Positions 1-64,000 of a stretch of 64,000 bases of DNA are shown piece by piece; the first letter of the stretch is position 1; every line of letters starts with the position of its first letter. A program made the position numbers and the translations under genes. The notes beneath the pieces are model-generated. The model did no database searches, had not been told where the DNA came from, and saw only the letters and a list, made by a program, of their open reading frames with translations. The stretch is from Oscillospiraceae bacterium (GTDB lineage: Bacteria; Bacillota; Clostridia; Oscillospirales; CAG-272): positions 2,216 to 66,215 of the forward strand of contig SVQY01000007.1 in the NCBI GenBank assembly GCA_015065135.1, given 5' to 3'.

Positions 1-717
1 CGCGTAGTCCTTTTTTAAATGGCACCAGAAGCGCCATGCGAGCGAAAACTCGCCCGTTTCCTTATTGTATCGGTATTGCTTTGCAAAGCCCTCCCAATCC
101 TCAAGGGGATGCAGGAAGGTGGAATGCGCCATACCGAGCGGATCAAAAATATGCGCCTTTACATAGTTTTCAAATTTTTCGCCGGAAAGCACCTCGATAA
201 GGGCGCCCAGCACGTCATGGGAAAGGCCGTATTTCCAGCCCTCGCCCGGTTCAAACTCCAGGGGTGTCCTTGCAAACATATTAACCGTCTCCACCGTGGG
301 GCAGTTGTTGCCCGGGATGCTGTAGTACGCCTCCAGCTCGGGGGTGTGCATACTGTAGCCCATGCCCGAGGTCATTCGGAAAAGATCCTTGATCTTGATG
401 GAATTTTTCGCTTTTTCGATACCGTTTTCTGTTTTTACGGTCATTTCACGAAAAGCGGGCAGGTAATCGGCCAGATCGTCCTCCAGCGAAAACATCCCCT
501 TTTCCCACAGCTGCATCGCCGCCGCGCAGGTGATCAGCTTGGAGCAGGAATACACGTGATATTTCTCCTTGCCCTGCACGGGGATCTTGTTTTCAAGGTC
601 AGCATATCCCCCCATATGCCGCAGAATGCATTCCCCGTCCTTATAAACGATCAGGTCGAAGCCGGGAATACCCATGTCCAGAAAATGTTGGCACAGTGCT
701 TTCGTTTGTTCAAACAT
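1..717 (-). CDS. Serine hydrolase, beta-lactamase/class C-like family (3' part runs off the window)
   Basis: Not in the ORF track. Manual translation from ATG 717 (RBS GGAGGTG) gives MFEQTKALCQHFLDMGIPG...YSCSK (SxxK)...LEFEPGEGWKY...IFDPLGM, open to position 1. Confidence 0.85.
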   Translation of the reverse strand, partial: MFEQTKALCQHFLDMGIPGFDLIVYKDGECILRHMGGYADLENKIPVQGKEKYHVYSCSKLITCAAAMQLWEKGMFSLEDDLADYLPAFREMTVKTENGIEKAKNSIKIKDLFRMTSGMGYSMHTPELEAYYSIPGNNCPTVETVNMFARTPLEFEPGEGWKYGLSHDVLGALIEVLSGEKFENYVKAHIFDPLGMAHSTFLHPLEDWEGFAKQYRYNKETGEFSLAWRFWCHLKKDYA

Positions 718-736
718 AGGATCACCTCCGACACTC

Positions 737-765
737 ATTATAAATCAAAACGTTTCTAAAGTCAA
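737..765 (-). promoter_or_regulatory. Sigma-A-type promoter for the serine hydrolase
   Basis: TTGACT-17 bp-TATAAT on the minus strand. Confidence 0.6.
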
Positions 766-792
766 TATGCATCTAAAGCTTAGACGATTACG

Positions 793-820
793 CCAAAAGG
801 CACCCCGTGGGTGCCTTTTG
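793..820 (-). terminator. Rho-independent terminator downstream of exoA
   Basis: CAAAAGGCACCC-cgt-GGGTGCCTTTTG inverted repeat with T tracts. Confidence 0.7.
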
Positions 821-1002
821 CTTTGTCAGATCTATTCTATTTCATCGGGATCGGGCAAGAAGAAAATTCGGCACGGGTAACCCGTTTAGTCGCCTGACGG
901 TATGAGTTTACCATCATCGCGGCTTGACTTCTTGGATGAGAAGTCGGCTTGAGCCAACCCTTGACCGTCTGTCGATTCGGGCACAAAAGTATCTTGTCAC
1001 CG

Positions 1003-1761
1003 TCACCGCCGATCGGTCAGTTCAATGCCCACGGGACAGTGATCGCTGCCCATGATCTCACCAAGGATAAAGCTATCCTTGACCATGGGAAACAGGCGCT
1101 CGGAGACCACAAAATAGTCGATCCGCCACCCTACATTCTTTTCCCTCGCCTTCATCATATAGCTCCACCAGGAATATGCCACCGTTTCCGGATATAAGGT
1201 GCGGAACGTGTCGAGAAAACCGCAGTTCAGAAGCTCTGAAAACTTGCCGCGCTCCTCATCCGAAAAGCCCGCGCTATGGTGGTTGCTCTGGGGGTTTTTG
1301 AGGTCGATGGGCGCGTGCGCCACGTTCAGGTCTCCGCAGTACACCACAGGCTTGTGGCGATCCAGCTCCTGAATATATCCGCGCAACGCATCCTCCCAAG
1401 CCATTCGATAGGAAAGACGCGCCAGCTCACGCTGGGCATTGGGTGTGTAGACACAAAGCAGATAAAAATCCTCGTATTCCAGCGTAATGGCGCGCCCCTC
1501 GGTATCATGCTCCGGGATGCCGATGCCATAGCGCACCGAAAGCGGCTCGCGCTTTGTGAAAACGGCCGTGCCGGAATAGCCCTTCTTCTCGGCGCTGTAC
1601 CAATACTGATGATAGCCCTCCGGGCAGAATTCCGCCTGCCCCGGCTGCATTTTTGTTTCCTGAATGCAGAAGATATCCGCATCCGCAGCAGAGAAAAATT
1701 CCGCAAAGCCCTTGCCAAGGCAAGCGCGAAATCCGTTCACGTTCCAAGAAATTAGCTTCAT
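1003..1761 (-). CDS. exoA: Exodeoxyribonuclease III / AP endonuclease
   Basis: SWNVNG, QETK, GYSGTA, GDLNVAH, WRIDYF and SDHCP motifs. Confidence 0.95.
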   Translation of the reverse strand: MKLISWNVNGFRACLGKGFAEFFSAADADIFCIQETKMQPGQAEFCPEGYHQYWYSAEKKGYSGTAVFTKREPLSVRYGIGIPEHDTEGRAITLEYEDFYLLCVYTPNAQRELARLSYRMAWEDALRGYIQELDRHKPVVYCGDLNVAHAPIDLKNPQSNHHSAGFSDEERGKFSELLNCGFLDTFRTLYPETVAYSWWSYMMKAREKNVGWRIDYFVVSERLFPMVKDSFILGEIMGSDHCPVGIELTDRR

Positions 1762-1828
1762 AACGGTCTCCTTCTTATCACTTTCGCATTGTTTATATTA
1801 TACCATACGACCTCATATTTCGCAATAG

Positions 1829-1867
1829 AAAAAAGCCGCCGCTGCGAAATGCAGCGGCGGCTTTTTT
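1829..1867 (-). terminator. Terminator of the glycan operon
   Basis: AAAAAAGCCGCCGCTGC-gaaat-GCAGCGGCGGCTTTTTT directly after the stop of the GT2 gene. Confidence 0.8.
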
Positions 1868-2814
1868 TATTTCTCACCCTCTTGATGGTAGTGCACTTCT
1901 TCACGCACCACATATTGCGGAGAATTATTGATACACATATAAATGCGTCCAACATACTCGCCAATCAGTCCAAGCATTACCAGAGTAATACCACCCAATA
2001 TCAAAACAATGCCGATCAAGGAGCTCCAACCCTCCGGCGCTTGATTGGAAACGAAGTACATTACGATAACGTAAATGAGATACAAAGCGCCTACTATTGC
2101 GGAAAAGATACCGGCATGCGAGGCTACACGCAAGGGCTTGACAGAAAACGATGTAAAGCCATTCACCCACAAACTGATCAGCTTTTTCAGTGTATAACCG
2201 GAAGCACCATTTGCACGCTCACGGTGATTGATCTCCACATTGGCAATACGTTTGGTAGAACGCAGCACCAACCCGATCACATAAGGAAAAGAACCTTGAT
2301 AGTTCTTGATCTCATCAATCACATATCGACGGGCTGCAAAATAACTGGAAATGAACAGATCCTTCGGTTTGCCCAGCATCGTCTCAGTCATCTTGGCGTT
2401 GACTTTGCTGCCCCAATTGCGAAAACCGGAATGCTTTTTCTGCGCATATTTGGCGTATACCACATCAAAGCCTTCCTCGATCTTATCCAAAAGCTTACCC
2501 ACCTCGGAAGCAGGCGTCTGTCCGTCATCGTCCAAGCTGACCACAATATCACCCTTAGCATAGCGATATCCTGCCATCAAGGCGGCGTGCTGGCCAAAAT
2601 TTTTGGCCATATCTACACCAACAATATCTTCTCCCTCGTTTGCCAATTGGCGGATCACCTCAAACGTATTATCAGGCGAGCAATCATTGATCAAAACGAT
2701 TTCGTGTGTATATCGATCACTCAGCGTCATCATCGCTTCACGGATCTCTTCCACAACGGCAGGAAGCGTTTCCGCAGATCGATAGCACGGGATCACAAAG
2801 CTTATTTTTTTCAT
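1867..2814 (-). CDS. GT2 polyprenyl-phosphate glycosyltransferase (GtrB/ArnC-like)
   Basis: VIPCY, NDCSPD, NFGQHAALMAG, DDDGQTP, two C-terminal TM helices, GEYVGRIY. Confidence 0.9.
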   Translation of the reverse strand: MKKISFVIPCYRSAETLPAVVEEIREAMMTLSDRYTHEIVLINDCSPDNTFEVIRQLANEGEDIVGVDMAKNFGQHAALMAGYRYAKGDIVVSLDDDGQTPASEVGKLLDKIEEGFDVVYAKYAQKKHSGFRNWGSKVNAKMTETMLGKPKDLFISSYFAARRYVIDEIKNYQGSFPYVIGLVLRSTKRIANVEINHRERANGASGYTLKKLISLWVNGFTSFSVKPLRVASHAGIFSAIVGALYLIYVIVMYFVSNQAPEGWSSLIGIVLILGGITLVMLGLIGEYVGRIYMCINNSPQYVVREEVHYHQEGEK

Positions 2815-3344
2815 ACCGTCTCCTCCCGAATAATAGCCATTCTGGTTACATCGCAGAATTTTCCATCCACAAAAATATCATCCTTCAAAACGCCCTCGAT
2901 CTCAAATCCCGCCTTTTCGTAGCTACGGATCGCACGCTGATTATCCGAAATAACACGAAGATACAGCTTGTGCAAGCCTAGCTCCTCGAAGGCAAAACGG
3001 ATGGCCAGCTTAGCAGCATCGGTGCCGCATCCCTTACCAAGTGCTACATGCTCACCAATAAAAATGCCGTATTCTGCGTTTTTGTGCACGGGATCAATGC
3101 TTTGCATATACACCGAGCCGATCGGCATATCGTTTTCGCGCATATAAATGATAAATTGTGCTACTTTTCCGGTTTTGACCTTGGTCTCTAACCAATTCAG
3201 ATGTTCGGCAGGTGTAATATCCTGTCTATAAATAAAATATTGCTTGACTGCCTCGCTATTTCGCCAACGCAGCACCATTTCGGTGTCCGCCTCAGTGATC
3301 GGACGCAAATAGATGTTTTCGGTATATAACTCCATTATGCTCAC
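2811..3344 (-). CDS. GNAT amino-sugar N-acetyltransferase (PseH/RimJ-like)
   Basis: WRNS, AEYGIFIGE, GKGCGT, NQRAIRSYEKAGF; overlaps the rffA stop. Confidence 0.8.
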   Translation of the reverse strand: MSIMELYTENIYLRPITEADTEMVLRWRNSEAVKQYFIYRQDITPAEHLNWLETKVKTGKVAQFIIYMRENDMPIGSVYMQSIDPVHKNAEYGIFIGEHVALGKGCGTDAAKLAIRFAFEELGLHKLYLRVISDNQRAIRSYEKAGFEIEGVLKDDIFVDGKFCDVTRMAIIREETV

Positions 3345-4471
3345 ACCTCAAAAAAAGCTTTGACCGCTTCGCAGATCTGTGCCACATCTGCAGCGCTGAT
3401 GCCATAATACATCGGCAGTCGCACCAAACGATCGCTTTCTGCGGTAGTGTACTGATCTACTCCATCAAAACGACCAAATTTGAGGCCAGCCGGTGCACTA
3501 TGCAAGGGTACGTAATGGAACACCGCCATAACTCCCTTCTCTTTCAAAAAGCGGATCAGCGCGGTGCGCTCCTCGAGATCTTTACACTTGAGGTAGAACA
3601 TATGTGCGTTATGCACGCAGTCCGCAGGAATGGTCGGCAGCGTGACCTTGCCCGCCTTCTCCAGGGGAGCAAATGCCTCGTGATAGGCATTCCAGGTGGC
3701 CAGACGGTCGTTGTTGATCTCATCCGCCTTCTCCAGCTGCGCCCACAGGTAAGCAGCATTCATATCGCTGGGCAGATAGCTATCGCCAAAATCCACCCAG
3801 GTGTATTTATCCACCTGACCGCGGAAAAACTTAGCGCGGTTGGTGCCCTTTTCGCGCAAAATCTCGGCGCGCTCATTATAGGCAGGATCGTTGATGACCA
3901 ATGCTCCGCCCTCGCCCATAGAATAGTTTTTCGTCTCGTGGAAGGAATAGCATCCAAAATCACCGATAGTGCCGAGCGGACGGCCCTTATAGGTGCTCAT
4001 CACGCCCTGCGCGGCATCCTCCACGACCTTCAGACCGTGCTTTTTGGCGATGGCCATGATGGTATCCATCTCACAAGCCACGCCCGCATAGTGCACCGGC
4101 ACGATCACCCTGGTCTTTTCGGTAATAGCTGCCTCAATCTTTGTCTCGTCAATGTTCATCGTATCGGGGCGAACGTCAACGAACACCAGCGTTGCGCCGG
4201 CCAGCACAAAGGCAGTCGCCGTGCTGGAAAAGGTAAAGCTGGGCAGGATCACCTCGTCACCGGGCTTCAGATCACACATCAAAGCAGCCATATCCAGTGC
4301 GGTGGTGCCGCTAGTGGTCAGCAGGACCTTCTGCGCACCAAAGCGCTCCTCAAACCATTGATTGCAGCGTTTGGTAAACTGACCGTCGCCACAGATCTTG
4401 TGCGCGTCGATCGCTTGCTTTACGTAATCAAGCTCGGTGCCCACGTACGGGGGAATATTAAAATAGATCAT
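3341..4471 (-). CDS. rffA: dTDP-4-amino-4,6-dideoxygalactose transaminase
   Basis: GDGQFT, EDAAQG, SFHETKN (PLP Lys), EKGTNR, QVDKYTW, VFHYVPLHS, typical of WecE/RffA. Confidence 0.9.
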   Translation of the reverse strand: MIYFNIPPYVGTELDYVKQAIDAHKICGDGQFTKRCNQWFEERFGAQKVLLTTSGTTALDMAALMCDLKPGDEVILPSFTFSSTATAFVLAGATLVFVDVRPDTMNIDETKIEAAITEKTRVIVPVHYAGVACEMDTIMAIAKKHGLKVVEDAAQGVMSTYKGRPLGTIGDFGCYSFHETKNYSMGEGGALVINDPAYNERAEILREKGTNRAKFFRGQVDKYTWVDFGDSYLPSDMNAAYLWAQLEKADEINNDRLATWNAYHEAFAPLEKAGKVTLPTIPADCVHNAHMFYLKCKDLEERTALIRFLKEKGVMAVFHYVPLHSAPAGLKFGRFDGVDQYTTAESDRLVRLPMYYGISAADVAQICEAVKAFFEV

Positions 4472-4499
4472 TTTTCTTCCTTTCTATCATCCGGACACT

Positions 4500-6260
4500 T
4501 TAAGATAATGGTGTGATCACGGCGTTGGATACATCCCAAAAGAAAACATATACCCAATATTCGCCGTCGCTGATCGGATATATCTCCGGCATACGATTCA
4601 CAGTCCCGTTGGGTTCTTCCAAATAGTATGGGGCATTTATCCAGTTCTGTGCAAAAACATAACACCTGGCATTTATTTCATCCCACACAATAACACTATC
4701 TTCTCTGACATCCAAATACAGTTGGGGTAAATCGTCCCCTTCTGAAATATTTACAAAATCAACCTGTATATCATACAATGCGGCATATCGCTCCCAATAT
4801 CCGTCATGTATAGCCAACAAATTTCTTGTTTGATAGATCGTGTTTGATTGTACACGCTGATTGTGACAGACCCGGATCGTGTCGGTCTCAAAAACACCTT
4901 CTATCATTTCAAGCCGCTGATAATCCTCGGCTTGTACACGCCCAACTACATTATTAAACGCCTGTTGTGGAATCAGAACGAGGCCTATACAAATGCAAAT
5001 CAATGCCGCCCCTGCAAAACGCACTTTTTTCAAGGCATATTGAACAAGGCAACACAACAGCGCAATGATAATAATTGCTGCAGCATATAAAAAATAACTA
5101 ACCGGTAATGACGTGAACGACGATGAATTGACGGCTCCTTGATACATAGTAGAAACGGCATTCGGTAACGAAGGGAGAACCATATACACAAGGCACACGG
5201 CAATACCGATCAAATAAAGCCACCAGTTCTTCTTTTCGGTTTTTTGAGCCGCAAAGTAAAAGATAGAAACACCTGCACCAAGCACAACGAAAAGCAAGCC
5301 GAGGCTTAACAGGCTTTGTGCATTCAGCAGTCCGCCATTGTACAGTTCCATCTGATATTGAGCAACATCGTTTAAACAGTAATATCCCGGAATTGCGGAC
5401 ACAAACAAGGTTTTGATAATTTCAAAGGAACTGGAAAAAGATACGAAGCCAATCTGATTACCCGAATACGCCGTGGGAAAGAGTGCCGTCAAACCAAAAT
5501 ATAAAGCCACATAGGCCACGGCTGTAACAATATGCCAGACACAGGCCTTTACCATATTTAAGAAGGAAAGCCTTTCCTTGGTTTGATAACATCGGTAAAT
5601 ATACACAAGTGGGAATAAGAACGAATAGACAATCAAAAATTCATATCCGCACATTGCCAGGAAAAACAAAATAGCTGAACAAGCAACATTGCGTTTGGAA
5701 TGCTTAGAATGATCCAAACAACTCATATAGCATAACAGCGAGCCTTGCAAAAAAAGCATTGGTATAGCAACCAAAGGCGTAAAAGCCGCAGGTGCCGCAT
5801 GTTGAAAGGTAAGCGGCATTAAAACCACGAACAAAAATGCTGTCAGAAAAGAAAGCGTCTTATTTTTGCAAAGCCTATATAACACATACCCCAATAAAAC
5901 GGCATTTACCACAATCAAAAAGGCACAGATGCATCTGTTGAAAAACATATTGTCGCTTAAAAAGCCTAAGTATCGCCAATCAGCTAAAAGCCCCAACAAT
6001 CTTCCCTTTTCAAAGTGCACCTTTGTGTTTTCCCAAACAAGATGCCAAAAACCAATTTTACGATCAAAGCGATTCTGCAACTCATCATTTAATGTCACGC
6101 CTTGACCTAGCATCGGCCATAATGCCGCAACCATAGCGATCAAAGCAAGAATATAAACGGCTCCTTTTATTGGTGTGATTTGCTTAATCTTTTCACGCAC
6201 TTTTTTCCATTGAAGGGCAAAAAAAGACTCTCGTTTATCATTTGTTTTTTCTTCTGTCAT
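4500..6260 (-). CDS. Multi-pass membrane protein, probable GT-C (GtrII-like) glycosyltransferase
   Basis: More than 10 TM segments, early NDE acidic motif and GR motif, YE after a TM, soluble C-terminal tail; AT-rich; context of a GtrB-like gene. Confidence 0.55.
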   Translation of the reverse strand: MTEEKTNDKRESFFALQWKKVREKIKQITPIKGAVYILALIAMVAALWPMLGQGVTLNDELQNRFDRKIGFWHLVWENTKVHFEKGRLLGLLADWRYLGFLSDNMFFNRCICAFLIVVNAVLLGYVLYRLCKNKTLSFLTAFLFVVLMPLTFQHAAPAAFTPLVAIPMLFLQGSLLCYMSCLDHSKHSKRNVACSAILFFLAMCGYEFLIVYSFLFPLVYIYRCYQTKERLSFLNMVKACVWHIVTAVAYVALYFGLTALFPTAYSGNQIGFVSFSSSFEIIKTLFVSAIPGYYCLNDVAQYQMELYNGGLLNAQSLLSLGLLFVVLGAGVSIFYFAAQKTEKKNWWLYLIGIAVCLVYMVLPSLPNAVSTMYQGAVNSSSFTSLPVSYFLYAAAIIIIALLCCLVQYALKKVRFAGAALICICIGLVLIPQQAFNNVVGRVQAEDYQRLEMIEGVFETDTIRVCHNQRVQSNTIYQTRNLLAIHDGYWERYAALYDIQVDFVNISEGDDLPQLYLDVREDSVIVWDEINARCYVFAQNWINAPYYLEEPNGTVNRMPEIYPISDGEYWVYVFFWDVSNAVITPLS

Positions 6261-6280
6261 CTCGAATCTCCTTTGCTATA

Positions 6281-7402
6281 TCAATGCTCTTTCGCTTTAG
6301 GATCCCTGCCCTTTAATGCCCACTTTTTACCTAACAAAATGTTGACATACGGAATCATCATAAGAACTTTCCATACACCAATACAGAACAATAGCGAAAC
6401 AACCGAATAAAAGAACCAACACCAACCGTGCGCCTGCGCGCTTGCAGGTAATAAAAACGCTTGGGTATCTTGTAGTGTAGTAATTTTAAATAGACACAAC
6501 AAAAGAGTTGCAATTTTAAATCCGATAAAATGGAAGAATAGCACACCAAGCGTTGAACTACCGACCACGCAGAAGGGCTTTGTGATCTTAGGGCCAAGTC
6601 TGCCGATCAGCTCGGAAATACCAAAAACAAATAAAATACCACCAATCGGCACAAAAAACGTCATCCATACATTTGGATAGACACGGGAGGGATAATCAAC
6701 CGTTGCGCCGCCCGCGACCTTGCCGCCAAGCCATTTTGCAACAAACATCCATAGCCCGGCAACAGCATAAATGGCATAACACCATTTTTGCTTTCGAAGC
6801 CATTCCAAAGCATTGCATTTGCTCAGAAAAACACCCATACCAAAAAACACTTGGCCAATAAGTGCCATATCGAAGCAAAATGTTTGTCTATACCCGTTCT
6901 TTTGCAGATAATAACCAATAAGATATACGACAACCGTAGCAACCGCATAAACCGCAATGTGCGCCTTTTCGGTTGCTTTCCAGATCAAACGCTGAATAAT
7001 GAACACAAAGAAAAGTGCAATCAAGAACCATGCGGCACCCAGCATAGGGTCCGTGATACCGTGTATCAAAAAATTTTTGATACACGTCAATATACTGACC
7101 GCGCCATCCTTGAATGTGATATCCGGGGAAAAAATGGCAATTATTGCACGTACACATCCGATCCCCACCACCATACTCAACAACGGCAACAATAACGTCC
7201 TGGCTTTATCAATAACAACACTTTCCAAATCTTTCTTCCAGATCTTGGAGGTGTATCCACTGATGAAGAAAAACGCCGCCATATGAAATTGATATATATA
7301 ATGATTGAAAAGTCCCGTTGCGTGACCGACTACCACCAAAATAATGCAAATTGCCTTATATACATCGATCCATATGATCCGTTGCTTGGCTGCCTGTTCC
7401 AT
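6281..7402 (-). CDS. Acyltransferase family 3 (O-acetyltransferase)
   Basis: RIIWID..K...I.LVVVGH, FHMAAFFFISGY, WFL.ALF; about 10 TMs. Confidence 0.9.
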   Translation of the reverse strand: MEQAAKQRIIWIDVYKAICIILVVVGHATGLFNHYIYQFHMAAFFFISGYTSKIWKKDLESVVIDKARTLLLPLLSMVVGIGCVRAIIAIFSPDITFKDGAVSILTCIKNFLIHGITDPMLGAAWFLIALFFVFIIQRLIWKATEKAHIAVYAVATVVVYLIGYYLQKNGYRQTFCFDMALIGQVFFGMGVFLSKCNALEWLRKQKWCYAIYAVAGLWMFVAKWLGGKVAGGATVDYPSRVYPNVWMTFFVPIGGILFVFGISELIGRLGPKITKPFCVVGSSTLGVLFFHFIGFKIATLLLCLFKITTLQDTQAFLLPASAQAHGWCWFFYSVVSLLFCIGVWKVLMMIPYVNILLGKKWALKGRDPKAKEH

Positions 7403-7425
7403 AAAATCCTCTTATTCTCTCAATG

Positions 7426-8715
7426 TTATAACACTCTATCATCCACAAACTCCAGCAGGCTCTGGTACTGCGCGGTGGCGGCGCTCTCACCGGGGAGCAG
7501 GATGGGCGTGCAGCCGGCATTGATGCCGCATTGCACGTCGTTATCGCTATCGCCTACCATATAGGAGGCCGCAAGATCGATGTGGAAATCCTTTGCCGCC
7601 TGCAGCAGCATACCCGCCTTGGGCTTTCTGCACGCGCAGTCTATCTTCAGCTCGGGTATTTCACCCTCATACCCTTTGTGGGGATGATGCGGACAGTAAT
7701 AGATGGCATCCACATAGGCGCCCTCCTGCCCCAGCAGCGTTTCCAGCTTGTTGTGGATCTCCTGCAGCGCCTCGACCGTCACCTCGCCTCTGGCGATTAC
7801 CGGCTGATTGGTGACCACGATGGCAAGATAGCCGGATTCGTTGATCTTACGCACCGCCTCGGCAACGCCGGGCAGCAGCTCCAGCTCCTCGATATTGCGC
7901 AGAAAGCCCACGTAACGGTTCAGTGTACCGTCGCGATCCAAAAACACGCATTTCTGCGGATTGGACAGATTTTTGGCATGTACCTTGCCCGAGCGGATAT
8001 CCTCGGTGACCGCAAAAAAGCGATCCGGTGTACCCATATCCTTCACATATTCGGGGCTATCATATACGTACAGCTCGCCGGTGGGGATCAGGGGCTTAAG
8101 CACCTCCCTATCCAGATCCACCTTCTTCAGCTCACGGAAAAGACCCTGCTCAAAGACCTTGGGCGAGAAGAAATGCAGTCCCGCATTCACGCGGTTGCGA
8201 TACCACTCGCGCGGATCCTCCTTGTGTAACCAATTGGTCACCCTGCCCTCTTTATCTGCCATAATAATACCGCTATCGTACGGATGACTGTTGGGATGGG
8301 TAAAGAGGGTGGCCACACCGCCACGCGCCTTGTGGAAGCGATAGAAGCGCTCCACGTCGATATCAAAGATCACGTCGCCACACAGCAGCAGAAAATCATC
8401 GGTCAGCTGCTCCTTTAAGAGAAACAGCGCGCCGGCGGTGCCGAGCGGCTCGGTCTCGACCACATAGTCGATCCGCACGCCAAAGGGCTTACCGGTAGCG
8501 GGCGAAACACCGCTGCCGTCGCCAAAATAATCACGCACCACGTGACCCAGATGACCGATCACCAGGATCACGTCGTCATAGCCTTGATCGCGCAGACACT
8601 CCAATTGATACTCCAGGATAGGCTTTCCCAGAATGGGGATCATAGGCTTCGGCACCTCGGCATTGACCGAGGCGATACGGGTGCCCTTGCCGCCTGCCAT
8701 AATCACCGTTTTCAC
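7426..8715 (-). CDS. Fused heptose-1-phosphate guanylyltransferase (HddC) / heptose-bisphosphate phosphatase (GmhB)
   Basis: N-terminal MAGGKGTR..PKPM, EPLGTAG, DMGTP; C-terminal HAD FLDRDGT, TNQPVIARG, CPHH, C.CRKP, VGD. Confidence 0.88.
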   Translation of the reverse strand: MKTVIMAGGKGTRIASVNAEVPKPMIPILGKPILEYQLECLRDQGYDDVILVIGHLGHVVRDYFGDGSGVSPATGKPFGVRIDYVVETEPLGTAGALFLLKEQLTDDFLLLCGDVIFDIDVERFYRFHKARGGVATLFTHPNSHPYDSGIIMADKEGRVTNWLHKEDPREWYRNRVNAGLHFFSPKVFEQGLFRELKKVDLDREVLKPLIPTGELYVYDSPEYVKDMGTPDRFFAVTEDIRSGKVHAKNLSNPQKCVFLDRDGTLNRYVGFLRNIEELELLPGVAEAVRKINESGYLAIVVTNQPVIARGEVTVEALQEIHNKLETLLGQEGAYVDAIYYCPHHPHKGYEGEIPELKIDCACRKPKAGMLLQAAKDFHIDLAASYMVGDSDNDVQCGINAGCTPILLPGESAATAQYQSLLEFVDDRVL

Positions 8716-9719
8716 AGATTTTCACCTCTCGGAATATAGATTTCAGGGGTGTAGTGGATCACGCGGGTGCCCGCGTTTTCAAACTCAAAGGGAACGTGCA
8801 TCAGCTTGCGCAGCACGGTGAGCACTGCGGGCTGCTTTTCCTCGGGCACATAAAAGAGCAGGAAGCCACCACCACCGGCGCCCAACAGCTTGCCGCCGAG
8901 CGCGCCTACGGAAAGCGCCTTTTCATAAAGCTCGTCGATCTCGTCGGTGGAAACGCGGCCACCGGTCTGGCGCTTCAGTCGCCAACTCTGATCCAGCAAA
9001 CGACCGAAATCATCCAGATCGCTCTGGCGGTCGATCAGCACCTTTTCGGCCTCGTCCACCAGCGCGTACATCTCCTTTAGCTGCGCGGTCTTTTCCTCCA
9101 TCGTCTTGGAGGCCTGTTGAATTTCAGAAGAAAAGCGCACAAAGCCGGTAAAGAACAGGAGCAGATTGCGGTTGAGCTTATTCTTTCGCTCGGGGGAGAT
9201 GATGATGGGCTGCACGTCAAAGCTGTCACCGTGGAAATTGATGCGATTGAGACCGCCATAGGAGGCAGCGATCTGGTCCTGCCAGCCGCCCGCCTCATTG
9301 CAAAGCACACGCTCCAGATAGATGGCCTCGCGCGCCAGGCGCTGCTTGTCGGCAAACTTGCCCTTCAGGGTATGGAAGGCGTTCAGCATACCGACCGCAA
9401 AGGAAGAGCTGGTGCCGAGGCCGGTCCTTGCCGGCAGGTCTGCCTCATAGGTCAGACGAATATCGTGCATATCCAACATCCGCATTCCCTCTCGGATCGC
9501 GGGATGGTCGATCTCATCCACCTGCACCACACGCTCGATCTGAGAATAGGAAAGCTCTGAGTGATAGTCGAAAAACGGCGGCAAATGGCGCACGTTCACG
9601 TAGCAATACTTGTCAAATGTGGTAGAAAGCACGGCTCCGCCGTGTTCTCGGAAGAAATCGGGCATATCGGTTCCGCCACCGAAAAAGGACATACGAAACG
9701 GTGTTTTGGTGATGATCAT
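8712..9719 (-). CDS. hddA: D-glycero-alpha-D-manno-heptose-7-phosphate kinase (GHMP family)
   Basis: TPFRMSFFGGGTD, P.RTGLGTSS, GWQDQ, GGKLLGAGGGG. Confidence 0.88.
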   Translation of the reverse strand: MIITKTPFRMSFFGGGTDMPDFFREHGGAVLSTTFDKYCYVNVRHLPPFFDYHSELSYSQIERVVQVDEIDHPAIREGMRMLDMHDIRLTYEADLPARTGLGTSSSFAVGMLNAFHTLKGKFADKQRLAREAIYLERVLCNEAGGWQDQIAASYGGLNRINFHGDSFDVQPIIISPERKNKLNRNLLLFFTGFVRFSSEIQQASKTMEEKTAQLKEMYALVDEAEKVLIDRQSDLDDFGRLLDQSWRLKRQTGGRVSTDEIDELYEKALSVGALGGKLLGAGGGGFLLFYVPEEKQPAVLTVLRKLMHVPFEFENAGTRVIHYTPEIYIPRGENL

Positions 9720-9733
9720 AACTCAAATTCCTT

Positions 9734-12700
9734 TCAGCACAAATCAAATTCGGGTCCAATGACCTTGACTGCGTTATCGGGAGAATAGTTTTCTTGAATA
9801 TAGCGAATGGCATCGCGGCTCATTCTCTCCAGCGCCGCACCATCGTTATACAAGGCTGCAATGGTCTCGGCCAGCTTTTTGGCGTCGCTCTCCACCGCCA
9901 TGACCTGCTCGGCATTGGGAATGCCCTCAGCTCCGGTGGGCGTGGTCACAACAGGCGTGCCGTAGCGCATAGCCTCGATCACCTTACCCTTGATACCGGC
10001 GCCGTAGCGCAGAGGCACCAAAGAAATGCGACAATTGTGATAGAAGCCCTCCAACTGCTCATCGGTCACAAAGCCCTCCAAGATGAGGTGCTCATTTTCC
10101 AGCTCCTGCACCTCGTTCGGCGCATTGGAGCCAAGCACATGGATCTTAATGTCCGGCAGCAGCTGCAGCAGCTCGGGCAAGACCTCCTCAGCCAGCCACT
10201 TGACCGCATCGACGTTAGGACGATGCGAGAAACCGCCAATGAACATGATATCCTGTCTGCTTTCAAAATCGTAGCCTTCAAAGGTCACGTTTTCAAACAA
10301 ATACGCAGGGATGGCCTTGACGCGGATCTCGGGATCGATGGCGTGGATCTCCTCTACCTCCACGTAGGAGGGATAGTAAGCCATATCCGACTGGCGCATC
10401 AGATCCAGCTCCTTGGGTTTCCAATCCTCAGAGGACTTGCGGAAGCTCTCGTCACCGGTGATCTCAAACTCGCGCATCTCACGCAGGAAGGCCAGATCGT
10501 GTCCGTAATACATAATGCGTGCGTTGGTATTTTCACGCAGGAACTCCAGATAACGGGGGGCGATATGCGGACGGTTCAGGAACACGTAATCAATATGCTC
10601 CGCGTTCTTTTTGACCCATTCCTTCCAGTTCTTTGCGTAATCGGGGCCGTAAAGCACCTCGATGCCAAGCTGCTGCAGCACCGTGGTATAGGGCTCGTGA
10701 CGGTAGAAATTATCGCCAATAAACTTGACGTTAAAGCCGGCTGCGGCAAACATTTTCAGATATTGGAACACCGTGCGGCTGCCCGCATCTCTGTCAAACT
10801 GCGGCACGTAGTGATCCACCATCAGCAGTGTTTTCTTTTCGTAGGAATAATCGCGCGCCTGGAAAACATTCACGCTGGTTTCGGGATGCTTTTCCAGCTC
10901 CGCTTCCCACTTTTTGTAGAATTTCTCGGTATTCTCGATCTGATATTTTTTCTGGCCGGAGGCGGTGTCGGTGCCATTGGAAACGCCCTCGAAATGCACC
11001 ACCACGGAAAGCGGCTGATACATCACGCGGTAGCCCATTTTACGCACCGTAAAGGCCAGGTCGCTATCCTCGCAGTAAGCCGGTGCAAAATACTCATCAA
11101 AGCCGCCGATCTCCTCCCACAGCTCGCGGGAAAGCATAATGGCAGCGCCCGAGATGTAGTCCACCTGCTTGACGTAATTGAACTCGGGCTGCGCGGGGTT
11201 CTGACCGTTGCCGTAATTCCACGCTGTGCCGTCACGCCACAGAATGCCACCGGCCTCCTGCAGCTTGCCGTCGGGGTAGATCAGCTTGGAGCCGACCATA
11301 CCGATATCCTCTGCGCTTTCGATCAGCTCGACCAGCGGCGCCAACCAATTTTCCAGCACCTGTGTATCGTTGTTCAAAAACAGAACGTACTTCCCCTTTG
11401 CGTGCTTGGCCGCATTGTTGCAATTGCGCAGGAAGCGTAGATTCTCGGGATTGGTGATGCAGCGCACACCGGGCAGGATCTCCTCGATCCTGGTGGTCAG
11501 GTCGGTGGAGCAATCGTTGGCGATCAGGATCTCATAGGTAATATTCCCCGTATTGCGCAGAATGGATTCCACACAACGGTAGGTGTACTCAAACTGGTTA
11601 TAGACCGGGATCACGATCGAGACCTGCGGCACCTCCCATTGGGGGATCGGCAGCACGGGGTAATCCTCAAAGGTCTTTTCGCGGCTCATATCCACCGCAA
11701 CAATGTCGGGCGGCGTGATCGGCAGCAGCGAAGCGCCCACGTTGCCCACAACATTATCCATCAGTCGGCCGGCATATTCGGTCTCGCCGCTCTTCATCAG
11801 GCGGAAGAACTTTTTGATGCGGCGCTTGGAGATGCTGCGCATAAACAGGATGGGATGACGGAACATCTTCCAAAGCAAACGGCAGAACAGCGCACGTCTA
11901 CTGCCGCGCGGTACAAAGAAACGGAACACCTTGGAGAACTTTTGCCCCAATCTGTAGCTGCGGCTGTTCAACAATCTGTCTATCTCGTTTTTCAATTGAT
12001 TTTCTTTATCGCGCAGCTGCTGACATTCGCCCTCCACACAGGCGATCTGCTGCTTCAGATCACGCTCACTCTGCAGCAGAAGCTCAATATGCCCTCGCTG
12101 ATTGGAAAGCTGAATCTGCATTTCTTGCAAGGATTCCGTGTGCAAAGAAGCTGATGGTCTTTGGGGAAGCTTTTCCACAGATTGAATACCGTTTGCCTCA
12201 ACGTACTCTTTTTTTTGCGCCGTTAAAACAAACTGATAAATTTCGCCTTCCAAACGTCTCTTCAGCATTCCGTACAATTGCTCATCGGCAGGAAAAGCCG
12301 CGCTCTGATATTGCTCGGTGCTTGCCGTAGCAGCTTCAACGCAATCCTTTACAACAATGCGTAAGCCAGCTTCCTCAAAAAACTCGTCTAGGTTATTAAT
12401 GCCCCAAAAATGGATGTGTGTATCATCCAAAAGCCCAATAGAGGTGTAGTCCCATCGACCGTCCAACAACTTGGCTACGATATCATTGTGACCAACATTC
12501 GGCAATGAAATCAGCATAACGCCTTCATCCTTAAGCAAGGCACAGGCAGCTTGCAACACCCGAATAGGATCTCGCAAATGCTCCAATACATCAGCAAACA
12601 TAATACAATCGAAGCGAATGTCTGCAAACTTTTTCTGCCAATGATCCTCCATCAGATCTCCACAAACGCCGTCTGTAGCATACTGAATTGCTTGATCAAA

Positions 12701-12877
12701 TCCACTTTTCACATATTCTACGATATAGACAGAGCAACCGAGCTGCTCCGTCATATATTTGGTCATATATCCGCTAGCGCATCCACATTCCAAAACGGTT
12801 GAACCCGGCTTAACCTGCGCCAACAGTTTCCCTTGTGCGCCGGCCGCATCAAAACTATTCACAAAATTGTATTTCAT
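9734..12877 (-). CDS. Multidomain SAM methyltransferase / coiled-coil / GT2 / GT4 glycan protein (WsaE/WbdD-like architecture)
   Basis: VLECGCASG, DVLEHL, LDDTHIHF; heptad region ending SRSYRLG; IVIPVYNQ, FLNND, EDSDL; GGFSHRPNVDA, GAGIKGKVIEAM. Confidence 0.85.
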   Translation of the reverse strand: MKYNFVNSFDAAGAQGKLLAQVKPGSTVLECGCASGYMTKYMTEQLGCSVYIVEYVKSGFDQAIQYATDGVCGDLMEDHWQKKFADIRFDCIMFADVLEHLRDPIRVLQAACALLKDEGVMLISLPNVGHNDIVAKLLDGRWDYTSIGLLDDTHIHFWGINNLDEFFEEAGLRIVVKDCVEAATASTEQYQSAAFPADEQLYGMLKRRLEGEIYQFVLTAQKKEYVEANGIQSVEKLPQRPSASLHTESLQEMQIQLSNQRGHIELLLQSERDLKQQIACVEGECQQLRDKENQLKNEIDRLLNSRSYRLGQKFSKVFRFFVPRGSRRALFCRLLWKMFRHPILFMRSISKRRIKKFFRLMKSGETEYAGRLMDNVVGNVGASLLPITPPDIVAVDMSREKTFEDYPVLPIPQWEVPQVSIVIPVYNQFEYTYRCVESILRNTGNITYEILIANDCSTDLTTRIEEILPGVRCITNPENLRFLRNCNNAAKHAKGKYVLFLNNDTQVLENWLAPLVELIESAEDIGMVGSKLIYPDGKLQEAGGILWRDGTAWNYGNGQNPAQPEFNYVKQVDYISGAAIMLSRELWEEIGGFDEYFAPAYCEDSDLAFTVRKMGYRVMYQPLSVVVHFEGVSNGTDTASGQKKYQIENTEKFYKKWEAELEKHPETSVNVFQARDYSYEKKTLLMVDHYVPQFDRDAGSRTVFQYLKMFAAAGFNVKFIGDNFYRHEPYTTVLQQLGIEVLYGPDYAKNWKEWVKKNAEHIDYVFLNRPHIAPRYLEFLRENTNARIMYYGHDLAFLREMREFEITGDESFRKSSEDWKPKELDLMRQSDMAYYPSYVEVEEIHAIDPEIRVKAIPAYLFENVTFEGYDFESRQDIMFIGGFSHRPNVDAVKWLAEEVLPELLQLLPDIKIHVLGSNAPNEVQELENEHLILEGFVTDEQLEGFYHNCRISLVPLRYGAGIKGKVIEAMRYGTPVVTTPTGAEGIPNAEQVMAVESDAKKLAETIAALYNDGAALERMSRDAIRYIQENYSPDNAVKVIGPEFDLC

Positions 12878-12907
12878 ACAAAGGCACCCTTTCTCTCAAA
12901 CAGCGCA

Positions 12908-14026
12908 TCAGTTTCCGTCGGTATCCTCCAGAACCACCGACAACTTTCGCTCGTCTTTGCCGGGGGAACGGTGGAAATTGCTTTTGATATGCACCGTGAC
13001 CACGGTGTCGGGCTTGCCCTTGACCTCAAAGCTGAGATGCTCCTCGGTCACGCGGATCACAATAGGCTCCTCGTCCTCGTTGCAATCCAACGAAATGCTG
13101 ATCTTCTCTTTGCCGGTCAGATCGTCAAAGGGGCAGCGCAAATTACCCGAGACCAAGCCCATCGGGCCGGTCTTGATCTTATAAGAGCCCTCAGGCGGTA
13201 GCCAGTTATCGGGGTACATCAAGATCCTTTGAATATCGTCCATATGGTGGCCGATCTCAAACTTGGGAGCGTTATCAAAATCGATCAGACCCTCGTAGGC
13301 ATCGCACACGGTCTTGGCATCGCCGTCCATAACCACCTTACCGTGATCCAGCCAGATCACACGGTCGCACATACTGCGGATCTGCCCCAGCACATGAGAG
13401 ACCATCAGCACGGTCGTACCACCGCTCATCATCTGTCTCATACGGCCTTCGCTCTTCTGGCGAAAGTGGCTATCGCCCACCGACAGAATCTCATCCACGA
13501 TCAGGATCTCGGGATCCACCTGCGTGGCAATGGAAAAGGCCAAGCGCATCATCATACCCGAGGAGAAGGTGCGCACGGGCTGATCTACAAATTCGCGCAG
13601 CTCTGCAAAATCAACGATCTGGTCAAAGCGCTCACGGATAAAATCTCGGCTGTATCCGAGGATCGCGCCGTTGAGATAGATATTCTCTTTTGCGGTCAGC
13701 TCTTGATCAAAGCCTGCACCCAGCTCCAGCATAGGCGCGATCTTGCCGTGAATGCGGATGCTGCCGTCGGTCGGTGAAAGTACGCCTGCAATCATCTTCA
13801 GCAGCGTGCTCTTGCCCGCGCCGTTTCGACCGATGATGCCACACACCTCTCCCTTTTTGATCTGTGCCGTTACGCCATCCACCGCACGAAAGCGATCGTA
13901 TTGCAGCTTTCCCTTCAACAGTCTGACCACAAACTCCTTCAGGCTGTTGCTGCCGCCGCTCTCGCGACGAAAATCCATTGTGGCGTTATTGATCTCAATC
14001 ATTACTTGTTCCATGATCATCCTCAA
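12908..14026 (-). CDS. wzt: Polysaccharide ABC exporter ATP-binding subunit with C-terminal extension
   Basis: GRNGAGKST, FSSGMMMRLAF, DEILSVGD; extra ~120 aa C-terminal domain. Confidence 0.92.
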   Translation of the reverse strand: MRMIMEQVMIEINNATMDFRRESGGSNSLKEFVVRLLKGKLQYDRFRAVDGVTAQIKKGEVCGIIGRNGAGKSTLLKMIAGVLSPTDGSIRIHGKIAPMLELGAGFDQELTAKENIYLNGAILGYSRDFIRERFDQIVDFAELREFVDQPVRTFSSGMMMRLAFSIATQVDPEILIVDEILSVGDSHFRQKSEGRMRQMMSGGTTVLMVSHVLGQIRSMCDRVIWLDHGKVVMDGDAKTVCDAYEGLIDFDNAPKFEIGHHMDDIQRILMYPDNWLPPEGSYKIKTGPMGLVSGNLRCPFDDLTGKEKISISLDCNEDEEPIVIRVTEEHLSFEVKGKPDTVVTVHIKSNFHRSPGKDERKLSVVLEDTDGN

Positions 14027-14796
14027 ACGTACAAGATAAATTTCTTTTTCATTGCCCTAAACACCAGCGCGCCGATCAGCATAAAGCCCAACGCGTAGCC
14101 GAAACAGAATAGGAACTGCTCGGGAGTAGGGCAAGCTCCCTCCAGAACCAGCGTGCGGAAGAAAGTCACGTACTGATACATCGGGTTAAGACGATAGATA
14201 CCAAACAGGCTTTCGGGGATCATATCTGCCGAATAGAACAGGGGGGTCAGATACATCCAAAGGGTGATGACCACACCGTACAAAAATTGCATATCTCTGA
14301 AGTACACCATCAGTGCCGAAAGGATCATGCCGATGCCGAGGCTGAACAGGATCAGAGCCACATACAGCACAGGGATCAGCAGATGGAACCAGTTGAGCGG
14401 CACCCGTTGAATCAGAATGATCACGTAAAGCGCCAAGGTGGAGAAGCCAAGATTGATGCAGGAGGAGAGCACCTTGGAAAGTGGAAATACATAGGTGGGA
14501 ATATAGACCTTGGTGATCAGCGAGGCACTGCCCGTTACTGCCGTCAGCGCGGATTGGGTCGCCTCCGAGAAAAAGTTGAAGGTCACAGTGCCGATCAACA
14601 GGTAGACCGCATAGTTCTCAATTGAGCTACCAAAGAAATGCGAGAACACCAGATACTGCACGCCCATGGTCAGCAGTGGGTTCAGCATGCTCCACAAAAC
14701 ACCAAGGACGCTGCGCTTGTACCGCGTTTTGAAGTCGCGTGCTACCAGCTGTCCCAGCAAAAAGCGATAGCGATTCAAGGTTCGAATGGCATTCAT
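14023..14796 (-). CDS. wzm: Polysaccharide ABC exporter permease
   Basis: RDFKTRYKRSVLGVLWSMLNPL, FRD, YLTPLFY, NPM. Confidence 0.92.
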   Translation of the reverse strand: MNAIRTLNRYRFLLGQLVARDFKTRYKRSVLGVLWSMLNPLLTMGVQYLVFSHFFGSSIENYAVYLLIGTVTFNFFSEATQSALTAVTGSASLITKVYIPTYVFPLSKVLSSCINLGFSTLALYVIILIQRVPLNWFHLLIPVLYVALILFSLGIGMILSALMVYFRDMQFLYGVVITLWMYLTPLFYSADMIPESLFGIYRLNPMYQYVTFFRTLVLEGACPTPEQFLFCFGYALGFMLIGALVFRAMKKKFILYV

Positions 14797-14962
14797 TCTT
14801 TAAAATTCCTTTCCGGCCTGATTTCATACACTATGCGCACGCGCGTCATATCCGACATTTTTCGCACGCGGTGGCTATGGTTATATATATAATAACATAT
14901 TTTTAATTAAATGTCTATACAAATTTACACTTTTCTCAAAATTGCTCCTTCGCCCACAACAA

Positions 14963-15008
14963 AAAGAGAGGGGTGCGAGTCGGAATTCCGGCTCGCACCC
15001 CTTTCTTT
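14963..15008 (-). terminator. Terminator after rubredoxin
   Basis: AAAGAGAGGGGTGCGAG...CTCGCACCCCTTTCTTT inverted repeat. Confidence 0.75.
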
Positions 15009-15027
15009 TCTCATACCGTTCGGGGAC

Positions 15028-15186
15028 TTATGCCTCGCTGAACATGCTTTTATCCACACCGCAAACGGGGCAGGAAAAGCTTTCGGGCAGATCCTCAAAC
15101 TTCGTACCGGGGGCAATACCCTGATCCGGCAGACCGGCTGCCTCATCATAGACCCAGCCGCAAGCGTCGCATACATAGTTTTTCAT
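15028..15186 (-). CDS. Rubredoxin (52 aa)
   Basis: Below the ORF-track cutoff. Manual translation [52 protein letters not shown]; two CxxC; RBS AGGAG. Confidence 0.95.
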
Positions 15187-15210
15187 ATACGTTGTCTCCT
15201 TTTTGTGATT

Positions 15211-16371
15211 TTAATTTTCCGCACAAAGCTCATCGGCCAATGCCCCCAGAGCCGCCTCTGTCTCTGCATTAGGGGCGGAAAGGATCTTGACGGTGGCTTT
15301 GGTGTAGGTGATATTTTTGGACTTTTCCAGCATTCCCTTCATGACCTTGGTGGCCATAGGAGCCCAGCTGCCGTTCTCGATAAAGGCAACGGTACGGTTC
15401 TGAAAATTGCGCTCGGTCAGATGATCGATAAAGCTGCGCATAAAGGGGAAAATGTCTGCGTTATAAGTTGTGGTAGCCAGCACCAGCTTGCCGTAACGGA
15501 AGGCATCCTCCACCACCTCAGCCATATCGCAGCGTGCCAGATCGTTTACGACTACCTTGGGGCATCCCTTTTCCCGCAGCAATGCAGCAAGCCTTTCCAC
15601 GGCCTTTTTGGTGTTGCCATAGACCGAGGTATACGCGATCACAACGCCCTCGCTCTCTACGCCATAGGTAGACCAGGTCTGGTACAGGTCCATGTAGTAA
15701 CCAAGATCTTCTGTCAACACAGGACCGTGCAGCGGACAGATGGTCTCAATCTCCAGCACCGCCGCCTTTTTGAACAGTGCCTGCACCTGCGCACCGTACT
15801 TGCCAACGATGCCGATATAATATCTTCTGGCCTCGCACGCCCAGTCCTCCTCTACATCAAGTGCGCCGAATTTTCCAAACGCATCTGCGGAAAACAACAC
15901 CTTATCCGCCTTGTCGTAGGTCACGATCACCTCCGGCCAATGGACCATCGGTGCGGTCACAAAGGTAAGCTCGTGCCGACCAAGCGAGAGCGTATCGCCC
16001 TCGCCCACAACAATACGGCGATCGGCATAGTCCTCGCCGTAAAAATTCTTCATCATCGTAAAGGCCTTAGCAGAGGAAACGATCACTGCTTTGGGGTATG
16101 CCACCATAAAGGCAAGAATGCTGGCCGAATGGTCGGGCTCCATATGCTGCACCACCAGATAATCCGGAGCCTTTTCCTCCAGCACACCGGCAATGTTTTG
16201 CATCCACTGCGCGCCAAAACGCGCGTCAACGGTATCCATAATCGCGATTTTTTCATCCATGACCGCATAGGAATTGTACGCCATACCGTTTGGTACCTCG
16301 TACTGCCCCTCAAACAGATCGATCTCGTGATCGTTCACGCCAATATAGCGAATGTCCTGTGTGATCTTCAT
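15211..16371 (-). CDS. fprA: Flavodiiron protein (A-type flavoprotein)
   Basis: FEGQY, YNSY, HMEPDH, HWPE, SADAFG, PLHGP, flavodoxin SVYGNT, GSW. Confidence 0.92.
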   Translation of the reverse strand: MKITQDIRYIGVNDHEIDLFEGQYEVPNGMAYNSYAVMDEKIAIMDTVDARFGAQWMQNIAGVLEEKAPDYLVVQHMEPDHSASILAFMVAYPKAVIVSSAKAFTMMKNFYGEDYADRRIVVGEGDTLSLGRHELTFVTAPMVHWPEVIVTYDKADKVLFSADAFGKFGALDVEEDWACEARRYYIGIVGKYGAQVQALFKKAAVLEIETICPLHGPVLTEDLGYYMDLYQTWSTYGVESEGVVIAYTSVYGNTKKAVERLAALLREKGCPKVVVNDLARCDMAEVVEDAFRYGKLVLATTTYNADIFPFMRSFIDHLTERNFQNRTVAFIENGSWAPMATKVMKGMLEKSKNITYTKATVKILSAPNAETEAALGALADELCAEN

Positions 16372-16480
16372 TTTGACCTCCTATTGCTCGTATTGCCCTT
16401 ATTATAGCATATCCAAAGCGAATTTGCAATATTGCTCCAAAACATTTCTTTTTATAAATTTTGCCGCAAAAGTCACCCCG

Positions 16481-18139
16481 TCAAGCGGCTTTTTGACCGT
16501 TTGCATATTCGGAAAGGCTTGCCCGCAGCGCAAGATACGCCTTCTCCTCAAAGGGAGAGTCCATCCCCACACTCCGCAATGCTTCGATGAAGCCGCTCTC
16601 ATCCTCTACGCTGCAAAGTGACTCATATAGCGCGACAGCTCCCGCAAAATCTGCTTGTGCGGCAGCACCCAACGTCAGCGCGGACACGCCGGACACCGCA
16701 TAACTGATATAATACAACGGCGATACCGCAGCATTATCCAAGATGTACTCTTCGTTGGAAATACCGTATTTTTGCATCACGTTATCCAATATTTCGCGTG
16801 CTGATTCGGGTTGCAGATCCGTTGCCTCATAGCAGCGCAGCTCAAATTCATACATTGCCGCGCCGATCACTACAGAATCCAGCATATCCGCATACTGACG
16901 GGTCAGGATCGCCGTCAGACAGGTCTCGGAAAGCCCCAAGGCACCACCGTTCGCACCAAGGTACGCGAGAAACAGCATTTCGTTTCCCTGCGAATGCAGC
17001 TCCAGTAAGTCATAGTCTCTGTTATTCCCCTTGGTTGCGTGATAATAATGTCCCAGCTCGTGGGTGACCGTCATCACATCCTGATAGTAGGGGCCGAAAT
17101 AAAGGTACGGTACCCCCTCGGCCTCAAAATAGCCTTGATAAGCCCCCTGATAGGAATTCTCGGTATCGTTACCGTAAAAGCAGTACCCATTTTGCCAAAG
17201 TGCATCGTACGTGGCACAAAGCTCGCCGCCAACGGCATCGGCATAGGCATCCAGATATTTCTTTGCCCCATACCGATGAAAGCCACGGTAAAAGAAATTG
17301 GTATAGGCATCACGATCCGCTTTTCCCCAGTGCAGCTGCGCTGCCTCAAGCTCGGCCCAATGTGCACCGACGTCCTGCGAGAGCGCGCAAACATATTGCT
17401 GTACATAATGCAAAAGACGGTCGATCTCTGCCTTGCCGTAATCCCGACCGTAAAGCACCGCATGCGCATAAGTCGCATAATCGCCGTAGCCATTCATCAC
17501 AGCCAGCTCGTTACGGGCTCGTACCAGTGCTACGTAGGCTTCCATCGCATCACTGCCGTCCGTGCCGTAGTTCTCCTCCAGCATCTCGATCCGCTCCTGC
17601 AGTGCCTTTTCCTCCTCGCTATACATACCCTTCAGCTCACTTACGTGTGCCTCGACCTGCGCATCGGTCAATCCCTCGTAATAAAGAGGACGGAAAGCGG
17701 AAGCAGCCAACAGCTCCTCGGTCTCAATAAGCCAGAGCGCAAAATTCCGTTCGAAATTAAGACAATGCGTATATCCCGCCTGCCACTCGGTGTTGCTGCC
17801 GTCAAGATCGCGAAGCAGCGCGTATTTTTCGGTCTGCTCCGATAGATAAGCGGCATCCTCTGTACGCAACGTGGTATACAACAACTCAAAGGCGGCGTAA
17901 TCGGTGCCCTGCGCAATAAGGAAGCGCACCTCTGTCATTTTTTCCTCTATAGCAGAAAGATCGCGACTATATACGAATTCCTTGCCGATCTCATAAGGGG
18001 GCAGATCAGCGTATTCATCAAAGAAAAAACGGTCACGGAGATAGCGTATCACGCCGCACCCACCAAGCGACGGAAGCAACAGAAAAACCAGCAGCAGACA
18101 TAGTAATTTTGAACCCGTCCGCCATATTTTTTTGCGCAT
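16481..18139 (-). CDS. Lipoprotein, M3 oligoendopeptidase-like zinc peptidase
   Basis: Start moved to MRKK (RBS AAGGAGG); lipobox LGGC; HELGH plus ELHSQGNE; YYISY. Confidence 0.72.
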   Translation of the reverse strand: MRKKIWRTGSKLLCLLLVFLLLPSLGGCGVIRYLRDRFFFDEYADLPPYEIGKEFVYSRDLSAIEEKMTEVRFLIAQGTDYAAFELLYTTLRTEDAAYLSEQTEKYALLRDLDGSNTEWQAGYTHCLNFERNFALWLIETEELLAASAFRPLYYEGLTDAQVEAHVSELKGMYSEEEKALQERIEMLEENYGTDGSDAMEAYVALVRARNELAVMNGYGDYATYAHAVLYGRDYGKAEIDRLLHYVQQYVCALSQDVGAHWAELEAAQLHWGKADRDAYTNFFYRGFHRYGAKKYLDAYADAVGGELCATYDALWQNGYCFYGNDTENSYQGAYQGYFEAEGVPYLYFGPYYQDVMTVTHELGHYYHATKGNNRDYDLLELHSQGNEMLFLAYLGANGGALGLSETCLTAILTRQYADMLDSVVIGAAMYEFELRCYEATDLQPESAREILDNVMQKYGISNEEYILDNAAVSPLYYISYAVSGVSALTLGAAAQADFAGAVALYESLCSVEDESGFIEALRSVGMDSPFEEKAYLALRASLSEYANGQKAA

Positions 18140-18152
18140 AATGTCCTCCTTT

Positions 18153-19016
18153 TTAGGAAACGGTATCGTTTTTTTCAAACCAATGACGATATTCCCGTGG
18201 GGTCACACCCTTATAGCGCTTGAAGATCTTGCAAAAATAACTCATATCGTTAAAACCGCTGTCCATAGCGGCCTCGGTGATGTTTTTATCCCCCTCGGCC
18301 AAAGCCAGGCAGACTCGCTCCACACGCAGTCGATTGATATACTCCACCGGACTGTTTCCGGTGTATTCCTTGAAAAAACGGCATAAATATTTTTCGTTAC
18401 TGCCCACCACCTGTGCCAGATCGCTCAATGTGATGTGCTCGGCATAGTTCTGCTCGATCCACTCCAGCAGCAGCGTCATGCTCTGCCGCCTGCCCGCGCG
18501 CTGATGCTTTTCACGCAAACGGACACGGTCACCGCTATAAAGCAGATACAAAAGCTCGGCAATGGCGCCGTGTACGCGCAGCTCGTAATATGCTCCCTCC
18601 CTTGCCAAAGCAGAAAAGAGCGCATCCGCCGCTTCGATCAAAGCGCGATCACCGGAAACGGGACGATTCTCGATCTCGCTGGTCAACAGCGAAAGTGTAT
18701 ATTCTCCCACCCTGCCGGGGCCGTGACGTGTCAGAATGCCCGGATCAAACACCACACACTCGTACACGCAATTCTGCGGTATCGCGCGATGCAGCACACC
18801 GCTGGATACAAAGGCGATCTCCCCCTCGCAAAGCGGGTATTCGGTGTTATCCAGATAAAGCAAAAGCTCGCCGCGCAGAATACGCACGATCTCCAGCTCC
18901 CGGTGCCAATGCAGGTTCATCTCGTAACGAGGATGCTCGCTGTCGATATGATAATACTGTACCGGAAAGGCCGGCTGTCCGTGCCGCTTCTCCTCTTTGT
19001 ACTGTAGATTTTTCAT
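18153..19016 (-). CDS. AraC family transcriptional regulator (cupin + HTH)
   Basis: HWH.ELE cupin; YLCRFFK, SGFNDMSYFCKIFK..G.TP.EYR; divergent from fucI. Confidence 0.92.
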   Translation of the reverse strand: MKNLQYKEEKRHGQPAFPVQYYHIDSEHPRYEMNLHWHRELEIVRILRGELLLYLDNTEYPLCEGEIAFVSSGVLHRAIPQNCVYECVVFDPGILTRHGPGRVGEYTLSLLTSEIENRPVSGDRALIEAADALFSALAREGAYYELRVHGAIAELLYLLYSGDRVRLREKHQRAGRRQSMTLLLEWIEQNYAEHITLSDLAQVVGSNEKYLCRFFKEYTGNSPVEYINRLRVERVCLALAEGDKNITEAAMDSGFNDMSYFCKIFKRYKGVTPREYRHWFEKNDTVS

Positions 19017-19134
19017 GCAAACGCCTCTTATTAGTGAATATCGTTATAGTTTTAAGGGATATTCTACAAGTATTTTAACATAAAATGTACTATAATGCAA
19101 TTGTAAAATAAAAAAATCACGGAGGTTTTTTGAA

Positions 19135-20970
19135 ATGGCAAAGAACAGATATATCGGCGGCTATCCCGTTATCGGCATCCGCCCCATTGTTGACGGCCGT
19201 CGCGGCCCCCTGATGCTGCGCGAGTCGCTTGAGCCCCTGGTATGGGCAATGGCAAAGGCAGCCAAAAAGCTGTTTGAGGAAAATCTGTACTACTCCAACG
19301 GCGAGCCCGTCAAGGTTGTTATGGCAGATACCTGCATCGGTCGTGTGCCCGAGGCAGCCGCCTGCGCCGAAAAATTCAAGAAGGAGGGGGTAGACATCAC
19401 CCTTTCCGTTACTCCCTGCTGGTGCTACGGCTCCGAGACCATGGATATGGATCCCACCACCATCAAGGGCGTCTGGGGCTTTAACGGTACCGAGCGCCCC
19501 GGCGCGGTCTATCTTGCTGCCGTGCTGGCAGGTCACGCCCAGAAGGGTCTGCCCGCCTTTGGCATTTACGGCCACGAGGTACAGGATCGGGATCAGGTGA
19601 CCCAGATCCCCGAGGACGTGCAGGAAAAGCTGCTGCGCTTTGGTCGCGCCGCCGTTGCCGTTGCCACCATGCGCGGCAAATCCTATCTGCAGATCGGCTC
19701 CCAGTGCATGGGCATTGCCGGCTCGATTATGGATCAGGATATGATGGAGAGCTACTTCGGTATGCGCGTGGAGTCTGTGGATGAGGTCGAGATCCTGCGC
19801 CGTATGGAAGAAGGCATCTACAACGAGGAGGAATATCAGAAGGCGCTTGCCTGGACCCGCGAGCATTGCAAGGAGGGGCGTGACGACAACCCCGACTCTG
19901 TGGAATTTCTTGGCGAGGAGCGCCGCATCAAATTCACCCCCGAGGAAAAGGAAAAGCAGTGGGAGTTCACCGTTAAGATGTACTGCATCATCAAGGATCT
20001 GATGGCAGGCAACCAAAATCTTCCCGATCAGTTTGAGGAGGAGAAGGTAGGTCACAACGCCATTGCAGGCGGCTTCCAGGGTCAGCGTCAGTGGACCGAC
20101 CATTGGCCCAACTGCGACTATCCCGAGGCGCTGCTCTCCTCCACCTTTGACTATGAGGGCGCCCGTGAGCCCTTCACCCTTGCCACCGAGAACGATATCC
20201 TCAACGGCATGGGTATGCTGATGATGCGTCTGCTCACCCACCGCGCCCAGATCTTTGCGGATGTGCGCACCTACTGGTCTGCCGATGCCACCAAGCGCGT
20301 GACCGGTTACGACCTCACGGGCAAGGCTGCCGAATCCAACGGTATCATCCACCTGCTCAACTCCGGTGCCGCCTGCCTGGATGCCTGCGGCGAATGCACC
20401 GACGAAAATGGCAATGCTATTATGAAGAAATGGTGGGAGGTCACCGAGGAGGACATCAAAAAGATGACCGATGCCACTGTCTGGTGCGAGGCGGGCTTTG
20501 ATAACTTCCGCGGCGGCGGCTTCTCCAGCCACTACACCACCAAGGCGGAGATGCCCTGCACCATGATCCGTCTGAACCTTGTGAAGGGTCTCGGCCCGGT
20601 GCTGCAGATCGCAGAGGGCTGGACGGTGAATCTCCCCGACGAGGTCTCCGACACGCTGATGGAGCGCACCAATCCCACCTGGCCCTGCACCTGGTTCGCA
20701 CCTCGCTGCGACGGCAAGGAGGGCTCCCCCTTCAAGACCGCCTATGAGGTGATGATGAACTGGGGCGCCAACCACGGTGCCATCTCCTACGGTCACATCG
20801 GTGCGGATCTCATCACCATGTGCTCGATGCTGCGCATTCCCGTTTGTATGCACAACGTGCCCGAGGACAAGATCTACCGCCCTGCCTGCTGGAACGCCTT
20901 CGGCATGGACAAGGAGGGTCAGGACTACCGTGCCTGTGCCACCTACGGTCCGCTTTACAAGAAGGTCTGA
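19135..20970 (+). CDS. fucI: L-fucose isomerase
   Basis: [49 protein letters not shown]. Confidence 0.95.
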
Positions 20971-20978
20971 TAACGCAA

Positions 20979-21018
20979 TAAAAACCGCTCCGTTTCGTAC
21001 GAAACGGAGCGGTTTTTT
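20979..21018. terminator. Bidirectional terminator between fucI and the ECF S component
   Basis: AAAAACCGCTCCGTTTCG-ta-CGAAACGGAGCGGTTTTT between convergent genes. Confidence 0.8.
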
Positions 21019-21034
21019 GATAACGTGTTGCGTT

Positions 21035-21619
21035 TTACGATTTTTTGCGAATGTTCAACAAGCGAACGATGACGGGCGAGAGGATCAGATTGAAGCCCAA
21101 CTCAAACAGGAAATTGAAGCCGGCAAGGCCCACGAACATATAGGCGGTCGCACTGCCCGTAAAGCCGGCACCCTCCGCCAGAACAGCCACCGCCTCTTGG
21201 AAGAACAAAAGGCAACCGATCAAAAAGATGCCCGTGTTGACCAGGGGACAGACCACGGCCGAAACAACAACGGCTACATATCGGTTGACCTTTTCCAGCG
21301 CGGTATAGACCAGGCCGGCAAGAAAGCCTGCACCGATGCCCTTTGTGAGTACTACCGCAATGGTAGCAGGTGCATTGAATTGTAGAAAGAAGGCTGCATC
21401 GCCGCTTGCCAGCACCACCACGCCGAACACCAGACCGAGCCATGCACCGATGTACGGGCCACAGGTCGCCGCGCCGACCACGATGGGGATCAGCACCAAC
21501 GAAACAGAAAATGGACCGAGGCGAATAAAGCTGCCGACCAGCTGCAATACCACGACCAACGCAGTCAGCATCGCGCCCAAGGTCAGCTGACGGGTCGAGA
21601 TTTTTTGGTTCTTTAACAT
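21035..21619 (-). CDS. ECF transporter S component, probable pantothenate transporter (PanT-like)
   Basis: About 6 TMs, LVLIPIVVGA...GP..GAWLG.VFG, NTG.F; downstream of a CoaX homolog. Confidence 0.75.
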   Translation of the reverse strand: MLKNQKISTRQLTLGAMLTALVVVLQLVGSFIRLGPFSVSLVLIPIVVGAATCGPYIGAWLGLVFGVVVLASGDAAFFLQFNAPATIAVVLTKGIGAGFLAGLVYTALEKVNRYVAVVVSAVVCPLVNTGIFLIGCLLFFQEAVAVLAEGAGFTGSATAYMFVGLAGFNFLFELGFNLILSPVIVRLLNIRKKS

Positions 21620-21633
21620 CAGAACCCTCCTTT

Positions 21634-21698
21634 GGGGACTTTAACCCCTGCTGTCGTCTTGCCCTTGCAAGTACAACGCAGTTCAAATTTATCTGAAC
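21634..21698 (-). ncRNA. Candidate pan RNA motif (cis-regulatory leader)
   Basis: Minus strand CUGC-GUUGU-A-CUUGC-aagg-GCAAG-ACGAC-A-GCAG is a stem-loop with two bulged A (21648-21681), flanked by small hairpins, just 5' of the S-component RBS. Confidence 0.6.
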
Positions 21699-21733
21699 GG
21701 ACACGCGCCGTAAAGATCAAAATATATGCTTTT

Positions 21734-22561
21734 TCAAGCACGTTTGGGGGGATATTTGCATTTTCCGGCATTGAGCAACGCCAAACGGTACAAGCCGATA
21801 TGGGCGAGCTCGGGCTGTAGGATGCAGAGCCGATCCAGCTCCCACATGAACATGGCGTGGTGATCCCCCGTCAAAACGGCAGGCAGCTCCTCCACACCCA
21901 TTTCCTTTTCAAACAGCTCGGTCAGATGCTTGACCGCACCCACATAGCCGAGCATCAGTCCTGCGCGTATACTGTCTCCGGTGTTTGTACCGATGGCGCG
22001 CTCCGCCGAAGAAAGCCCCACGTGGGGCAGCTGCGCCGCGTGCAGCTTCAGCGCCTCCGCGCCAAGCTCGGGACCGGGCAGAATGGCACAGCCCAGAAAT
22101 TCGGGGCCGTTCTTCCCTGCCGCCACGGCAGAAACAGTAGTTACGGTATTGCTGCAATTTAACACCACAAAGGGCGGCTCCTGTTGGGTAAGCGCACCCG
22201 AGACCAACGCCACCAGATCGGCGCCAAGCTCAGCGGGCGCATCGGTACGGATGGTCAGCCCGTTCTTCAGCCCCGCTCCCACCGTCAGGGCAGCAGCATC
22301 CGGATACAGACGGCGTACTGCGCAAAAAACGGGATCGGTCAGCGCGGGCACGGCGGAGGCGATGATACAGCACTCCACCTCACGCTCCAGCACCTTGGGC
22401 ACCAGCATCACAGAAAGCAGCGCCTCATATTCATCGGCAGTACGAACGGGATAGGCGGCAAGCTGAACGGTCGCCTCGGTATACGCCTCCGACGGCTCCA
22501 TGCCGCCCTCAAACAGCGCAAAGGATATTTCCTGGTTATCAACGGTCACGGTCAGTATCAT
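21734..22561 (-). CDS. coaX: Type III pantothenate kinase homolog with degenerate phosphate-binding motifs
   Basis: RTADEY, ASAVP, ELGADL, GCAILPG and IGTNT retained; DxGNT reads TVDNQ and DxGTATT reads NCSNTVTT. Confidence 0.75.
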   Translation of the reverse strand: MILTVTVDNQEISFALFEGGMEPSEAYTEATVQLAAYPVRTADEYEALLSVMLVPKVLEREVECCIIASAVPALTDPVFCAVRRLYPDAAALTVGAGLKNGLTIRTDAPAELGADLVALVSGALTQQEPPFVVLNCSNTVTTVSAVAAGKNGPEFLGCAILPGPELGAEALKLHAAQLPHVGLSSAERAIGTNTGDSIRAGLMLGYVGAVKHLTELFEKEMGVEELPAVLTGDHHAMFMWELDRLCILQPELAHIGLYRLALLNAGKCKYPPKRA

Positions 22562-22582
22562 GCTGCCACCTCCTTTTTTATT

Positions 22583-22611
22583 ATTCTATCGCGCAAGACT
22601 CCTTTTGTCAA
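22583..22611 (-). promoter_or_regulatory. Sigma-A-type promoter for the coaX-S component unit
   Basis: TTGACA-17 bp-TAGAAT on the minus strand. Confidence 0.65.
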
Positions 22612-22619
22612 GTCAGAAG

Positions 22620-22650
22620 GCAAAAAAGACCGCATTGCGGTCTTTTTTGC
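22620..22650 (-). terminator. Rho-independent terminator
   Basis: GCAAAAAAGACCGC-att-GCGGTCTTTTTTGC right after the DUF1836 stop. Confidence 0.75.
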
Positions 22651-23412
22651 TTATTGCTCTGCTTCGTCGTCCGTATCCTTTTCCGGTTTGGCCTCATCCG
22701 TATCCTTTTCCTTCTTTGTTTGCGCCTTTTTTGCCTTTTTTTCTTTTTTGACGGCAACCTTCTCCTCCTTGCGCTCACGCTTGGCGGCGACCTTGCCCTC
22801 CTTGCGCTCACGCTTTTCGGCGGACGCCTCCTCCTGATGATCCTGCTCTACCGTGGCCAGATCCTTATAACGAGCGGCCAACAGCTCCTTGCCGATCTCC
22901 TTCAAGTAAGCGGAAAGCGAGAGAATATCCAAAAGTGATACGAAAAAGTCGTGATCGTCTTTCACATCAAGCTGATCCTCGCGCATCATTTCCTCTACCG
23001 CCTCTACTGCACGCTGACGGTTGCGCTCCTTCAGCATCAGATAGCGACGGTAAGCGGCGATCATATCCTCGCCTTCAAAACCGCACTCCTCACGCACGCC
23101 GATCAGGGTACGCTTGATCTCATCAATAGAAAGTGTATTCTTCATGCCGTAGACCAACAGCATTTCCACAATATGTGCACGGGAGTATTTTTTGCCCGTG
23201 ATCGGGCTGATCAATCCGTCCTTGGAATAGTTGTTGACCATCGTTTTGGTCAGCGCGCGCTCCTGATAGCGTGGTGTAGACTTTGCGTTCCGATCCGCGA
23301 TCAGGCTGAGTATCTGATCCAGGTACAGATCGATGGCAGGGATCTCCTCCTCGGTCAGATCCACATCACCGATCGCCTGCAGCATCACGCTGCGCCATTC
23401 TTGCTCTGTCAT
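22651..23412 (-). CDS. DUF1836 domain protein with Lys/Glu-rich tail
   Basis: IPAIDLYLDQI, LTKTMVNNYSK, KKYSR.H, LSIDEI. Confidence 0.8.
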   Translation of the reverse strand: MTEQEWRSVMLQAIGDVDLTEEEIPAIDLYLDQILSLIADRNAKSTPRYQERALTKTMVNNYSKDGLISPITGKKYSRAHIVEMLLVYGMKNTLSIDEIKRTLIGVREECGFEGEDMIAAYRRYLMLKERNRQRAVEAVEEMMREDQLDVKDDHDFFVSLLDILSLSAYLKEIGKELLAARYKDLATVEQDHQEEASAEKRERKEGKVAAKRERKEEKVAVKKEKKAKKAQTKKEKDTDEAKPEKDTDDEAEQ

Positions 23413-23443
23413 TTTTTACACTCCTTCATTGGGTGATGGTATT

Positions 23444-23472
23444 ATTATATAACAGAAGCGGCGAGGTGTCAA
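23444..23472 (-). promoter_or_regulatory. Sigma-A-type promoter
   Basis: TTGACA-17 bp-TATAAT on the minus strand. Confidence 0.7.
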
Positions 23473-23508
23473 CCCCGCCGCCACATTTTATGGTTTTCAA
23501 AACCGCTT

Positions 23509-24468
23509 TCAGATACCGAGGAACGCGGCACCGATGATACCTGCGTCGTTGCCGAGCTCGGCAATGCAGATCTTGGTGAGAGACACCAGATCGCCGCCAT
23601 ACTGCTCCTGACGCACGAGCGGAATGAGAGGCTTCAGCAGATTTTCTCTCTCATTGGAAACACCGCCGCCAAGCGAGATGACCTCGGGCTGGAAGATGTT
23701 GATCATATTGCCAAGACCGGTTGCAAGATAAGCAAGATACTTATCCACGACCTCCTTGCCCGCCTCGTCGCCTGCGCGCATCGCATCAAATGCAGTCTTG
23801 CCCGAGACCTTGCCCTTTTCGGCGGAGATCTTCTCCAAAAGGGTCTCGCGACCTGCCGCCTTGCACTCCGCCATCTTCTCCTTGGTCATACGGATCAGCG
23901 CGGTTGCGGAGCTATATGCCTCCCAGCATCCCTTGCGACCGCAGGAGCAGGGAGCACCATCCTTTTCAATAACGGTATGGCCCAGCTCGCCGCCGGCGTA
24001 GTTGAAGCCGGAAAACACCTTGCCGTCGATGATGATACCGCCGCCCACGCCGGTGCCAAGAGTGATCATCACAGACTTCTTGGTTCCCTTTGCAGCACCT
24101 GCCACAGCCTCGCCCCAAGCAGCGGCATTGGCATCGTTCTCCACGTGGATGTTCTTCACGCCGGTACGCTCACGCAGCATATCGCAGATAGCAAACTTAC
24201 GGAAGGGCAGATTGTTGGCATATTCCACCACACCGTCGTCGTGGTTGGCAATGCCGGGGCTGGCAATACCGATAGCTTCAATGTCCGCGATCTGCAGGCC
24301 CTCGCCGGCGCACAGCTTTTTACAAAGCATAGCAATATCATCCACGATCAGGGCAGGGTCGCGCTGTGCATTGGTCGGAACGCTATCCTTACGAACGATC
24401 TGATAATTTTCATTGACAAGTCCGGCAGCAATATTGGTGCCACCAAGGTCGATACCGATACGATACAT
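23509..24468 (-). CDS. ROK family sugar kinase (glucokinase-like)
   Basis: Start moved to MYRIGIDLGGT; ENDANAAA, TLGTGVGGG, GELGH, CSCGRKGCWE. Confidence 0.92.
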   Translation of the reverse strand: MYRIGIDLGGTNIAAGLVNENYQIVRKDSVPTNAQRDPALIVDDIAMLCKKLCAGEGLQIADIEAIGIASPGIANHDDGVVEYANNLPFRKFAICDMLRERTGVKNIHVENDANAAAWGEAVAGAAKGTKKSVMITLGTGVGGGIIIDGKVFSGFNYAGGELGHTVIEKDGAPCSCGRKGCWEAYSSATALIRMTKEKMAECKAAGRETLLEKISAEKGKVSGKTAFDAMRAGDEAGKEVVDKYLAYLATGLGNMINIFQPEVISLGGGVSNERENLLKPLIPLVRQEQYGGDLVSLTKICIAELGNDAGIIGAAFLGI

Positions 24469-24517
24469 ATTGATTACCTCTCGTTTTTTCAAATTGCGCT
24501 GTGCGCAGTCTATGAAT

Positions 24518-24546
24518 ATTATAAAAGATACAACGCTAAAAGTCAA
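24518..24546 (-). promoter_or_regulatory. Sigma-A-type promoter for the ROK kinase
   Basis: TTGACT-17 bp-TATAAT on the minus strand. Confidence 0.6.
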
Positions 24547-24556
24547 GGCTTGACGC

Positions 24557-25267
24557 TCATTTTTTGCCACCGAGCAAAACCTCGCGATTGGTGCCATAAA
24601 ACACGTCTGGCGCGCCCGAGATCATTTTGCAGAATTCCTCAAACCTGTCCCATTCGTCCCGAATGTCAAATTCATAGGCGTGCCCCCAGATATAAAAGAT
24701 CTGTGGCGTATCAGCCTGCATAGAAAGAAAACGCTCGCCAAGGCGGAACATCTCCTCCATCTCCACGTGGTGGTAAACGGTAGGATTAAATTCATACAGA
24801 TCGGTCTGCGGTGCAAAGCTGCGGGTAGAATCGGTGGTGCGGCAATATTTCACACCCGTTTTGCGGCGAATGATCTCTGCCACGCGTTTATCGTGATTGA
24901 TACCGCCGCCGGGATAGGCAAATCCTACCACCTCGTAGCCCATCAGATCAGAGAGCGCCAAACGGTCCTCCTCTACCTGCCGCACGATCTCCTGCTCATC
25001 CTCGATTTTCGGCAAAAAGGGATGCGTTACGGTATGGGCGGCGACCTCGTGCCCCTCATATACCGCGCGTACATCGGCAACGGGTATCTTGTTGTGATCC
25101 ACCGTCACGCCGTCTCGTACCAGTGTCCACTCCTTGCCGAGAAGCCCGGAATTGAGATTGAAGGTGGCCTTCAACCCGTATTTGTTAAAAATTTCGATCA
25201 AGCGCTTATCCTGCGTAACACCGTCGTCATAGCTGAAGGTGATCGCCTTCATTTTACCGTTAAACAT
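24557..25267 (-). CDS. Polysaccharide deacetylase (CE4/NodB fold)
   Basis: Start moved to MFNGK; TFSYDDG, HEVAAHTVTHP, FAYP, WGH.YE. Confidence 0.85.
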   Translation of the reverse strand: MFNGKMKAITFSYDDGVTQDKRLIEIFNKYGLKATFNLNSGLLGKEWTLVRDGVTVDHNKIPVADVRAVYEGHEVAAHTVTHPFLPKIEDEQEIVRQVEEDRLALSDLMGYEVVGFAYPGGGINHDKRVAEIIRRKTGVKYCRTTDSTRSFAPQTDLYEFNPTVYHHVEMEEMFRLGERFLSMQADTPQIFYIWGHAYEFDIRDEWDRFEEFCKMISGAPDVFYGTNREVLLGGKK

Positions 25268-25304
25268 AGTATATCTCCGTTTTTCTATGGCATTTGTCAC
25301 TTTT

Positions 25305-26090
25305 TTATCCAAAGCATTCCGCAGCACCGATCACGTCAAGCAGCGCAGGTTCGATCTTGTCCCTGCCGTAAGCATCCAGAAAGCGCTCGGCGTAGCAGCT
25401 TGTTTTTAAATTGAATTGCAGCGTCCAGACCCCCCAGTAAAGATCAATGTGACGGTCACCCACGCCCCCGTTCCCGAGATCGATAAAGCCGGAAAATCGC
25501 CACCCGTCCAGCAGGATATTGGGCAGGCAATAGTCGCCGTGAAGGAGTGAGCGATCATGCAAAAGCGGCTTGGCCCGCATCACAAACGCAAACGCTTCCT
25601 CGGCATCCATTCCCTTCTGCCCCGGCATCAGGTAGCCGCTATCAAACGTGCCCTGTCGGTGATTTTGCTCCACCGTATCAAAATATGCCGACATACGGTC
25701 GGGAACGGGACAATCCGCAGCCGGTATCTCGTGCAGCTTGCGAAGGGTCACAGCCAACAGATCACACAGTCGCTCCGGCTCGGCAAGATAGGTCGCATGG
25801 GTGCAATCCTCGCCCACAAGACGTGGGGTCAGCATCCAATCCTTCTCCAACGACAAATACTCCAACACCGGCACCGAAAGGCCCTTTTGATAAAAATAAT
25901 CCGTCATTTTCGCCTCGGCGGCAAGCGTGCCTTTGGGGGCACATTTCAAGAAATATCCCCCATCCTTCTCCAGGAAAAAGACCCGCGCCTCAGGCGAGCA
26001 ACTGCTGTCAAAAACCGCGCCGCTGCGCAAAAAGTGGCGGAACGGGGTGGGAAAATATAGGTTTTTGGGATCTATCTGTGTTCTTTTCAA
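25305..26090 (-). CDS. Aminoglycoside 3'-phosphotransferase (APH)-like kinase
   Basis: TTG start after AAGGAGG; YFLK, LHGDYCLPNI, GFIDLGNGGVGDRHID, FLDAYG. Confidence 0.8.
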   Translation of the reverse strand: MKRTQIDPKNLYFPTPFRHFLRSGAVFDSSCSPEARVFFLEKDGGYFLKCAPKGTLAAEAKMTDYFYQKGLSVPVLEYLSLEKDWMLTPRLVGEDCTHATYLAEPERLCDLLAVTLRKLHEIPAADCPVPDRMSAYFDTVEQNHRQGTFDSGYLMPGQKGMDAEEAFAFVMRAKPLLHDRSLLHGDYCLPNILLDGWRFSGFIDLGNGGVGDRHIDLYWGVWTLQFNLKTSCYAERFLDAYGRDKIEPALLDVIGAAECFG

Positions 26091-26100
26091 AACACCCTCC

Positions 26101-26823
26101 TTACTCGCGCAGGCCAATGCCACGCGCGAAGGTCACCGAAACGGGAGCGGAGCCGTCGGTCTCCTGCACCATCATTCGTACGCTCCGGGCGTCCATCAGA
26201 TATGCGGCGATCTCCTTGGCATCCCTCAGCTCATCCGGCAGATAAACGCCGCAGCAAGGCCGATACGGCGTATCGGCGTGATAGTCGCCGCCGCAGGTCA
26301 GGATCTTGCCGCTTTTCGCCGCGATCTGTGCAAGCTCCTGCAGATGCGTGCTCTCATATTTGGGATGGCAGCTGATCTCTATGCCATCCATAAAGGAAAC
26401 ATCCTGTAACTGCTTTTTCTTGCGATGCGGATGCGCCTGCACCAGCATCGCGTTCTCTTTTTTGACAAGAGCATATAGCTCTGCAAGCGTGTAGTCAAAC
26501 ATCGTTGGATGGCTGTACAAAAAGTTCTCGCCTACGCCGTAAAGCAAAAAATGCAGCCTGTCATGAAGCTCCAATGTGACCTCAATACCAAAAAAACACC
26601 GAATACCTTCCTTTTCGGCATATTCTGCGGCATAACGGTATTCCGCCATATAGCGCCCAACGTATTCCTGCAGCTCCGTATCTCCGATATATTGCTTGCA
26701 ATAATGATTGGTCAGCACGATGCCATCCAGTCCGACCTTTTTGGCTTCACGCACCATTGTGGGCACATCTGCCTTGCAGCAAATGCTGATGCCGGAGCTA
26801 TGTGCATGCAGATCGATCAGCAT
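26101..26823 (-). CDS. PHP domain metallophosphoesterase
   Basis: DLHAH, LTNH, GIE, AHP, GGDYH. Confidence 0.85.
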   Translation of the reverse strand: MLIDLHAHSSGISICCKADVPTMVREAKKVGLDGIVLTNHYCKQYIGDTELQEYVGRYMAEYRYAAEYAEKEGIRCFFGIEVTLELHDRLHFLLYGVGENFLYSHPTMFDYTLAELYALVKKENAMLVQAHPHRKKKQLQDVSFMDGIEISCHPKYESTHLQELAQIAAKSGKILTCGGDYHADTPYRPCCGVYLPDELRDAKEIAAYLMDARSVRMMVQETDGSAPVSVTFARGIGLRE

Positions 26824-28250
26824 TATATTTTTTCCTTTCTATACGCATAAAGGCGCGCGGCGCATTGATCGATACGTGCGGCAATAGCTTCCTCCACGTC
26901 ACGCCCTTTCAAGGTCAGAATGCGGTGATTTCCTGCACCGTTCTGCGAAAACACGGTTTTTCCCTGCTCGTTGACAGTAACCGTCCCACAAGGGGATTCC
27001 GCCAAAAACGCGCCGCAGCCCTCAAAGCCGTAAAGCACGGTAGCCGGATCCCAGGAGGACCTTCCACCTCGCTGGATCACACCGGGAAACAATGTAAACG
27101 CCAGCGCCAGCGGATTGCCGTCGCCATATTTTTGCAGGATAGGTCCACCGGTCATGATGCCTGCACCCGTTTCGCTGGGCAGCCATACCACGGGAACAGG
27201 AGATCGCTCGGCGACAGTCTGCGCCGCAGGAATATCCAGATGAATATTCCACTCGGTTCGCTCCACGTCGGGGTCAAAGATGCCTGCCATCAGAACGAGC
27301 CTTTCGCAACGTTCGCGCAGCAAAGATACACCATCAAGAGGGCTGATCTCATCTCCCTCGCTTTCCAGCAACGCGGCGATATTGGTCATAGCGCCCACTG
27401 CGCAGATCACCGCGCGGCGGCTCTCACACAGTGCACGGCGCAGCACCTTGACCGCATCCTCGTAGCTATGCTTCTTCTCGCTTTTATCAAAGCGCTCTAC
27501 GATCTGCTTACAATAATGATCGTATGCCCTCAGCTCCCGTGCGGCGCGTCCGATGGGAGGCACCGGCTCACCGAGATCCTCAAAAAAGACGCGGATCGCA
27601 TCGGGGCCCTCGGCGCAGCCGTTGCTATGGGTGACTGCCTTCAGGCATACGGCGCCGCGGCGCTCTGCATCCACCAGATAGGCCAGCGCCATCGCATCGT
27701 CGCAATCCGAACCGAAATCGGTATCCAGGATCATCTCTACCCTCGGCACGCGATATACGCGATCCTGCAGCTCCTTGGCCACACGCTCCGGGTTCGACAA
27801 GGGCACAGGATAACTCATCAGGATCAGCGGCACGCCGATCCCCTCTTTTCGATAAGGGGGCTGCACATAAGGATATTTGTTTTTGTGAAAGCCGTTCCGC
27901 TCATAAAAGCCGATACGTCTGGCAGCCATTTCGTTATCGGGATGCTCCACCTCCAACAAAAGCGCGCCGAAGCGCTGCTGCAACAACCTCAATGCCACCG
28001 AGCCGTGGCCGCCGTTCCGGTGCGCCGCATAAACCACAAGATGCTCCACAAAGACCATCTTTTCCAACTGCCAGATCGTTACAAAGCCAACGCGGATTCC
28101 ATCCTTCACCAAATGGAAAGCGGTATAGTTGGGGTCCTCCAGGACCGCTCTGGCATGCGCCTTGTCTCGCCGCTCCTCAAGCACAAAATTTTGCTCCATT
28201 TCGGCATAGATCGCATCAAAATCAGCTAGGTCTATTTTCTCTAATATCAT
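26823..28250 (-). CDS. GNAT acetyltransferase fused to a nucleoside hydrolase
   Basis: Start moved to MILEK; N-half RNGGHGS, LEVE, RRIGFYERNGF, YVQPP; C-half ILDTDFGSDCDDAMAL, GAMTN, EWNI, SWDP. Confidence 0.8.
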   Translation of the reverse strand: MILEKIDLADFDAIYAEMEQNFVLEERRDKAHARAVLEDPNYTAFHLVKDGIRVGFVTIWQLEKMVFVEHLVVYAAHRNGGHGSVALRLLQQRFGALLLEVEHPDNEMAARRIGFYERNGFHKNKYPYVQPPYRKEGIGVPLILMSYPVPLSNPERVAKELQDRVYRVPRVEMILDTDFGSDCDDAMALAYLVDAERRGAVCLKAVTHSNGCAEGPDAIRVFFEDLGEPVPPIGRAARELRAYDHYCKQIVERFDKSEKKHSYEDAVKVLRRALCESRRAVICAVGAMTNIAALLESEGDEISPLDGVSLLRERCERLVLMAGIFDPDVERTEWNIHLDIPAAQTVAERSPVPVVWLPSETGAGIMTGGPILQKYGDGNPLALAFTLFPGVIQRGGRSSWDPATVLYGFEGCGAFLAESPCGTVTVNEQGKTVFSQNGAGNHRILTLKGRDVEEAIAARIDQCAARLYAYRKEKI

Positions 28251-28290
28251 AGTTTTTTCTCCAAAACCGCAAAACGGTACGATAAATTCG

Positions 28291-29280
28291 TTATTTTTCG
28301 GGATAATATGCGGCACGGAAGCCAACTGCCTCACCGCAGTATCCCCTGGGGTCGTCCAGGCAGGTCTTGAACACGCCCGCATTCTCCCCTTGCCCCCATC
28401 TGCCACCGCGGAACATCATCCGCTCCGAGGCACCGTTGTTGGCGTAAAGGTCCACTCCGTCAAGGGTCATACCGGGAACGGGCAACAGCGCCAGCGCCCA
28501 AAGCAGCTCCACTGCCTGCGGGCAAAGCCCCTTGGCCGTTGTCTGTACAAACGGCGCAAAGCGAGCGTGAGCATAGGCATCCTGTACGGCCTCTGCCGTA
28601 TAGACCCAATGCCCCTCCGCAAAATCCAACTTGACACTGTTCGCGGTGGTGCCCTCTCCGTCGGGGGTCAGATAGCCGCCGCTTTTGCCGTCGATTGCAA
28701 GCCAGGTGTCCTGCTGCATCAGCTGCAGCTCGCCGCGCACAAGACGAAAGCCGCCCATCCACTCCCACACGTTACCGTTCAGGTCATAAATGCCGTCGGC
28801 GGCCCCGTTGTGACTCCAGGCAACAGGCCCCGTTCCCGTAGCAACGCGCAAGATCCCCTTCTCGTCATCCCGATAGGAAACGCGCGCCACCGCCTCTGCT
28901 TCACGGTGATCCTTGCCCTCTCCGTTGTTTCCATAGGGCAAATATCCGTTTTTCAGACACCAAAGAGCAACGGCTCCCCATTCCATAGCGGTCATCAGAT
29001 GCCAGCCCTCCCCCTTTCGGGCACAGGCTGCCTCTGCCTCATCCCACGTGATGCAAACGGCGGGATCCCGATCCGCCACGGATCGGGCACCCCCTTTTTC
29101 GACCACGTTCTGATATTTTGAAATGTAAATGCCGTCCAGCACGCGCCCGTTTACCGCAAAGGCGGGATGGGGCGTGCGGCGTGCGCCCGCAATCACATCA
29201 CACAGATCAAAGCACGGAATATATACCATCAGTGAGGAGCTCCCCACCCCGTCGATCAGCGTTTCATTTTTTAGCATCAT
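28291..29280 (-). CDS. CLec/FGE-sulfatase-fold protein resembling phage major tropism determinant (Mtd) DGR targets
   Basis: HPAF.VNG, IYISKYQ, KG.GWHLMT..EW, TGTGP..WSH, DLNGNVWEW, C-terminal RGG.W..G..AGVF...GFR. Confidence 0.75.
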   Translation of the reverse strand: MMLKNETLIDGVGSSSLMVYIPCFDLCDVIAGARRTPHPAFAVNGRVLDGIYISKYQNVVEKGGARSVADRDPAVCITWDEAEAACARKGEGWHLMTAMEWGAVALWCLKNGYLPYGNNGEGKDHREAEAVARVSYRDDEKGILRVATGTGPVAWSHNGAADGIYDLNGNVWEWMGGFRLVRGELQLMQQDTWLAIDGKSGGYLTPDGEGTTANSVKLDFAEGHWVYTAEAVQDAYAHARFAPFVQTTAKGLCPQAVELLWALALLPVPGMTLDGVDLYANNGASERMMFRGGRWGQGENAGVFKTCLDDPRGYCGEAVGFRAAYYPEK

Positions 29281-29314
29281 TTTTCAAAAAGTCCCCAAAC
29301 GGTATAGGTTTTTC

Positions 29315-31198
29315 TCATCTGAACGCGGCAGTACCGCTTGTTTTTGTGTACGTGTGCCACAGAAATTTACCTGTAACGGGCTCGGTGCCCTCAGGGGCGC
29401 AATCAAAACGCAAGCGTTCCTCTGCCAGCTCCTCGATGGCATCGATCTCGCCTGCAAGATAGGCAAGAATACGCGCCTTTGCCGTTTCGAAGCGCAGCTG
29501 CTGACCGCCGTAACGAATGTCAAAGATCTCCCAGCCAAAGGGCTTGCAGTATTTCATCCAGGCGGCTCGATGCACGTCGCGCAGGGTGCGGAGCTTGGCG
29601 ACTACCGTGTCGCACTCCTCTGCCATTGCAGCCAGCGCTTCCCTATCGTCCGCATCGTATGCCTTCTTCAGTCGCACGCCGAAATCCGCCTTATTGTAAA
29701 GCAGATCGGCAAGGGCGCGCACCGTCTCGAAGGCAGGGGCAAAGATCCCTGCCGATCCGAGCCCTGCCAGCTCGGCGATCACCTTTTTATAGTAGGCCTG
29801 CATATCGATCCCCTCCAGATGCTTATCCATCAGGCCAAGCAGCGGATCGTTATAGACCAACGAACGGGTGATACACATATCCGCTCCATGGGGATGCTCG
29901 GGCAGCTCGGTCTTCAAAAAATCGTCATAGCGCTCACCCACGGCGTAACGGAAGCAGCGCTTGACGCTTTCCTCGTCATATCCGCCGGTGTAGTCGTAGT
30001 CCGCATACCAGGCAAGACCCGCAAGAGACAGCACAAGGCAGGACTCCGCGCCGTTGTGCCAGACGGTGGCCAGCACCTCGCGGATGCCCTTCTTACGGCA
30101 GGCATCCAGCGCAGGGATGGTGTGGCGCAGAGAGCGGGAAAAGAGCGGACAGTGACCGCTCCAGGTCCAGACACCGCCTGCAAACATGATATTCTCCCCA
30201 AGCTGCCTGTGCTTGTCGATGTTCATGCTATAGAACTCCTCGTCGGGGTTGTAGTAATCCCAGAACACCTGCTGCACGCCACGCGGCACAAGCTCCGCAA
30301 TGTCGCTACGCAGCACGGTGCGCTTGTCATAATCCTTATAGCCCTGCAGCTGACCGCCCGACATACGAAAGAACATATCGCTCCACATCATAGGCTTAAA
30401 GCCGTAGCCGATCGCCATCTCGGACACCTTGTTCAGATGCCGCAGGTACAACTCCTCACGGGGGCGGTAACCGTTCTTATCCAGATACTTGCCGGTGCCG
30501 AGAGAGTGGGTCTCATCCATGCCGATGTGCAAGCGGCGACTGGTGAAGCACGCCGCCACGGTGCGCAACATATCGTCGATCAAGCGATAGGTCTCCTCCG
30601 CATCCACCATCAGAACGTCCGCGGTGTCCTTGTAGGGTGCAGTCACGCTCCAACGCAGAGCGCTTTCCAGATGCCCCAGGGTCTGGATACAGGGCACCAG
30701 CTCGATACCGAGCTTGAGGGCGTAAGCATCCAGCTCCTTGATCTCGGCGGGGGTATAGCGACCGCGCATATAGCCGAAATAGGGGCGACCCTCGATCTCA
30801 TAGGTGTCCTCTGTATAAAGCATAAAGGTATTCATGCCCATCAGCGCCATTTTGCGCAGCATCATCTTGACGGTAGGAACATTCATCACCGCATTGCGGG
30901 ACATATCCACCATGGCGCCATTGCTGCAAAAGAGAGGCGTTTCTGTAACAGTCCTTTCGCAAACGCCCTCCTTCAGCCAGCCCACAAGGGTGGCAAGACC
31001 TCTGAAAAAGCGCGCCCTTCCACCGCCGTAGGAGATCGTTGCCTTGTCACTTGCCAGCGAGATGCAAAGCTGATCCCGCTCCAGCTCGCACACGGTCACG
31101 GTCACCTCCGCATCGGGGGCAAGGGTCACGTCCAGATCCTCCAGGAGCAGCGCGATACCGTCATCCAGACCTTGTGCATTTTCAAAATAAAGCTTCAT
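29315..31198 (-). CDS. GH20 beta-N-acetylhexosaminidase (GcnA-like)
   Basis: Start moved to MKLYF; DMSRNAV, LYTEDTY, PCIQTLGH, HIGMDE, MWSDM, WDYY. Confidence 0.9.
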   Translation of the reverse strand: MKLYFENAQGLDDGIALLLEDLDVTLAPDAEVTVTVCELERDQLCISLASDKATISYGGGRARFFRGLATLVGWLKEGVCERTVTETPLFCSNGAMVDMSRNAVMNVPTVKMMLRKMALMGMNTFMLYTEDTYEIEGRPYFGYMRGRYTPAEIKELDAYALKLGIELVPCIQTLGHLESALRWSVTAPYKDTADVLMVDAEETYRLIDDMLRTVAACFTSRRLHIGMDETHSLGTGKYLDKNGYRPREELYLRHLNKVSEMAIGYGFKPMMWSDMFFRMSGGQLQGYKDYDKRTVLRSDIAELVPRGVQQVFWDYYNPDEEFYSMNIDKHRQLGENIMFAGGVWTWSGHCPLFSRSLRHTIPALDACRKKGIREVLATVWHNGAESCLVLSLAGLAWYADYDYTGGYDEESVKRCFRYAVGERYDDFLKTELPEHPHGADMCITRSLVYNDPLLGLMDKHLEGIDMQAYYKKVIAELAGLGSAGIFAPAFETVRALADLLYNKADFGVRLKKAYDADDREALAAMAEECDTVVAKLRTLRDVHRAAWMKYCKPFGWEIFDIRYGGQQLRFETAKARILAYLAGEIDAIEELAEERLRFDCAPEGTEPVTGKFLWHTYTKTSGTAAFR

Positions 31199-31220
31199 AA
31201 TAGTTTCCACCTTTCCCAAA

Positions 31221-32519
31221 TCAAAGCTGCTTCACAAGCTCTGCCGCATTTTCGATCATGCGGTCCAGAACCGATAATTCAAAGGGGGCGCTTGGCAATA
31301 TCGCCTCGTAGACCCGACCGCCAAAGGCGGGCTCGGTGGCAAAATACCCCAGCTCGTTATTGGCAAGCTCGGAGATCATCACCTGTCTCGGCGCCACCAG
31401 CGCGCGCAGACGGAGGCCCAGATCCGAGAAGGGCTCACCCGGGATGCCGACCACGTAAAGCTCGCCGATACGGATGACCTGCAGCTCCACCTGCTCGGTG
31501 TAGCGCGGTTGCTCTTGCAGGGCGTACAACTCCCTTGCAAGGCGGCGATCCACCTTGCTGCTCTCGTTTGCCAGCACCGCTGCCGCCCATTGCATATCCA
31601 CGTCGGCAGGCTGACGGCGGGGCTCCTCATAGCGGCGATGAGCTACGCCGACCGTTGTATCTGCCATCGGCCGCAAACGCTTGTGCAGCTCCAGCACATC
31701 GTCTGCAAGGATCCTGCCCATTTTTTTATAATGATCCTTGGGATAGCGGAAATCGGGATCCGTAAAACGTCTCGCATCAATGTGATTGACATTGCCGCTG
31801 CAGCCGTTAAAAAACAGCACCGTGTAATCGTTTCCGTATACCGTTTTCAGATTTTGGCGCATAGCACCGGGAAAATCAGCAGAATATTCGGTGCCCCCCA
31901 CCGTATCGGGGTGGCAAGCGAAATTGACGATCTCCGCTACGGGCTTGCCCGACATATCCTCAAATCGAAGCACAGACAGAGTGGGGTCGATGGGGGTCAC
32001 CGCCTCCACGATCTCATGAGCGTGCTTACGCCCCGGGTTCATTTTAATACTGCCGTCGGTCAGGCGGTAGTTGCGGCAAAAGCTGATGCGATCCTCCTGC
32101 CCCACGGCAAAGCTTGCGATCACCGGCACACGAGCGCGGTATGCCGAAACAGCGGCATCCACCGTCTCGCGAAAGAACAGCGCGTCCGTTTCCGCATCCT
32201 CACCCTGCCCCCAAAAGGTATCCAGCAGCTGCGGACCGCCGGTGTGGATATGAATGGCGCTGACCATGATGGCGGTGGGGGCTATCCCCGTTTCCTTGGA
32301 GACCGCCGCACGCACGCGGTCGGTAAAATCAGTGCCGAGACCGCTGGTATCGATAGAAATCAGAATCGCCGCATTGCCCTCACACTCCACCGCCAACGCG
32401 TGGGTGTAAAGATCATCCTTCACGCCCGTGGCGTAGTTGGGGGCCATGCATTGGGGAATATTCTTACCAAGGGGCGGCGTGACCACACGCTCCGCCGCAC
32501 CGCATTTCAGCTGCTTCAT
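31221..32519 (-). CDS. Neutral/alkaline ceramidase-like metallohydrolase
   Basis: HIHTGG, NFACHP, SADFPG, NGCSGNVN, PGEPF, GY. Confidence 0.75.
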   Translation of the reverse strand: MKQLKCGAAERVVTPPLGKNIPQCMAPNYATGVKDDLYTHALAVECEGNAAILISIDTSGLGTDFTDRVRAAVSKETGIAPTAIMVSAIHIHTGGPQLLDTFWGQGEDAETDALFFRETVDAAVSAYRARVPVIASFAVGQEDRISFCRNYRLTDGSIKMNPGRKHAHEIVEAVTPIDPTLSVLRFEDMSGKPVAEIVNFACHPDTVGGTEYSADFPGAMRQNLKTVYGNDYTVLFFNGCSGNVNHIDARRFTDPDFRYPKDHYKKMGRILADDVLELHKRLRPMADTTVGVAHRRYEEPRRQPADVDMQWAAAVLANESSKVDRRLARELYALQEQPRYTEQVELQVIRIGELYVVGIPGEPFSDLGLRLRALVAPRQVMISELANNELGYFATEPAFGGRVYEAILPSAPFELSVLDRMIENAAELVKQL

Positions 32520-32578
32520 GTCGTGCCTCCATTATGAACTGATAAATGCCGTTTTTATCCAAAAACGCATACCGTTTC

Positions 32579-34150
32579 TTATTTTTCTTCTATCGGCACC
32601 GTCAGCAAAGAGTGCTGCAGATACACCGTATTGTGTGCGATCTTGGCCGTTGCCTGCTCGCTGTAAAGCCCCTTTTTATTGGTGTGGCGCACGTAATGCT
32701 CCGCATTGGCGGAGGCGATATCCACACGCAGGCGCTCTCCCTTTTTGATCAGGAAGGCATGCTCATCAAAGCTAAAGCGCAGGTCCACCGCCGTGCCGGG
32801 CGCATAGTCCCCCAGCTGATAGCAAAGAGACGTGATATCGTCGCGCAGACCAAAGTCACCGCGCTCCTTGGCAATACTGACGCGCACGTAAAAGCAGGTG
32901 TCCTCGCAGTCCGAGCAAACGCGCAGGGTCGCGGACATCTTGCCCTTTACCTGCGTATCCCGTTCAAAGGGGGCGGTGTAGACCGAGATGATATCATGCC
33001 GCGCATTGGGCGGATCCTGAAAAGCACTGCCGCCGAAGTTGCAGGAAAGCCCGCCCTTGAAGCGGGGCGGATCAAAGGGATTATAGGTATAGCTGACCGA
33101 CGCCTTGCCAAGTGGCAAGGAAAGCGCGGCATCCGGCTGCGCGAAATCATCGGTCTGCCAGCAATTTGCAAACAAATTATAGTAGGTGACCTTACCGGGG
33201 GGCACGGGCGGCTTGCTCCCCTTTCGGATGGCATCCAGCCAATCGATCTCGTGATCCGCACCAAAGCCCTCCTTCCGCCGTCCCTTGGGGAAGGCGTAGC
33301 CGGTCGCCTCGTTGAAGCTATCTCCGTGATCGTACGGTGACACCAAAAGTGCACAACGTGCACGGCTTTCCGCGCTCATGGCGTGCCACATATCGAAAAT
33401 GCCGCCGGTATAAAGATCGTAAAAGCCTGTGGTAAACAGTACCGGAAAATTCACGTGATCGGTCGCCCCACGCGCATCCGCACCGCCGTTGTGGGTCTGC
33501 CAGAAGGGATCGGTAGGACGGGGAGAGCGCAGCATCTCGTCAAAATCCGCCACCGACTCCCCGAACACGGTCTCGGTAAAGGCGGAAAGGGGCAAGGTCT
33601 CAAAGCTGCCCTTGGTATAGTGCTTTTTCATTTTGGACTTGGCCTTGTACATGCCCACGTACCAGTTACCGTGAAGCCCCTTTTTGAGAAAGCCGTTGCG
33701 GTAGCAAATATTATAGCGCTCGGTATCCTGAATGCCGAAGATGGCACCCTTGATATCCTCCTCGAAGGGGGCGGCGCAGTAATGCACGCTGGTCAGATAG
33801 CTGCCGCCCTTTAAAAACAGCTCGCCGTTATAAAAGGGCTGCTGACGGATCCATGCATACAGGGCACGGGTATCCTCCCGCTCGTTGATATACGGAATGC
33901 AATCGCCCTCGCTCTTGCCTCTGCCGCGGCAATGCTGCAGCACGATGGCGTAGCCTCGCTCCAGCCACCGCACGTGCTCCTTCAGATAGGCGGCGCAGAT
34001 CTCCGCCTCGGAAAGTGGCTCCAATGCATCCACGTAGGGCGTTCTGATCACCACGCAGGGGAACTGCCCCTCATCACGCGGCAGCAATACCGCCGTAAAG
34101 AGACGTGTGCCCTTGGAGACCACCGCCTCACAATATGCCTTATACTCCAT
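32579..34150 (-). CDS. CocE/NonD family serine hydrolase
   Basis: RTPY, RGRGKSEG, GGSY nucleophile, GFYD, PYDH, C-terminal RLRVDIAS. Confidence 0.88.
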   Translation of the reverse strand: MEYKAYCEAVVSKGTRLFTAVLLPRDEGQFPCVVIRTPYVDALEPLSEAEICAAYLKEHVRWLERGYAIVLQHCRGRGKSEGDCIPYINEREDTRALYAWIRQQPFYNGELFLKGGSYLTSVHYCAAPFEEDIKGAIFGIQDTERYNICYRNGFLKKGLHGNWYVGMYKAKSKMKKHYTKGSFETLPLSAFTETVFGESVADFDEMLRSPRPTDPFWQTHNGGADARGATDHVNFPVLFTTGFYDLYTGGIFDMWHAMSAESRARCALLVSPYDHGDSFNEATGYAFPKGRRKEGFGADHEIDWLDAIRKGSKPPVPPGKVTYYNLFANCWQTDDFAQPDAALSLPLGKASVSYTYNPFDPPRFKGGLSCNFGGSAFQDPPNARHDIISVYTAPFERDTQVKGKMSATLRVCSDCEDTCFYVRVSIAKERGDFGLRDDITSLCYQLGDYAPGTAVDLRFSFDEHAFLIKKGERLRVDIASANAEHYVRHTNKKGLYSEQATAKIAHNTVYLQHSLLTVPIEEK

Positions 34151-34269
34151 TTTCTCACCCCGTTGCCGTATATTTTGACCGATTCCCTCTTCACCAGATG
34201 AATGGGATCAAGCTTCTTTTTGCCTTTTTTTCAATGCCGCATCGCTCGTAAGCGCTTGCGGTATCAGCT

Positions 34270-35889
34270 TCATTGCGGCTTCCCCTTCACCGCATTGTAT
34301 ACGGTCAGATAGTCGTTGGTCAGCACGGTATCAATGCCCATGTCAAAATAGCGACACGCCTCCTCGGGGTCGTCTGCCCAGAACACGTTGCAAAGGATGC
34401 CGTGGGCGTGGGCCTTGTCGATGCTCTCCTGATTGAAATAGGGCTTGAACAGCTGCACCTTATAGGCACCCAGCGCAATGGCGCGATCCACAATGGACAT
34501 GGGATCCTTGTTGCCATCCCAACCCACGCAAACACGCAGGTCGGGAGCGTACGCCATCACGCGCTTGATGATGGCATCGCTTGTGGTCATAAAGTAAATA
34601 TGCTTTTCGCAATCGTATTTGCGCACCAGCCCCACGATCTCCTCGATCTTGGCATCCTCGCAATTTTTATCCCAGATCTTCACGTGGATGTTCATGATCA
34701 CGCGACCTGCGAACTTTTGCAGGATCTCTTCAAAGGTCGGGATCTGCAAGCCCCTGAATTTTTCACTGTGCTTGGCACCGAAGTCCAGCTGCAGCAATTC
34801 CTCGTAGGTATGGTCGTAGATCTTGCCGCTGCCGTTGCTGACACGGTCAAGAGTGCTATCGTGGCAGGAGACCAGCACGCCGTCCTTGGTGGACCACAGG
34901 TCAAACTCGATCTCCTCTGCCCCCAGCGCCACCGCCGCGCCAAAGGCGGGCATACTGTTTTCGGGCGCCACGGTGCTGAAGCCGCGGTGAGCGCAAAGAC
35001 GGGGATAGGCCATCACACCGTCAAAGGGCACCACCGAGGGGCCGCCGTTACGGTAGAGCCAGGGTCTGCGCCCCTCCTCGATGTATTCGTAATGGGATCT
35101 CAGCTTGCCCATATGCCCGGCGGGCTTGTAGTACTTATTCTGCGGATCGATCTCGCAAACGCCGAGCCCCACGCGGCTTTCCATATTCAGCAGCATTTCG
35201 CCCTTGGGGGATACCACCATGCTGCAGCCGCAAAGCTTGGCATCCTCGCCGAGAGACACCGAGGCGCGGATAAGGTGCGCGTTGGTGTTGTAGCAAAGGA
35301 AGCGGTTGATGATGGAAAGCGCCTCGTGACTATCGGTGCGCTGCAGCGAGCAGCCGATGATGATATCCACCTTTTCGCGGGCGATCCGTGCGAAATTTTC
35401 ATAGAAATAAAAGTCGTAGCAGGTGAGGAACGCAAAGCGCAGCCCCTCCAGCTCCAGCACGTAAGGCGCGGCGGTCTCGTAGCTGTACGCCACGTCAAGA
35501 GCGTGTCCGCCCTCCGCATCGGTCTTCACCTCGCTGGGCGCGGGATGCGCCTTGAAATACCGCCCCACGATATGGCCCTCACGGTCGATGGCGTGCGTGG
35601 TGTTGCGGATGCCCTGCTCGGTCCGATAGCCCGCATTGACGAAAAGGAGCGCGTGGCATCGCTTTGCCGTTTCGCAGGCCTTTTGCAGCAGTATCGCGTT
35701 GTTCGCCTCCACCGCATCGTAAAAGCCCTTCTCCCCCTGCACGTCCGCAGGCGCATCGCTATACTCGGGCAGAACGATCAGATCCATGCTCTCGTCGCAT
35801 TGATCCAGCAGCGCAAGCAGATCCCCAAAGCATTGCGCCAGGTCCTTTTCATCAAAGGAATAATGAGGCTGAATGACACAAATTTTCAT
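34270..35889 (-). CDS. Carbon-nitrogen hydrolase fused to a glycerophosphodiester phosphodiesterase
   Basis: N-half LIVLPE, YFKAH, LTCYD (Glu-Lys-Cys triad); C-half AHRG, APENS, IEFD, CHD..LDR, IPTFEE, TND. Confidence 0.85.
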   Translation of the reverse strand: MKICVIQPHYSFDEKDLAQCFGDLLALLDQCDESMDLIVLPEYSDAPADVQGEKGFYDAVEANNAILLQKACETAKRCHALLFVNAGYRTEQGIRNTTHAIDREGHIVGRYFKAHPAPSEVKTDAEGGHALDVAYSYETAAPYVLELEGLRFAFLTCYDFYFYENFARIAREKVDIIIGCSLQRTDSHEALSIINRFLCYNTNAHLIRASVSLGEDAKLCGCSMVVSPKGEMLLNMESRVGLGVCEIDPQNKYYKPAGHMGKLRSHYEYIEEGRRPWLYRNGGPSVVPFDGVMAYPRLCAHRGFSTVAPENSMPAFGAAVALGAEEIEFDLWSTKDGVLVSCHDSTLDRVSNGSGKIYDHTYEELLQLDFGAKHSEKFRGLQIPTFEEILQKFAGRVIMNIHVKIWDKNCEDAKIEEIVGLVRKYDCEKHIYFMTTSDAIIKRVMAYAPDLRVCVGWDGNKDPMSIVDRAIALGAYKVQLFKPYFNQESIDKAHAHGILCNVFWADDPEEACRYFDMGIDTVLTNDYLTVYNAVKGKPQ

Positions 35890-35952
35890 AGACGGTCTCC
35901 TTTTTTAGCGAATTGGGCAAAAAGATTTTTTCAAGGCAAGCTTCGTTCGGGC

Positions 35953-35994
35953 TTACGGTTTTTGTTTCGTCAGACGATCGACAAGCTCAACGTG
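35953..35994 (-). repeat. Displaced rlmD 3'-end copy (HVELVDRLTKQKP*)
   Basis: CACGTTGAGCTTGTCGATCGTCTG, 18/24 identical to the live rlmD end by manual count. Confidence 0.6.
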
Positions 35995-36043
35995 AGCGAG
36001 GAGCGCAAAAGGTATATTTTCCATTCCCCAAAAGCTGCCTGTT

Positions 36044-36514
36044 TTATATCCAGTGCGTCACTTGCGAATATGGGATTTTTTCCATACTCACCAACGAATA
36101 AGTTTTTGTTTCATATTCACAAAGACAGTATTCGTAGCCATCCTTTCGCCATCTTTGCACAGGTACATATAGCATTTCTCCATCGCTTGAAAAACTGCCA
36201 TATACGTCTATAGCCTCGTAAAAACGCGGAAGCGTAACTCTCAGCTTTTGTGTAAAATCTTCTAAGGAGATGATATAGAAATGCTTGCCATTTTCCAACG
36301 CAAAGAGTTCTGTTTCATCAGGCTTTACATCTCCCGTATACAAATAATTGTATCTTTTGATTTGGTTGAGCAAAGTACCCGTTTTCTTATCCGATATAAC
36401 GACGCTACCGCCCGTAATATGAACAACAAACTTATCTGTATGTATCGTAAAATTCCAATGCAAGTCCAAATCAAACGTTCTGATCCATTTCCCGTCAGAA
36501 ATCGTTTTATTCAT
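36044..36514 (-). CDS. Hypothetical protein (beta-rich, AT-rich cargo)
   Basis: Start moved to MNKTIS after AAGGAGG; no family recognised. Confidence 0.7.
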   Translation of the reverse strand: MNKTISDGKWIRTFDLDLHWNFTIHTDKFVVHITGGSVVISDKKTGTLLNQIKRYNYLYTGDVKPDETELFALENGKHFYIISLEDFTQKLRVTLPRFYEAIDVYGSFSSDGEMLYVPVQRWRKDGYEYCLCEYETKTYSLVSMEKIPYSQVTHWI

Positions 36515-36521
36515 ATGACTT

Positions 36522-36557
36522 TTACCTCCTTGCGAGACAAACGACACTCTCAACGTA
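36522..36557 (-). repeat. Displaced rlmD 3'-end copy (YVESVVCLARR*)
   Basis: TACGTTGAGAGTGTCGTTTGTCTC, 20/24 identical to the live rlmD end by manual count. Confidence 0.75.
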
Positions 36558-36621
36558 GGTCAAGAGAGCAAAAGGTCTCAAAATCAGTCAAAAACGGGGG
36601 TTGTAAAGCCAAAAGGTATAT

Positions 36622-37134
36622 TTACTTCCCGCGATTTTTCTTATAGTTAACAACAAACAAAAGTGCGCCTACCGATATTGAGAGTGCCATAATCGTTGGA
36701 CCAACAATATGTGCGGTCTTTTCGTTTTTGCTATATTCATTCAAAACATCGTTGAGTGATAAATATGTTTCACCGTTATATTCAAGGGCGCATATTTTTC
36801 TTAATCCACCACTTTTTTCAAAATAAGTAATCGTAAGTTCTTTGCCTATCTGTAGCTCTTCAAATAATCTTCTATCAATGTTGTCATAGCATATTCCTGT
36901 TGCCTCAAAGTAAGAATTATCTTCAAATCGCACATCGAAGTAAGAACCTTTAGAATTTCCAAAAATATTATCGTACCATTTCTCATCGTATTGATTGAAT
37001 TTAGACACAATACCCGTTTGCTGTTTTAATCCCGTCGGCTGTTGATATGAGAAAGTGAATATTAAACTAAGCACTAAAACAAGCAGCAGCACAATTGCTA
37101 TTAAAATGTTAAAGGCTACAAATCTGTTTTTCAT
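36622..37134 (-). CDS. Hypothetical membrane protein (N- and C-terminal TM; AT-rich cargo)
   Basis: RBS AAAGGAG; two hydrophobic helices around a soluble domain. Confidence 0.75.
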   Translation of the reverse strand: MKNRFVAFNILIAIVLLLVLVLSLIFTFSYQQPTGLKQQTGIVSKFNQYDEKWYDNIFGNSKGSYFDVRFEDNSYFEATGICYDNIDRRLFEELQIGKELTITYFEKSGGLRKICALEYNGETYLSLNDVLNEYSKNEKTAHIVGPTIMALSISVGALLFVVNYKKNRGK

Positions 37135-37210
37135 AAGACTCCTTTCGATATGTTATACCGTACTGCTGTAAACTGAACTTTCGGGTCTTGCTCAAAACTC
37201 ACATTTGTCC

Positions 37211-37564
37211 TTATCCGTTTTCCTTTGCGGTGGTGATGGAAGCGATGAGCAGTTTGCGTATCTTACTGCATTTTGCGAACATATCCTTATATTCTTCCTC
37301 GGTTATCATGTGCGTATCTTTGAACAGACCGAGCCAATAGTCTGTTTCGTAGCACTCTTTAAGTGCGATTTGAAATTTGTTAATAAAGTCTGCTTTGCTT
37401 GCCGCATAGTTTGCTTCGTGAATATTCGCACCGATGCTTGTGCCGCTGCGTAATATTTGGTTTAGCAAAACATTGCTTTTGCGGTTTTCTTTGATATCGG
37501 TGCAAAGATTAACGATATCAACAGCAAATTGCTTTGACAAATCGACTAAAAAGTTTTCTTTCAT
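37211..37564 (-). CDS. Four helix bundle protein (23S rRNA IVP-like / TIGR02436)
   Basis: S.QFAVDIV, QILRSGTSIGANIHEA, S.ADFINK..IALKE..ET.YWL. Confidence 0.9.
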   Translation of the reverse strand: MKENFLVDLSKQFAVDIVNLCTDIKENRKSNVLLNQILRSGTSIGANIHEANYAASKADFINKFQIALKECYETDYWLGLFKDTHMITEEEYKDMFAKCSKIRKLLIASITTAKENG

Positions 37565-37585
37565 CGTAAAACCTCGCTACTAGAA

Positions 37586-37787
37586 TGATTTGACACTTTG
37601 TGTCATGAATTGATGCTATTGCATCATGATTTCTCGCTACGCTCCATGAATTGAATTGCGTGTCCAAACTTATGCGCCCGCAGGCGCAATTCATGGCGAA
37701 GCCAATTCATGAGTGCAACGCACTCAATTCACGCGCTCGCGCAATTCATTGTTGAATCTGTCGTTTGAGACAAACGACAGATTCAAC
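37586..37787. repeat. Array of short hairpins separated by TGAWT / ATTCA pentamers, ending in a 17-bp perfect inverted repeat
   Basis: Hairpins at 37591-37605, 37611-37626, 37673-37688, 37694-37704, 37710-37726, 37733-37742 and 37751-37787. Confidence 0.85.
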
Positions 37788-39131
37788 GTGGCCAGTGCGC
37801 GGGAAAAGATCAACGGGCGTTACAACACCGATCTCATAGCCGAGGTCGCGCAGGATGGCGCAATCGCGGGCGAGGGTATCAGGGCCGCAGGAGACGTAGA
37901 CGATGCGAGGCACCTCGCGTGCGGCGAGGAACTCCAGCAGCTGGCGGTCACAGCCCTTGCGGGGCGGATCCAGGATCACCACGTCGGGGTGCAGGGTGCC
38001 GCGCTCCGCCTCCACGGGGGCAAGCAGCCCCTCCGCATTGGCGGCATCACCGCAATAAAAGTGGGCGTTTTCGATACCGTTCAGGGCTTTATTCACATTG
38101 GCGCATTCCACGGCGGCGGGCACGATCTCAATACCGATGACCTCCCCCGCCCGTTGTGCCATCGAAAGTCCGATGGTACCCGCGCCGCAATAAAGATCCA
38201 GCAAAAGTCCCTTTCCGTCAAGGCCTGTCCGCTCGGCGGCAAGCCCGTAAAGCAGCTCCGCCGCATCGTGGTTGACCTGATAAAAGGATGCCGGCGCAAT
38301 GCGGAAGCGCTTGCCGCACAGCACGTCCTCTATGTAGGGCTTGCCGTAGACCGTGCGATAGCGCTCCCCCAGCACCACGTTGGTGCGACGGGTGTTCTCG
38401 TTGATCATCACCGAGGTCACCTGCGGAAATTTTTGCAATAATATATCTGCAAACTCCTGTTCTTTTGGCAAAGACTTGCTGTTAATAACAGGACAGACCA
38501 TCAGCTCGCCCGTTCCCACCCCTTGGCGCAGGTAGAGATGGCGAATCACGCCCTTCCCCGTCTCCTCGTCATAGGGCAAAACACCCAGCTTGGTGTAAAA
38601 ATCGCAGAACGTATCGAGAATTTCGCCAAAAACAGGGGGCAAAAGCGAGCAATCGGAGCAAGGCACGACCCTGTGGGTTTTCTGGGCGTAAAAGCCGCCA
38701 AAAAGGCCGTTTTTACCACCCGTTATGGGGTATTCCGCCTTGTTGCGGTAGCCCTTGATCGCCCCCGTGGTCTGCACCGCCTCCACCGTCACATCGGCAA
38801 GCCCCGCCTTGCGGAACATTTGCACGACCAGCTCACGCTTCAGCGCCAGCTCCTTTTCATAGGTCAGATAGCGATAAACGCAGCCACCGCAGGAGGCGGG
38901 CGCTGCGCAATAGCCGTCGGCACGGTGGGAGGAGGGGGTCACCACCTCCAGCACACGACCCACGGCAAAGGTCTTATTCACCTTAATGATCAGTGCCCTG
39001 ACGGTATCCCCCGCCACGGCGCCTGCCAGAAAGACCGCTCTGCCGTCCGGGGCGTGGGCAACGCCGCACCCCAGATTGTTCAGATCGGTCACCTCCAGCA
39101 AAAGCTCGCTTCCCTTTTGCAGCTCAGGCAT
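37746..39131 (-). CDS. rlmD: 23S rRNA (uracil-1939-C5)-methyltransferase
   Basis: Start moved to MPELQ; TRAM domain, C...CGGC, YRNK, SFYQVN, DLYCGAG, DPPRKG, YVSC, DLFPRTGHVE. Confidence 0.93.
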   Translation of the reverse strand: MPELQKGSELLLEVTDLNNLGCGVAHAPDGRAVFLAGAVAGDTVRALIIKVNKTFAVGRVLEVVTPSSHRADGYCAAPASCGGCVYRYLTYEKELALKRELVVQMFRKAGLADVTVEAVQTTGAIKGYRNKAEYPITGGKNGLFGGFYAQKTHRVVPCSDCSLLPPVFGEILDTFCDFYTKLGVLPYDEETGKGVIRHLYLRQGVGTGELMVCPVINSKSLPKEQEFADILLQKFPQVTSVMINENTRRTNVVLGERYRTVYGKPYIEDVLCGKRFRIAPASFYQVNHDAAELLYGLAAERTGLDGKGLLLDLYCGAGTIGLSMAQRAGEVIGIEIVPAAVECANVNKALNGIENAHFYCGDAANAEGLLAPVEAERGTLHPDVVILDPPRKGCDRQLLEFLAAREVPRIVYVSCGPDTLARDCAILRDLGYEIGVVTPVDLFPRTGHVESVVCLKRQIQQ

Positions 39132-39792
39132 AGAATTCCTCTCCGTTTTCCAGGCAAAGCGCGGCAAGCGAGCCGCCCTGCAGCACACCGCAGTCAATGC
39201 GGATAATGCCCTCCTCATATTCGATCTTGCCGCTATCGGTAGGCGTATGACCTACTACCAGCGTACGATCCGGGAAGAAGGCAGAACCTGCCGGCGCGGG
39301 GGTGAAAAAGTCCTCCGGCTCATAATCGTCAAGGGCGGTATCGGGGTCAAAATCGGCAATGCCCGTATGCACCAGCACAAAGGACTTGCCCTTGGTCTCT
39401 ACCTCCTCGAACAACACGAATTCGGAAAGATAATCCAACACGCCCTCGCGCATATCGTCATCCAAGGCGCGGAAGCCATCCAAGGTGGGCTTGCCGCCAT
39501 CATTTGCCCAAGCGGTCATTTCGGCGGCGAACTCAGGGTCGGGCATCGAGCCCTCCTTCAGCATCTTATCAAAGCCGGCAAGCATCCGCAGTGCCAGCAG
39601 CTCGCGCTCTCCCGCCACAGGATACACGTTGGCACGCATGCTCATGTCGGTCAGCACCTCCATGCTCTGCTCACCGTAGTCTACCACGTCGCCAAGGACG
39701 TAAAGCACGTCGCTCTCCTTTAAATTGATCTTCTGAAGCAGGCTGTTGTAGCGCTCCCAATCTCCATAAATACCGGCAGTTACGTAGGTCAT
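39124..39792 (-). CDS. Calcineurin-like metallophosphoesterase (PPP-like) with degenerate metal ligands
   Basis: LGDVVD.G, VH.G, GHTP and IDCG present; DIHG reads GIYG and GNHE reads GERE. Confidence 0.75.
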   Translation of the reverse strand: MTYVTAGIYGDWERYNSLLQKINLKESDVLYVLGDVVDYGEQSMEVLTDMSMRANVYPVAGERELLALRMLAGFDKMLKEGSMPDPEFAAEMTAWANDGGKPTLDGFRALDDDMREGVLDYLSEFVLFEEVETKGKSFVLVHTGIADFDPDTALDDYEPEDFFTPAPAGSAFFPDRTLVVGHTPTDSGKIEYEEGIIRIDCGVLQGGSLAALCLENGEEFYA

Positions 39793-39807
39793 TTTTTTTA
39801 CACTCCT

Positions 39808-40578
39808 TCATCTTGTCACCATCTGAATGGTGGGTTTGGTATCGATTTCAACAACGATCGCAGGGTCGGCCTTTTTCACAAGCTCTGCCAGCTTATGGCA
39901 GACCGCGACCTCGGTGGCAAAGTGACCGGCCTCGATGAGGGCAATCCCCTCCTCGGCGCCGTCCAGCATACGGTGATAGCCGATGCGCCCGGCAAGGAAC
40001 AGATCGGCACCTGCGGCAACGGCTGCATCCACAAAATCACCGCCCTCGCCGCCAAGCACGGCAACCCTTTTTATTTTACCCGTTCCCGACAGCAAAACTG
40101 CGGGAATGTTCAGCTTTTCGCATACCGTTGTGGCATATTTGCTGACATCTACGGCTTCAGGAAGGCTGCCGATACGGCCGAATTCCTCCCCCTCGGGGCC
40201 AAAGGACGTCACCTCGGAGAGCCCCAGTTTTGCCGCCAAAATATCGTTCACACCGCCCTCGGCGGCATCCAATCTGGTGTGAAAGCTCATCGCCGCGACC
40301 TCCCCCTTTATCAGCGCCAGCAGCTTGCGAGGCACCGTGTGAACGGGGGTCAGCTCCTTCACACCGCGGAAAAGAAGCGGATGGTGGGTCAGCAGCAGGT
40401 CAAAATGCTCCTCTACCGCTCTTTTGACGGTGCGCTCGGTGGCATCCAGGGCCACCAGCACGCGGCACACCGGGCGGTCAAGCGAGGCGGCGCAGGCAAT
40501 GCCGTCGTTATCCCAGGAGGCGGAAAGCGCGCGAGGCGCAAATGCGGATATATATTGATACAATTCGGATACTGTCAT
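39808..40578 (-). CDS. Nif3-like dinuclear metal center hexameric protein
   Basis: Start moved to MTVSE; WDN.G, ALD, THHPLLF, HT.LD...GGVND, AGHFATE. Confidence 0.88.
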   Translation of the reverse strand: MTVSELYQYISAFAPRALSASWDNDGIACAASLDRPVCRVLVALDATERTVKRAVEEHFDLLLTHHPLLFRGVKELTPVHTVPRKLLALIKGEVAAMSFHTRLDAAEGGVNDILAAKLGLSEVTSFGPEGEEFGRIGSLPEAVDVSKYATTVCEKLNIPAVLLSGTGKIKRVAVLGGEGGDFVDAAVAAGADLFLAGRIGYHRMLDGAEEGIALIEAGHFATEVAVCHKLAELVKKADPAIVVEIDTKPTIQMVTR

Positions 40579-40643
40579 CGTCTTCTCCTTTTTGAGCAAA
40601 TGCAAGAAAGGTCGGACACGTTTTCACGAGCCCGACCGGTTTC

Positions 40644-40844
40644 TTATTGTGCAGACAAGAACTCGTTCAATTTGCGAACCAACTCGTCGGCATTGGTACC
40701 GTGAACGGCACAAGCATCGGCGATCGACTCACCGCGAGAAGCGGGGCAGCCGAGGCAATGCATGCCGATCTCGAAGAAAAATTTTGCGGTGCCGGCATTA
40801 TAATCCAGCACGTCGCCGATAATACTTTCCTTGGTAACCTGCAT
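40644..40844 (-). CDS. DUF1858 redox-disulfide domain protein
   Basis: GMHCLGCPAS.GESI..AC.VHG. Confidence 0.85.
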   Translation of the reverse strand: MQVTKESIIGDVLDYNAGTAKFFFEIGMHCLGCPASRGESIADACAVHGTNADELVRKLNEFLSAQ

Positions 40845-40876
40845 GAGTAAAATCCTCCTTTGCGTGGGATACTTTT

Positions 40877-40905
40877 ATTATACCTTTTTCTCAGACTTTT
40901 GTCAA
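40877..40905 (-). promoter_or_regulatory. Sigma-A-type promoter upstream of DUF1858
   Basis: TTGACA-17 bp-TATAAT on the minus strand. Confidence 0.7.
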
Positions 40906-40953
40906 CAAGCCCTTTACTCTTTTCTGAATTTCTGCTATACTAAATATAGGCAG

Positions 40954-41262
40954 TCAAAGACCGAGCTCCTCCAGCAATGCCGTCTTGGGACGATAACCGA
41001 GCGCGGTAGCGGCGATTTCGCCGTTTTTGACCAGTGCCACAAAGGGAATGGAAACTATGCCGAATTTTCTGGCAAGACCCGGTTCCTCATCAACATTGAC
41101 CTTGCCCACCACGATCTCAGGGTGCTCCTCTGCGATCTCCTCAATTGCGGGCGCGATCATACGGCAAGGGCCGCACCAATCGGCATAAAAATCAAGCAGG
41201 ACCGGCTTGCTGCCACGGATCAGCTCCTCAAATCTTGCGGCGGTAACGTGTTCAACAGACAT
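40954..41262 (-). CDS. trxA: Thioredoxin
   Basis: Start moved to MSVEHV (RBS AAAGGAG); DFYADWCGPC, KVNVD, SIP. Confidence 0.93.
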   Translation of the reverse strand: MSVEHVTAARFEELIRGSKPVLLDFYADWCGPCRMIAPAIEEIAEEHPEIVVGKVNVDEEPGLARKFGIVSIPFVALVKNGEIAATALGYRPKTALLEELGL

Positions 41263-41346
41263 CTCTGTTCTCCTTTCATATGTTTTTTCTTTGCCTTTAT
41301 TATATCCCATACGCATAACAAAATCAAGACGGAGTGTGAAAAAGAA

Positions 41347-41544
41347 ATGAAAATTAAGGAAAATCCGGATAAGGAAGTTGTGGCGACCATCCGCCAGGGC
41401 CTGTTGATGACAGGTGGCTATTGCCCCTGCCGTCTGGAGCGCACACCCGAGACCAAGTGCATGTGCGCAGAGTTCAAGGCACAGATCGCAGACCCCAGCT
41501 TTGAGGGCTTCTGCCATTGCTATCTCTATTACAAGGAAAAATAA
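41347..41544 (+). CDS. Ferredoxin-thioredoxin reductase catalytic (beta) chain-like protein, 65 aa
   Basis: C-terminal part of track ORF 40831-41544; GYCPC, CMC and CHC.LY motifs. Confidence 0.82.
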   Translation: MKIKENPDKEVVATIRQGLLMTGGYCPCRLERTPETKCMCAEFKAQIADPSFEGFCHCYLYYKEK

Positions 41545-41549
41545 AGCAA

Positions 41550-42449
41550 ATGATTCAAGAGACTCTTACCCCCACCCTTTCCTTTCACGCTGTGACCGTT
41601 GCTGATCGGGATCGCTACCTTGCCGCCGCTGCGGCAGAGGGCTCGCCCAGCGCCGACCATGCCTTTGCGAACCTTTATTTGTGGAACGAGACCTATCATC
41701 AGGAGATCGCCTTTTGGGGCGAGCGCGCTATAGTGCGCTTTCACGTGAAGAAGGGCTACCAATATCTCTATCCCATCGGTGGCGGTGCGCTGAGACCCAC
41801 GATAGAGGTGCTGCTCTCTGCAGAGCCGCAGCTTTGTCTGACCGCCGTTACAGAAACCGAGCTGGAAGCTGTTTTGCACGAATTTCCCGACACGTTCTCG
41901 TTTTTTGAGGAAAGAGATATCGCAGACTACCTTTATGATGCCACCTCGCTTTCCACCCTTTCCGGCAAAAAGCTGCACGGCAAGCGCAACCACATCAACG
42001 CCTTTACCGCCGCAAACGAGTGGTCGGTAAAGCCCCTTGAGGCCGCAGACTTCGACGGCTGCCGTGCTATTTTGGATATATGGGGAAAGGACCGCCTTGA
42101 CGATGGCACGCAGCACGAGCGTGTTGCCATTGAGCGTGCCTTTGCGGCATACGAGGCCTTGGCGCTTCACGGCGCATTGCTGATCGCCAACGGTGATCCC
42201 GTTGCCTTCACCGTAGGCAGCATGCTATCGGACGACACCCTCTGCGTGCATTTTGAGAAGGCGCTCCCCCATGTGCAGGGCGCTTACCCTATGATCAATC
42301 GGGAATTCGTGCGGATGATGCTGGCACGCTTCCCTGCGCTTGCTACCGTCAATCGCGAGGACGATATGGGGTTGGAGACCCTGCGTGCCGCCAAGCTATC
42401 CTACCGTCCCTCCATGCTGCTGCGCAAGTTCACGCTGATCCGAAAATGA
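41550..42449 (+). CDS. DUF2156 / phosphatidylglycerol lysyltransferase-domain protein
   Basis: FANLYLW, DYLY, L.GKK.H.KRNHIN.F, HFEKA, NREDDMG...LR.AKLSY.P. Confidence 0.85.
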   Translation: MIQETLTPTLSFHAVTVADRDRYLAAAAAEGSPSADHAFANLYLWNETYHQEIAFWGERAIVRFHVKKGYQYLYPIGGGALRPTIEVLLSAEPQLCLTAVTETELEAVLHEFPDTFSFFEERDIADYLYDATSLSTLSGKKLHGKRNHINAFTAANEWSVKPLEAADFDGCRAILDIWGKDRLDDGTQHERVAIERAFAAYEALALHGALLIANGDPVAFTVGSMLSDDTLCVHFEKALPHVQGAYPMINREFVRMMLARFPALATVNREDDMGLETLRAAKLSYRPSMLLRKFTLIRK

Positions 42450-42515
42450 GGGGGCTTGTATTTTTGATGCAGTTGTGATAAAATATTTATACCACCCTTA
42501 TGAAGGAGGTGCTTT

Positions 42516-43067
42516 ATGAATATTACACTTTATGGTGCTGCAAGCGACCGCATTGATCGCGCCTACGTAGAGGGCGTGGAGGAGCTGGGACGCGCCATCG
42601 CCAAGCGCGGCCACACCATGGTATTCGGTGCAGGTTCTACAGGCCTGATGGGCGCTGCCGCCAGAGGCGTTGCCGCAGGTCACGGGCAGATCATCGGCGT
42701 GACACCGCATTTTATGCACACGCTGGAGCCTGTCAGCAATCTTTGTACCGAGCTGATCGCCACCGAAACGATGGCCGAACGCAAGACCATTATGGAGGAA
42801 AAGGCAGATGCCTTTGTGATCGTGCCCGGCGGCATTGGCACCTTTGACGAGTTCTTTCAGATCCTGACGCTGAAGGTGCTGGGGCGCCACAATAAGCCAA
42901 TTATTCTCTACAATATCAAGGGCTTTTGGGATAATATGATCTCGGTGATCGGCACCGATCTGATCAAAGGCTTCATTGACCCCAAGGCCGCCAGCTGCTT
43001 TGCTATTTGTGAGACCCCCGAGTCTGTATTCCACGAGATCGAAGCCCCGGACCCCGATAACGACTAA
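42516..43067 (+). CDS. LOG family nucleotide phosphoribohydrolase (TIGR00730)
   Basis: GLMGA, MAERK, PGGIGTFDE, KPI. Confidence 0.88.
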   Translation: MNITLYGAASDRIDRAYVEGVEELGRAIAKRGHTMVFGAGSTGLMGAAARGVAAGHGQIIGVTPHFMHTLEPVSNLCTELIATETMAERKTIMEEKADAFVIVPGGIGTFDEFFQILTLKVLGRHNKPIILYNIKGFWDNMISVIGTDLIKGFIDPKAASCFAICETPESVFHEIEAPDPDND

Positions 43068-43128
43068 CCAAAAACGAAAAAGACCGATCAGCACCGCGCC
43101 TCTCGGTCTTTTTTCAAAGGGAGGATTT

Positions 43129-44946
43129 ATGTTAAAACGCTCTTTATCACTGCTGCTTGCCTTGTTGATGCTCTTCCCTCTCCTTGCCGCCTGCGGCAAC
43201 AGGGAGAAAGCCATCGACATTCTGGAGGACGGCTACAGCGACTACGTGATCGTTTGCCCCTCGGGCAAGGATGACGACAGCAAGGCAGAAAACAAAACTG
43301 CGCTGGCACTATTTGAAGCGATCAAGAAGGATCTCGGCGTTTCGCTGAAATGTGTGAATGACAGCGCCGGAGGCGAGGAGCAGCCGGAGACGGCCGCTGA
43401 AATACTGGTGGGTGCCACCAATCGCCGCGAATCGCAAAAATATCTGGAAGGGCTGCGCCTGAAGGATTACGTGATTACATACGAAAACGATCGCGTGGTG
43501 ATCCTGGGCGGCTCGCCGGAGGCCACTGCAGAAGCAGTAGAATATTTTATTGAAAAATACGTCAATAAGACCGAAAAAAAGATAACGGTATACAAAAACC
43601 GTAACGATACCGTGCTGTATCCTTACGCAGTCGGCAAGCTTTCGGTCAACGGTGTGCCCCTTAGCGACTACACCATTGTTTATCCCGAGGATGCGGATAA
43701 GGCCACCGACGCCGAGCTTTGCGCTTACTATACCGCATTGGCGCTGGCCGATTATCTGGAGCTGAATGCAGGCATCCGTCTCTCAGTGGTGGATGACGAT
43801 ACGACCGAGGCCGATTACGAGATCCTGGTTGGCGAGACCGAGCGAGCTGCTTCTCAGGAGGCATCTAAAAAAGCACTGCAAAAGGATCAATACATACTGA
43901 TGAGCAAGGGCACGAAGCTGATCATGCTGGGCAACTCTTATATGGTAGGCGGTGCCGCCAGCGCATTGGTCAATCTGCATTTTGCTTCCCAGGGTGTGAA
44001 CGTGGATATCAACACCACCGACATCCCCACCACTCCCACGCCAAAAACCTTTACCTTTGAAAAGGCCACCTCCGCCATTCTGATGATCGGAGACGGTATG
44101 GGTGACAATCACATCAACGCCACCCTGGACAGCGGCAAGCTCGAAAGCTTTATCGCCCGTGATCTTCCCCACCAATCCTTCTGCACCACGGCCTCTCAAT
44201 CGGTGATCGATGGCAAAAAGGGCTACACAGACAGCGCCGCTGCCGCCACCGCTCTTGCTACCGGCTACAAGACCTTGAACGGTTATCTCGGTATGGATGA
44301 AAACAAGGTCGTGCGTGAAAACGTGCGCGAGCTTGCCCATGATGCAGGCGCCAACACGGGCGTGCTGACCACCGATGCCATCACCGGCGCGACCCCCTCC
44401 GGGTTCCTCTGCCACCACAAGGATCGCAATGCCACCTCCACGCTGCAAAAGCAGATCAATGCACTTATAGAAGAAGAAAAGATCGACTATTGCAAGGGCA
44501 GCGTCTCCAATCTGGCTACGCCTGCGAGAACAGCGCTGAATTCTCTCTCCGCCGACGGTGCCGACTTCTTTATGATGATCGAGGAGGCACACATCGACAA
44601 GCGATCGCACGAGGGCGATACCTCTATGAGCCGCATGCAGGACTGCGTGGTGCGCTACAATCAGTGCATTGCTTACGTGGTCGCCTTTGTGATGCTACAC
44701 CCCAATACGGCGCTGATCATCACCGCAGATCACGAGACCGGCGGTCTGACCAAGCAGCCCGACGGCAGCTACGTATTTGAAAACGAGACCTCTACCGATT
44801 ATTGGCAGCACACCAATAACAACGCCCCCATCTTTGCCCTTGGCGAGGGTGTGGAGGCGCTGGTAAGATCCGACACCATCACCGATAATACCCTTGTTGC
44901 AAAGCATATCGCCGGCATCTTCGGCGATACGAATTTCGGCGAATAA
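43129..44946 (+). CDS. Lipoprotein alkaline phosphatase with duplicated N-terminal domain
   Basis: Start moved to MLKRS; lipobox LAAC; two EILVG.T.R repeats; IGDGMG, TDSAAAATALATG, ATP, E..HIDK.SH, TADHETG. Confidence 0.85.
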   Translation: MLKRSLSLLLALLMLFPLLAACGNREKAIDILEDGYSDYVIVCPSGKDDDSKAENKTALALFEAIKKDLGVSLKCVNDSAGGEEQPETAAEILVGATNRRESQKYLEGLRLKDYVITYENDRVVILGGSPEATAEAVEYFIEKYVNKTEKKITVYKNRNDTVLYPYAVGKLSVNGVPLSDYTIVYPEDADKATDAELCAYYTALALADYLELNAGIRLSVVDDDTTEADYEILVGETERAASQEASKKALQKDQYILMSKGTKLIMLGNSYMVGGAASALVNLHFASQGVNVDINTTDIPTTPTPKTFTFEKATSAILMIGDGMGDNHINATLDSGKLESFIARDLPHQSFCTTASQSVIDGKKGYTDSAAAATALATGYKTLNGYLGMDENKVVRENVRELAHDAGANTGVLTTDAITGATPSGFLCHHKDRNATSTLQKQINALIEEEKIDYCKGSVSNLATPARTALNSLSADGADFFMMIEEAHIDKRSHEGDTSMSRMQDCVVRYNQCIAYVVAFVMLHPNTALIITADHETGGLTKQPDGSYVFENETSTDYWQHTNNNAPIFALGEGVEALVRSDTITDNTLVAKHIAGIFGDTNFGE

Positions 44947-44953
44947 AACAAAC

Positions 44954-45176
44954 AAAAAAGGATACCGTTTGACGCAAAAAAGCAAAACGGTATCCTTTTT
45001 TGATGCTTTTGAGCGGACCAAATACCGCGACAAAAAAGCCACCGCCAAGGCGGTGGCTTTTTCAGCCTGCATAAAATCGAATGCAGATGCTTTGAACGAA
45101 AGGCGAAGGTGTAGTGACCTACTCCGAGCCTTTCGTTCGAAGCAAAAAAGCACACGGGAGCTTCCCGTGTGCTTTT
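44954..45176. repeat. Cluster of five inverted repeats including terminators between convergent genes
   Basis: Stems at 44954-45001, 45033-45062, 45067-45086, 45094-45138 and 45146-45176. Confidence 0.75.
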
Positions 45177-45211
45177 GTTCTGCGCCGATTTTATCGGGCT
45201 GACGCCGAATT

Positions 45212-46225
45212 TTAGATCTCGGCGAAATACTTGATGGTGCGAACCATCTGAGAGGTGTAGCTGTTCTCGTTGTCGTACCAAGAAACAACCTGTACCTGGT
45301 AGGTGTCGTCGTCGATCTTAGCAACCATGGTCTGGGTAGCATCGAACAGAGAGCCGTAACGGATACCGATGATATCGGAGGAAACGATCTCCTCGGTGTT
45401 GTAGCCAAAGGACTCGGTAGCAGCAGCCTTCATAGCAGCGTTGATACCGTCAACGGTGATGTCCTTGCCCTTCACAACAGCAACCAGAATGGTGGTGGAG
45501 CCGGTGCAGGTGGGAACGCGCTGAGCGGAACCGATCAGCTTGCCGTTCAGCTCGGGGATAACCAGGCCGATAGCCTTAGCAGCGCCGGTGGAGTTGGGAA
45601 CGATGTTCTGAGCGCCGGCACGTGCACGACGGAGGTCACCCTTTCTGTGGGGGCCGTCCAGGATCATCTGGTCACCGGTGTAAGCATGCACGGTGGTCAT
45701 GATGCCGCTCTGGATGGGAGCGTAATCATTCAGAGCCTTAGCCATAGGAGCCAGGCAGTTGGTGGTGCAGGATGCAGCGGAGATGATAGCGTCATCAGCG
45801 GTCAGGGTGTTGTGGTTAACGTTGTAAACGATGGTCTTGAGGTCCTTGCCTGCGGGAGCAGAGATAACGACCTTCTTAGCGCCGGCATTGATGTGTGCCT
45901 GGCTCTTCTCCTTGGAGCAGTAGAAGCCGGTGCACTCCAGAACTACGTCAACGCCCAGCTCGCCCCAAGGGCAGTTGTTAGCGTCCTTCTCGGCGTAGAT
46001 CTTCAGGGTCTTGCCGTCAACAGTGATGGTGCCTGCCTCGTCGTCAGCGACAACGTCGTGCTCGTAGCGACCCTGAGCGGTGTCGTACTTGAGCAGGTGA
46101 GCAAGCATCTTGGGGCTGGTCAGGTCGTTGATAGCGACAACCTCATAGCCCTCAGCGCCAAACATCTGGCGGAATGCGAGACGGCCGATACGGCCAAAGC
46201 CATTGATAGCAACTTTAACAGACAT
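45212..46225 (-). CDS. gap: Glyceraldehyde-3-phosphate dehydrogenase, type I
   Basis: Start moved to [15 protein letters not shown]; [10 protein letters not shown]; SWYDNE. Confidence 0.97.
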
Positions 46226-46399
46226 GTTAAAATCCTCCGTTTTTTTGTTTTTTATAGTTTGCTTTTTTGGTTTACCTAAATTATTATACAGCATTTTGCC
46301 CCGCTTGGCAATAGGTTTGACAAAAATTTCTCACTTTTCGTCATTCCATCAACCACACGGGGCATTTTAGATAGCTTTTTGCGTTATTTTGTTCAAAAA

Positions 46400-48076
46400 T
46401 CAGCGCTCAAACACGTGGCGCATAGCGGAAAGCTTTGCCTTGGCCGCCGCGAGGTCATTACCGGTCACGCAATAATAGTACTTGCACTTGGGCTCGGTGC
46501 CACTGGGACGAACTGCCACCCAGCTGCCGTCAGCCAGAATAAAGCGCAGCACGTTGGAAGACGGGAAGCCGAGTGCCTGCATATGATCCGAGAGATAATC
46601 CTCAACCTCTGTTACGACAATTCCCTCTACCTCTGTGGGAGGCTCGTTGCGCAGGTTATCCACCAGCGCGGCGATCTTCTTGGCACCGGCAGAACCCTTA
46701 TGGACCACATTGGTCAGCGCATCCAGGTAATAGCCGAATTCAGCATACAGATCATGCAGCACATCCCAAAGAGATTTGCCGAGGGTCTTGTAATAGGCAG
46801 CTGCCTCGCAGAGCATCAAGGATGCCTGCACGCCATCCTTGTCACGGGCAATATCGGAGATCAGGCAGCCGTAGCTTTCCTCATAACCGAACATATAGGT
46901 CTGCGAGCCGGTGGAGTTGTAGGTGTGGATCTTGTCACCGATGAACTTGAAGCCGGTCAGAGTCTTTTCTACCTTGACACCATATTTTTCGCACACGCGG
47001 TCACCCAGCGTGGAGGTCACCACGGTGTTGCACATCACAGCATTTTCGGGCAATGTTCCGTTCTGGCTGTGATACTCCAGAATATAGTTGAGCAGGATCG
47101 CGCCCGACTGGTTGCCGCTGAGCAGCTCGTACTTGCCCTTCTTCTTGGCGATCACGCCCAGACGGTCGCAATCGGGGTCTGTGGTGATGGCAATATCGGC
47201 GCCGGTACGGGTCACATACTCCATAGCCAACTCATAAGCCTCTTTGTTTTCGGGGTTGGGGCTTTTGGTATTGATAAAATCCTTATCCGGGAAGCACTGC
47301 TCGGTGACGGGGGTCACATGGTAGCCGCAACGCTTCAGCACCTCGCGGACCGGTACGTTTCCGGTGCCGTGCTGAGGGGTATAGACCACAGAAAAATCAT
47401 CCCGCGGCACATCGGGGCGCAGGCGGATATTCATGACCGCCTCGTAATAGGCCTCATCCACCTCGGGGCCCAGCACCGTGATCAGATCGCCGGCCTCCTC
47501 AAGAGAGAGAGACTTGATCGAAAGCGGATCCTCGATCTTGTTGATGATCGAGATCAGGACGTCTGTGTAGCAGGGCACCAGCTGGCAGCCGTGCTGATCG
47601 TAAAGCTTATAGCCGTTATACTCAGGGGGGTTGTGGGATGCGGTGATGACCGCACCGCCGGCAGCACCCAGTATACGAACGGCAAAGGACAGCTCAGGGG
47701 TGGTACGCAAAGAATCGAAAATATAGGCGCGGATACCCTCGGCAGCCAGAACACCTGCCGTTTCCAGGCAGAATTCACGGCTCATGCGGCGATTGTCGTG
47801 TGCAATGACAACGCCCATCTCAGCAGCCCTGCGATTGGTCTGCTTGAGATACTGTGCATATCCCAGCGTGGCCTTACGGATCACGTAACGGTTGATGCGG
47901 TTGGTGCCGGCGCCGATCACGCCGCGCATGCCACCGGTGCCGAATTCGATCACCTTGTAAAAGCGCTCGTAGATCTCGGCCTCATTGCCCTCAAGGGCGA
48001 TCAGCTCCTGCTTCGTTTCCTCATCCACAAAGGGACTCTCTTTCCATTCCCGATAGGTTTCCAGATACTCTTTCAT
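46400..48076 (-). CDS. pgm: Phosphoglucomutase / phospho-sugar mutase
   Basis: FGTGGMRG, TASHNP, DPDCDR, GYEES, RPSGTEPK. Confidence 0.92.
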   Translation of the reverse strand: MKEYLETYREWKESPFVDEETKQELIALEGNEAEIYERFYKVIEFGTGGMRGVIGAGTNRINRYVIRKATLGYAQYLKQTNRRAAEMGVVIAHDNRRMSREFCLETAGVLAAEGIRAYIFDSLRTTPELSFAVRILGAAGGAVITASHNPPEYNGYKLYDQHGCQLVPCYTDVLISIINKIEDPLSIKSLSLEEAGDLITVLGPEVDEAYYEAVMNIRLRPDVPRDDFSVVYTPQHGTGNVPVREVLKRCGYHVTPVTEQCFPDKDFINTKSPNPENKEAYELAMEYVTRTGADIAITTDPDCDRLGVIAKKKGKYELLSGNQSGAILLNYILEYHSQNGTLPENAVMCNTVVTSTLGDRVCEKYGVKVEKTLTGFKFIGDKIHTYNSTGSQTYMFGYEESYGCLISDIARDKDGVQASLMLCEAAAYYKTLGKSLWDVLHDLYAEFGYYLDALTNVVHKGSAGAKKIAALVDNLRNEPPTEVEGIVVTEVEDYLSDHMQALGFPSSNVLRFILADGSWVAVRPSGTEPKCKYYYCVTGNDLAAAKAKLSAMRHVFER

Positions 48077-48282
48077 TGGTTTACTCGCTATGCTCCCGTA
48101 TAACAGATAAATATAATTTGAGATTATAGTATAACATATTTTATTTCGATTTGCAATGCATAATTATAAATTTTTTTGAGATTTTTTTGCGGTTTTTCGA
48201 CATGCTTTTTTGTGATTTTGCACGATGCGCGCTTTACACTTCTCTTTTGCGCCGATCGGCATCTTTTCTTTTGGTATTTTGC

Positions 48283-48311
48283 TTGACAAACAGACAGATT
48301 TGCTTTATAAT
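48283..48311 (+). promoter_or_regulatory. Sigma-A promoter of proS
   Basis: Perfect TTGACA-17 bp-TATAAT. Confidence 0.75.
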
Positions 48312-48352
48312 AAACAGTAACTAACTTATCATTGATCCGAAAGGAACCTATC

Positions 48353-49792
48353 ATGGCAAAAGAAAAGAAATTGGTTGAGCAGATCACCTCGATGGAGGTC
48401 GATTTTGCCCAATGGTACACCGATGTTGTAAAAAAGGCCGAGCTGATGGATTATTCCAGCGTAAAGGGCTGTATGATCTTCCGTCCCTACGGCTACGCCA
48501 TCTGGGAGAACATTCAGAAGGACTTGGATGCCCGCTTTAAAAGGACCGGTCATGAGAACGTATATATGCCTATGTTCATCCCCGAAAGCCTGCTCACCAA
48601 AGAAAAGGATCACGTAGAGGGCTTTGCTCCCGAGTGCGCCTGGGTCACCTTCGGTGGTGAGAATAAGCTCACCGAGCGTCTGGCGGTGCGCCCCACCTCC
48701 GAGACCCTTTTCTGCGAGCATTTCCGCAACGTGATCCAGTCCTACCGTGACCTGCCCAAGCTTTACAATCAGTGGTGCTCGGTCGTTCGCTGGGAAAAGA
48801 CCACCCGTCCCTTCCTGCGCACCTCCGAATTCCTCTGGCAGGAGGGTCACACCATGCACGAGACCAAGGAGGAGGCCGAAGCAGAAACGCTGCAGATGCT
48901 GAAGATCTATGAGGAGTTCTATCTGGAGGCGTTGGCCATCCCCGCCATCACCGGTCAGAAGACCGATAAGGAGAAATTTGCCGGCGCGGAGGCCACCTAT
49001 ACCATTGAGCCTATGATGCACAACGGCGTTGCCCTGCAGGGCGGCACCTCTCATTTCTTCGGTGACGGCTTCGCCAAGGCATTCGACATCACCTTTACCG
49101 CAAGAGACAACACCGTGAAGCATCCCTTCCAGACCTCCTGGGGCGTATCCACCCGTTCTATCGGCGCCATCATTATGACCCACGGCGACGACAACGGTCT
49201 GATCCTCCCCCCCACCGTGGCTCCCATTCAGGTGGTCATCATTCCCGTTGCCCAGCACAAGGAGGGCGTTCTGGAAAAGGCCGGTGAGATCAAGGACCGC
49301 CTTGCCAGCACCCTGCGCGTAAAGCTGGATGACAGCGATCAGTCCACCGGCTGGAAGTTCAGTCAGTACGAGATGAAGGGTGTTCCGGTCCGTCTGGAGA
49401 TCGGCCCTAAGGATATTGAGAACAACTCCTGTGTGCTGGTCAGCCGCGTGACCCGCGAAAAGAAGTTCGTGTCGCTTGACAACGTAGAGGCCGAGGTCGC
49501 TGCTATGCTGAAGCAGGTTCACGACGAGCTGGTCGCCCGCGCTCGCAAGAATCTGGAGGAAAAAACCTTTGTTGCCACCAACCTGGAGGAGTTTCTCGAC
49601 ATCGCGGAGAACAAGCCCGGCTACATCAAGGCCATGTGGTGCGGTGATGTGGCGTGCGAGGAGGCCTTGAAGGAAAAGACCGGCGGTGTCAAATCCCGCT
49701 GCATCCCCTTCAACGAGGAAAAGCTCTCCGACGTTTGTGTCTGCTGTGGTAAGCCTGCCAAGAAGATGGTGGTCTGGGGCAGACAGTACTGA
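48353..49792 (+). CDS. proS: Proline--tRNA ligase (archaeal/eukaryote-like type)
   Basis: [38 protein letters not shown]-terminal zinc site and terminal Y. Confidence 0.96.
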
Positions 49793-49886
49793 TCCCATTT
49801 TAAATCAAATCGTCCCTTTTTGCCGGGAGCCGATCGGATCACCCGACCGGCTCCCAATATTATTATATATGTAAAGGAGTTTGACT

Positions 49887-51305
49887 ATGCTTCCTGCACC
49901 CAGAAATTATGCCATCTATCCTCAGGTCGTGCTTGCAGATAAGCCCACCGAAATGACCATTGTGCCCACCGAGCGCGCCTTTTTGCTGTTTGAGGGTAAG
50001 GAATACAACGTGATCGTTACCACCCTTGACGACGATGAGACCGACTATCACGATGGCGGCACCTGCCACCACAAGCTGACCGCCGTTGCGCACGACGGTG
50101 TGCTGCGTTTTTCCTACACCTTCCCCGCTGAGGGCGAGCACTTGATCCGCTTTGAGTATAAGGAACAGAAGTTCTTTGAGCTGCACGTGTTCTCTCTTTA
50201 CAAGGATCTGTACCGTCTGCGCCCCGTTCGCGGCGATCTCCACTCTCACAGCTACCGTTCGGACGGCCGCCAGGATCCTGCCGCTGCCATGGGTCACTAC
50301 CGCGAGCAGGGCTATGATTTTTATACCCTGACCGATCACAACCGCTACTATCCGGGCGGCGAGGTCGATGAGGTCTATGACGGCGTGAAGCTGGGCATCA
50401 CTCGCGTGAAGGGCGAGGAGGTCCACGCCCCCGGCAGCGTGGTGCATATCGTGCACGCAGGCGGCAAAAGCAGCGTCGCGGATATCTATATCCACGACAA
50501 GGACCGTTATGACCGCGAGATCGCGGAATACGAGTCCCGTGTGCCCGCGAGCATACCCGAGCGCTACAAGGGTCGCTACGCAAGAGCTATGTGGGTCACC
50601 GACCGTATCCACGAGGCAGGCGGCATTGCCATCTTTGCACATCCCTATTGGAGACCGGGCGCATCCAAGGTCTACAACGTAAACAACGAGTTCACCCGCA
50701 TCCTGCTCACCAGCGGCATGTTCGATGCCTTTGAGCTGGTAGGCGGTCAGACGCAGGTAGGCATCAACCGTTGTGTAGCACTGCTGATGGAGCTGCGCGA
50801 GGAGGGCTTCAAGATCCCGCTGGTCGGCTCCAGCGACGTGCACGGCATGGAAAACGTCAGCTCCTTCCCCCATATGTTCACCATCTGCTTCGTGAAGGAA
50901 AATGAGAATGATGCCATCATTGATGCGGTAAAGCAGTTCAACTGCGTTGCCGTAGAAGCAACCAACAATGAGTACACCCGTCACTATCGCTGCTACGGCA
51001 GCTTCCGTCTGGTCACCTACGCCCAGTTCCTGCTGAAGAATTATTTCCCCAACCTGCAGCGCATTTGTCAGGGCGAAGGCATCGCCATGCGCACCTACGC
51101 CTTTGACGACGCAAGCAAGTCTCTCATCGAGGCACAGGTAAAGCAGACCGACAACTACCGTCTGCGCTTCTTTGGCAAGAAGGCGCCTGCCCTGCCCACC
51201 GCCGCCATCCACGCCTTTGAGGAAAAATGGCGCGCCGTTCATATGGAAGGACCCACCGCCAAGGGCAGTCTGGTTCATATGGATCCCCCCAACAGACAGA
51301 TCTGA
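49887..51305 (+). CDS. PHP-family metallohydrolase
   Basis: GDLHSHS..SDG, TDHN, AHPYW, SSDVH. Confidence 0.8.
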   Translation: MLPAPRNYAIYPQVVLADKPTEMTIVPTERAFLLFEGKEYNVIVTTLDDDETDYHDGGTCHHKLTAVAHDGVLRFSYTFPAEGEHLIRFEYKEQKFFELHVFSLYKDLYRLRPVRGDLHSHSYRSDGRQDPAAAMGHYREQGYDFYTLTDHNRYYPGGEVDEVYDGVKLGITRVKGEEVHAPGSVVHIVHAGGKSSVADIYIHDKDRYDREIAEYESRVPASIPERYKGRYARAMWVTDRIHEAGGIAIFAHPYWRPGASKVYNVNNEFTRILLTSGMFDAFELVGGQTQVGINRCVALLMELREEGFKIPLVGSSDVHGMENVSSFPHMFTICFVKENENDAIIDAVKQFNCVAVEATNNEYTRHYRCYGSFRLVTYAQFLLKNYFPNLQRICQGEGIAMRTYAFDDASKSLIEAQVKQTDNYRLRFFGKKAPALPTAAIHAFEEKWRAVHMEGPTAKGSLVHMDPPNRQI

Positions 51306-51314
51306 CCACGCAAC

Positions 51315-51347
51315 AGACAGAGGGCACACGCCCTCTGTCTTTCTTTT
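51315..51347 (+). terminator. Rho-independent terminator
   Basis: AGACAGAGGGC-acac-GCCCTCTGTCT followed by a T tract. Confidence 0.7.
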
Positions 51348-51413
51348 TGTCATAATCTCCGCCTCCCGCGCGTATGCTTTAACGGAAATCACGCACAAGG
51401 AGGATTACCGTAT

Positions 51414-51899
51414 ATGTTCATCTATTCGATGCGTGCCGGCACGCTGCGCTTTTTCGGCATTGTTTGTGTGGCTCTGATCGGCCTCGTGACACTGATGGCC
51501 TTCGTTCCCGAGCTGCAACCGACGGCGGCCACCGAAAGCGAGGCGGTGGAAAGCGAGAGCGTTTCCTTTGAAAAGATCCGCTCCAACGAGGATCGGATCG
51601 GCTTTCTCTCTCACTTTGGCTGGCAGGTAGAGGAAGCACCACTGGAAAGCACCACCGTGACAGTTCCGAGGGAGTTTGACAAGGTCTTTTCCTCCTATAA
51701 CGAGCTGCAGCGCGCGCAAGGATTGGATCTTTCTGCTTACGCAGGCAAAACCGTGGAGCGCTACACCTACACCGTTAAAAATTATGAGGGGTACGAAGGC
51801 ACCGTCTATGCCAATCTGCTGATCTGGCGCGGTAGAGTGATCGGCGGCGACATCTGCTCTGCGGATAGCGCCGGCTTCATTCACGGCCTTACAAAATAA
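51414..51899 (+). CDS. DUF4830 domain protein
   Basis: N-terminal TM; FL..FGW, P.EFD.V...YNELQ..QG.DLS.Y.GK, VIGGDI. Confidence 0.8.
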   Translation: MFIYSMRAGTLRFFGIVCVALIGLVTLMAFVPELQPTAATESEAVESESVSFEKIRSNEDRIGFLSHFGWQVEEAPLESTTVTVPREFDKVFSSYNELQRAQGLDLSAYAGKTVERYTYTVKNYEGYEGTVYANLLIWRGRVIGGDICSADSAGFIHGLTK

Positions 51900-52265
51900 A
51901 AGCGTCGCCGCACGGTCCGAAAGGGGTCGTGCGGCAATTTTTCGTTTGCAAAACTCATACCGTTACGGGGGGTATTTTTTGCATTTTTGGCTCAAAATCC
52001 TCTTTTTTTCACACCGTCTTTGGGGTAATTGAGCAAAAAGCGGCATTCCTTTTTGTGTATCTTGTTTAAATTCCAAAAAAACGCGAAAAAAATATAAAAA
52101 AATCTTCCCTTTTTGCCTTTTTTATGTTATAATACAATTAAGTCTATGGATTTTATATTCATAGACACCCCTTTGACCCCTCTTTTACGGCTTTTGCGGT
52201 ACCGTTCAAGGGGTAATTCCACAACCGCAGGTAGTGAAATTTTCACGATACGGGAGGTTTGCTTT

Positions 52266-54269
52266 ATGAAAAAAAGACTTCTGGCATGTCTGCTGACGCT
52301 TTGCCTGATGATCGGTCTTGTAACGGCAATGGCTTGCACCGTTTCCGCTTCTGCCGACGTGGCATCGGTCACCGCAGACGGTGAGACCGTTGTTACCGCC
52401 TCTTCCTTCTCCGAGGCAGTGAACGCCGCAAAGCTTTACCGCAATTGCACCGTTACACTGCTGGCAGATACCGAGGTCGGCGCTCTGGAGCTTGACGGTG
52501 ACTACACCATCGATCTGAACGGCAAGACGCTGACCGTTCTGGCGCCCCTGACGCTGGATGCAGGTCTGCTGACCGTGACCGACAGCTCGGAGGCCAAGAG
52601 CGGCACCATCACCGCCGCCACCTCTGCTGCGATCGTGATGAACGGCGGAACCCTGAAGCTGAATGCCGGCAAGGTCCACTCCGGCGCTGCCGCAGCGATC
52701 CAGAACCTGGGCACCGGCTCCCTGTATCTCTCCGGCAAGCCTACCCTTTCCACCGCTGTGGAGAATGGTGCTGCGCTTTACGTCGGTTATCCCAACACCC
52801 TGAACGGTAAGGATGGCGATACCGCTTATACCGGCAACACCGTGACCGTTGACTGCGGTTGGGTCGTTTCTGACGGCTCTGTGATCGCCAAGAGCGGCAA
52901 CGCCGATCAGTTCAATGTTCTGCACTATGATGCAAAGGCATTCATCGTGGAATCAAACGGAGATGCCCTGCAGTTCACCAAGATCGCCAATTTCGTCTGG
53001 ATCATCATCGGCGTGGTCGCACTGGTCACTCTGGTTATGGTGATCTTCACCATCGTACACACTGTACAGTTTAAGAATAGTATGAAATTTTATTCTGTTT
53101 CGCTTCCCGCCCTGCTGACCCTTCTGGCCGCTATGCTGCCCGGTCAGCTGTACACTATGATCGCCGTTTGCGCCGTTTGCGTTGTTTCGGTGATCTGCTG
53201 CGTAGCCGTTACCACCTCCCAGAATAAGAAGCTGGCTGCCGCCAAGGCTGCTAAGGCCGAGCGCGACGCCGCAGAAGCTGCCGCCAAGGCCGCCGCCGAG
53301 GAGGCCGCTGCCGCAGAAGCCGCCGCTGCTGAGGCTGCTACCGCGGAGGCTCCTACCGCGGAGGCTCCTGCCGAGGAGCCCGCCGAGGAGGCTGTTGCCG
53401 AGGAAGCTCCCGCTGAGGAGCCTGCCGAGGAAGCTCCCGCTGAGGAGCCCGTTGAGGAGGCTGTCGCCGAGGAAGCTCCCGCTGAGGAGCCTGCCGAGGA
53501 GGCTGCTGCCGAAGAAGCTCCCGCTGAGGAGCCCGTTGAGGAGACTGTCGCCGAGGAAGCTCCCGCCGAGGAGCCCGTTGAGGAGGCTGTCGCCGAGGAA
53601 ACTCCCGCTGAGGAACCCGTCGAGGAGGCTGTCGCCGAGGAAGCTCCTGCTGAGGAGCCTGCCGAAGAAGCTGTTGCTGAGGAGGAGACCCTTGAGGAGC
53701 CCGTTGAGGAGGCCGCCGAGGAAGAAGCTCCCGCCGCACCCGCTATGCCCAAGGCCAAGCCCGACCGTGTGGTCATCGCAGAGACCGATGCCAACGGCAA
53801 TGTGATCTATTCCGCTTACAAAAAATCCTTCACCGCCCGTGTGATCCAATCCCCCGATGAGGTTCAGGAGCGCTACGAGGTGCTGAAGAACGCGCTGCTT
53901 TCTTACAAGAAGGTCAACTCCCGCATCAGCTGGAGCTACGACTCCATCAAATCCGGCCGCAAGCAGTTGGCTAAATTCGCCATCCGCGGCAAGTCGCTGT
54001 GCCTGTTCCTGGCGATTGATCCCGCTACCCTGGAGGATTCCAAGTATAATATTGCCGATGCCGGCTCCTCCAAGAAGTACGAGACAGTTCCCTGCCGCCT
54101 GCGTCTCTCCTCTAAGCGCAGCATCAAGTGGGGTCTTGAGCTGATCGAAAAGCTGGCCGAGCAGGAAGGCCTCGTGAAAAATCCCAAATACAAGGAGCAG
54201 TCCTGGAGATCCGAGAACGAGACCACCGAGTCTCTGATCGAAAAGGGCCTGATCAAAAAGATCGTTTGA
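52266..54269 (+). CDS. Membrane protein: extracellular beta-rich domain, TM segments, acidic EEPA linker, basic C-terminal domain
   Basis: Start moved to MKKRLL (RBS GGGAGG); signal peptide; hydrophobic segments mid-protein; C-terminal SFTARVIQS...LKNALLSY...IRGK.L.LFLA.DP. Confidence 0.8.
   Translation: MKKRLLACLLTLCLMIGLVTAMACTVSASADVASVTADGETVVTASSFSEAVNAAKLYRNCTVTLLADTEVGALELDGDYTIDLNGKTLTVLAPLTLDAGLLTVTDSSEAKSGTITAATSAAIVMNGGTLKLNAGKVHSGAAAAIQNLGTGSLYLSGKPTLSTAVENGAALYVGYPNTLNGKDGDTAYTGNTVTVDCGWVVSDGSVIAKSGNADQFNVLHYDAKAFIVESNGDALQFTKIANFVWIIIGVVALVTLVMVIFTIVHTVQFKNSMKFYSVSLPALLTLLAAMLPGQLYTMIAVCAVCVVSVICCVAVTTSQNKKLAAAKAAKAERDAAEAAAKAAAEEAAAAEAAAAEAATAEAPTAEAPAEEPAEEAVAEEAPAEEPAEEAPAEEPVEEAVAEEAPAEEPAEEAAAEEAPAEEPVEETVAEEAPAEEPVEEAVAEETPAEEPVEEAVAEEAPAEEPAEEAVAEEETLEEPVEEAAEEEAPAAPAMPKAKPDRVVIAETDANGNVIYSAYKKSFTARVIQSPDEVQERYEVLKNALLSYKKVNSRISWSYDSIKSGRKQLAKFAIRGKSLCLFLAIDPATLEDSKYNIADAGSSKKYETVPCRLRLSSKRSIKWGLELIEKLAEQEGLVKNPKYKEQSWRSENETTESLIEKGLIKKIV
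53340..53735 (+). repeat. Coding tandem repeat (about 42-nt unit, AEEAPAEEP(A/V)EEAV)
   Basis: Repeated GCCGAGGAAGCTCCCGCTGAGGAGCC units. Confidence 0.9.
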
Positions 54270-54278
54270 TCTCTTCTT

Positions 54279-54306
54279 TAAGCCGGGGCACACGCCCCGG
54301 CTTTTC
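54279..54306 (+). terminator. Rho-independent terminator
   Basis: AAGCCGGGGC-acac-GCCCCGGCTTTT. Confidence 0.75.
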
Positions 54307-54314
54307 CTTTGGCC

Positions 54315-54343
54315 TTGACAAAGCCACTTCAAAACAGTATAAT
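54315..54343 (+). promoter_or_regulatory. Sigma-A promoter
   Basis: Perfect TTGACA-17 bp-TATAAT. Confidence 0.75.
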
Positions 54344-54380
54344 GCTATTGTATCTGTAAAAATTTGATCGAGGTTTTGAT

Positions 54381-54980
54381 ATGTACCGCTATTACCTGAT
54401 CGTTATGCTGGGCGGGCCCGCAGTACTGGCTCTGATCGGCTGGCTGGCCGGTGACGTCCCCGTTTATTACGCTTTTCTGGCCTCCTACGGTGCTACCGTT
54501 GCCGCCTTTGGTATCGGTGCGCTGGCCGCTACCCTGACCCGTGCCTTTCCGCCCCGTTTTTTCGACCCCCTCTCCAAGCGCTATCAGGTTCCCAAATGGG
54601 AGCGACGCTTTCTGGTGCGCATCGGCATCCGCTCTTGGAAGGATAAGATCCCGGAGGTCGGCGCACTGCTTGGCTATCTATCCAAAAAGAAGATCGAGAA
54701 CAGACAGGATAACGAATATCTCCACTACTTTATGACCGAGACCTGCTATGCCGAGGTCATGCACCTGGTCTGCTGCTTCGTAGGCTTTCTCATCCTGATC
54801 CCCGGCTTTTTTGTGGATCACCGTTACCTGTTCTTTTTCGCCATTCCGGTCTCAATCATCAATGCGATCCTGCACCTGCTACCGGTGCTGGTACAGCGCT
54901 ACGTGCGCCCCTTCCTGCTACACGCCTACCGACACAACGAGCAAAAGAAAAAAAGAGAGGCCGCGCACGAGGCCGAATAA
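54381..54980 (+). CDS. Membrane protein, CrtO-like acyltransferase family
   Basis: GIRSWKDKIP, F..ET..AE..H and VQRY.RP motifs with several TMs. Confidence 0.55.
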   Translation: MYRYYLIVMLGGPAVLALIGWLAGDVPVYYAFLASYGATVAAFGIGALAATLTRAFPPRFFDPLSKRYQVPKWERRFLVRIGIRSWKDKIPEVGALLGYLSKKKIENRQDNEYLHYFMTETCYAEVMHLVCCFVGFLILIPGFFVDHRYLFFFAIPVSIINAILHLLPVLVQRYVRPFLLHAYRHNEQKKKREAAHEAE

Positions 54981-54982
54981 AC

Positions 54983-55013
54983 AGAAGGTCCCTGGTTTGC
55001 CAGGGACCTTCTG
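54983..55013. terminator. Terminator between convergent genes
   Basis: AGAAGGTCCCTGG-tttg-CCAGGGACCTTCT. Confidence 0.65.
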
Positions 55014-55018
55014 CTTAT

Positions 55019-55486
55019 TCAGAGGTATCGCTTCAGCATCTCCAGATTATGCTCCTCAAAGGCCACGACCTCGCGCGCCAGCCGCATAGCACCCGGCGCA
55101 CAATCACAAAGCTCTCTGTCGTTGAGCAGCTTGATCATATCGGTAATGCACAGATTGGAGCCCTCGATCATCATTTCGGCTACGTGACTGGTGCCGGAAT
55201 CCAGCATCGTATGCAGCGCGGCGCCGACCTTGGCGGTCATGCGTGTCACAAAGCCCTCCTCTTTGGCCATAAGGCCTGCATCCTGCAGAGCCTCAGCCGC
55301 GCGCTGCGCGTACTTCTCATAGCCATCCAGCTGCATGGTGACCACGCTGCGCAATCCGTCGTCTCTGATATGAGGCAGCAGATTGAGCACGGTATCCGCG
55401 CCCATCTTGGCAGCCTTATAGATCCCGTCATAGAAAAAGGCCTCGTTTTTCTCTTTTGCGTTGACTTTCGTCTTGACCTCCGTCAT
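55019..55486 (-). CDS. Hypothetical helical (ferritin-like) protein
   Basis: RBS AAGGAGAGG; KMG, AEMMIEGS, EE.N.E.LK.YL. Confidence 0.7.
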   Translation of the reverse strand: MTEVKTKVNAKEKNEAFFYDGIYKAAKMGADTVLNLLPHIRDDGLRSVVTMQLDGYEKYAQRAAEALQDAGLMAKEEGFVTRMTAKVGAALHTMLDSGTSHVAEMMIEGSNLCITDMIKLLNDRELCDCAPGAMRLAREVVAFEEHNLEMLKRYL

Positions 55487-55501
55487 CCTTCCCTCTCCTT
55501 A

Positions 55502-55548
55502 TAAAAAATGCGGTACACGCTTATTTTGAGCGCGTACCGCATTTTTTA
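55502..55548 (-). terminator. Terminator after dnaC-like gene
   Basis: TAAAAAATGCGGTAC.CGCT...AGCG.GTACCGCATTTTTTA. Confidence 0.7.
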
Positions 55549-55551
55549 TAC

Positions 55552-56532
55552 TTATTTCTTGATCAGCTTCTGCCGTCTGATATCGGTGCCGGTAAAGGGG
55601 ATGACCGAAAACTCGCCAAACAAACGGCTGGTGATGCGGTCTGCATATTTCGACTGGATCTCCTTACCGTTCAGATTGGTATTGATGATGGTGGGTCGGC
55701 GCAGATTAATGCGATTGTTCAGCACCATATAAAGGCAGGCGGAGGTGAATTGATTGCTCTGCTCTGTGCCCAGATCGTCCAGAATCAGCAGATCGCAATC
55801 GGTGTAACGGGAAAGCCCCTCGTTTGCCTGCTGCTTTTCCTCTCCAAAGCCAAAGCGCGCCTGCTCGAAATCGGCAAACATCTCGATGCTGCCGGTATAG
55901 AACACGTCATAGCCCTTATCGATCACGCATCTTGCCACGGCGGTGGAAAGGTGCGTTTTGCCAAGACCGGTGCTGCCGCACAGGATCAGGTTGCCCGACT
56001 CCGGCGAAAAGCCCTCGGCATAATCCTTCAGCTTTTTGAAGTTTTCTGCCATACTGCGTCTGGATTCTCCCTGCGTTGCATAATAGCGCAGATCGAAGTT
56101 CTCAAAGGACTGCGTTTGCAGCAGCTTGCCAAGGCCGGAGCTTTCATAGGCCGCCAGGATCAGCTCACGGCGCATGCACTCGCACATTTTGGTGTCCACA
56201 AAGCCGGTATCCATGCAAACGGGGCATTCGTAGGGCGGCAGCGTATAATCGGCAGGATACCCCATTTTTTCAAGCTCTGCCGCGCGCTGCTCCTGCAAAG
56301 CGCGATTCTGCTCCTCTACAGAGGCAAGCTTTTGCTGATAGCCCTCTCCCGAGCCCAACGCCGCAATGGCGATCTCAGCACCTGTACGGGCCAGCTGACG
56401 GTCGATCTCGGCGATCTCCGGGCTCTTGGCGTGGATCTCCTCCAGGCGACGATCCGCCTCGGCATAAGCCTTCAGATATTTCGTTTTATACGACTCGCGG
56501 ATGCGCGCGTAATTCTCTCTGTTATATCCCAT
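55552..56532 (-). CDS. DnaC/DnaI-like helicase loader ATPase
   Basis: CPVCMDTG...CEC, GSTGLGKTHL, LLILDDLGTE, NTNL, RITSRL. Confidence 0.88.
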   Translation of the reverse strand: MGYNRENYARIRESYKTKYLKAYAEADRRLEEIHAKSPEIAEIDRQLARTGAEIAIAALGSGEGYQQKLASVEEQNRALQEQRAAELEKMGYPADYTLPPYECPVCMDTGFVDTKMCECMRRELILAAYESSGLGKLLQTQSFENFDLRYYATQGESRRSMAENFKKLKDYAEGFSPESGNLILCGSTGLGKTHLSTAVARCVIDKGYDVFYTGSIEMFADFEQARFGFGEEKQQANEGLSRYTDCDLLILDDLGTEQSNQFTSACLYMVLNNRINLRRPTIINTNLNGKEIQSKYADRITSRLFGEFSVIPFTGTDIRRQKLIKK

Positions 56533-56534
56533 TT

Positions 56535-57491
56535 TTATTCTCCGTATGTTCTTCTGATAGCAGCCTCAAAGAAGTCATCTACGTCAAAGCTGGAGCCGTT
56601 GCTCTTCTGGCGGCGGTAATCCGCAATGGCGTTCTGTACCTCCTCTGCCGTGCGGTAGCCGGCAGCATTCCAGCGCTCCAGGATCGAATTGGCATAGGGG
56701 ATCGAGGCCTTGCCAATGGCATCCACGGTGATCTCATAGGCCATCTTCAGAACCTCGTCGTCATACTGCATGCCGCAGACCCAGTTTTCGATATAGCCCT
56801 TCTCCTTGGCGGTCAGCGCACGGGAGGAAAGGCCGAACATCGTGCGGATCTTGCCGGTGGCGGTTGCCATGGTCTCGATGCGGTGCAGCCGCTCCTCCAG
56901 GGATCTGGCATCCAGAATGCCGTCATCGTGCAGCGAGATCGCCGTTTTTTCCAGATAGCGCAGCGACTTCTTTTCCATACGCACGCAATGCGAGAGCAGC
57001 AGCAGGATATACTCGCCGTCAAGACCCAGATAATCCGCGAGCCCCGCGATCACAGAGACCTCACCGGCATTGAAGATCTTGCCAAAGATGCGCTGGCATT
57101 CATCCACCAACGCGGCAAGCTCCGCGCGGCGCTCCAGCACACCTGCCAGCTCCTCGGTGGAGTAGGAGGGCAAGCCCTTATCCGCAATGACCTTGGGAGC
57201 CACGGCGGGTGTGGCAACGGCCTGCACGGCAGGGGGTGCCTCTCCCTCATCGTCGGCCGCCAAAACACCGGTGCCTCTCCAAAAGGAGAGTGATGCCTCG
57301 ACCTCGCGCTCGCCCATCGTCAGCCGCGCACCCACCAGTCGGCAGGCCTCGGCAAGATCGATCCTTGCCATCGGCTCGGCAGCCAGCGCAAACAGCACGC
57401 GCAGATCCTTTTTGGTTGCTTTTTCCAAATGCTCGGCAACGGCGGTGGGCAAAACCACCACGTCATTGCCATAGGTAAACGTCAGCTTCAT
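56535..57491 (-). CDS. DnaD domain replication protein
   Basis: Two DnaD-like modules (K.SLRYLEK; YANSILERW); directly upstream of the DnaC-like ATPase. Confidence 0.8.
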   Translation of the reverse strand: MKLTFTYGNDVVVLPTAVAEHLEKATKKDLRVLFALAAEPMARIDLAEACRLVGARLTMGEREVEASLSFWRGTGVLAADDEGEAPPAVQAVATPAVAPKVIADKGLPSYSTEELAGVLERRAELAALVDECQRIFGKIFNAGEVSVIAGLADYLGLDGEYILLLLSHCVRMEKKSLRYLEKTAISLHDDGILDARSLEERLHRIETMATATGKIRTMFGLSSRALTAKEKGYIENWVCGMQYDDEVLKMAYEITVDAIGKASIPYANSILERWNAAGYRTAEEVQNAIADYRRQKSNGSSFDVDDFFEAAIRRTYGE

Positions 57492-58189
57492 ACGTCCTCA
57501 CTCAAATTCTTTTCTTCCAGTGCGCGCAGCTCGTAGCAAAGCGTCATCAGCGAGTCGCCGATATGCACGTTCTCGATCACCACATTCTCGCCCAGGTGCT
57601 CCAGCTCCTTGCCGGTGAAATTCCAGATACCCTTGATGCCCAGCTTCACTACGCGCTCGGCTGCATCCAGCGCATTCTCCTTGGGGCAGGTCAACACCGC
57701 CATATCCACGCGGCAGGTCTCGCAAAAGCTCTCCAGCTCCTGCATATCGCGCACCTCGATATCTGCCACGCGCTTGCCGATCACCTCGGGGGATACATCA
57801 AACATACCCACAATATCCACGCCGCGCTTTTCAAACATCGGATTGCGCACCAATGCACGACCCAGGTTACCCGAGCCGATCACAATGGCGCTATAGCCCT
57901 CGCCCACGCCCAGGATCTCACAGACCTTGGCGTAAAGATAATGCACATTATAGCCGTAGCCCTGCTGACCAAAGCCGCCAAAGCAATTCAGATCCTGTCT
58001 GATCTGCGAGGCAGTCACATTCATCATAGCGGAAAGCTCTCCGGAGCTGATGCGCAGCTTGCCGTTGCGGATCAACTCGCGCAAATAACGGAAATATCTC
58101 GGCAGGCGCTTGATCACCGCAGGGCTTACATTATTCCCCTTGGCGCGCGCCTCGCGCTCCACTTCAAGATGCAGTTCTTCTTTTTCCAT
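57488..58189 (-). CDS. rex: Redox-sensing transcriptional repressor Rex
   Basis: Start moved to MEKEE; AVIKRLPRY.RYL, ASQIRQDL..FG.FGQQGYGY, GSGNLG, GIWNF. Confidence 0.93.
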   Translation of the reverse strand: MEKEELHLEVEREARAKGNNVSPAVIKRLPRYFRYLRELIRNGKLRISSGELSAMMNVTASQIRQDLNCFGGFGQQGYGYNVHYLYAKVCEILGVGEGYSAIVIGSGNLGRALVRNPMFEKRGVDIVGMFDVSPEVIGKRVADIEVRDMQELESFCETCRVDMAVLTCPKENALDAAERVVKLGIKGIWNFTGKELEHLGENVVIENVHIGDSLMTLCYELRALEEKNLSEDV

Positions 58190-58239
58190 TTGGTACTCCT
58201 TCTTCCCTCCAAAGTTTATCCCAAAAAGCATTTTTGTGA

Positions 58240-58503
58240 CTTTGCACAATCCTTTTCGGATCCGTGAGGGGGATGATTTTCAAGGTTTTTGGGTTTTTCC
58301 ACACCCCGTCATGCATAAAGTTATCAACAATTTCAATAGGTTTTTCCACAAGCAAAATGCGAAAACCCCTATTTTCAAGAGCTTTTTTCGGATGATTTGG
58401 AAAAAATCCGATTTTTTCTATGCATAAAATCACGCATACGGTGAGTTTTCCACAGCTTTATGGAAAACTCCTATGGAAAACTTTTTTCGACGGCTTCTGC
58501 ACA
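58240..58503. promoter_or_regulatory. DnaA-box cluster
   Basis: TTTTCCACA at 58295, 58342 and 58446; one-mismatch boxes at 58240, 58321, 58396(-), 58419(-), 58459(-), 58472(-) and 58495. Confidence 0.75.
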
Positions 58504-58556
58504 AAATTGGCCAAACTGCCGAATTTGATCTTTTTGTCCAAAAGGACTTGACAAGC

Positions 58557-59579
58557 TTATTGCTCCCAGACAGGATGATCCTCTGCCGAGGCATTGAGAT
58601 CCGTGCCCGCTCTCTGCCCTGCGCAATAGGCGAAATAGCCGGCTGCCGCGACCATAGCTCCATTGTCACCGCAAAGCGCAATGGGAGGCACCGAAAGGCG
58701 CGCGCCCCCGGCGATAGCGATCTCCTCCAGCCTGCGGCGCAGATGCGAATTGGCGGCAACGCCGCCGGCCAACACCACGGTCTTGTACCTGCGCTCGGAC
58801 AGCGCCTGGGCAGTCTTGGCCGCAACGCCCTCCACAATAGCGTGCGTGTAGGAGGCAGCAAGATCCGCACGCGGCACCTCTGTGCCGCTCTGGCGGCAGG
58901 TGTTGATGTAGTTGAGCGCCGCAGTCTTCAGGCCGCTGAAGGAAAAATCCAATGTCTCCTTGCCCAGCGCCGGAGACGGCAGCTTGATGGCGTGAGGATC
59001 ACCCTCGTACGCCAGCTTGTCCAATGCCGCACCGCCGGGATACGGCAGGCCGATCACGCGACCGATCTTATCAAAGGCTTCGCCTGCAGCATCGTCACGG
59101 GTGGCGCCGATCTCCTTGAACTCGGTATAGCTGCACACCTCGAAAAGCGATGTGTGGCCGCCCGACACCACCACGGCGAGAAAGGGCGGCTTCAGCTGCG
59201 GATCGGACAGATACGCCGCCGCCACATGCGCCTTGATGTGATTGACCGGCACCAACGGAATGCCATTGGCATAGGCCAGCGATTTGGCAAAATTCACACC
59301 TACCAGCAGCGCACCGATCAGACCCGGAGCGGCGGTCACCGCCACCGCGCCGATGTCGGAAAGCGTAACGCCGGCAGTCTTCAGCGCCTCGCTCGTAATA
59401 CCGGTAATGGCCTCGATATGGGCACGGCTGGCGATTTCGGGGACCACGCCACCGTACAGGCGATGGGTCTCGATCTGCGAGGCTACCATATTAGAAAGGA
59501 TCTTGCGCCTGTCCTCTTCCATACAAAGAACCGCGGCAGAGGTCTCGTCACAAGAGCTTTCGATTCCCAGAATATACAT
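58557..59579 (-). CDS. tsaD: tRNA N6-threonylcarbamoyltransferase
   Basis: LGIESSCDET, GGVVPEIASRAH, H..AH, VSGGHT, DDAAGEAFDK, FSFSGLKT, DNGAM. Confidence 0.96.
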   Translation of the reverse strand: MYILGIESSCDETSAAVLCMEEDRRKILSNMVASQIETHRLYGGVVPEIASRAHIEAITGITSEALKTAGVTLSDIGAVAVTAAPGLIGALLVGVNFAKSLAYANGIPLVPVNHIKAHVAAAYLSDPQLKPPFLAVVVSGGHTSLFEVCSYTEFKEIGATRDDAAGEAFDKIGRVIGLPYPGGAALDKLAYEGDPHAIKLPSPALGKETLDFSFSGLKTAALNYINTCRQSGTEVPRADLAASYTHAIVEGVAAKTAQALSERRYKTVVLAGGVAANSHLRRRLEEIAIAGGARLSVPPIALCGDNGAMVAAAGYFAYCAGQRAGTDLNASAEDHPVWEQ

Positions 59580-59596
59580 AAAAATCTCCGTTTTTC

Positions 59597-60028
59597 TTAT
59601 AGGTCACATTGCATCACCAGCGCGGCCTCTGCCGGCTCGGTGTAAAAATGCGGACGTCTGCCCACCACAGCAAAGCCAAATTTCTCATACAGCGCAATGG
59701 CGGCTGCGTTGCTCTCACGCACCTCCAACGTTACAAAGGCAAGTTTTCGCTCTCGCGCCTCCTGCAGCAGGGCTTCCAGCACCAGCGAGGCAAGCCCCTG
59801 CCGACGGTGCTCGGGGTGTGTGGCGACATTGGTGATCTGTCCCTCGTCAAGCACGGTCAGCATACCGCCATAAGCCGTTACGGTGTCCCCTGCTTGCGTA
59901 GCAAAGCCGAAGGCGGTATCGCCGCAAAGCAGCTCCAGCGATCGCACGCTCCAAGGGTGTGCGAACACCGCGCGCTCCAGCGCCTCCACCGAGGGCAGCA
60001 TTGCGCGCGTCAGGGGTACGGCCTTCAT
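59597..60028 (-). CDS. rimI: Ribosomal protein S18-alanine N-acetyltransferase
   Basis: Start moved to MKAVP; ITNVA, RRQGLA, LEVRESN..AI.LY.K.GF, R..FY..P.E.A. Confidence 0.88.
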   Translation of the reverse strand: MKAVPLTRAMLPSVEALERAVFAHPWSVRSLELLCGDTAFGFATQAGDTVTAYGGMLTVLDEGQITNVATHPEHRRQGLASLVLEALLQEARERKLAFVTLEVRESNAAAIALYEKFGFAVVGRRPHFYTEPAEAALVMQCDL

Positions 60029-60558
60029 TCCCGTTCCTCCGCGCAATAGATCTGCAGGCAGTAGCGCAGCTGCATCAGACATTGGCGGTAGACCGCAAGA
60101 TCGCCGCCGTAAGGGTCGGCGATGTCCATAGGCAGCGTGCGGATCTTGCTCGCATAGGCAGGAAAGCGCAGGATCAGCTCCATCGCGTGCGCACTACTGA
60201 TGCCCACCACCTCGTCCGCCTCGGCTATCATCTCCTCGGTGACGGTACGGGCCCGATGCTCGTTATAATCATTTTGCGGATGGGGGGGAATATCCGCCCC
60301 CTGCAGCGCTGCTCTGGCCCCCTCCGAGATCGGGGCGCCGTCTGCCGCGCAAAGCCCCGCAGAGGTCGCCAAGGCTACTGTGCGGCCAAACACACCGTTC
60401 GGGCACGCGGAGCAAACCTCGCGCGGGTTCATCATATCGTTATACAACGCCGCGGCCATCGGGGAGCGACAGGTATTGCCGGTACAAACAAAGAGCACAC
60501 GGCGCACCTCGTCCTCGCCCTCCTTTACGGGCGATGTTTTATATGCGGTCTCGTTCAT
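60025..60558 (-). CDS. Low molecular weight protein arginine/tyrosine phosphatase (YwlE-like)
   Basis: FVCTGNTCRSPMA, SAG, DI.DPYGG. Confidence 0.88.
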   Translation of the reverse strand: MNETAYKTSPVKEGEDEVRRVLFVCTGNTCRSPMAAALYNDMMNPREVCSACPNGVFGRTVALATSAGLCAADGAPISEGARAALQGADIPPHPQNDYNEHRARTVTEEMIAEADEVVGISSAHAMELILRFPAYASKIRTLPMDIADPYGGDLAVYRQCLMQLRYCLQIYCAEERE

Positions 60559-60559
60559 A

Positions 60560-61204
60560 TCATCCGTTCTCCTCGGGCAGGGTGTCTGCCGGGCAAAGGG
60601 CTACCGCCAGCTGCTCGGGCAGCAGTACGGTGCGGCGGCTGAAGGCATCGTAAAAATACACTTCGCCGTTTTCATAGATCTGCATACTGAAATTGTAATA
60701 AAGGGTGGGGTATTCCTCACCGGACAGCTTGATCTGGAAGGTGTAGGCAGGGGCGGTGATGGGCAGCAATACGTTCTCGGTATCGCCAAACCACAGCATC
60801 CTGACCAACGCGATCTCAGCATCGTCAGCGCCCGCTGACAGACGGGAGCGCTCCACGCTGATGCCGTCCTCCTCGCAAACAAGGATCGTTTTCAGCTGCC
60901 AGAGCGAGGCATCGGGCGCGGTCTCGCCTGCATAGTAAACATTCCAATACTCATCGCACAAAAACAGATCGGTGCCAAGCTGCGGGATCTCATAAAAGGC
61001 ACGCACGATATCGCGATCCTTGTTTTTGTACTCCGCAAATACCTCCCCGCGCGCGGCAGGCTGATAGGAGGGGTCCAACGCCACATAGTGAATGCCGCTT
61101 TTTTCGTCGGTATAACCGTCATCGGTCTTTTCCAGACCGTGGGGCTTGCTGCAGCCGCAAAGCAAAAGCAGCAAGGAAAGACTCAGGATCAGAACTCGCT
61201 TCAT
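60560..61204 (-). CDS. Hypothetical lipoprotein
   Basis: Start moved to MKRVLIL; lipobox LCGC. Confidence 0.7.
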   Translation of the reverse strand: MKRVLILSLSLLLLLCGCSKPHGLEKTDDGYTDEKSGIHYVALDPSYQPAARGEVFAEYKNKDRDIVRAFYEIPQLGTDLFLCDEYWNVYYAGETAPDASLWQLKTILVCEEDGISVERSRLSAGADDAEIALVRMLWFGDTENVLLPITAPAYTFQIKLSGEEYPTLYYNFSMQIYENGEVYFYDAFSRRTVLLPEQLAVALCPADTLPEENG

Positions 61205-61205
61205 A

Positions 61206-61700
61206 TCAGTACCCGAACTGGCCGGAAAGCGAATCGTCATCCTCGATCCAATCCTGCACGTCGATCACACGGTACTCGGTGGGAGTATCACGTACCACAA
61301 CGCGTGCAATGCCGGCATTCAGGATCACGCGCTTGCACATCATACAGGAATTCATACCGCCGATGACCTCTCCGTTTTCAGGGGAGACGCAGGCCATATA
61401 TAGCGTAGCACCCAGCATCTGCTCGCGAGAGGCGGCAATGATGGCATTCTGCTCTGCGTGTACCGAGCGACAGAGCTCGTAGCGCTCGCCGCGCGGAATA
61501 TTCAACTTGTCACGGAAGCAGAACTGCAGATCGCTGCAATTCTTTCTGCCGCGAGGGGCTCCGTTATAACCGGTCGAAACGATGACGTCGTTTTTTACAA
61601 TAATAGCACCGAACTTGCGGCGCAGACAGGTGCAGCGCTCGGCAACCGTCTGGGCGATGTCCAGATAGTAATTCTCCTTGGAAATGCGCTCCATTTTCAT
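61206..61700 (-). CDS. dCMP deaminase family protein
   Basis: TCLRR..GA, TGYNG.P, HAEQNAII, CMMC. Confidence 0.9.
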   Translation of the reverse strand: MKMERISKENYYLDIAQTVAERCTCLRRKFGAIIVKNDVIVSTGYNGAPRGRKNCSDLQFCFRDKLNIPRGERYELCRSVHAEQNAIIAASREQMLGATLYMACVSPENGEVIGGMNSCMMCKRVILNAGIARVVVRDTPTEYRVIDVQDWIEDDDSLSGQFGY

Positions 61701-61820
61701 CCTCCTTGCTCTCGCGCAACGCGCGGGATATAAATATACAGATTAATTATATCACATAATACGCACAAAATCAAGAAGCTTTTTTTGAGAGACCGCCGCA
61801 GCCTCCTTTTGCACGCAAAA

Positions 61821-61865
61821 AGATCGCACCGTGTTGCCAAAAAAGCAACACGGTGCGTTTTTTTC
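61821..61865 (-). terminator. Terminator after the HD protein gene
   Basis: CGCACCGTGTTGC-caaaaaa-GCAACACGGTGCG with flanking A/T tracts. Confidence 0.6.
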
Positions 61866-61866
61866 G

Positions 61867-62328
61867 TTATTTCTGATACTTTCGCATCGTCTCCTTGGTG
61901 GCCACGATCTTGTCGGCAAGAGTAACCAACCAGGCTTCCCTGTTCTTCGGCACACACCAGAAGGTCAGCGGAAACATATGGGAGTAGATGATGTTTTTTT
62001 CCTTTTCGGAAAGCTCAAAATCCTGCTCGGCATTCTGTAAAGCGAACTTGTGATGCTTGAAGCCATGCCAGCGGAAGCCCTTATTGGGGTCGTGCCAATC
62101 GTAAAGATAATAGTCGTGCAGCAGCGCACCGCGGATCAGTGCGCGTGTGTCGCACCTGATACCATATTTTGCAGCGATGCGGTAGGCGGTATAGGCCACC
62201 TGAATGCAATGGCTGTATACGGTAATATCCGAATGCGAGATGTATTGCTTCATTTCATCGTAGCGCGCCTTGCCGATCACCTCCTTGGCAATGGCAAGAA
62301 ACGCTTTTTTATCCACTTCAGTCCTCAT
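61867..62328 (-). CDS. HD domain phosphohydrolase
   Basis: Start moved to MRTEV; H...VA, GALLHDY.LYDWH, HGF.H, HMFP, ADK. Confidence 0.88.
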   Translation of the reverse strand: MRTEVDKKAFLAIAKEVIGKARYDEMKQYISHSDITVYSHCIQVAYTAYRIAAKYGIRCDTRALIRGALLHDYYLYDWHDPNKGFRWHGFKHHKFALQNAEQDFELSEKEKNIIYSHMFPLTFWCVPKNREAWLVTLADKIVATKETMRKYQK

Positions 62329-63043
62329 CCTTATTTCCCCACTTTCGATGGATCTGATCCCGATATCCGTGAACATCGGTCATATAATTGCTGACCATAC
62401 GGTAAAAATTGAAGGGGCGGCGACGTCCGGTCTCGGCACGGAAATGCTCCTTTGCGCTATGCTTGAGCTGGTCGATATTGACCAATGTACGCATATGCTT
62501 GGCGTAAGCCTTGATGCGCTGCATCAACCGCAGCGAATGCACCAGATCCACCAAAAACACGCCAACGTATATGCCGATCAGCAGCACCAGCCACGGCAGG
62601 TCGATGACCTGCTCCACATAAGCGTGCAGCGGCAGGTAAAGGCCAAAATAATAGCCTGCGGAAATGAGCGTCCAGAACAGCGAAAACTTGGGACAGATGA
62701 GGCCCTTGAAGTTCATCCATTCCTTGGAATAATCCCAAAGGCGCACGTGGAAGAACTGCACGGCGATCCAGCCGCCGATCAGCTCGATCAGCGTCATCAC
62801 GATGCAGGCAAGCAGCAGGATCATTGCCACACGCAGCACCTCATTTGGCATAAAGCGCAGCTTCAGGCCGGAAAGAAAATACAGAATGCATCCGCCCACA
62901 CCGTACAGCGGCAGGCAGCAGCCGGTCAGAAAGCCCGGATTGACCACCTTGCGGTGCCGGATGCCGCGGTAGACCACCTCTATGCACCAACCGCCGGTGG
63001 CGCAGACACAATAGAGAAACAGGTATTCGAGTAAAATATCCAT
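62318..63043 (-). CDS. Putative ABC transporter permease (CmpB/TMEM229-like)
   Basis: GW.IEV, NPGFL.G..LPLYG.G, LWDYS....NFKG.IC..FS..W. Confidence 0.8.
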   Translation of the reverse strand: MDILLEYLFLYCVCATGGWCIEVVYRGIRHRKVVNPGFLTGCCLPLYGVGGCILYFLSGLKLRFMPNEVLRVAMILLLACIVMTLIELIGGWIAVQFFHVRLWDYSKEWMNFKGLICPKFSLFWTLISAGYYFGLYLPLHAYVEQVIDLPWLVLLIGIYVGVFLVDLVHSLRLMQRIKAYAKHMRTLVNIDQLKHSAKEHFRAETGRRRPFNFYRMVSNYMTDVHGYRDQIHRKWGNKDED

Positions 63044-63060
63044 GAAAAGTCCCTTTCGAC

Positions 63061-63999
63061 TTACTTCTTTGCTTTGCGGGAAAGCAAGCGAACATTGCCC
63101 TTTTTCGAACCCGTTCCGCGCCTTTTTACAATAAAGGTACAGGTAAAGGCAATGATGGCAATGCTGGCGACCACACTGACAGTGATCAGGATCACAAAGC
63201 CCGCCTCGCCGCCGTCGGCATCAATAGGGGGCAGATCCATCAGATCCAGCGAGTTCCCGTATCGGGTCATTTCCAGTGTCAGCGTGGCATACCGCTCCTC
63301 TACCATACGGTTAAGGGCAAGATAGTAGGATTTCTCCTTCAGATACTGGAAATTTTCTTCAATGTAATCAGCGCTCTTGGGCATCCGCATAATGATATAA
63401 AAGCCATCGGCCGTTTCTACCACAGGGCTCACACCGTATTCGGGGAGCGCAAAGGCGGCCTGCTCATAGGCCTCTTCCATCTCTCCCTTGGCAAAATAAT
63501 AGCCGTTGCCCAATGTATCGCCCATATCGTTATTGTACTTGCCGCCGATCTGGTCGTGCATCTCGTCATAGCGCTCGCCGTCGGTCAGCTTTGCTGCCAC
63601 GGCACTCTGCACCGCTGCAGCGTGAGCACGGTTTTCCGCATCGGTATAAGCATTGGTCTTACTGATAAATACGTGAATGGTACGGATAAAATCGTTACCG
63701 TTGATCAGCGCCTCGGCTGTTTCGTTACTGTCGTCAATCTGACCGTCCTTCAGCATTTTCTCGATCAGTGCAGCAGGCAGATGCTCCTCCACCGCCAGAT
63801 AACTGCGCACGTAGCGGTCGGTAAGATATTCTGCATTCAGGCTCTCAATATATTTTTTGCGGTCACCCGCGAAGGTATTGTTGAGAATATTATCCATATC
63901 CTCCTGCACCGCTGCGGCGATCACCCCTTTGTCGATCTCAAGGCCATTCTCCTTGCCGATCAGGATAAGCGCCTCGGAGCGGGTCAGCAGATGCTCCTT
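63061..63999 (-). CDS. Parvulin-type peptidylprolyl isomerase (PrsA-like), 5' part outside window, C-terminal TM anchor
   Basis: Frame open to the window edge; HVFI, GYYF.KGEM...YE.AAFAL, S.VVET.DG.YII. Confidence 0.8.
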   Translation of the reverse strand, partial: KEHLLTRSEALILIGKENGLEIDKGVIAAAVQEDMDNILNNTFAGDRKKYIESLNAEYLTDRYVRSYLAVEEHLPAALIEKMLKDGQIDDSNETAEALINGNDFIRTIHVFISKTNAYTDAENRAHAAAVQSAVAAKLTDGERYDEMHDQIGGKYNNDMGDTLGNGYYFAKGEMEEAYEQAAFALPEYGVSPVVETADGFYIIMRMPKSADYIEENFQYLKEKSYYLALNRMVEERYATLTLEMTRYGNSLDLMDLPPIDADGGEAGFVILITVSVVASIAIIAFTCTFIVKRRGTGSKKGNVRLLSRKAKK

Positions 64000-64000
64000 G

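What the first reader, a model, noticed from the sequence alone, without database searches (positions are those of the whole stretch)
37211..37790. Four-helix-bundle gene preceded by a regular hairpin+pentamer array: candidate RNA-protein or mobile module
Seen: the ~200 bp between rlmD and the four-helix-bundle gene is built from short GC-rich hairpins of different sequence joined by a constant pentamer. The right half reads TGCGCC-cgca-GGCGCA ATTCA TGGC-gaa-GCCA ATTCA TGAGTGC-aac-GCACTCA ATTCA cGCGC-tc-GCGCa ATTCA. The left half uses the reverse-complement linker: TGATT TGACAC-ttt-GTGTCA TGAAT TGATGC-tatt-GCATCA TGATT ... TGAATTGAAT. Stems vary but stay paired while linkers are constant, so the halves could also pair into a multibranch fold. 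Established: 23S-IVP-like four-helix-bundle proteins and the structurally related DGR Avd form homopentamers, and Avd binds nucleic acid. Inference: the array is a multivalent RNA or ssDNA ligand for this ring protein (autoregulatory leader), or the structured end of a small non-autonomous mobile unit. I know no named element with this architecture.
Basis: partly seen in the sequence, partly recalled or inferred. Interest (0 to 1): 0.85.

Follow-up and report, generated by a model that had tools for sequence, protein, structure and literature searches.

The report
Hairpin-ladder repeat beside four-helix-bundle gene
A 165-base string of small hairpins joined by one repeated seven-letter linker proves to be the regular companion of a widespread gene of unknown function, which gives that protein its first candidate nucleic-acid target.

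Summary
Window 37585-37750 holds 4 + 5 copies of one linker (ATGAATTG and its complement) separated by short GC hairpins of unrelated sequence, after a 17-bp hairpin on the last rlmD codons and 21 nt before a PF05635/TIGR02436 four-helix-bundle (4HB) gene.

It does have a named relative. One arm of such arrays is Rfam's Gut-1 RNA motif (RF01706), although this copy does not match that model.

In 61 related genomes, 48 of 67 full-length 4HB genes carry the same architecture directly upstream (34 by detector, 14 by eye), each with a different linker heptamer. The heptamer follows the 4HB protein tree. Sixteen more genes have plain inverted heptamer repeats.

The array+4HB unit is about 96% conserved between genomes whose rlmD is 55-68% identical. 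Half of the 4HB genes sit 200-300 nt behind a tRNA gene. Most arrays, however, are orphans, including a second copy after rpsI in this genome.

Best reading: a mobile two-part module of structured repeat plus cognate ring protein, akin to 23S IVS elements and REP/RAYT. Here it is the first unit of a low-GC cassette island at the rlmD 3' end. Binding itself is inferred, not shown.

The parts
37746..39218 (-). rlmD-type 23S rRNA (uracil-5) methyltransferase. Its 3' end is the insertion point.
   Evidence: Pfam tRNA_U5-meth_tr plus TRAM. Orthologues lie upstream of the same module in L183 and L041.
37751..37787 (-). Perfect hairpin (17-nt arms, 3-nt loop). The 5' arm is the last rlmD codons (HVESVVCL). 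The 3' arm differs between genomes to match the local rlmD.
   Evidence: compared with L041, L172, L181 and L182.
37659..37750 (-). Distal (F) arm: AATGAATTG hp1 (37732-37742), TGAATTG hp2 (37711-37725), ATGAATTG hp3 (37695-37703), ATGAATTG hp4 (37674-37687), then a spacer whose 3' end repeats the hp1 3' arm.
   Evidence: Long-range helix F1+hp1 5' arm: spacer end+R0 has 95% of cells paired and 31 double changes against 10.6 in shuffles.
37585..37658 (-). Proximal (R) arm: double linker CAATTCAATTCATG (37645-37658), unpaired segment (37633-37644), AAATCAT, hp6 (37612-37625), AATTCATG, hp7 (37592-37604), AAATCAT.
   Evidence: The same plan, including the same variant linkers, is found in the second copy C30:59798-59957.
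37211..37564 (-). Four-helix-bundle gene (117 aa). The start codon lies 21 nt after the last linker, with only a ribosome-binding site between.
   Evidence: PF05635 E 1.6e-26 and TIGR02436 E 4.3e-30. PDB 2RLD E 5.6e-29, an entry with 5 chains.
37127..37210 (-). 'A-box' leader of the next cassette. This is where the stretch shared with other genomes ends.
   Evidence: blastn and alignment with G007:C28 and G018:C60.
36622..37134 (-). Cassette ORF, 170 aa. It looks like a membrane protein by eye and has no family match.
   Evidence: no tblastn match in the related islands.
36528..36623 (-). 'B-box' junction with a copy of the rlmD 3' end (36534-36557; 20 of 24 nt identical; reads YVESVVCL).
36044..36553 (-). 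Cassette ORF (169 aa as listed; the true start is probably further in). No family match.
35890..36043 (-). Last junction of the island, with a weaker copy of the rlmD 3' end (35969-35994; 18 of 24 nt) and one AAATATACCTTTTG box (36006-36019).
   Evidence: GC rises from 0.34-0.43 to 0.5-0.6 at about 35850 and 37800.

Best explanation
The array is one copy, with a new linker variant (AUGAAUU), of a large family of dyad-symmetric 'hairpin-ladder' repeats. Each has two arms of 4-5 identical 7-8-nt linkers in inverted orientation, with a different small GC hairpin between each pair. One arm of the family is already catalogued as the Gut-1 RNA motif.

The family is the cis partner of PF05635 four-helix-bundle genes. 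Array plus gene form a small horizontally mobile, probably selfish, module. It settles just behind hairpins at the 3' ends of tRNA, rRNA and other operons. It is a relative of the S23p-bearing intervening sequences of 23S rRNA, and it leaves many gene-less copies.

In this window the module lies at the rlmD 3' end, as the first unit of a low-GC cassette island.

Shown: the architecture, the association with 4HB genes, co-variation of linker with protein clade, horizontal mobility, and the position of the module.

Inferred: the homopentameric 4HB ring recognises the repeated linker (five copies in the proximal arm), and the hairpins present or space the linkers in single-stranded or extruded nucleic acid. 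Binding would then control the module's own expression or processing, or help it propagate.
For: 1. Association. 34 of 67 full-length 4HB genes from 61 related genomes have such an array within 330 nt upstream by an automatic detector, and 14 more by eye. Nine have a tandem-heptamer stem upstream, 7 have the ORF between inverted heptamer runs, and 3 have nothing. The detector flags 16 of 21,358 windows of this genome.

2. Specificity. About 17 linker heptamers were labelled (ATGAATT, ATGAAAT, GTGATGT, GTGAAGT, GTTATAT, GCGATAT and others). They map on the 4HB tree with 21 changes for 20 labels (minimum 19; shuffled mean 52.6; 0 of 200 shuffles as low), and sister clades differ by single bases.

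3. Linkers are kept, hairpins are not. All linkers within an array are alike. Of 206 inter-linker segments, 191 are different sequences, yet 73% form stems of 4 bp or more against 20% of shuffles. The two copies in this genome share every linker and no hairpin.

4. A long-range helix (first linker + hp1 5' arm with spacer end + first R linker) covaries within the ATGAATT family. It recurs as a 9-17-nt complement in about 20 of 34 arrays of all linker types, and always in the arm distal to the gene.

5. Mobility. The 4HB protein is 95.7-96.6% identical in L041, L183 and L186, where rlmD is 54.6-68.0% identical. A 78% relative lies inside the centre of an array at another locus (L038). A 63% relative has an array upstream at a third locus (L190).

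6. Position. 28 of 57 4HB genes have a same-strand tRNA gene within 700 nt upstream, against 0.5% of strand-positions in this genome.

7. Homologues are ring pentamers. PDB 2RLD has 5 chains. Xanthomonas S23p is described as a homopentameric toroid in passages of PMC4990558 and in the title cited in PMC10053308.

8. Other phyla. All 10 PF05635 loci looked at in Chitinophagaceae, Bacteroidales and Planctomycetota MAGs lie between inverted tandem 7-8-mers (judged by eye).
Against: No binding was tested, and no tool here docks protein on nucleic acid.

Linker-clade congruence is also what simple physical linkage would give, and many loci are orthologues, so the counts overstate independence.

Most arrays have no 4HB gene. 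Genomes G024, G025, G030, G031, G035, G036 and G038 carry ATGAATT arrays, but their 4HB genes, where typed, have other linkers. This genome (84% complete) has one 4HB gene and orphan arrays of two further linker types.

A 117-aa helical bundle has no known catalytic motif, so it cannot move DNA by itself.

In 12-16 of the 34 detected arrays the gap to the gene is 40-134 nt and, where read by eye, holds a promoter-like -35/-10. The array is then not in the 4HB mRNA.

It is not settled whether the active form is RNA, ssDNA or dsDNA.
Confidence: 0.5

Rival explanations
1. A generic REP/MITE-like intergenic repeat. It spreads and persists on its own, or through host enzymes, at terminator-proximal sites. 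4HB genes are a separate small mobile gene that lands in the same kind of site, with no molecular interaction between the two.
For: Orphans dominate. Only 6 of 120 loci from the linker scan hold a 4HB ORF. Gut-1 gives up to about 32 matches per genome against 1-5 4HB genes. The R1 model hits 11 of 36 genomes of the genus, a patchy spread. Arrays stand beside unrelated genes and between ORFs that look like prophage genes by eye.
Against: Independent landing would not give linker types that track the 4HB tree. It would not give a fixed orientation with the helix-bearing arm distal to the gene. It would not explain 64 of 67 4HB genes carrying some form of inverted heptamer architecture. Copies in one genome share linkers but not hairpins, unlike copy-and-paste MITEs.
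Confidence: 0.2
2. A structured RNA in the sense of Gut-1: a non-coding RNA, or a 5' leader or intergenic processing/stability element (for instance an RNase III substrate) that acts on neighbouring transcripts. The 4HB gene would be just one frequent downstream gene.
For: Compensatory changes occur in hairpins and in the long-range helix. Weinberg 2010 rated Gut-1 a certain RNA (Table 1 passage). One orphan subfamily has TGnTATAAT directly before the first hairpin, seen by eye in L014, L060, L067, L098, L104, L113 and L118. In 18 of 34 arrays only a ribosome-binding site separates the array from the start codon. Metatranscriptome contigs cover the proximal arm at summed depth 88-151 in three of the four runs (X2, X4, X6; 9 in X1), where rlmD reads 0-38, and one contig of depth 104 joins it to a 4HB gene. 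The S23p-bearing IVS stem is cut by RNase III (PMC4990558 abstract and passages).
Against: Loops are mirror-symmetric. On the sense strand the distal arm has TNC triloops (36 of 49; GNA 0) and the proximal arm has GNA (24 of 66; TNC 7), so one RNA strand does not carry the favoured loops in both arms. Many arrays lie between a terminator-like hairpin and a promoter-like site (by eye). The contigs cannot show starts, ends or strand, and DNA carry-over is not excluded. A uniform linker is not needed for folding alone.
Confidence: 0.15
3. A recombination (att/attC-like) site: a folded or duplex site at which low-GC gene cassettes are inserted or exchanged.
For: Both copies in this genome sit exactly between a core gene (rlmD, rpsI) and low-GC genes. 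Elsewhere, near-identical array-bearing repeats of 300-460 nt flank low-GC cargo, and a similar array pair (upstream flank alike by eye) holds different cargo in G012 and G018. Conservation of structure but not sequence recalls integron attC (recalled).
Against: No recombinase lies next to it; the genome's two tyrosine recombinases are on other contigs. The other junctions of the same rlmD island use a different repeat (A/B boxes with a copy of the rlmD end) and carry no array. Most arrays flank ordinary genes. The direct repeats are longer than the array, as plain homologous recombination would give.
Confidence: 0.1

Closest known systems
Gut-1 RNA motif (Rfam RF01706; Weinberg et al. 2010, PMC2864571)
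   Same: Three small hairpins joined by a constant heptamer (consensus GUGAAAU). The model hits sister arrays next to 4HB genes: L160 at 62 bits and L177 at 53.8 bits, with a gathering score of 50. It is found in 39 of 61 related genomes.
   Different: The window copy is not matched even at E <= 10 because its linker is AUGAAUU. The Rfam model covers one arm only. The passages I read call it a gut-metagenome non-coding RNA of unknown role and mention neither a second arm nor 4HB genes. Its Additional file 1 is closed and may say more.
23S rRNA intervening sequences carrying an S23p ORF (Coxiella, Leptospira; PMC4990558)
   Same: Same protein family; the ORF goes with a long inverted-repeat stem; low GC; horizontally acquired; regarded as selfish; tied to stable-RNA transcription units.
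   Different: The window module is not inside an rRNA gene. Both arms lie upstream of the ORF rather than around it, and the arms are broken into heptamers by hairpins. In L038 and the type II loci the ORF does lie inside the stem.
REP/REPIN elements and their RAYT genes (recalled)
   Same: Many short palindromic repeats per genome and a few copies of one associated gene, with repeat type matched to gene lineage.
   Different: RAYT is a Y1 HUH transposase; the 4HB protein has no known enzymatic motif. REPs are single imperfect palindromes, not ladders with constant linkers. No RAYT search was run here.
DGR accessory protein Avd
   Same: Homologous pentameric four-helix-bundle fold (passage of PMC10053308). 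Avd works with a structured nucleic acid (recalled).
   Different: No reverse transcriptase was found in this 84%-complete genome. No template or variable repeats were looked for.
Integron attC sites and cassette arrays (recalled)
   Same: Structure conserved, sequence free; stands at borders of promoter-poor low-GC cassettes.
   Different: No integron integrase nearby. Multi-hairpin ladder instead of one bulged hairpin. Most copies are not in cassette arrays.

Membership tests
Gut-1 RNA motif (RF01706) | Reaches the Rfam gathering score (50 bits) | tested here: not met
   No Gut-1 match on window 37540-37810 at E <= 10 nor on 36000-39000 at E <= 1. Sister arrays L160 (62 bits) and L177 (53.8 bits) pass.
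Gut-1 RNA motif (RF01706) | Three or more short hairpins joined by one constant heptamer linker | tested here: met
   consensus shown.
PF05635 / TIGR02436 four-helix-bundle protein | Profile match above the curated cut-off | tested here: met
   93.1 bits against a cut-off of 33.8; 104.1 bits against 24.
PF05635 / TIGR02436 four-helix-bundle protein | Homopentameric ring | not tested
   Only by homology: 2RLD (5 chains) and literature passages. No fold or complex job was run.
23S rRNA intervening sequence (IVS) | Inserted in a 23S rRNA helix | tested here: not met
   No rRNA match in window 36000-39000. The flanking genes are rlmD and cassette ORFs.
23S rRNA intervening sequence (IVS) | ORF enclosed by terminal inverted repeats that form a stem | tested here: not met
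   In the window both arms lie upstream of the ORF. The feature is met in L038 and in type II loci.
Diversity-generating retroelement (Avd role) | Adjacent reverse transcriptase | tested here: not met
   PF00078 finds nothing in the whole genome, which is 84% complete.
Integron / attC | Integron-type tyrosine recombinase next to the array of sites | tested here: not met
   PF00589 matches only on C65 and C86, not on C36.
Integron / attC | R''-L''/L'-R' boxes with extrahelical bases | not tested
   No attC model was available here.
REP/RAYT | Y1 HUH transposase gene flanked by the repeats | not tested
   No RAYT profile search was run. The gene that goes with the repeats is the 4HB gene.
MITE | Near-identical copies with target-site duplications and empty sites | tested here: inconclusive
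   Copies share linkers but not hairpins. Near-identical pairs exist only as direct repeats around cargo. No empty-site pair was examined.

The most novel reading that the evidence does not exclude
PF05635 four-helix-bundle rings are sequence-specific nucleic-acid binders, and each ring's recognition heptamer is written, in about ten copies, in the hairpin ladder or heptamer stem next to its own gene.

Protein plus ladder would then form a previously unrecognised class of mobile element. It homes to hairpins at the ends of tRNA, rRNA and other highly transcribed operons. The 23S rRNA intervening sequences, Rfam Gut-1 and the heptamer-flanked 'four helix bundle' genes of Bacteroidota would all be forms of it.

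The mirror-symmetric C(GNA)G loops would mean that the active form is single-stranded DNA exposed on either side of the dyad.
Probability: 0.3. Interest if true: 0.85.

Novelty: new variant of a known kind. Interest (0 to 1): 0.72.

Why it matters
The S23p / 'four helix bundle protein' family is widespread and has solved structures, yet passages of a 2016 paper still say it has no known function. Rfam's Gut-1 has likewise had no assigned role since 2010.

Linking the two gives each a partner and a directly testable hypothesis. A purified ring protein can be tested on a 165-nt ladder, and natural linker variants serve as ready-made specificity swaps.

The link also suggests that rRNA intervening sequences are one habitat of a broader element that lives at the ends of stable-RNA operons.

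For annotation, it explains a recurrent class of 'CRISPR-like' or 'REP-like' intergenic repeats in gut and rumen Clostridia.

None of my five literature searches returned a paper describing this link. Subscription journals and supplementary files were not searched.

Tried and rejected

Detectors. A first, strict detector (exact 6-mers) missed the window's own array, so I replaced it (then 58). A first automatic test of the long-range helix failed wherever the first, degenerate linker was not detected. I replaced it with a longest-complement search and with a pair count on alignment A1 (then 67 and 90).

Consensus fold. RNAalifold pairs F linkers with R linkers, but those columns are invariant. 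That says nothing for or against a chain of four-way junctions, so I do not rely on it.

Promoter in the array centre. I looked by eye for -35/-10 pairs that would give divergent transcripts and found none convincing. The promoter-scanning tool was not run.

Metatranscriptome contigs. They show array-like and 4HB-like sequence in RNA libraries. They cannot show strand, ends or expression level, and parts without cover mean nothing.

Other phyla in the linker scan. The matches in Terriglobia, cyanobacteria, an archaeon and others were not verified as arrays. Several are plain tandem repeats (pattern strings). None of the five checked for nearby 4HB genes showed the Clostridia-type ladder.

Not run: protein fold, homo-oligomer job, protein database searches, and phage or plasmid searches.

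Names given by eye. Terminase, portal, HicA/HicB-like, barstar-like, IspF, pyrH, LysR, serine recombinase, restriction-modification and 'lipoprotein-like' were read from printed translations. They come from no family search.

Literature. Additional file 1 of Weinberg 2010, which holds the Gut-1 description, could not be read. The NCBIfam and Rfam free-text descriptions were not available.
Full report
WHAT IS THERE

The gene at 37211-37564 lies on the - strand, so I read the region in that direction. In order:
- rlmD ends at 37746. Its last 13 codons form the 5' arm of a perfect 17-bp hairpin (37751-37787).
- Then come AATGAATTG and four short GC hairpins, each followed by (A)TGAATTG.
- Then a 16-nt spacer and a double linker in the opposite sense (CAATTCAATTCATG).
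- Then one unpaired 12-mer and two more hairpins, separated by AAATCATG / AATTCATG / AAATCAT.
- After 21 nt holding a ribosome-binding site comes the start of a 117-aa protein of PF05635 / TIGR02436.

The arrangement is not chance. The 9-mer is not over-represented genome-wide (15 copies, about 12 expected), yet 9 copies sit in two clusters. The stretch folds with z = -6.7 (RNA) and z = -7.2 (DNA) against shuffles.

The whole of about 35900-37750 is a 34-43% GC island in a 55.6% GC genome.

A SECOND COPY WITHOUT THE GENE

The genome (88 contigs, 84% complete) has exactly one other array with this linker, at C30:59798-59957. It lies directly after the rplM-rpsI terminator-like hairpin and before a low-GC gene with a lipoprotein-like signal sequence (by eye). 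No 4HB gene is present there.

The two copies have the same length and the same plan, and even the same variant linkers at the same places. Not one hairpin sequence is shared.

THE FAMILY

- Twenty-six full copies show one plan.
- An alignment of 25 gives compensatory changes in the hairpins.
- It also supports a long-range helix between the first linker plus the 5' arm of hairpin 1 and the spacer end plus the first reverse linker: 95% of cells paired, 31 double changes against 10.6 +/- 2.8 in shuffles, 0 of 500 shuffles as high.
- A covariance model (R1) finds the family in 15 of 61 related genomes. Within the genus that is 11 of 36, with 1 to about 13 copies each.
- Neighbouring genes are diverse.

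THE TURN: NEARLY EVERY 4HB GENE HAS ITS OWN LADDER

PF05635 is found in 38 of 61 relatives. I fetched all the loci and located 67 full-length ORFs with a profile built here. The upstream 330 nt fall into four classes:
- 34 of 67 have an array by an automatic detector (two of these are weak).
- 14 more have one by eye: degenerate, at a contig edge, split, or in reversed order.
- 9 have the two arms as plain tandem heptamers with no hairpins between them.
- 7 have the ORF between inverted heptamer runs.
- 3 have nothing.

The same detector flags 16 of 21,358 windows of the window's genome, about 11 places, of which 5 are true arrays.

The linker differs from lineage to lineage (ATGAATT, ATGAAAT, GTGAAAT, GTGATGT, ATGATGT, GTGAAGT, GTTATAT, GTTATGA, GTGATAT, GCGATAT, TCGATAT, ATGATAT, ATGGAAT and others). 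On a maximum-likelihood tree of the 67 proteins the 20 labels need 21 changes (minimum 19; shuffled mean 52.6; 0 of 200 shuffles as low). Sister clades differ by single bases. Kin share labels, so this shows tight co-inheritance at the least.

Across all types:
- 73% of 206 inter-linker segments form stems of 4 bp or more, against 20% of shuffles, and 191 of the 206 are different sequences.
- The long-range helix recurs as a 9-17-nt complement in about 20 of 34 arrays, always in the arm distal to the gene.
- The detector counts a mode of four linkers in the distal arm and five in the proximal arm. By eye, a degenerate extra distal copy is often present.

The contrast between free-running hairpins and strictly uniform linkers is the main argument that something reads the linker sequence. 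Folding alone would let each linker pair drift.

IT HAS A NAME, IN PART

Rfam's Gut-1 (RF01706) has a consensus of three hairpins joined by GUGAAAU. It hits these arrays: L160 at 62 bits, L177 at 53.8 bits, and six more below the gathering score in the 15 loci scanned. It is present in 39 of 61 relatives, with up to about 32 matches per genome.

The window's copy is not matched even at E <= 10.

The 2010 paper lists Gut-1 as 'human gut only' and a probable non-coding RNA. I read Table 1 and one paragraph; the supplement is closed.

None of five literature searches returned a paper tying Gut-1, or hairpin or heptamer repeats, to this protein family.

MOBILITY AND PLACE

The stretch from the rlmD-end hairpin to the A-box (window 37791-37139) is 82-85% identical in DNA to three other genomes: L186 over the whole stretch, L185 over 37790-37347, and L183 over 37664-37139. 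In L041 the DNA is 69% identical throughout. The 4HB protein is 95.7-96.6% identical there, while rlmD next to it is only 54.6-68.0% identical where it is held in full (L041, L183).

In L041, L172, L181 and L182 the hairpin arm opposite the rlmD codons changes with those codons.

A 78% relative of the protein lies inside the central loop of an ATGAATT array at another locus, antisense, between an 11-nt inverted repeat. That is the intervening-sequence arrangement.

Twenty-eight of 57 4HB genes have a same-strand tRNA gene within 700 nt upstream. Typically the tRNA ends 200-300 nt before the start codon, and no locus without a same-strand tRNA showed one on the opposite strand. The baseline in this genome is 0.5% of strand-positions. 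One further locus follows 23S-5S-tRNA.

In 10 loci from three other phyla the ORF lies between inverted tandem 7-8-mers (by eye).

RNA OR DNA?

Evidence for RNA:
- Covariation in hairpins and the long-range helix.
- A TGnTATAAT box before the first hairpin in one orphan subfamily (by eye).
- Only a ribosome-binding site between array and start codon in 18 of 34 cases.
- RNA-library contigs over the proximal arm at summed depth 88-151 in three of four runs (9 in the fourth), against 0-38 over rlmD. One contig of depth 104 joins the arm to a 4HB gene. These are contigs only, and DNA carry-over is not excluded.

Evidence against a single RNA strand:
- The loops are mirror images. On the sense strand the distal arm has TNC triloops (36 of 49; GNA 0) and the proximal arm has GNA (24 of 66; TNC 7). 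Closing pairs are C-G in 65 of 75 and 72 of 89 hairpins. Orphan copies show the same pattern.
- Each arm therefore carries C(GNA)G or GNRA loops on the strand read from the dyad outward. That fits a dyad-symmetric DNA element, or two divergent transcripts. C(GNA)G is, from memory, the unusually stable DNA mini-hairpin.
- Many arrays lie between a terminator-like hairpin and a promoter-like site (by eye).

I leave the question open.

THE ISLAND

Downstream of the 4HB gene the low-GC region is a cassette array. Each unit has a conserved leader (A-box), one unrelated ORF, and a junction (B-box) that ends in a copy of the last 24 nt of rlmD: 20 of 24 nt and 18 of 24 nt identical in the window.
- G007 has seven such units.
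- G018 has what look by eye like restriction-modification genes between rlmD and the array+4HB unit.
- G012 has a 561-aa ORF that looks by eye like a serine recombinase, next to a core copy.

The array+4HB unit lies between a core copy and an A-box, as if inserted into one junction.

No reverse transcriptase is found in the genome, and no tyrosine recombinase on this contig.

VERDICT

The proposed link to the four-helix-bundle gene is supported as a general rule, although most copies are orphans. 'No named element' is wrong.

The most likely reading is a mobile two-part module whose protein reads the repeated linker. Binding, the active strand and the mechanism of movement are inferred, not shown.

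Noticed in passing
window 35890-37210; L187 (G007:C28) 2900-7350: The low-GC region after rlmD is an array of single-ORF cassettes. Each has a conserved leader (A-box) and a junction (B-box: two AAATATACCTTTTGG boxes plus a copy of the last rlmD codons). There are seven units in G007 and two in the window, with unrelated ORFs. It is integron-like, but no integrase lies nearby.
   Followed up: partly
L189 (G012:C76) 9772-11457 (-): A 561-aa ORF that looks like a large serine recombinase (by eye) ends in a copy of the rlmD 3' core. It suggests an element integrated at the same site.
   Followed up: no
G000 C30:60640-60740: After the low-GC gene that follows the second array there is a run of about nine ACGATA/ACGAAA motifs at 9-11-nt spacing. 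A nearby TTGGTGCAA repeat is also present.
   Followed up: no
G000 C9:19750-19930, C15:19860-20060, C40:4750-4940: Three more hairpin ladders with other linkers (ATGAAGCG; GCGATAT twice) and no 4HB gene. The two GCGATAT copies score 48 bits on Gut-1, just under its cut-off.
   Followed up: partly
L147 4117-4574 and 6217-6673; L148 3936-4256 and 5713-6045; L146: Near-identical array-bearing direct repeats of 300-460 nt flank low-GC cargo (HicA/HicB-like and barstar-like by eye). A similar array pair holds different cargo in G012 and G018.
   Followed up: partly
L145 (G012:C18) 5322-5511, 7669-7869, 10582-10766: Three co-oriented arrays stand between large ORFs that look like prophage terminase, portal and structural genes (by eye).
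   Followed up: no
L095 640-4010: Four half-arrays with the ATGAATT linker. Two of them (693, 3799) run straight into hairpin ladders with the GTGAAGTT linker and a third (2636) into one with ATTTCAT. The half-arrays repeat every 0.8-1.2 kb.
   Followed up: no
L231-L241 (Chitinophagaceae, Bacteroidales, Planctomycetota MAGs): All 10 PF05635 ORFs looked at lie between inverted runs of tandem 7-8-mers, with a different repeat unit at each locus.
   Followed up: partly
L168 2067-2887: One 4HB module follows directly on a 23S-5S-tRNA operon end. This recalls the family's presence inside 23S rRNA genes elsewhere.
   Followed up: no
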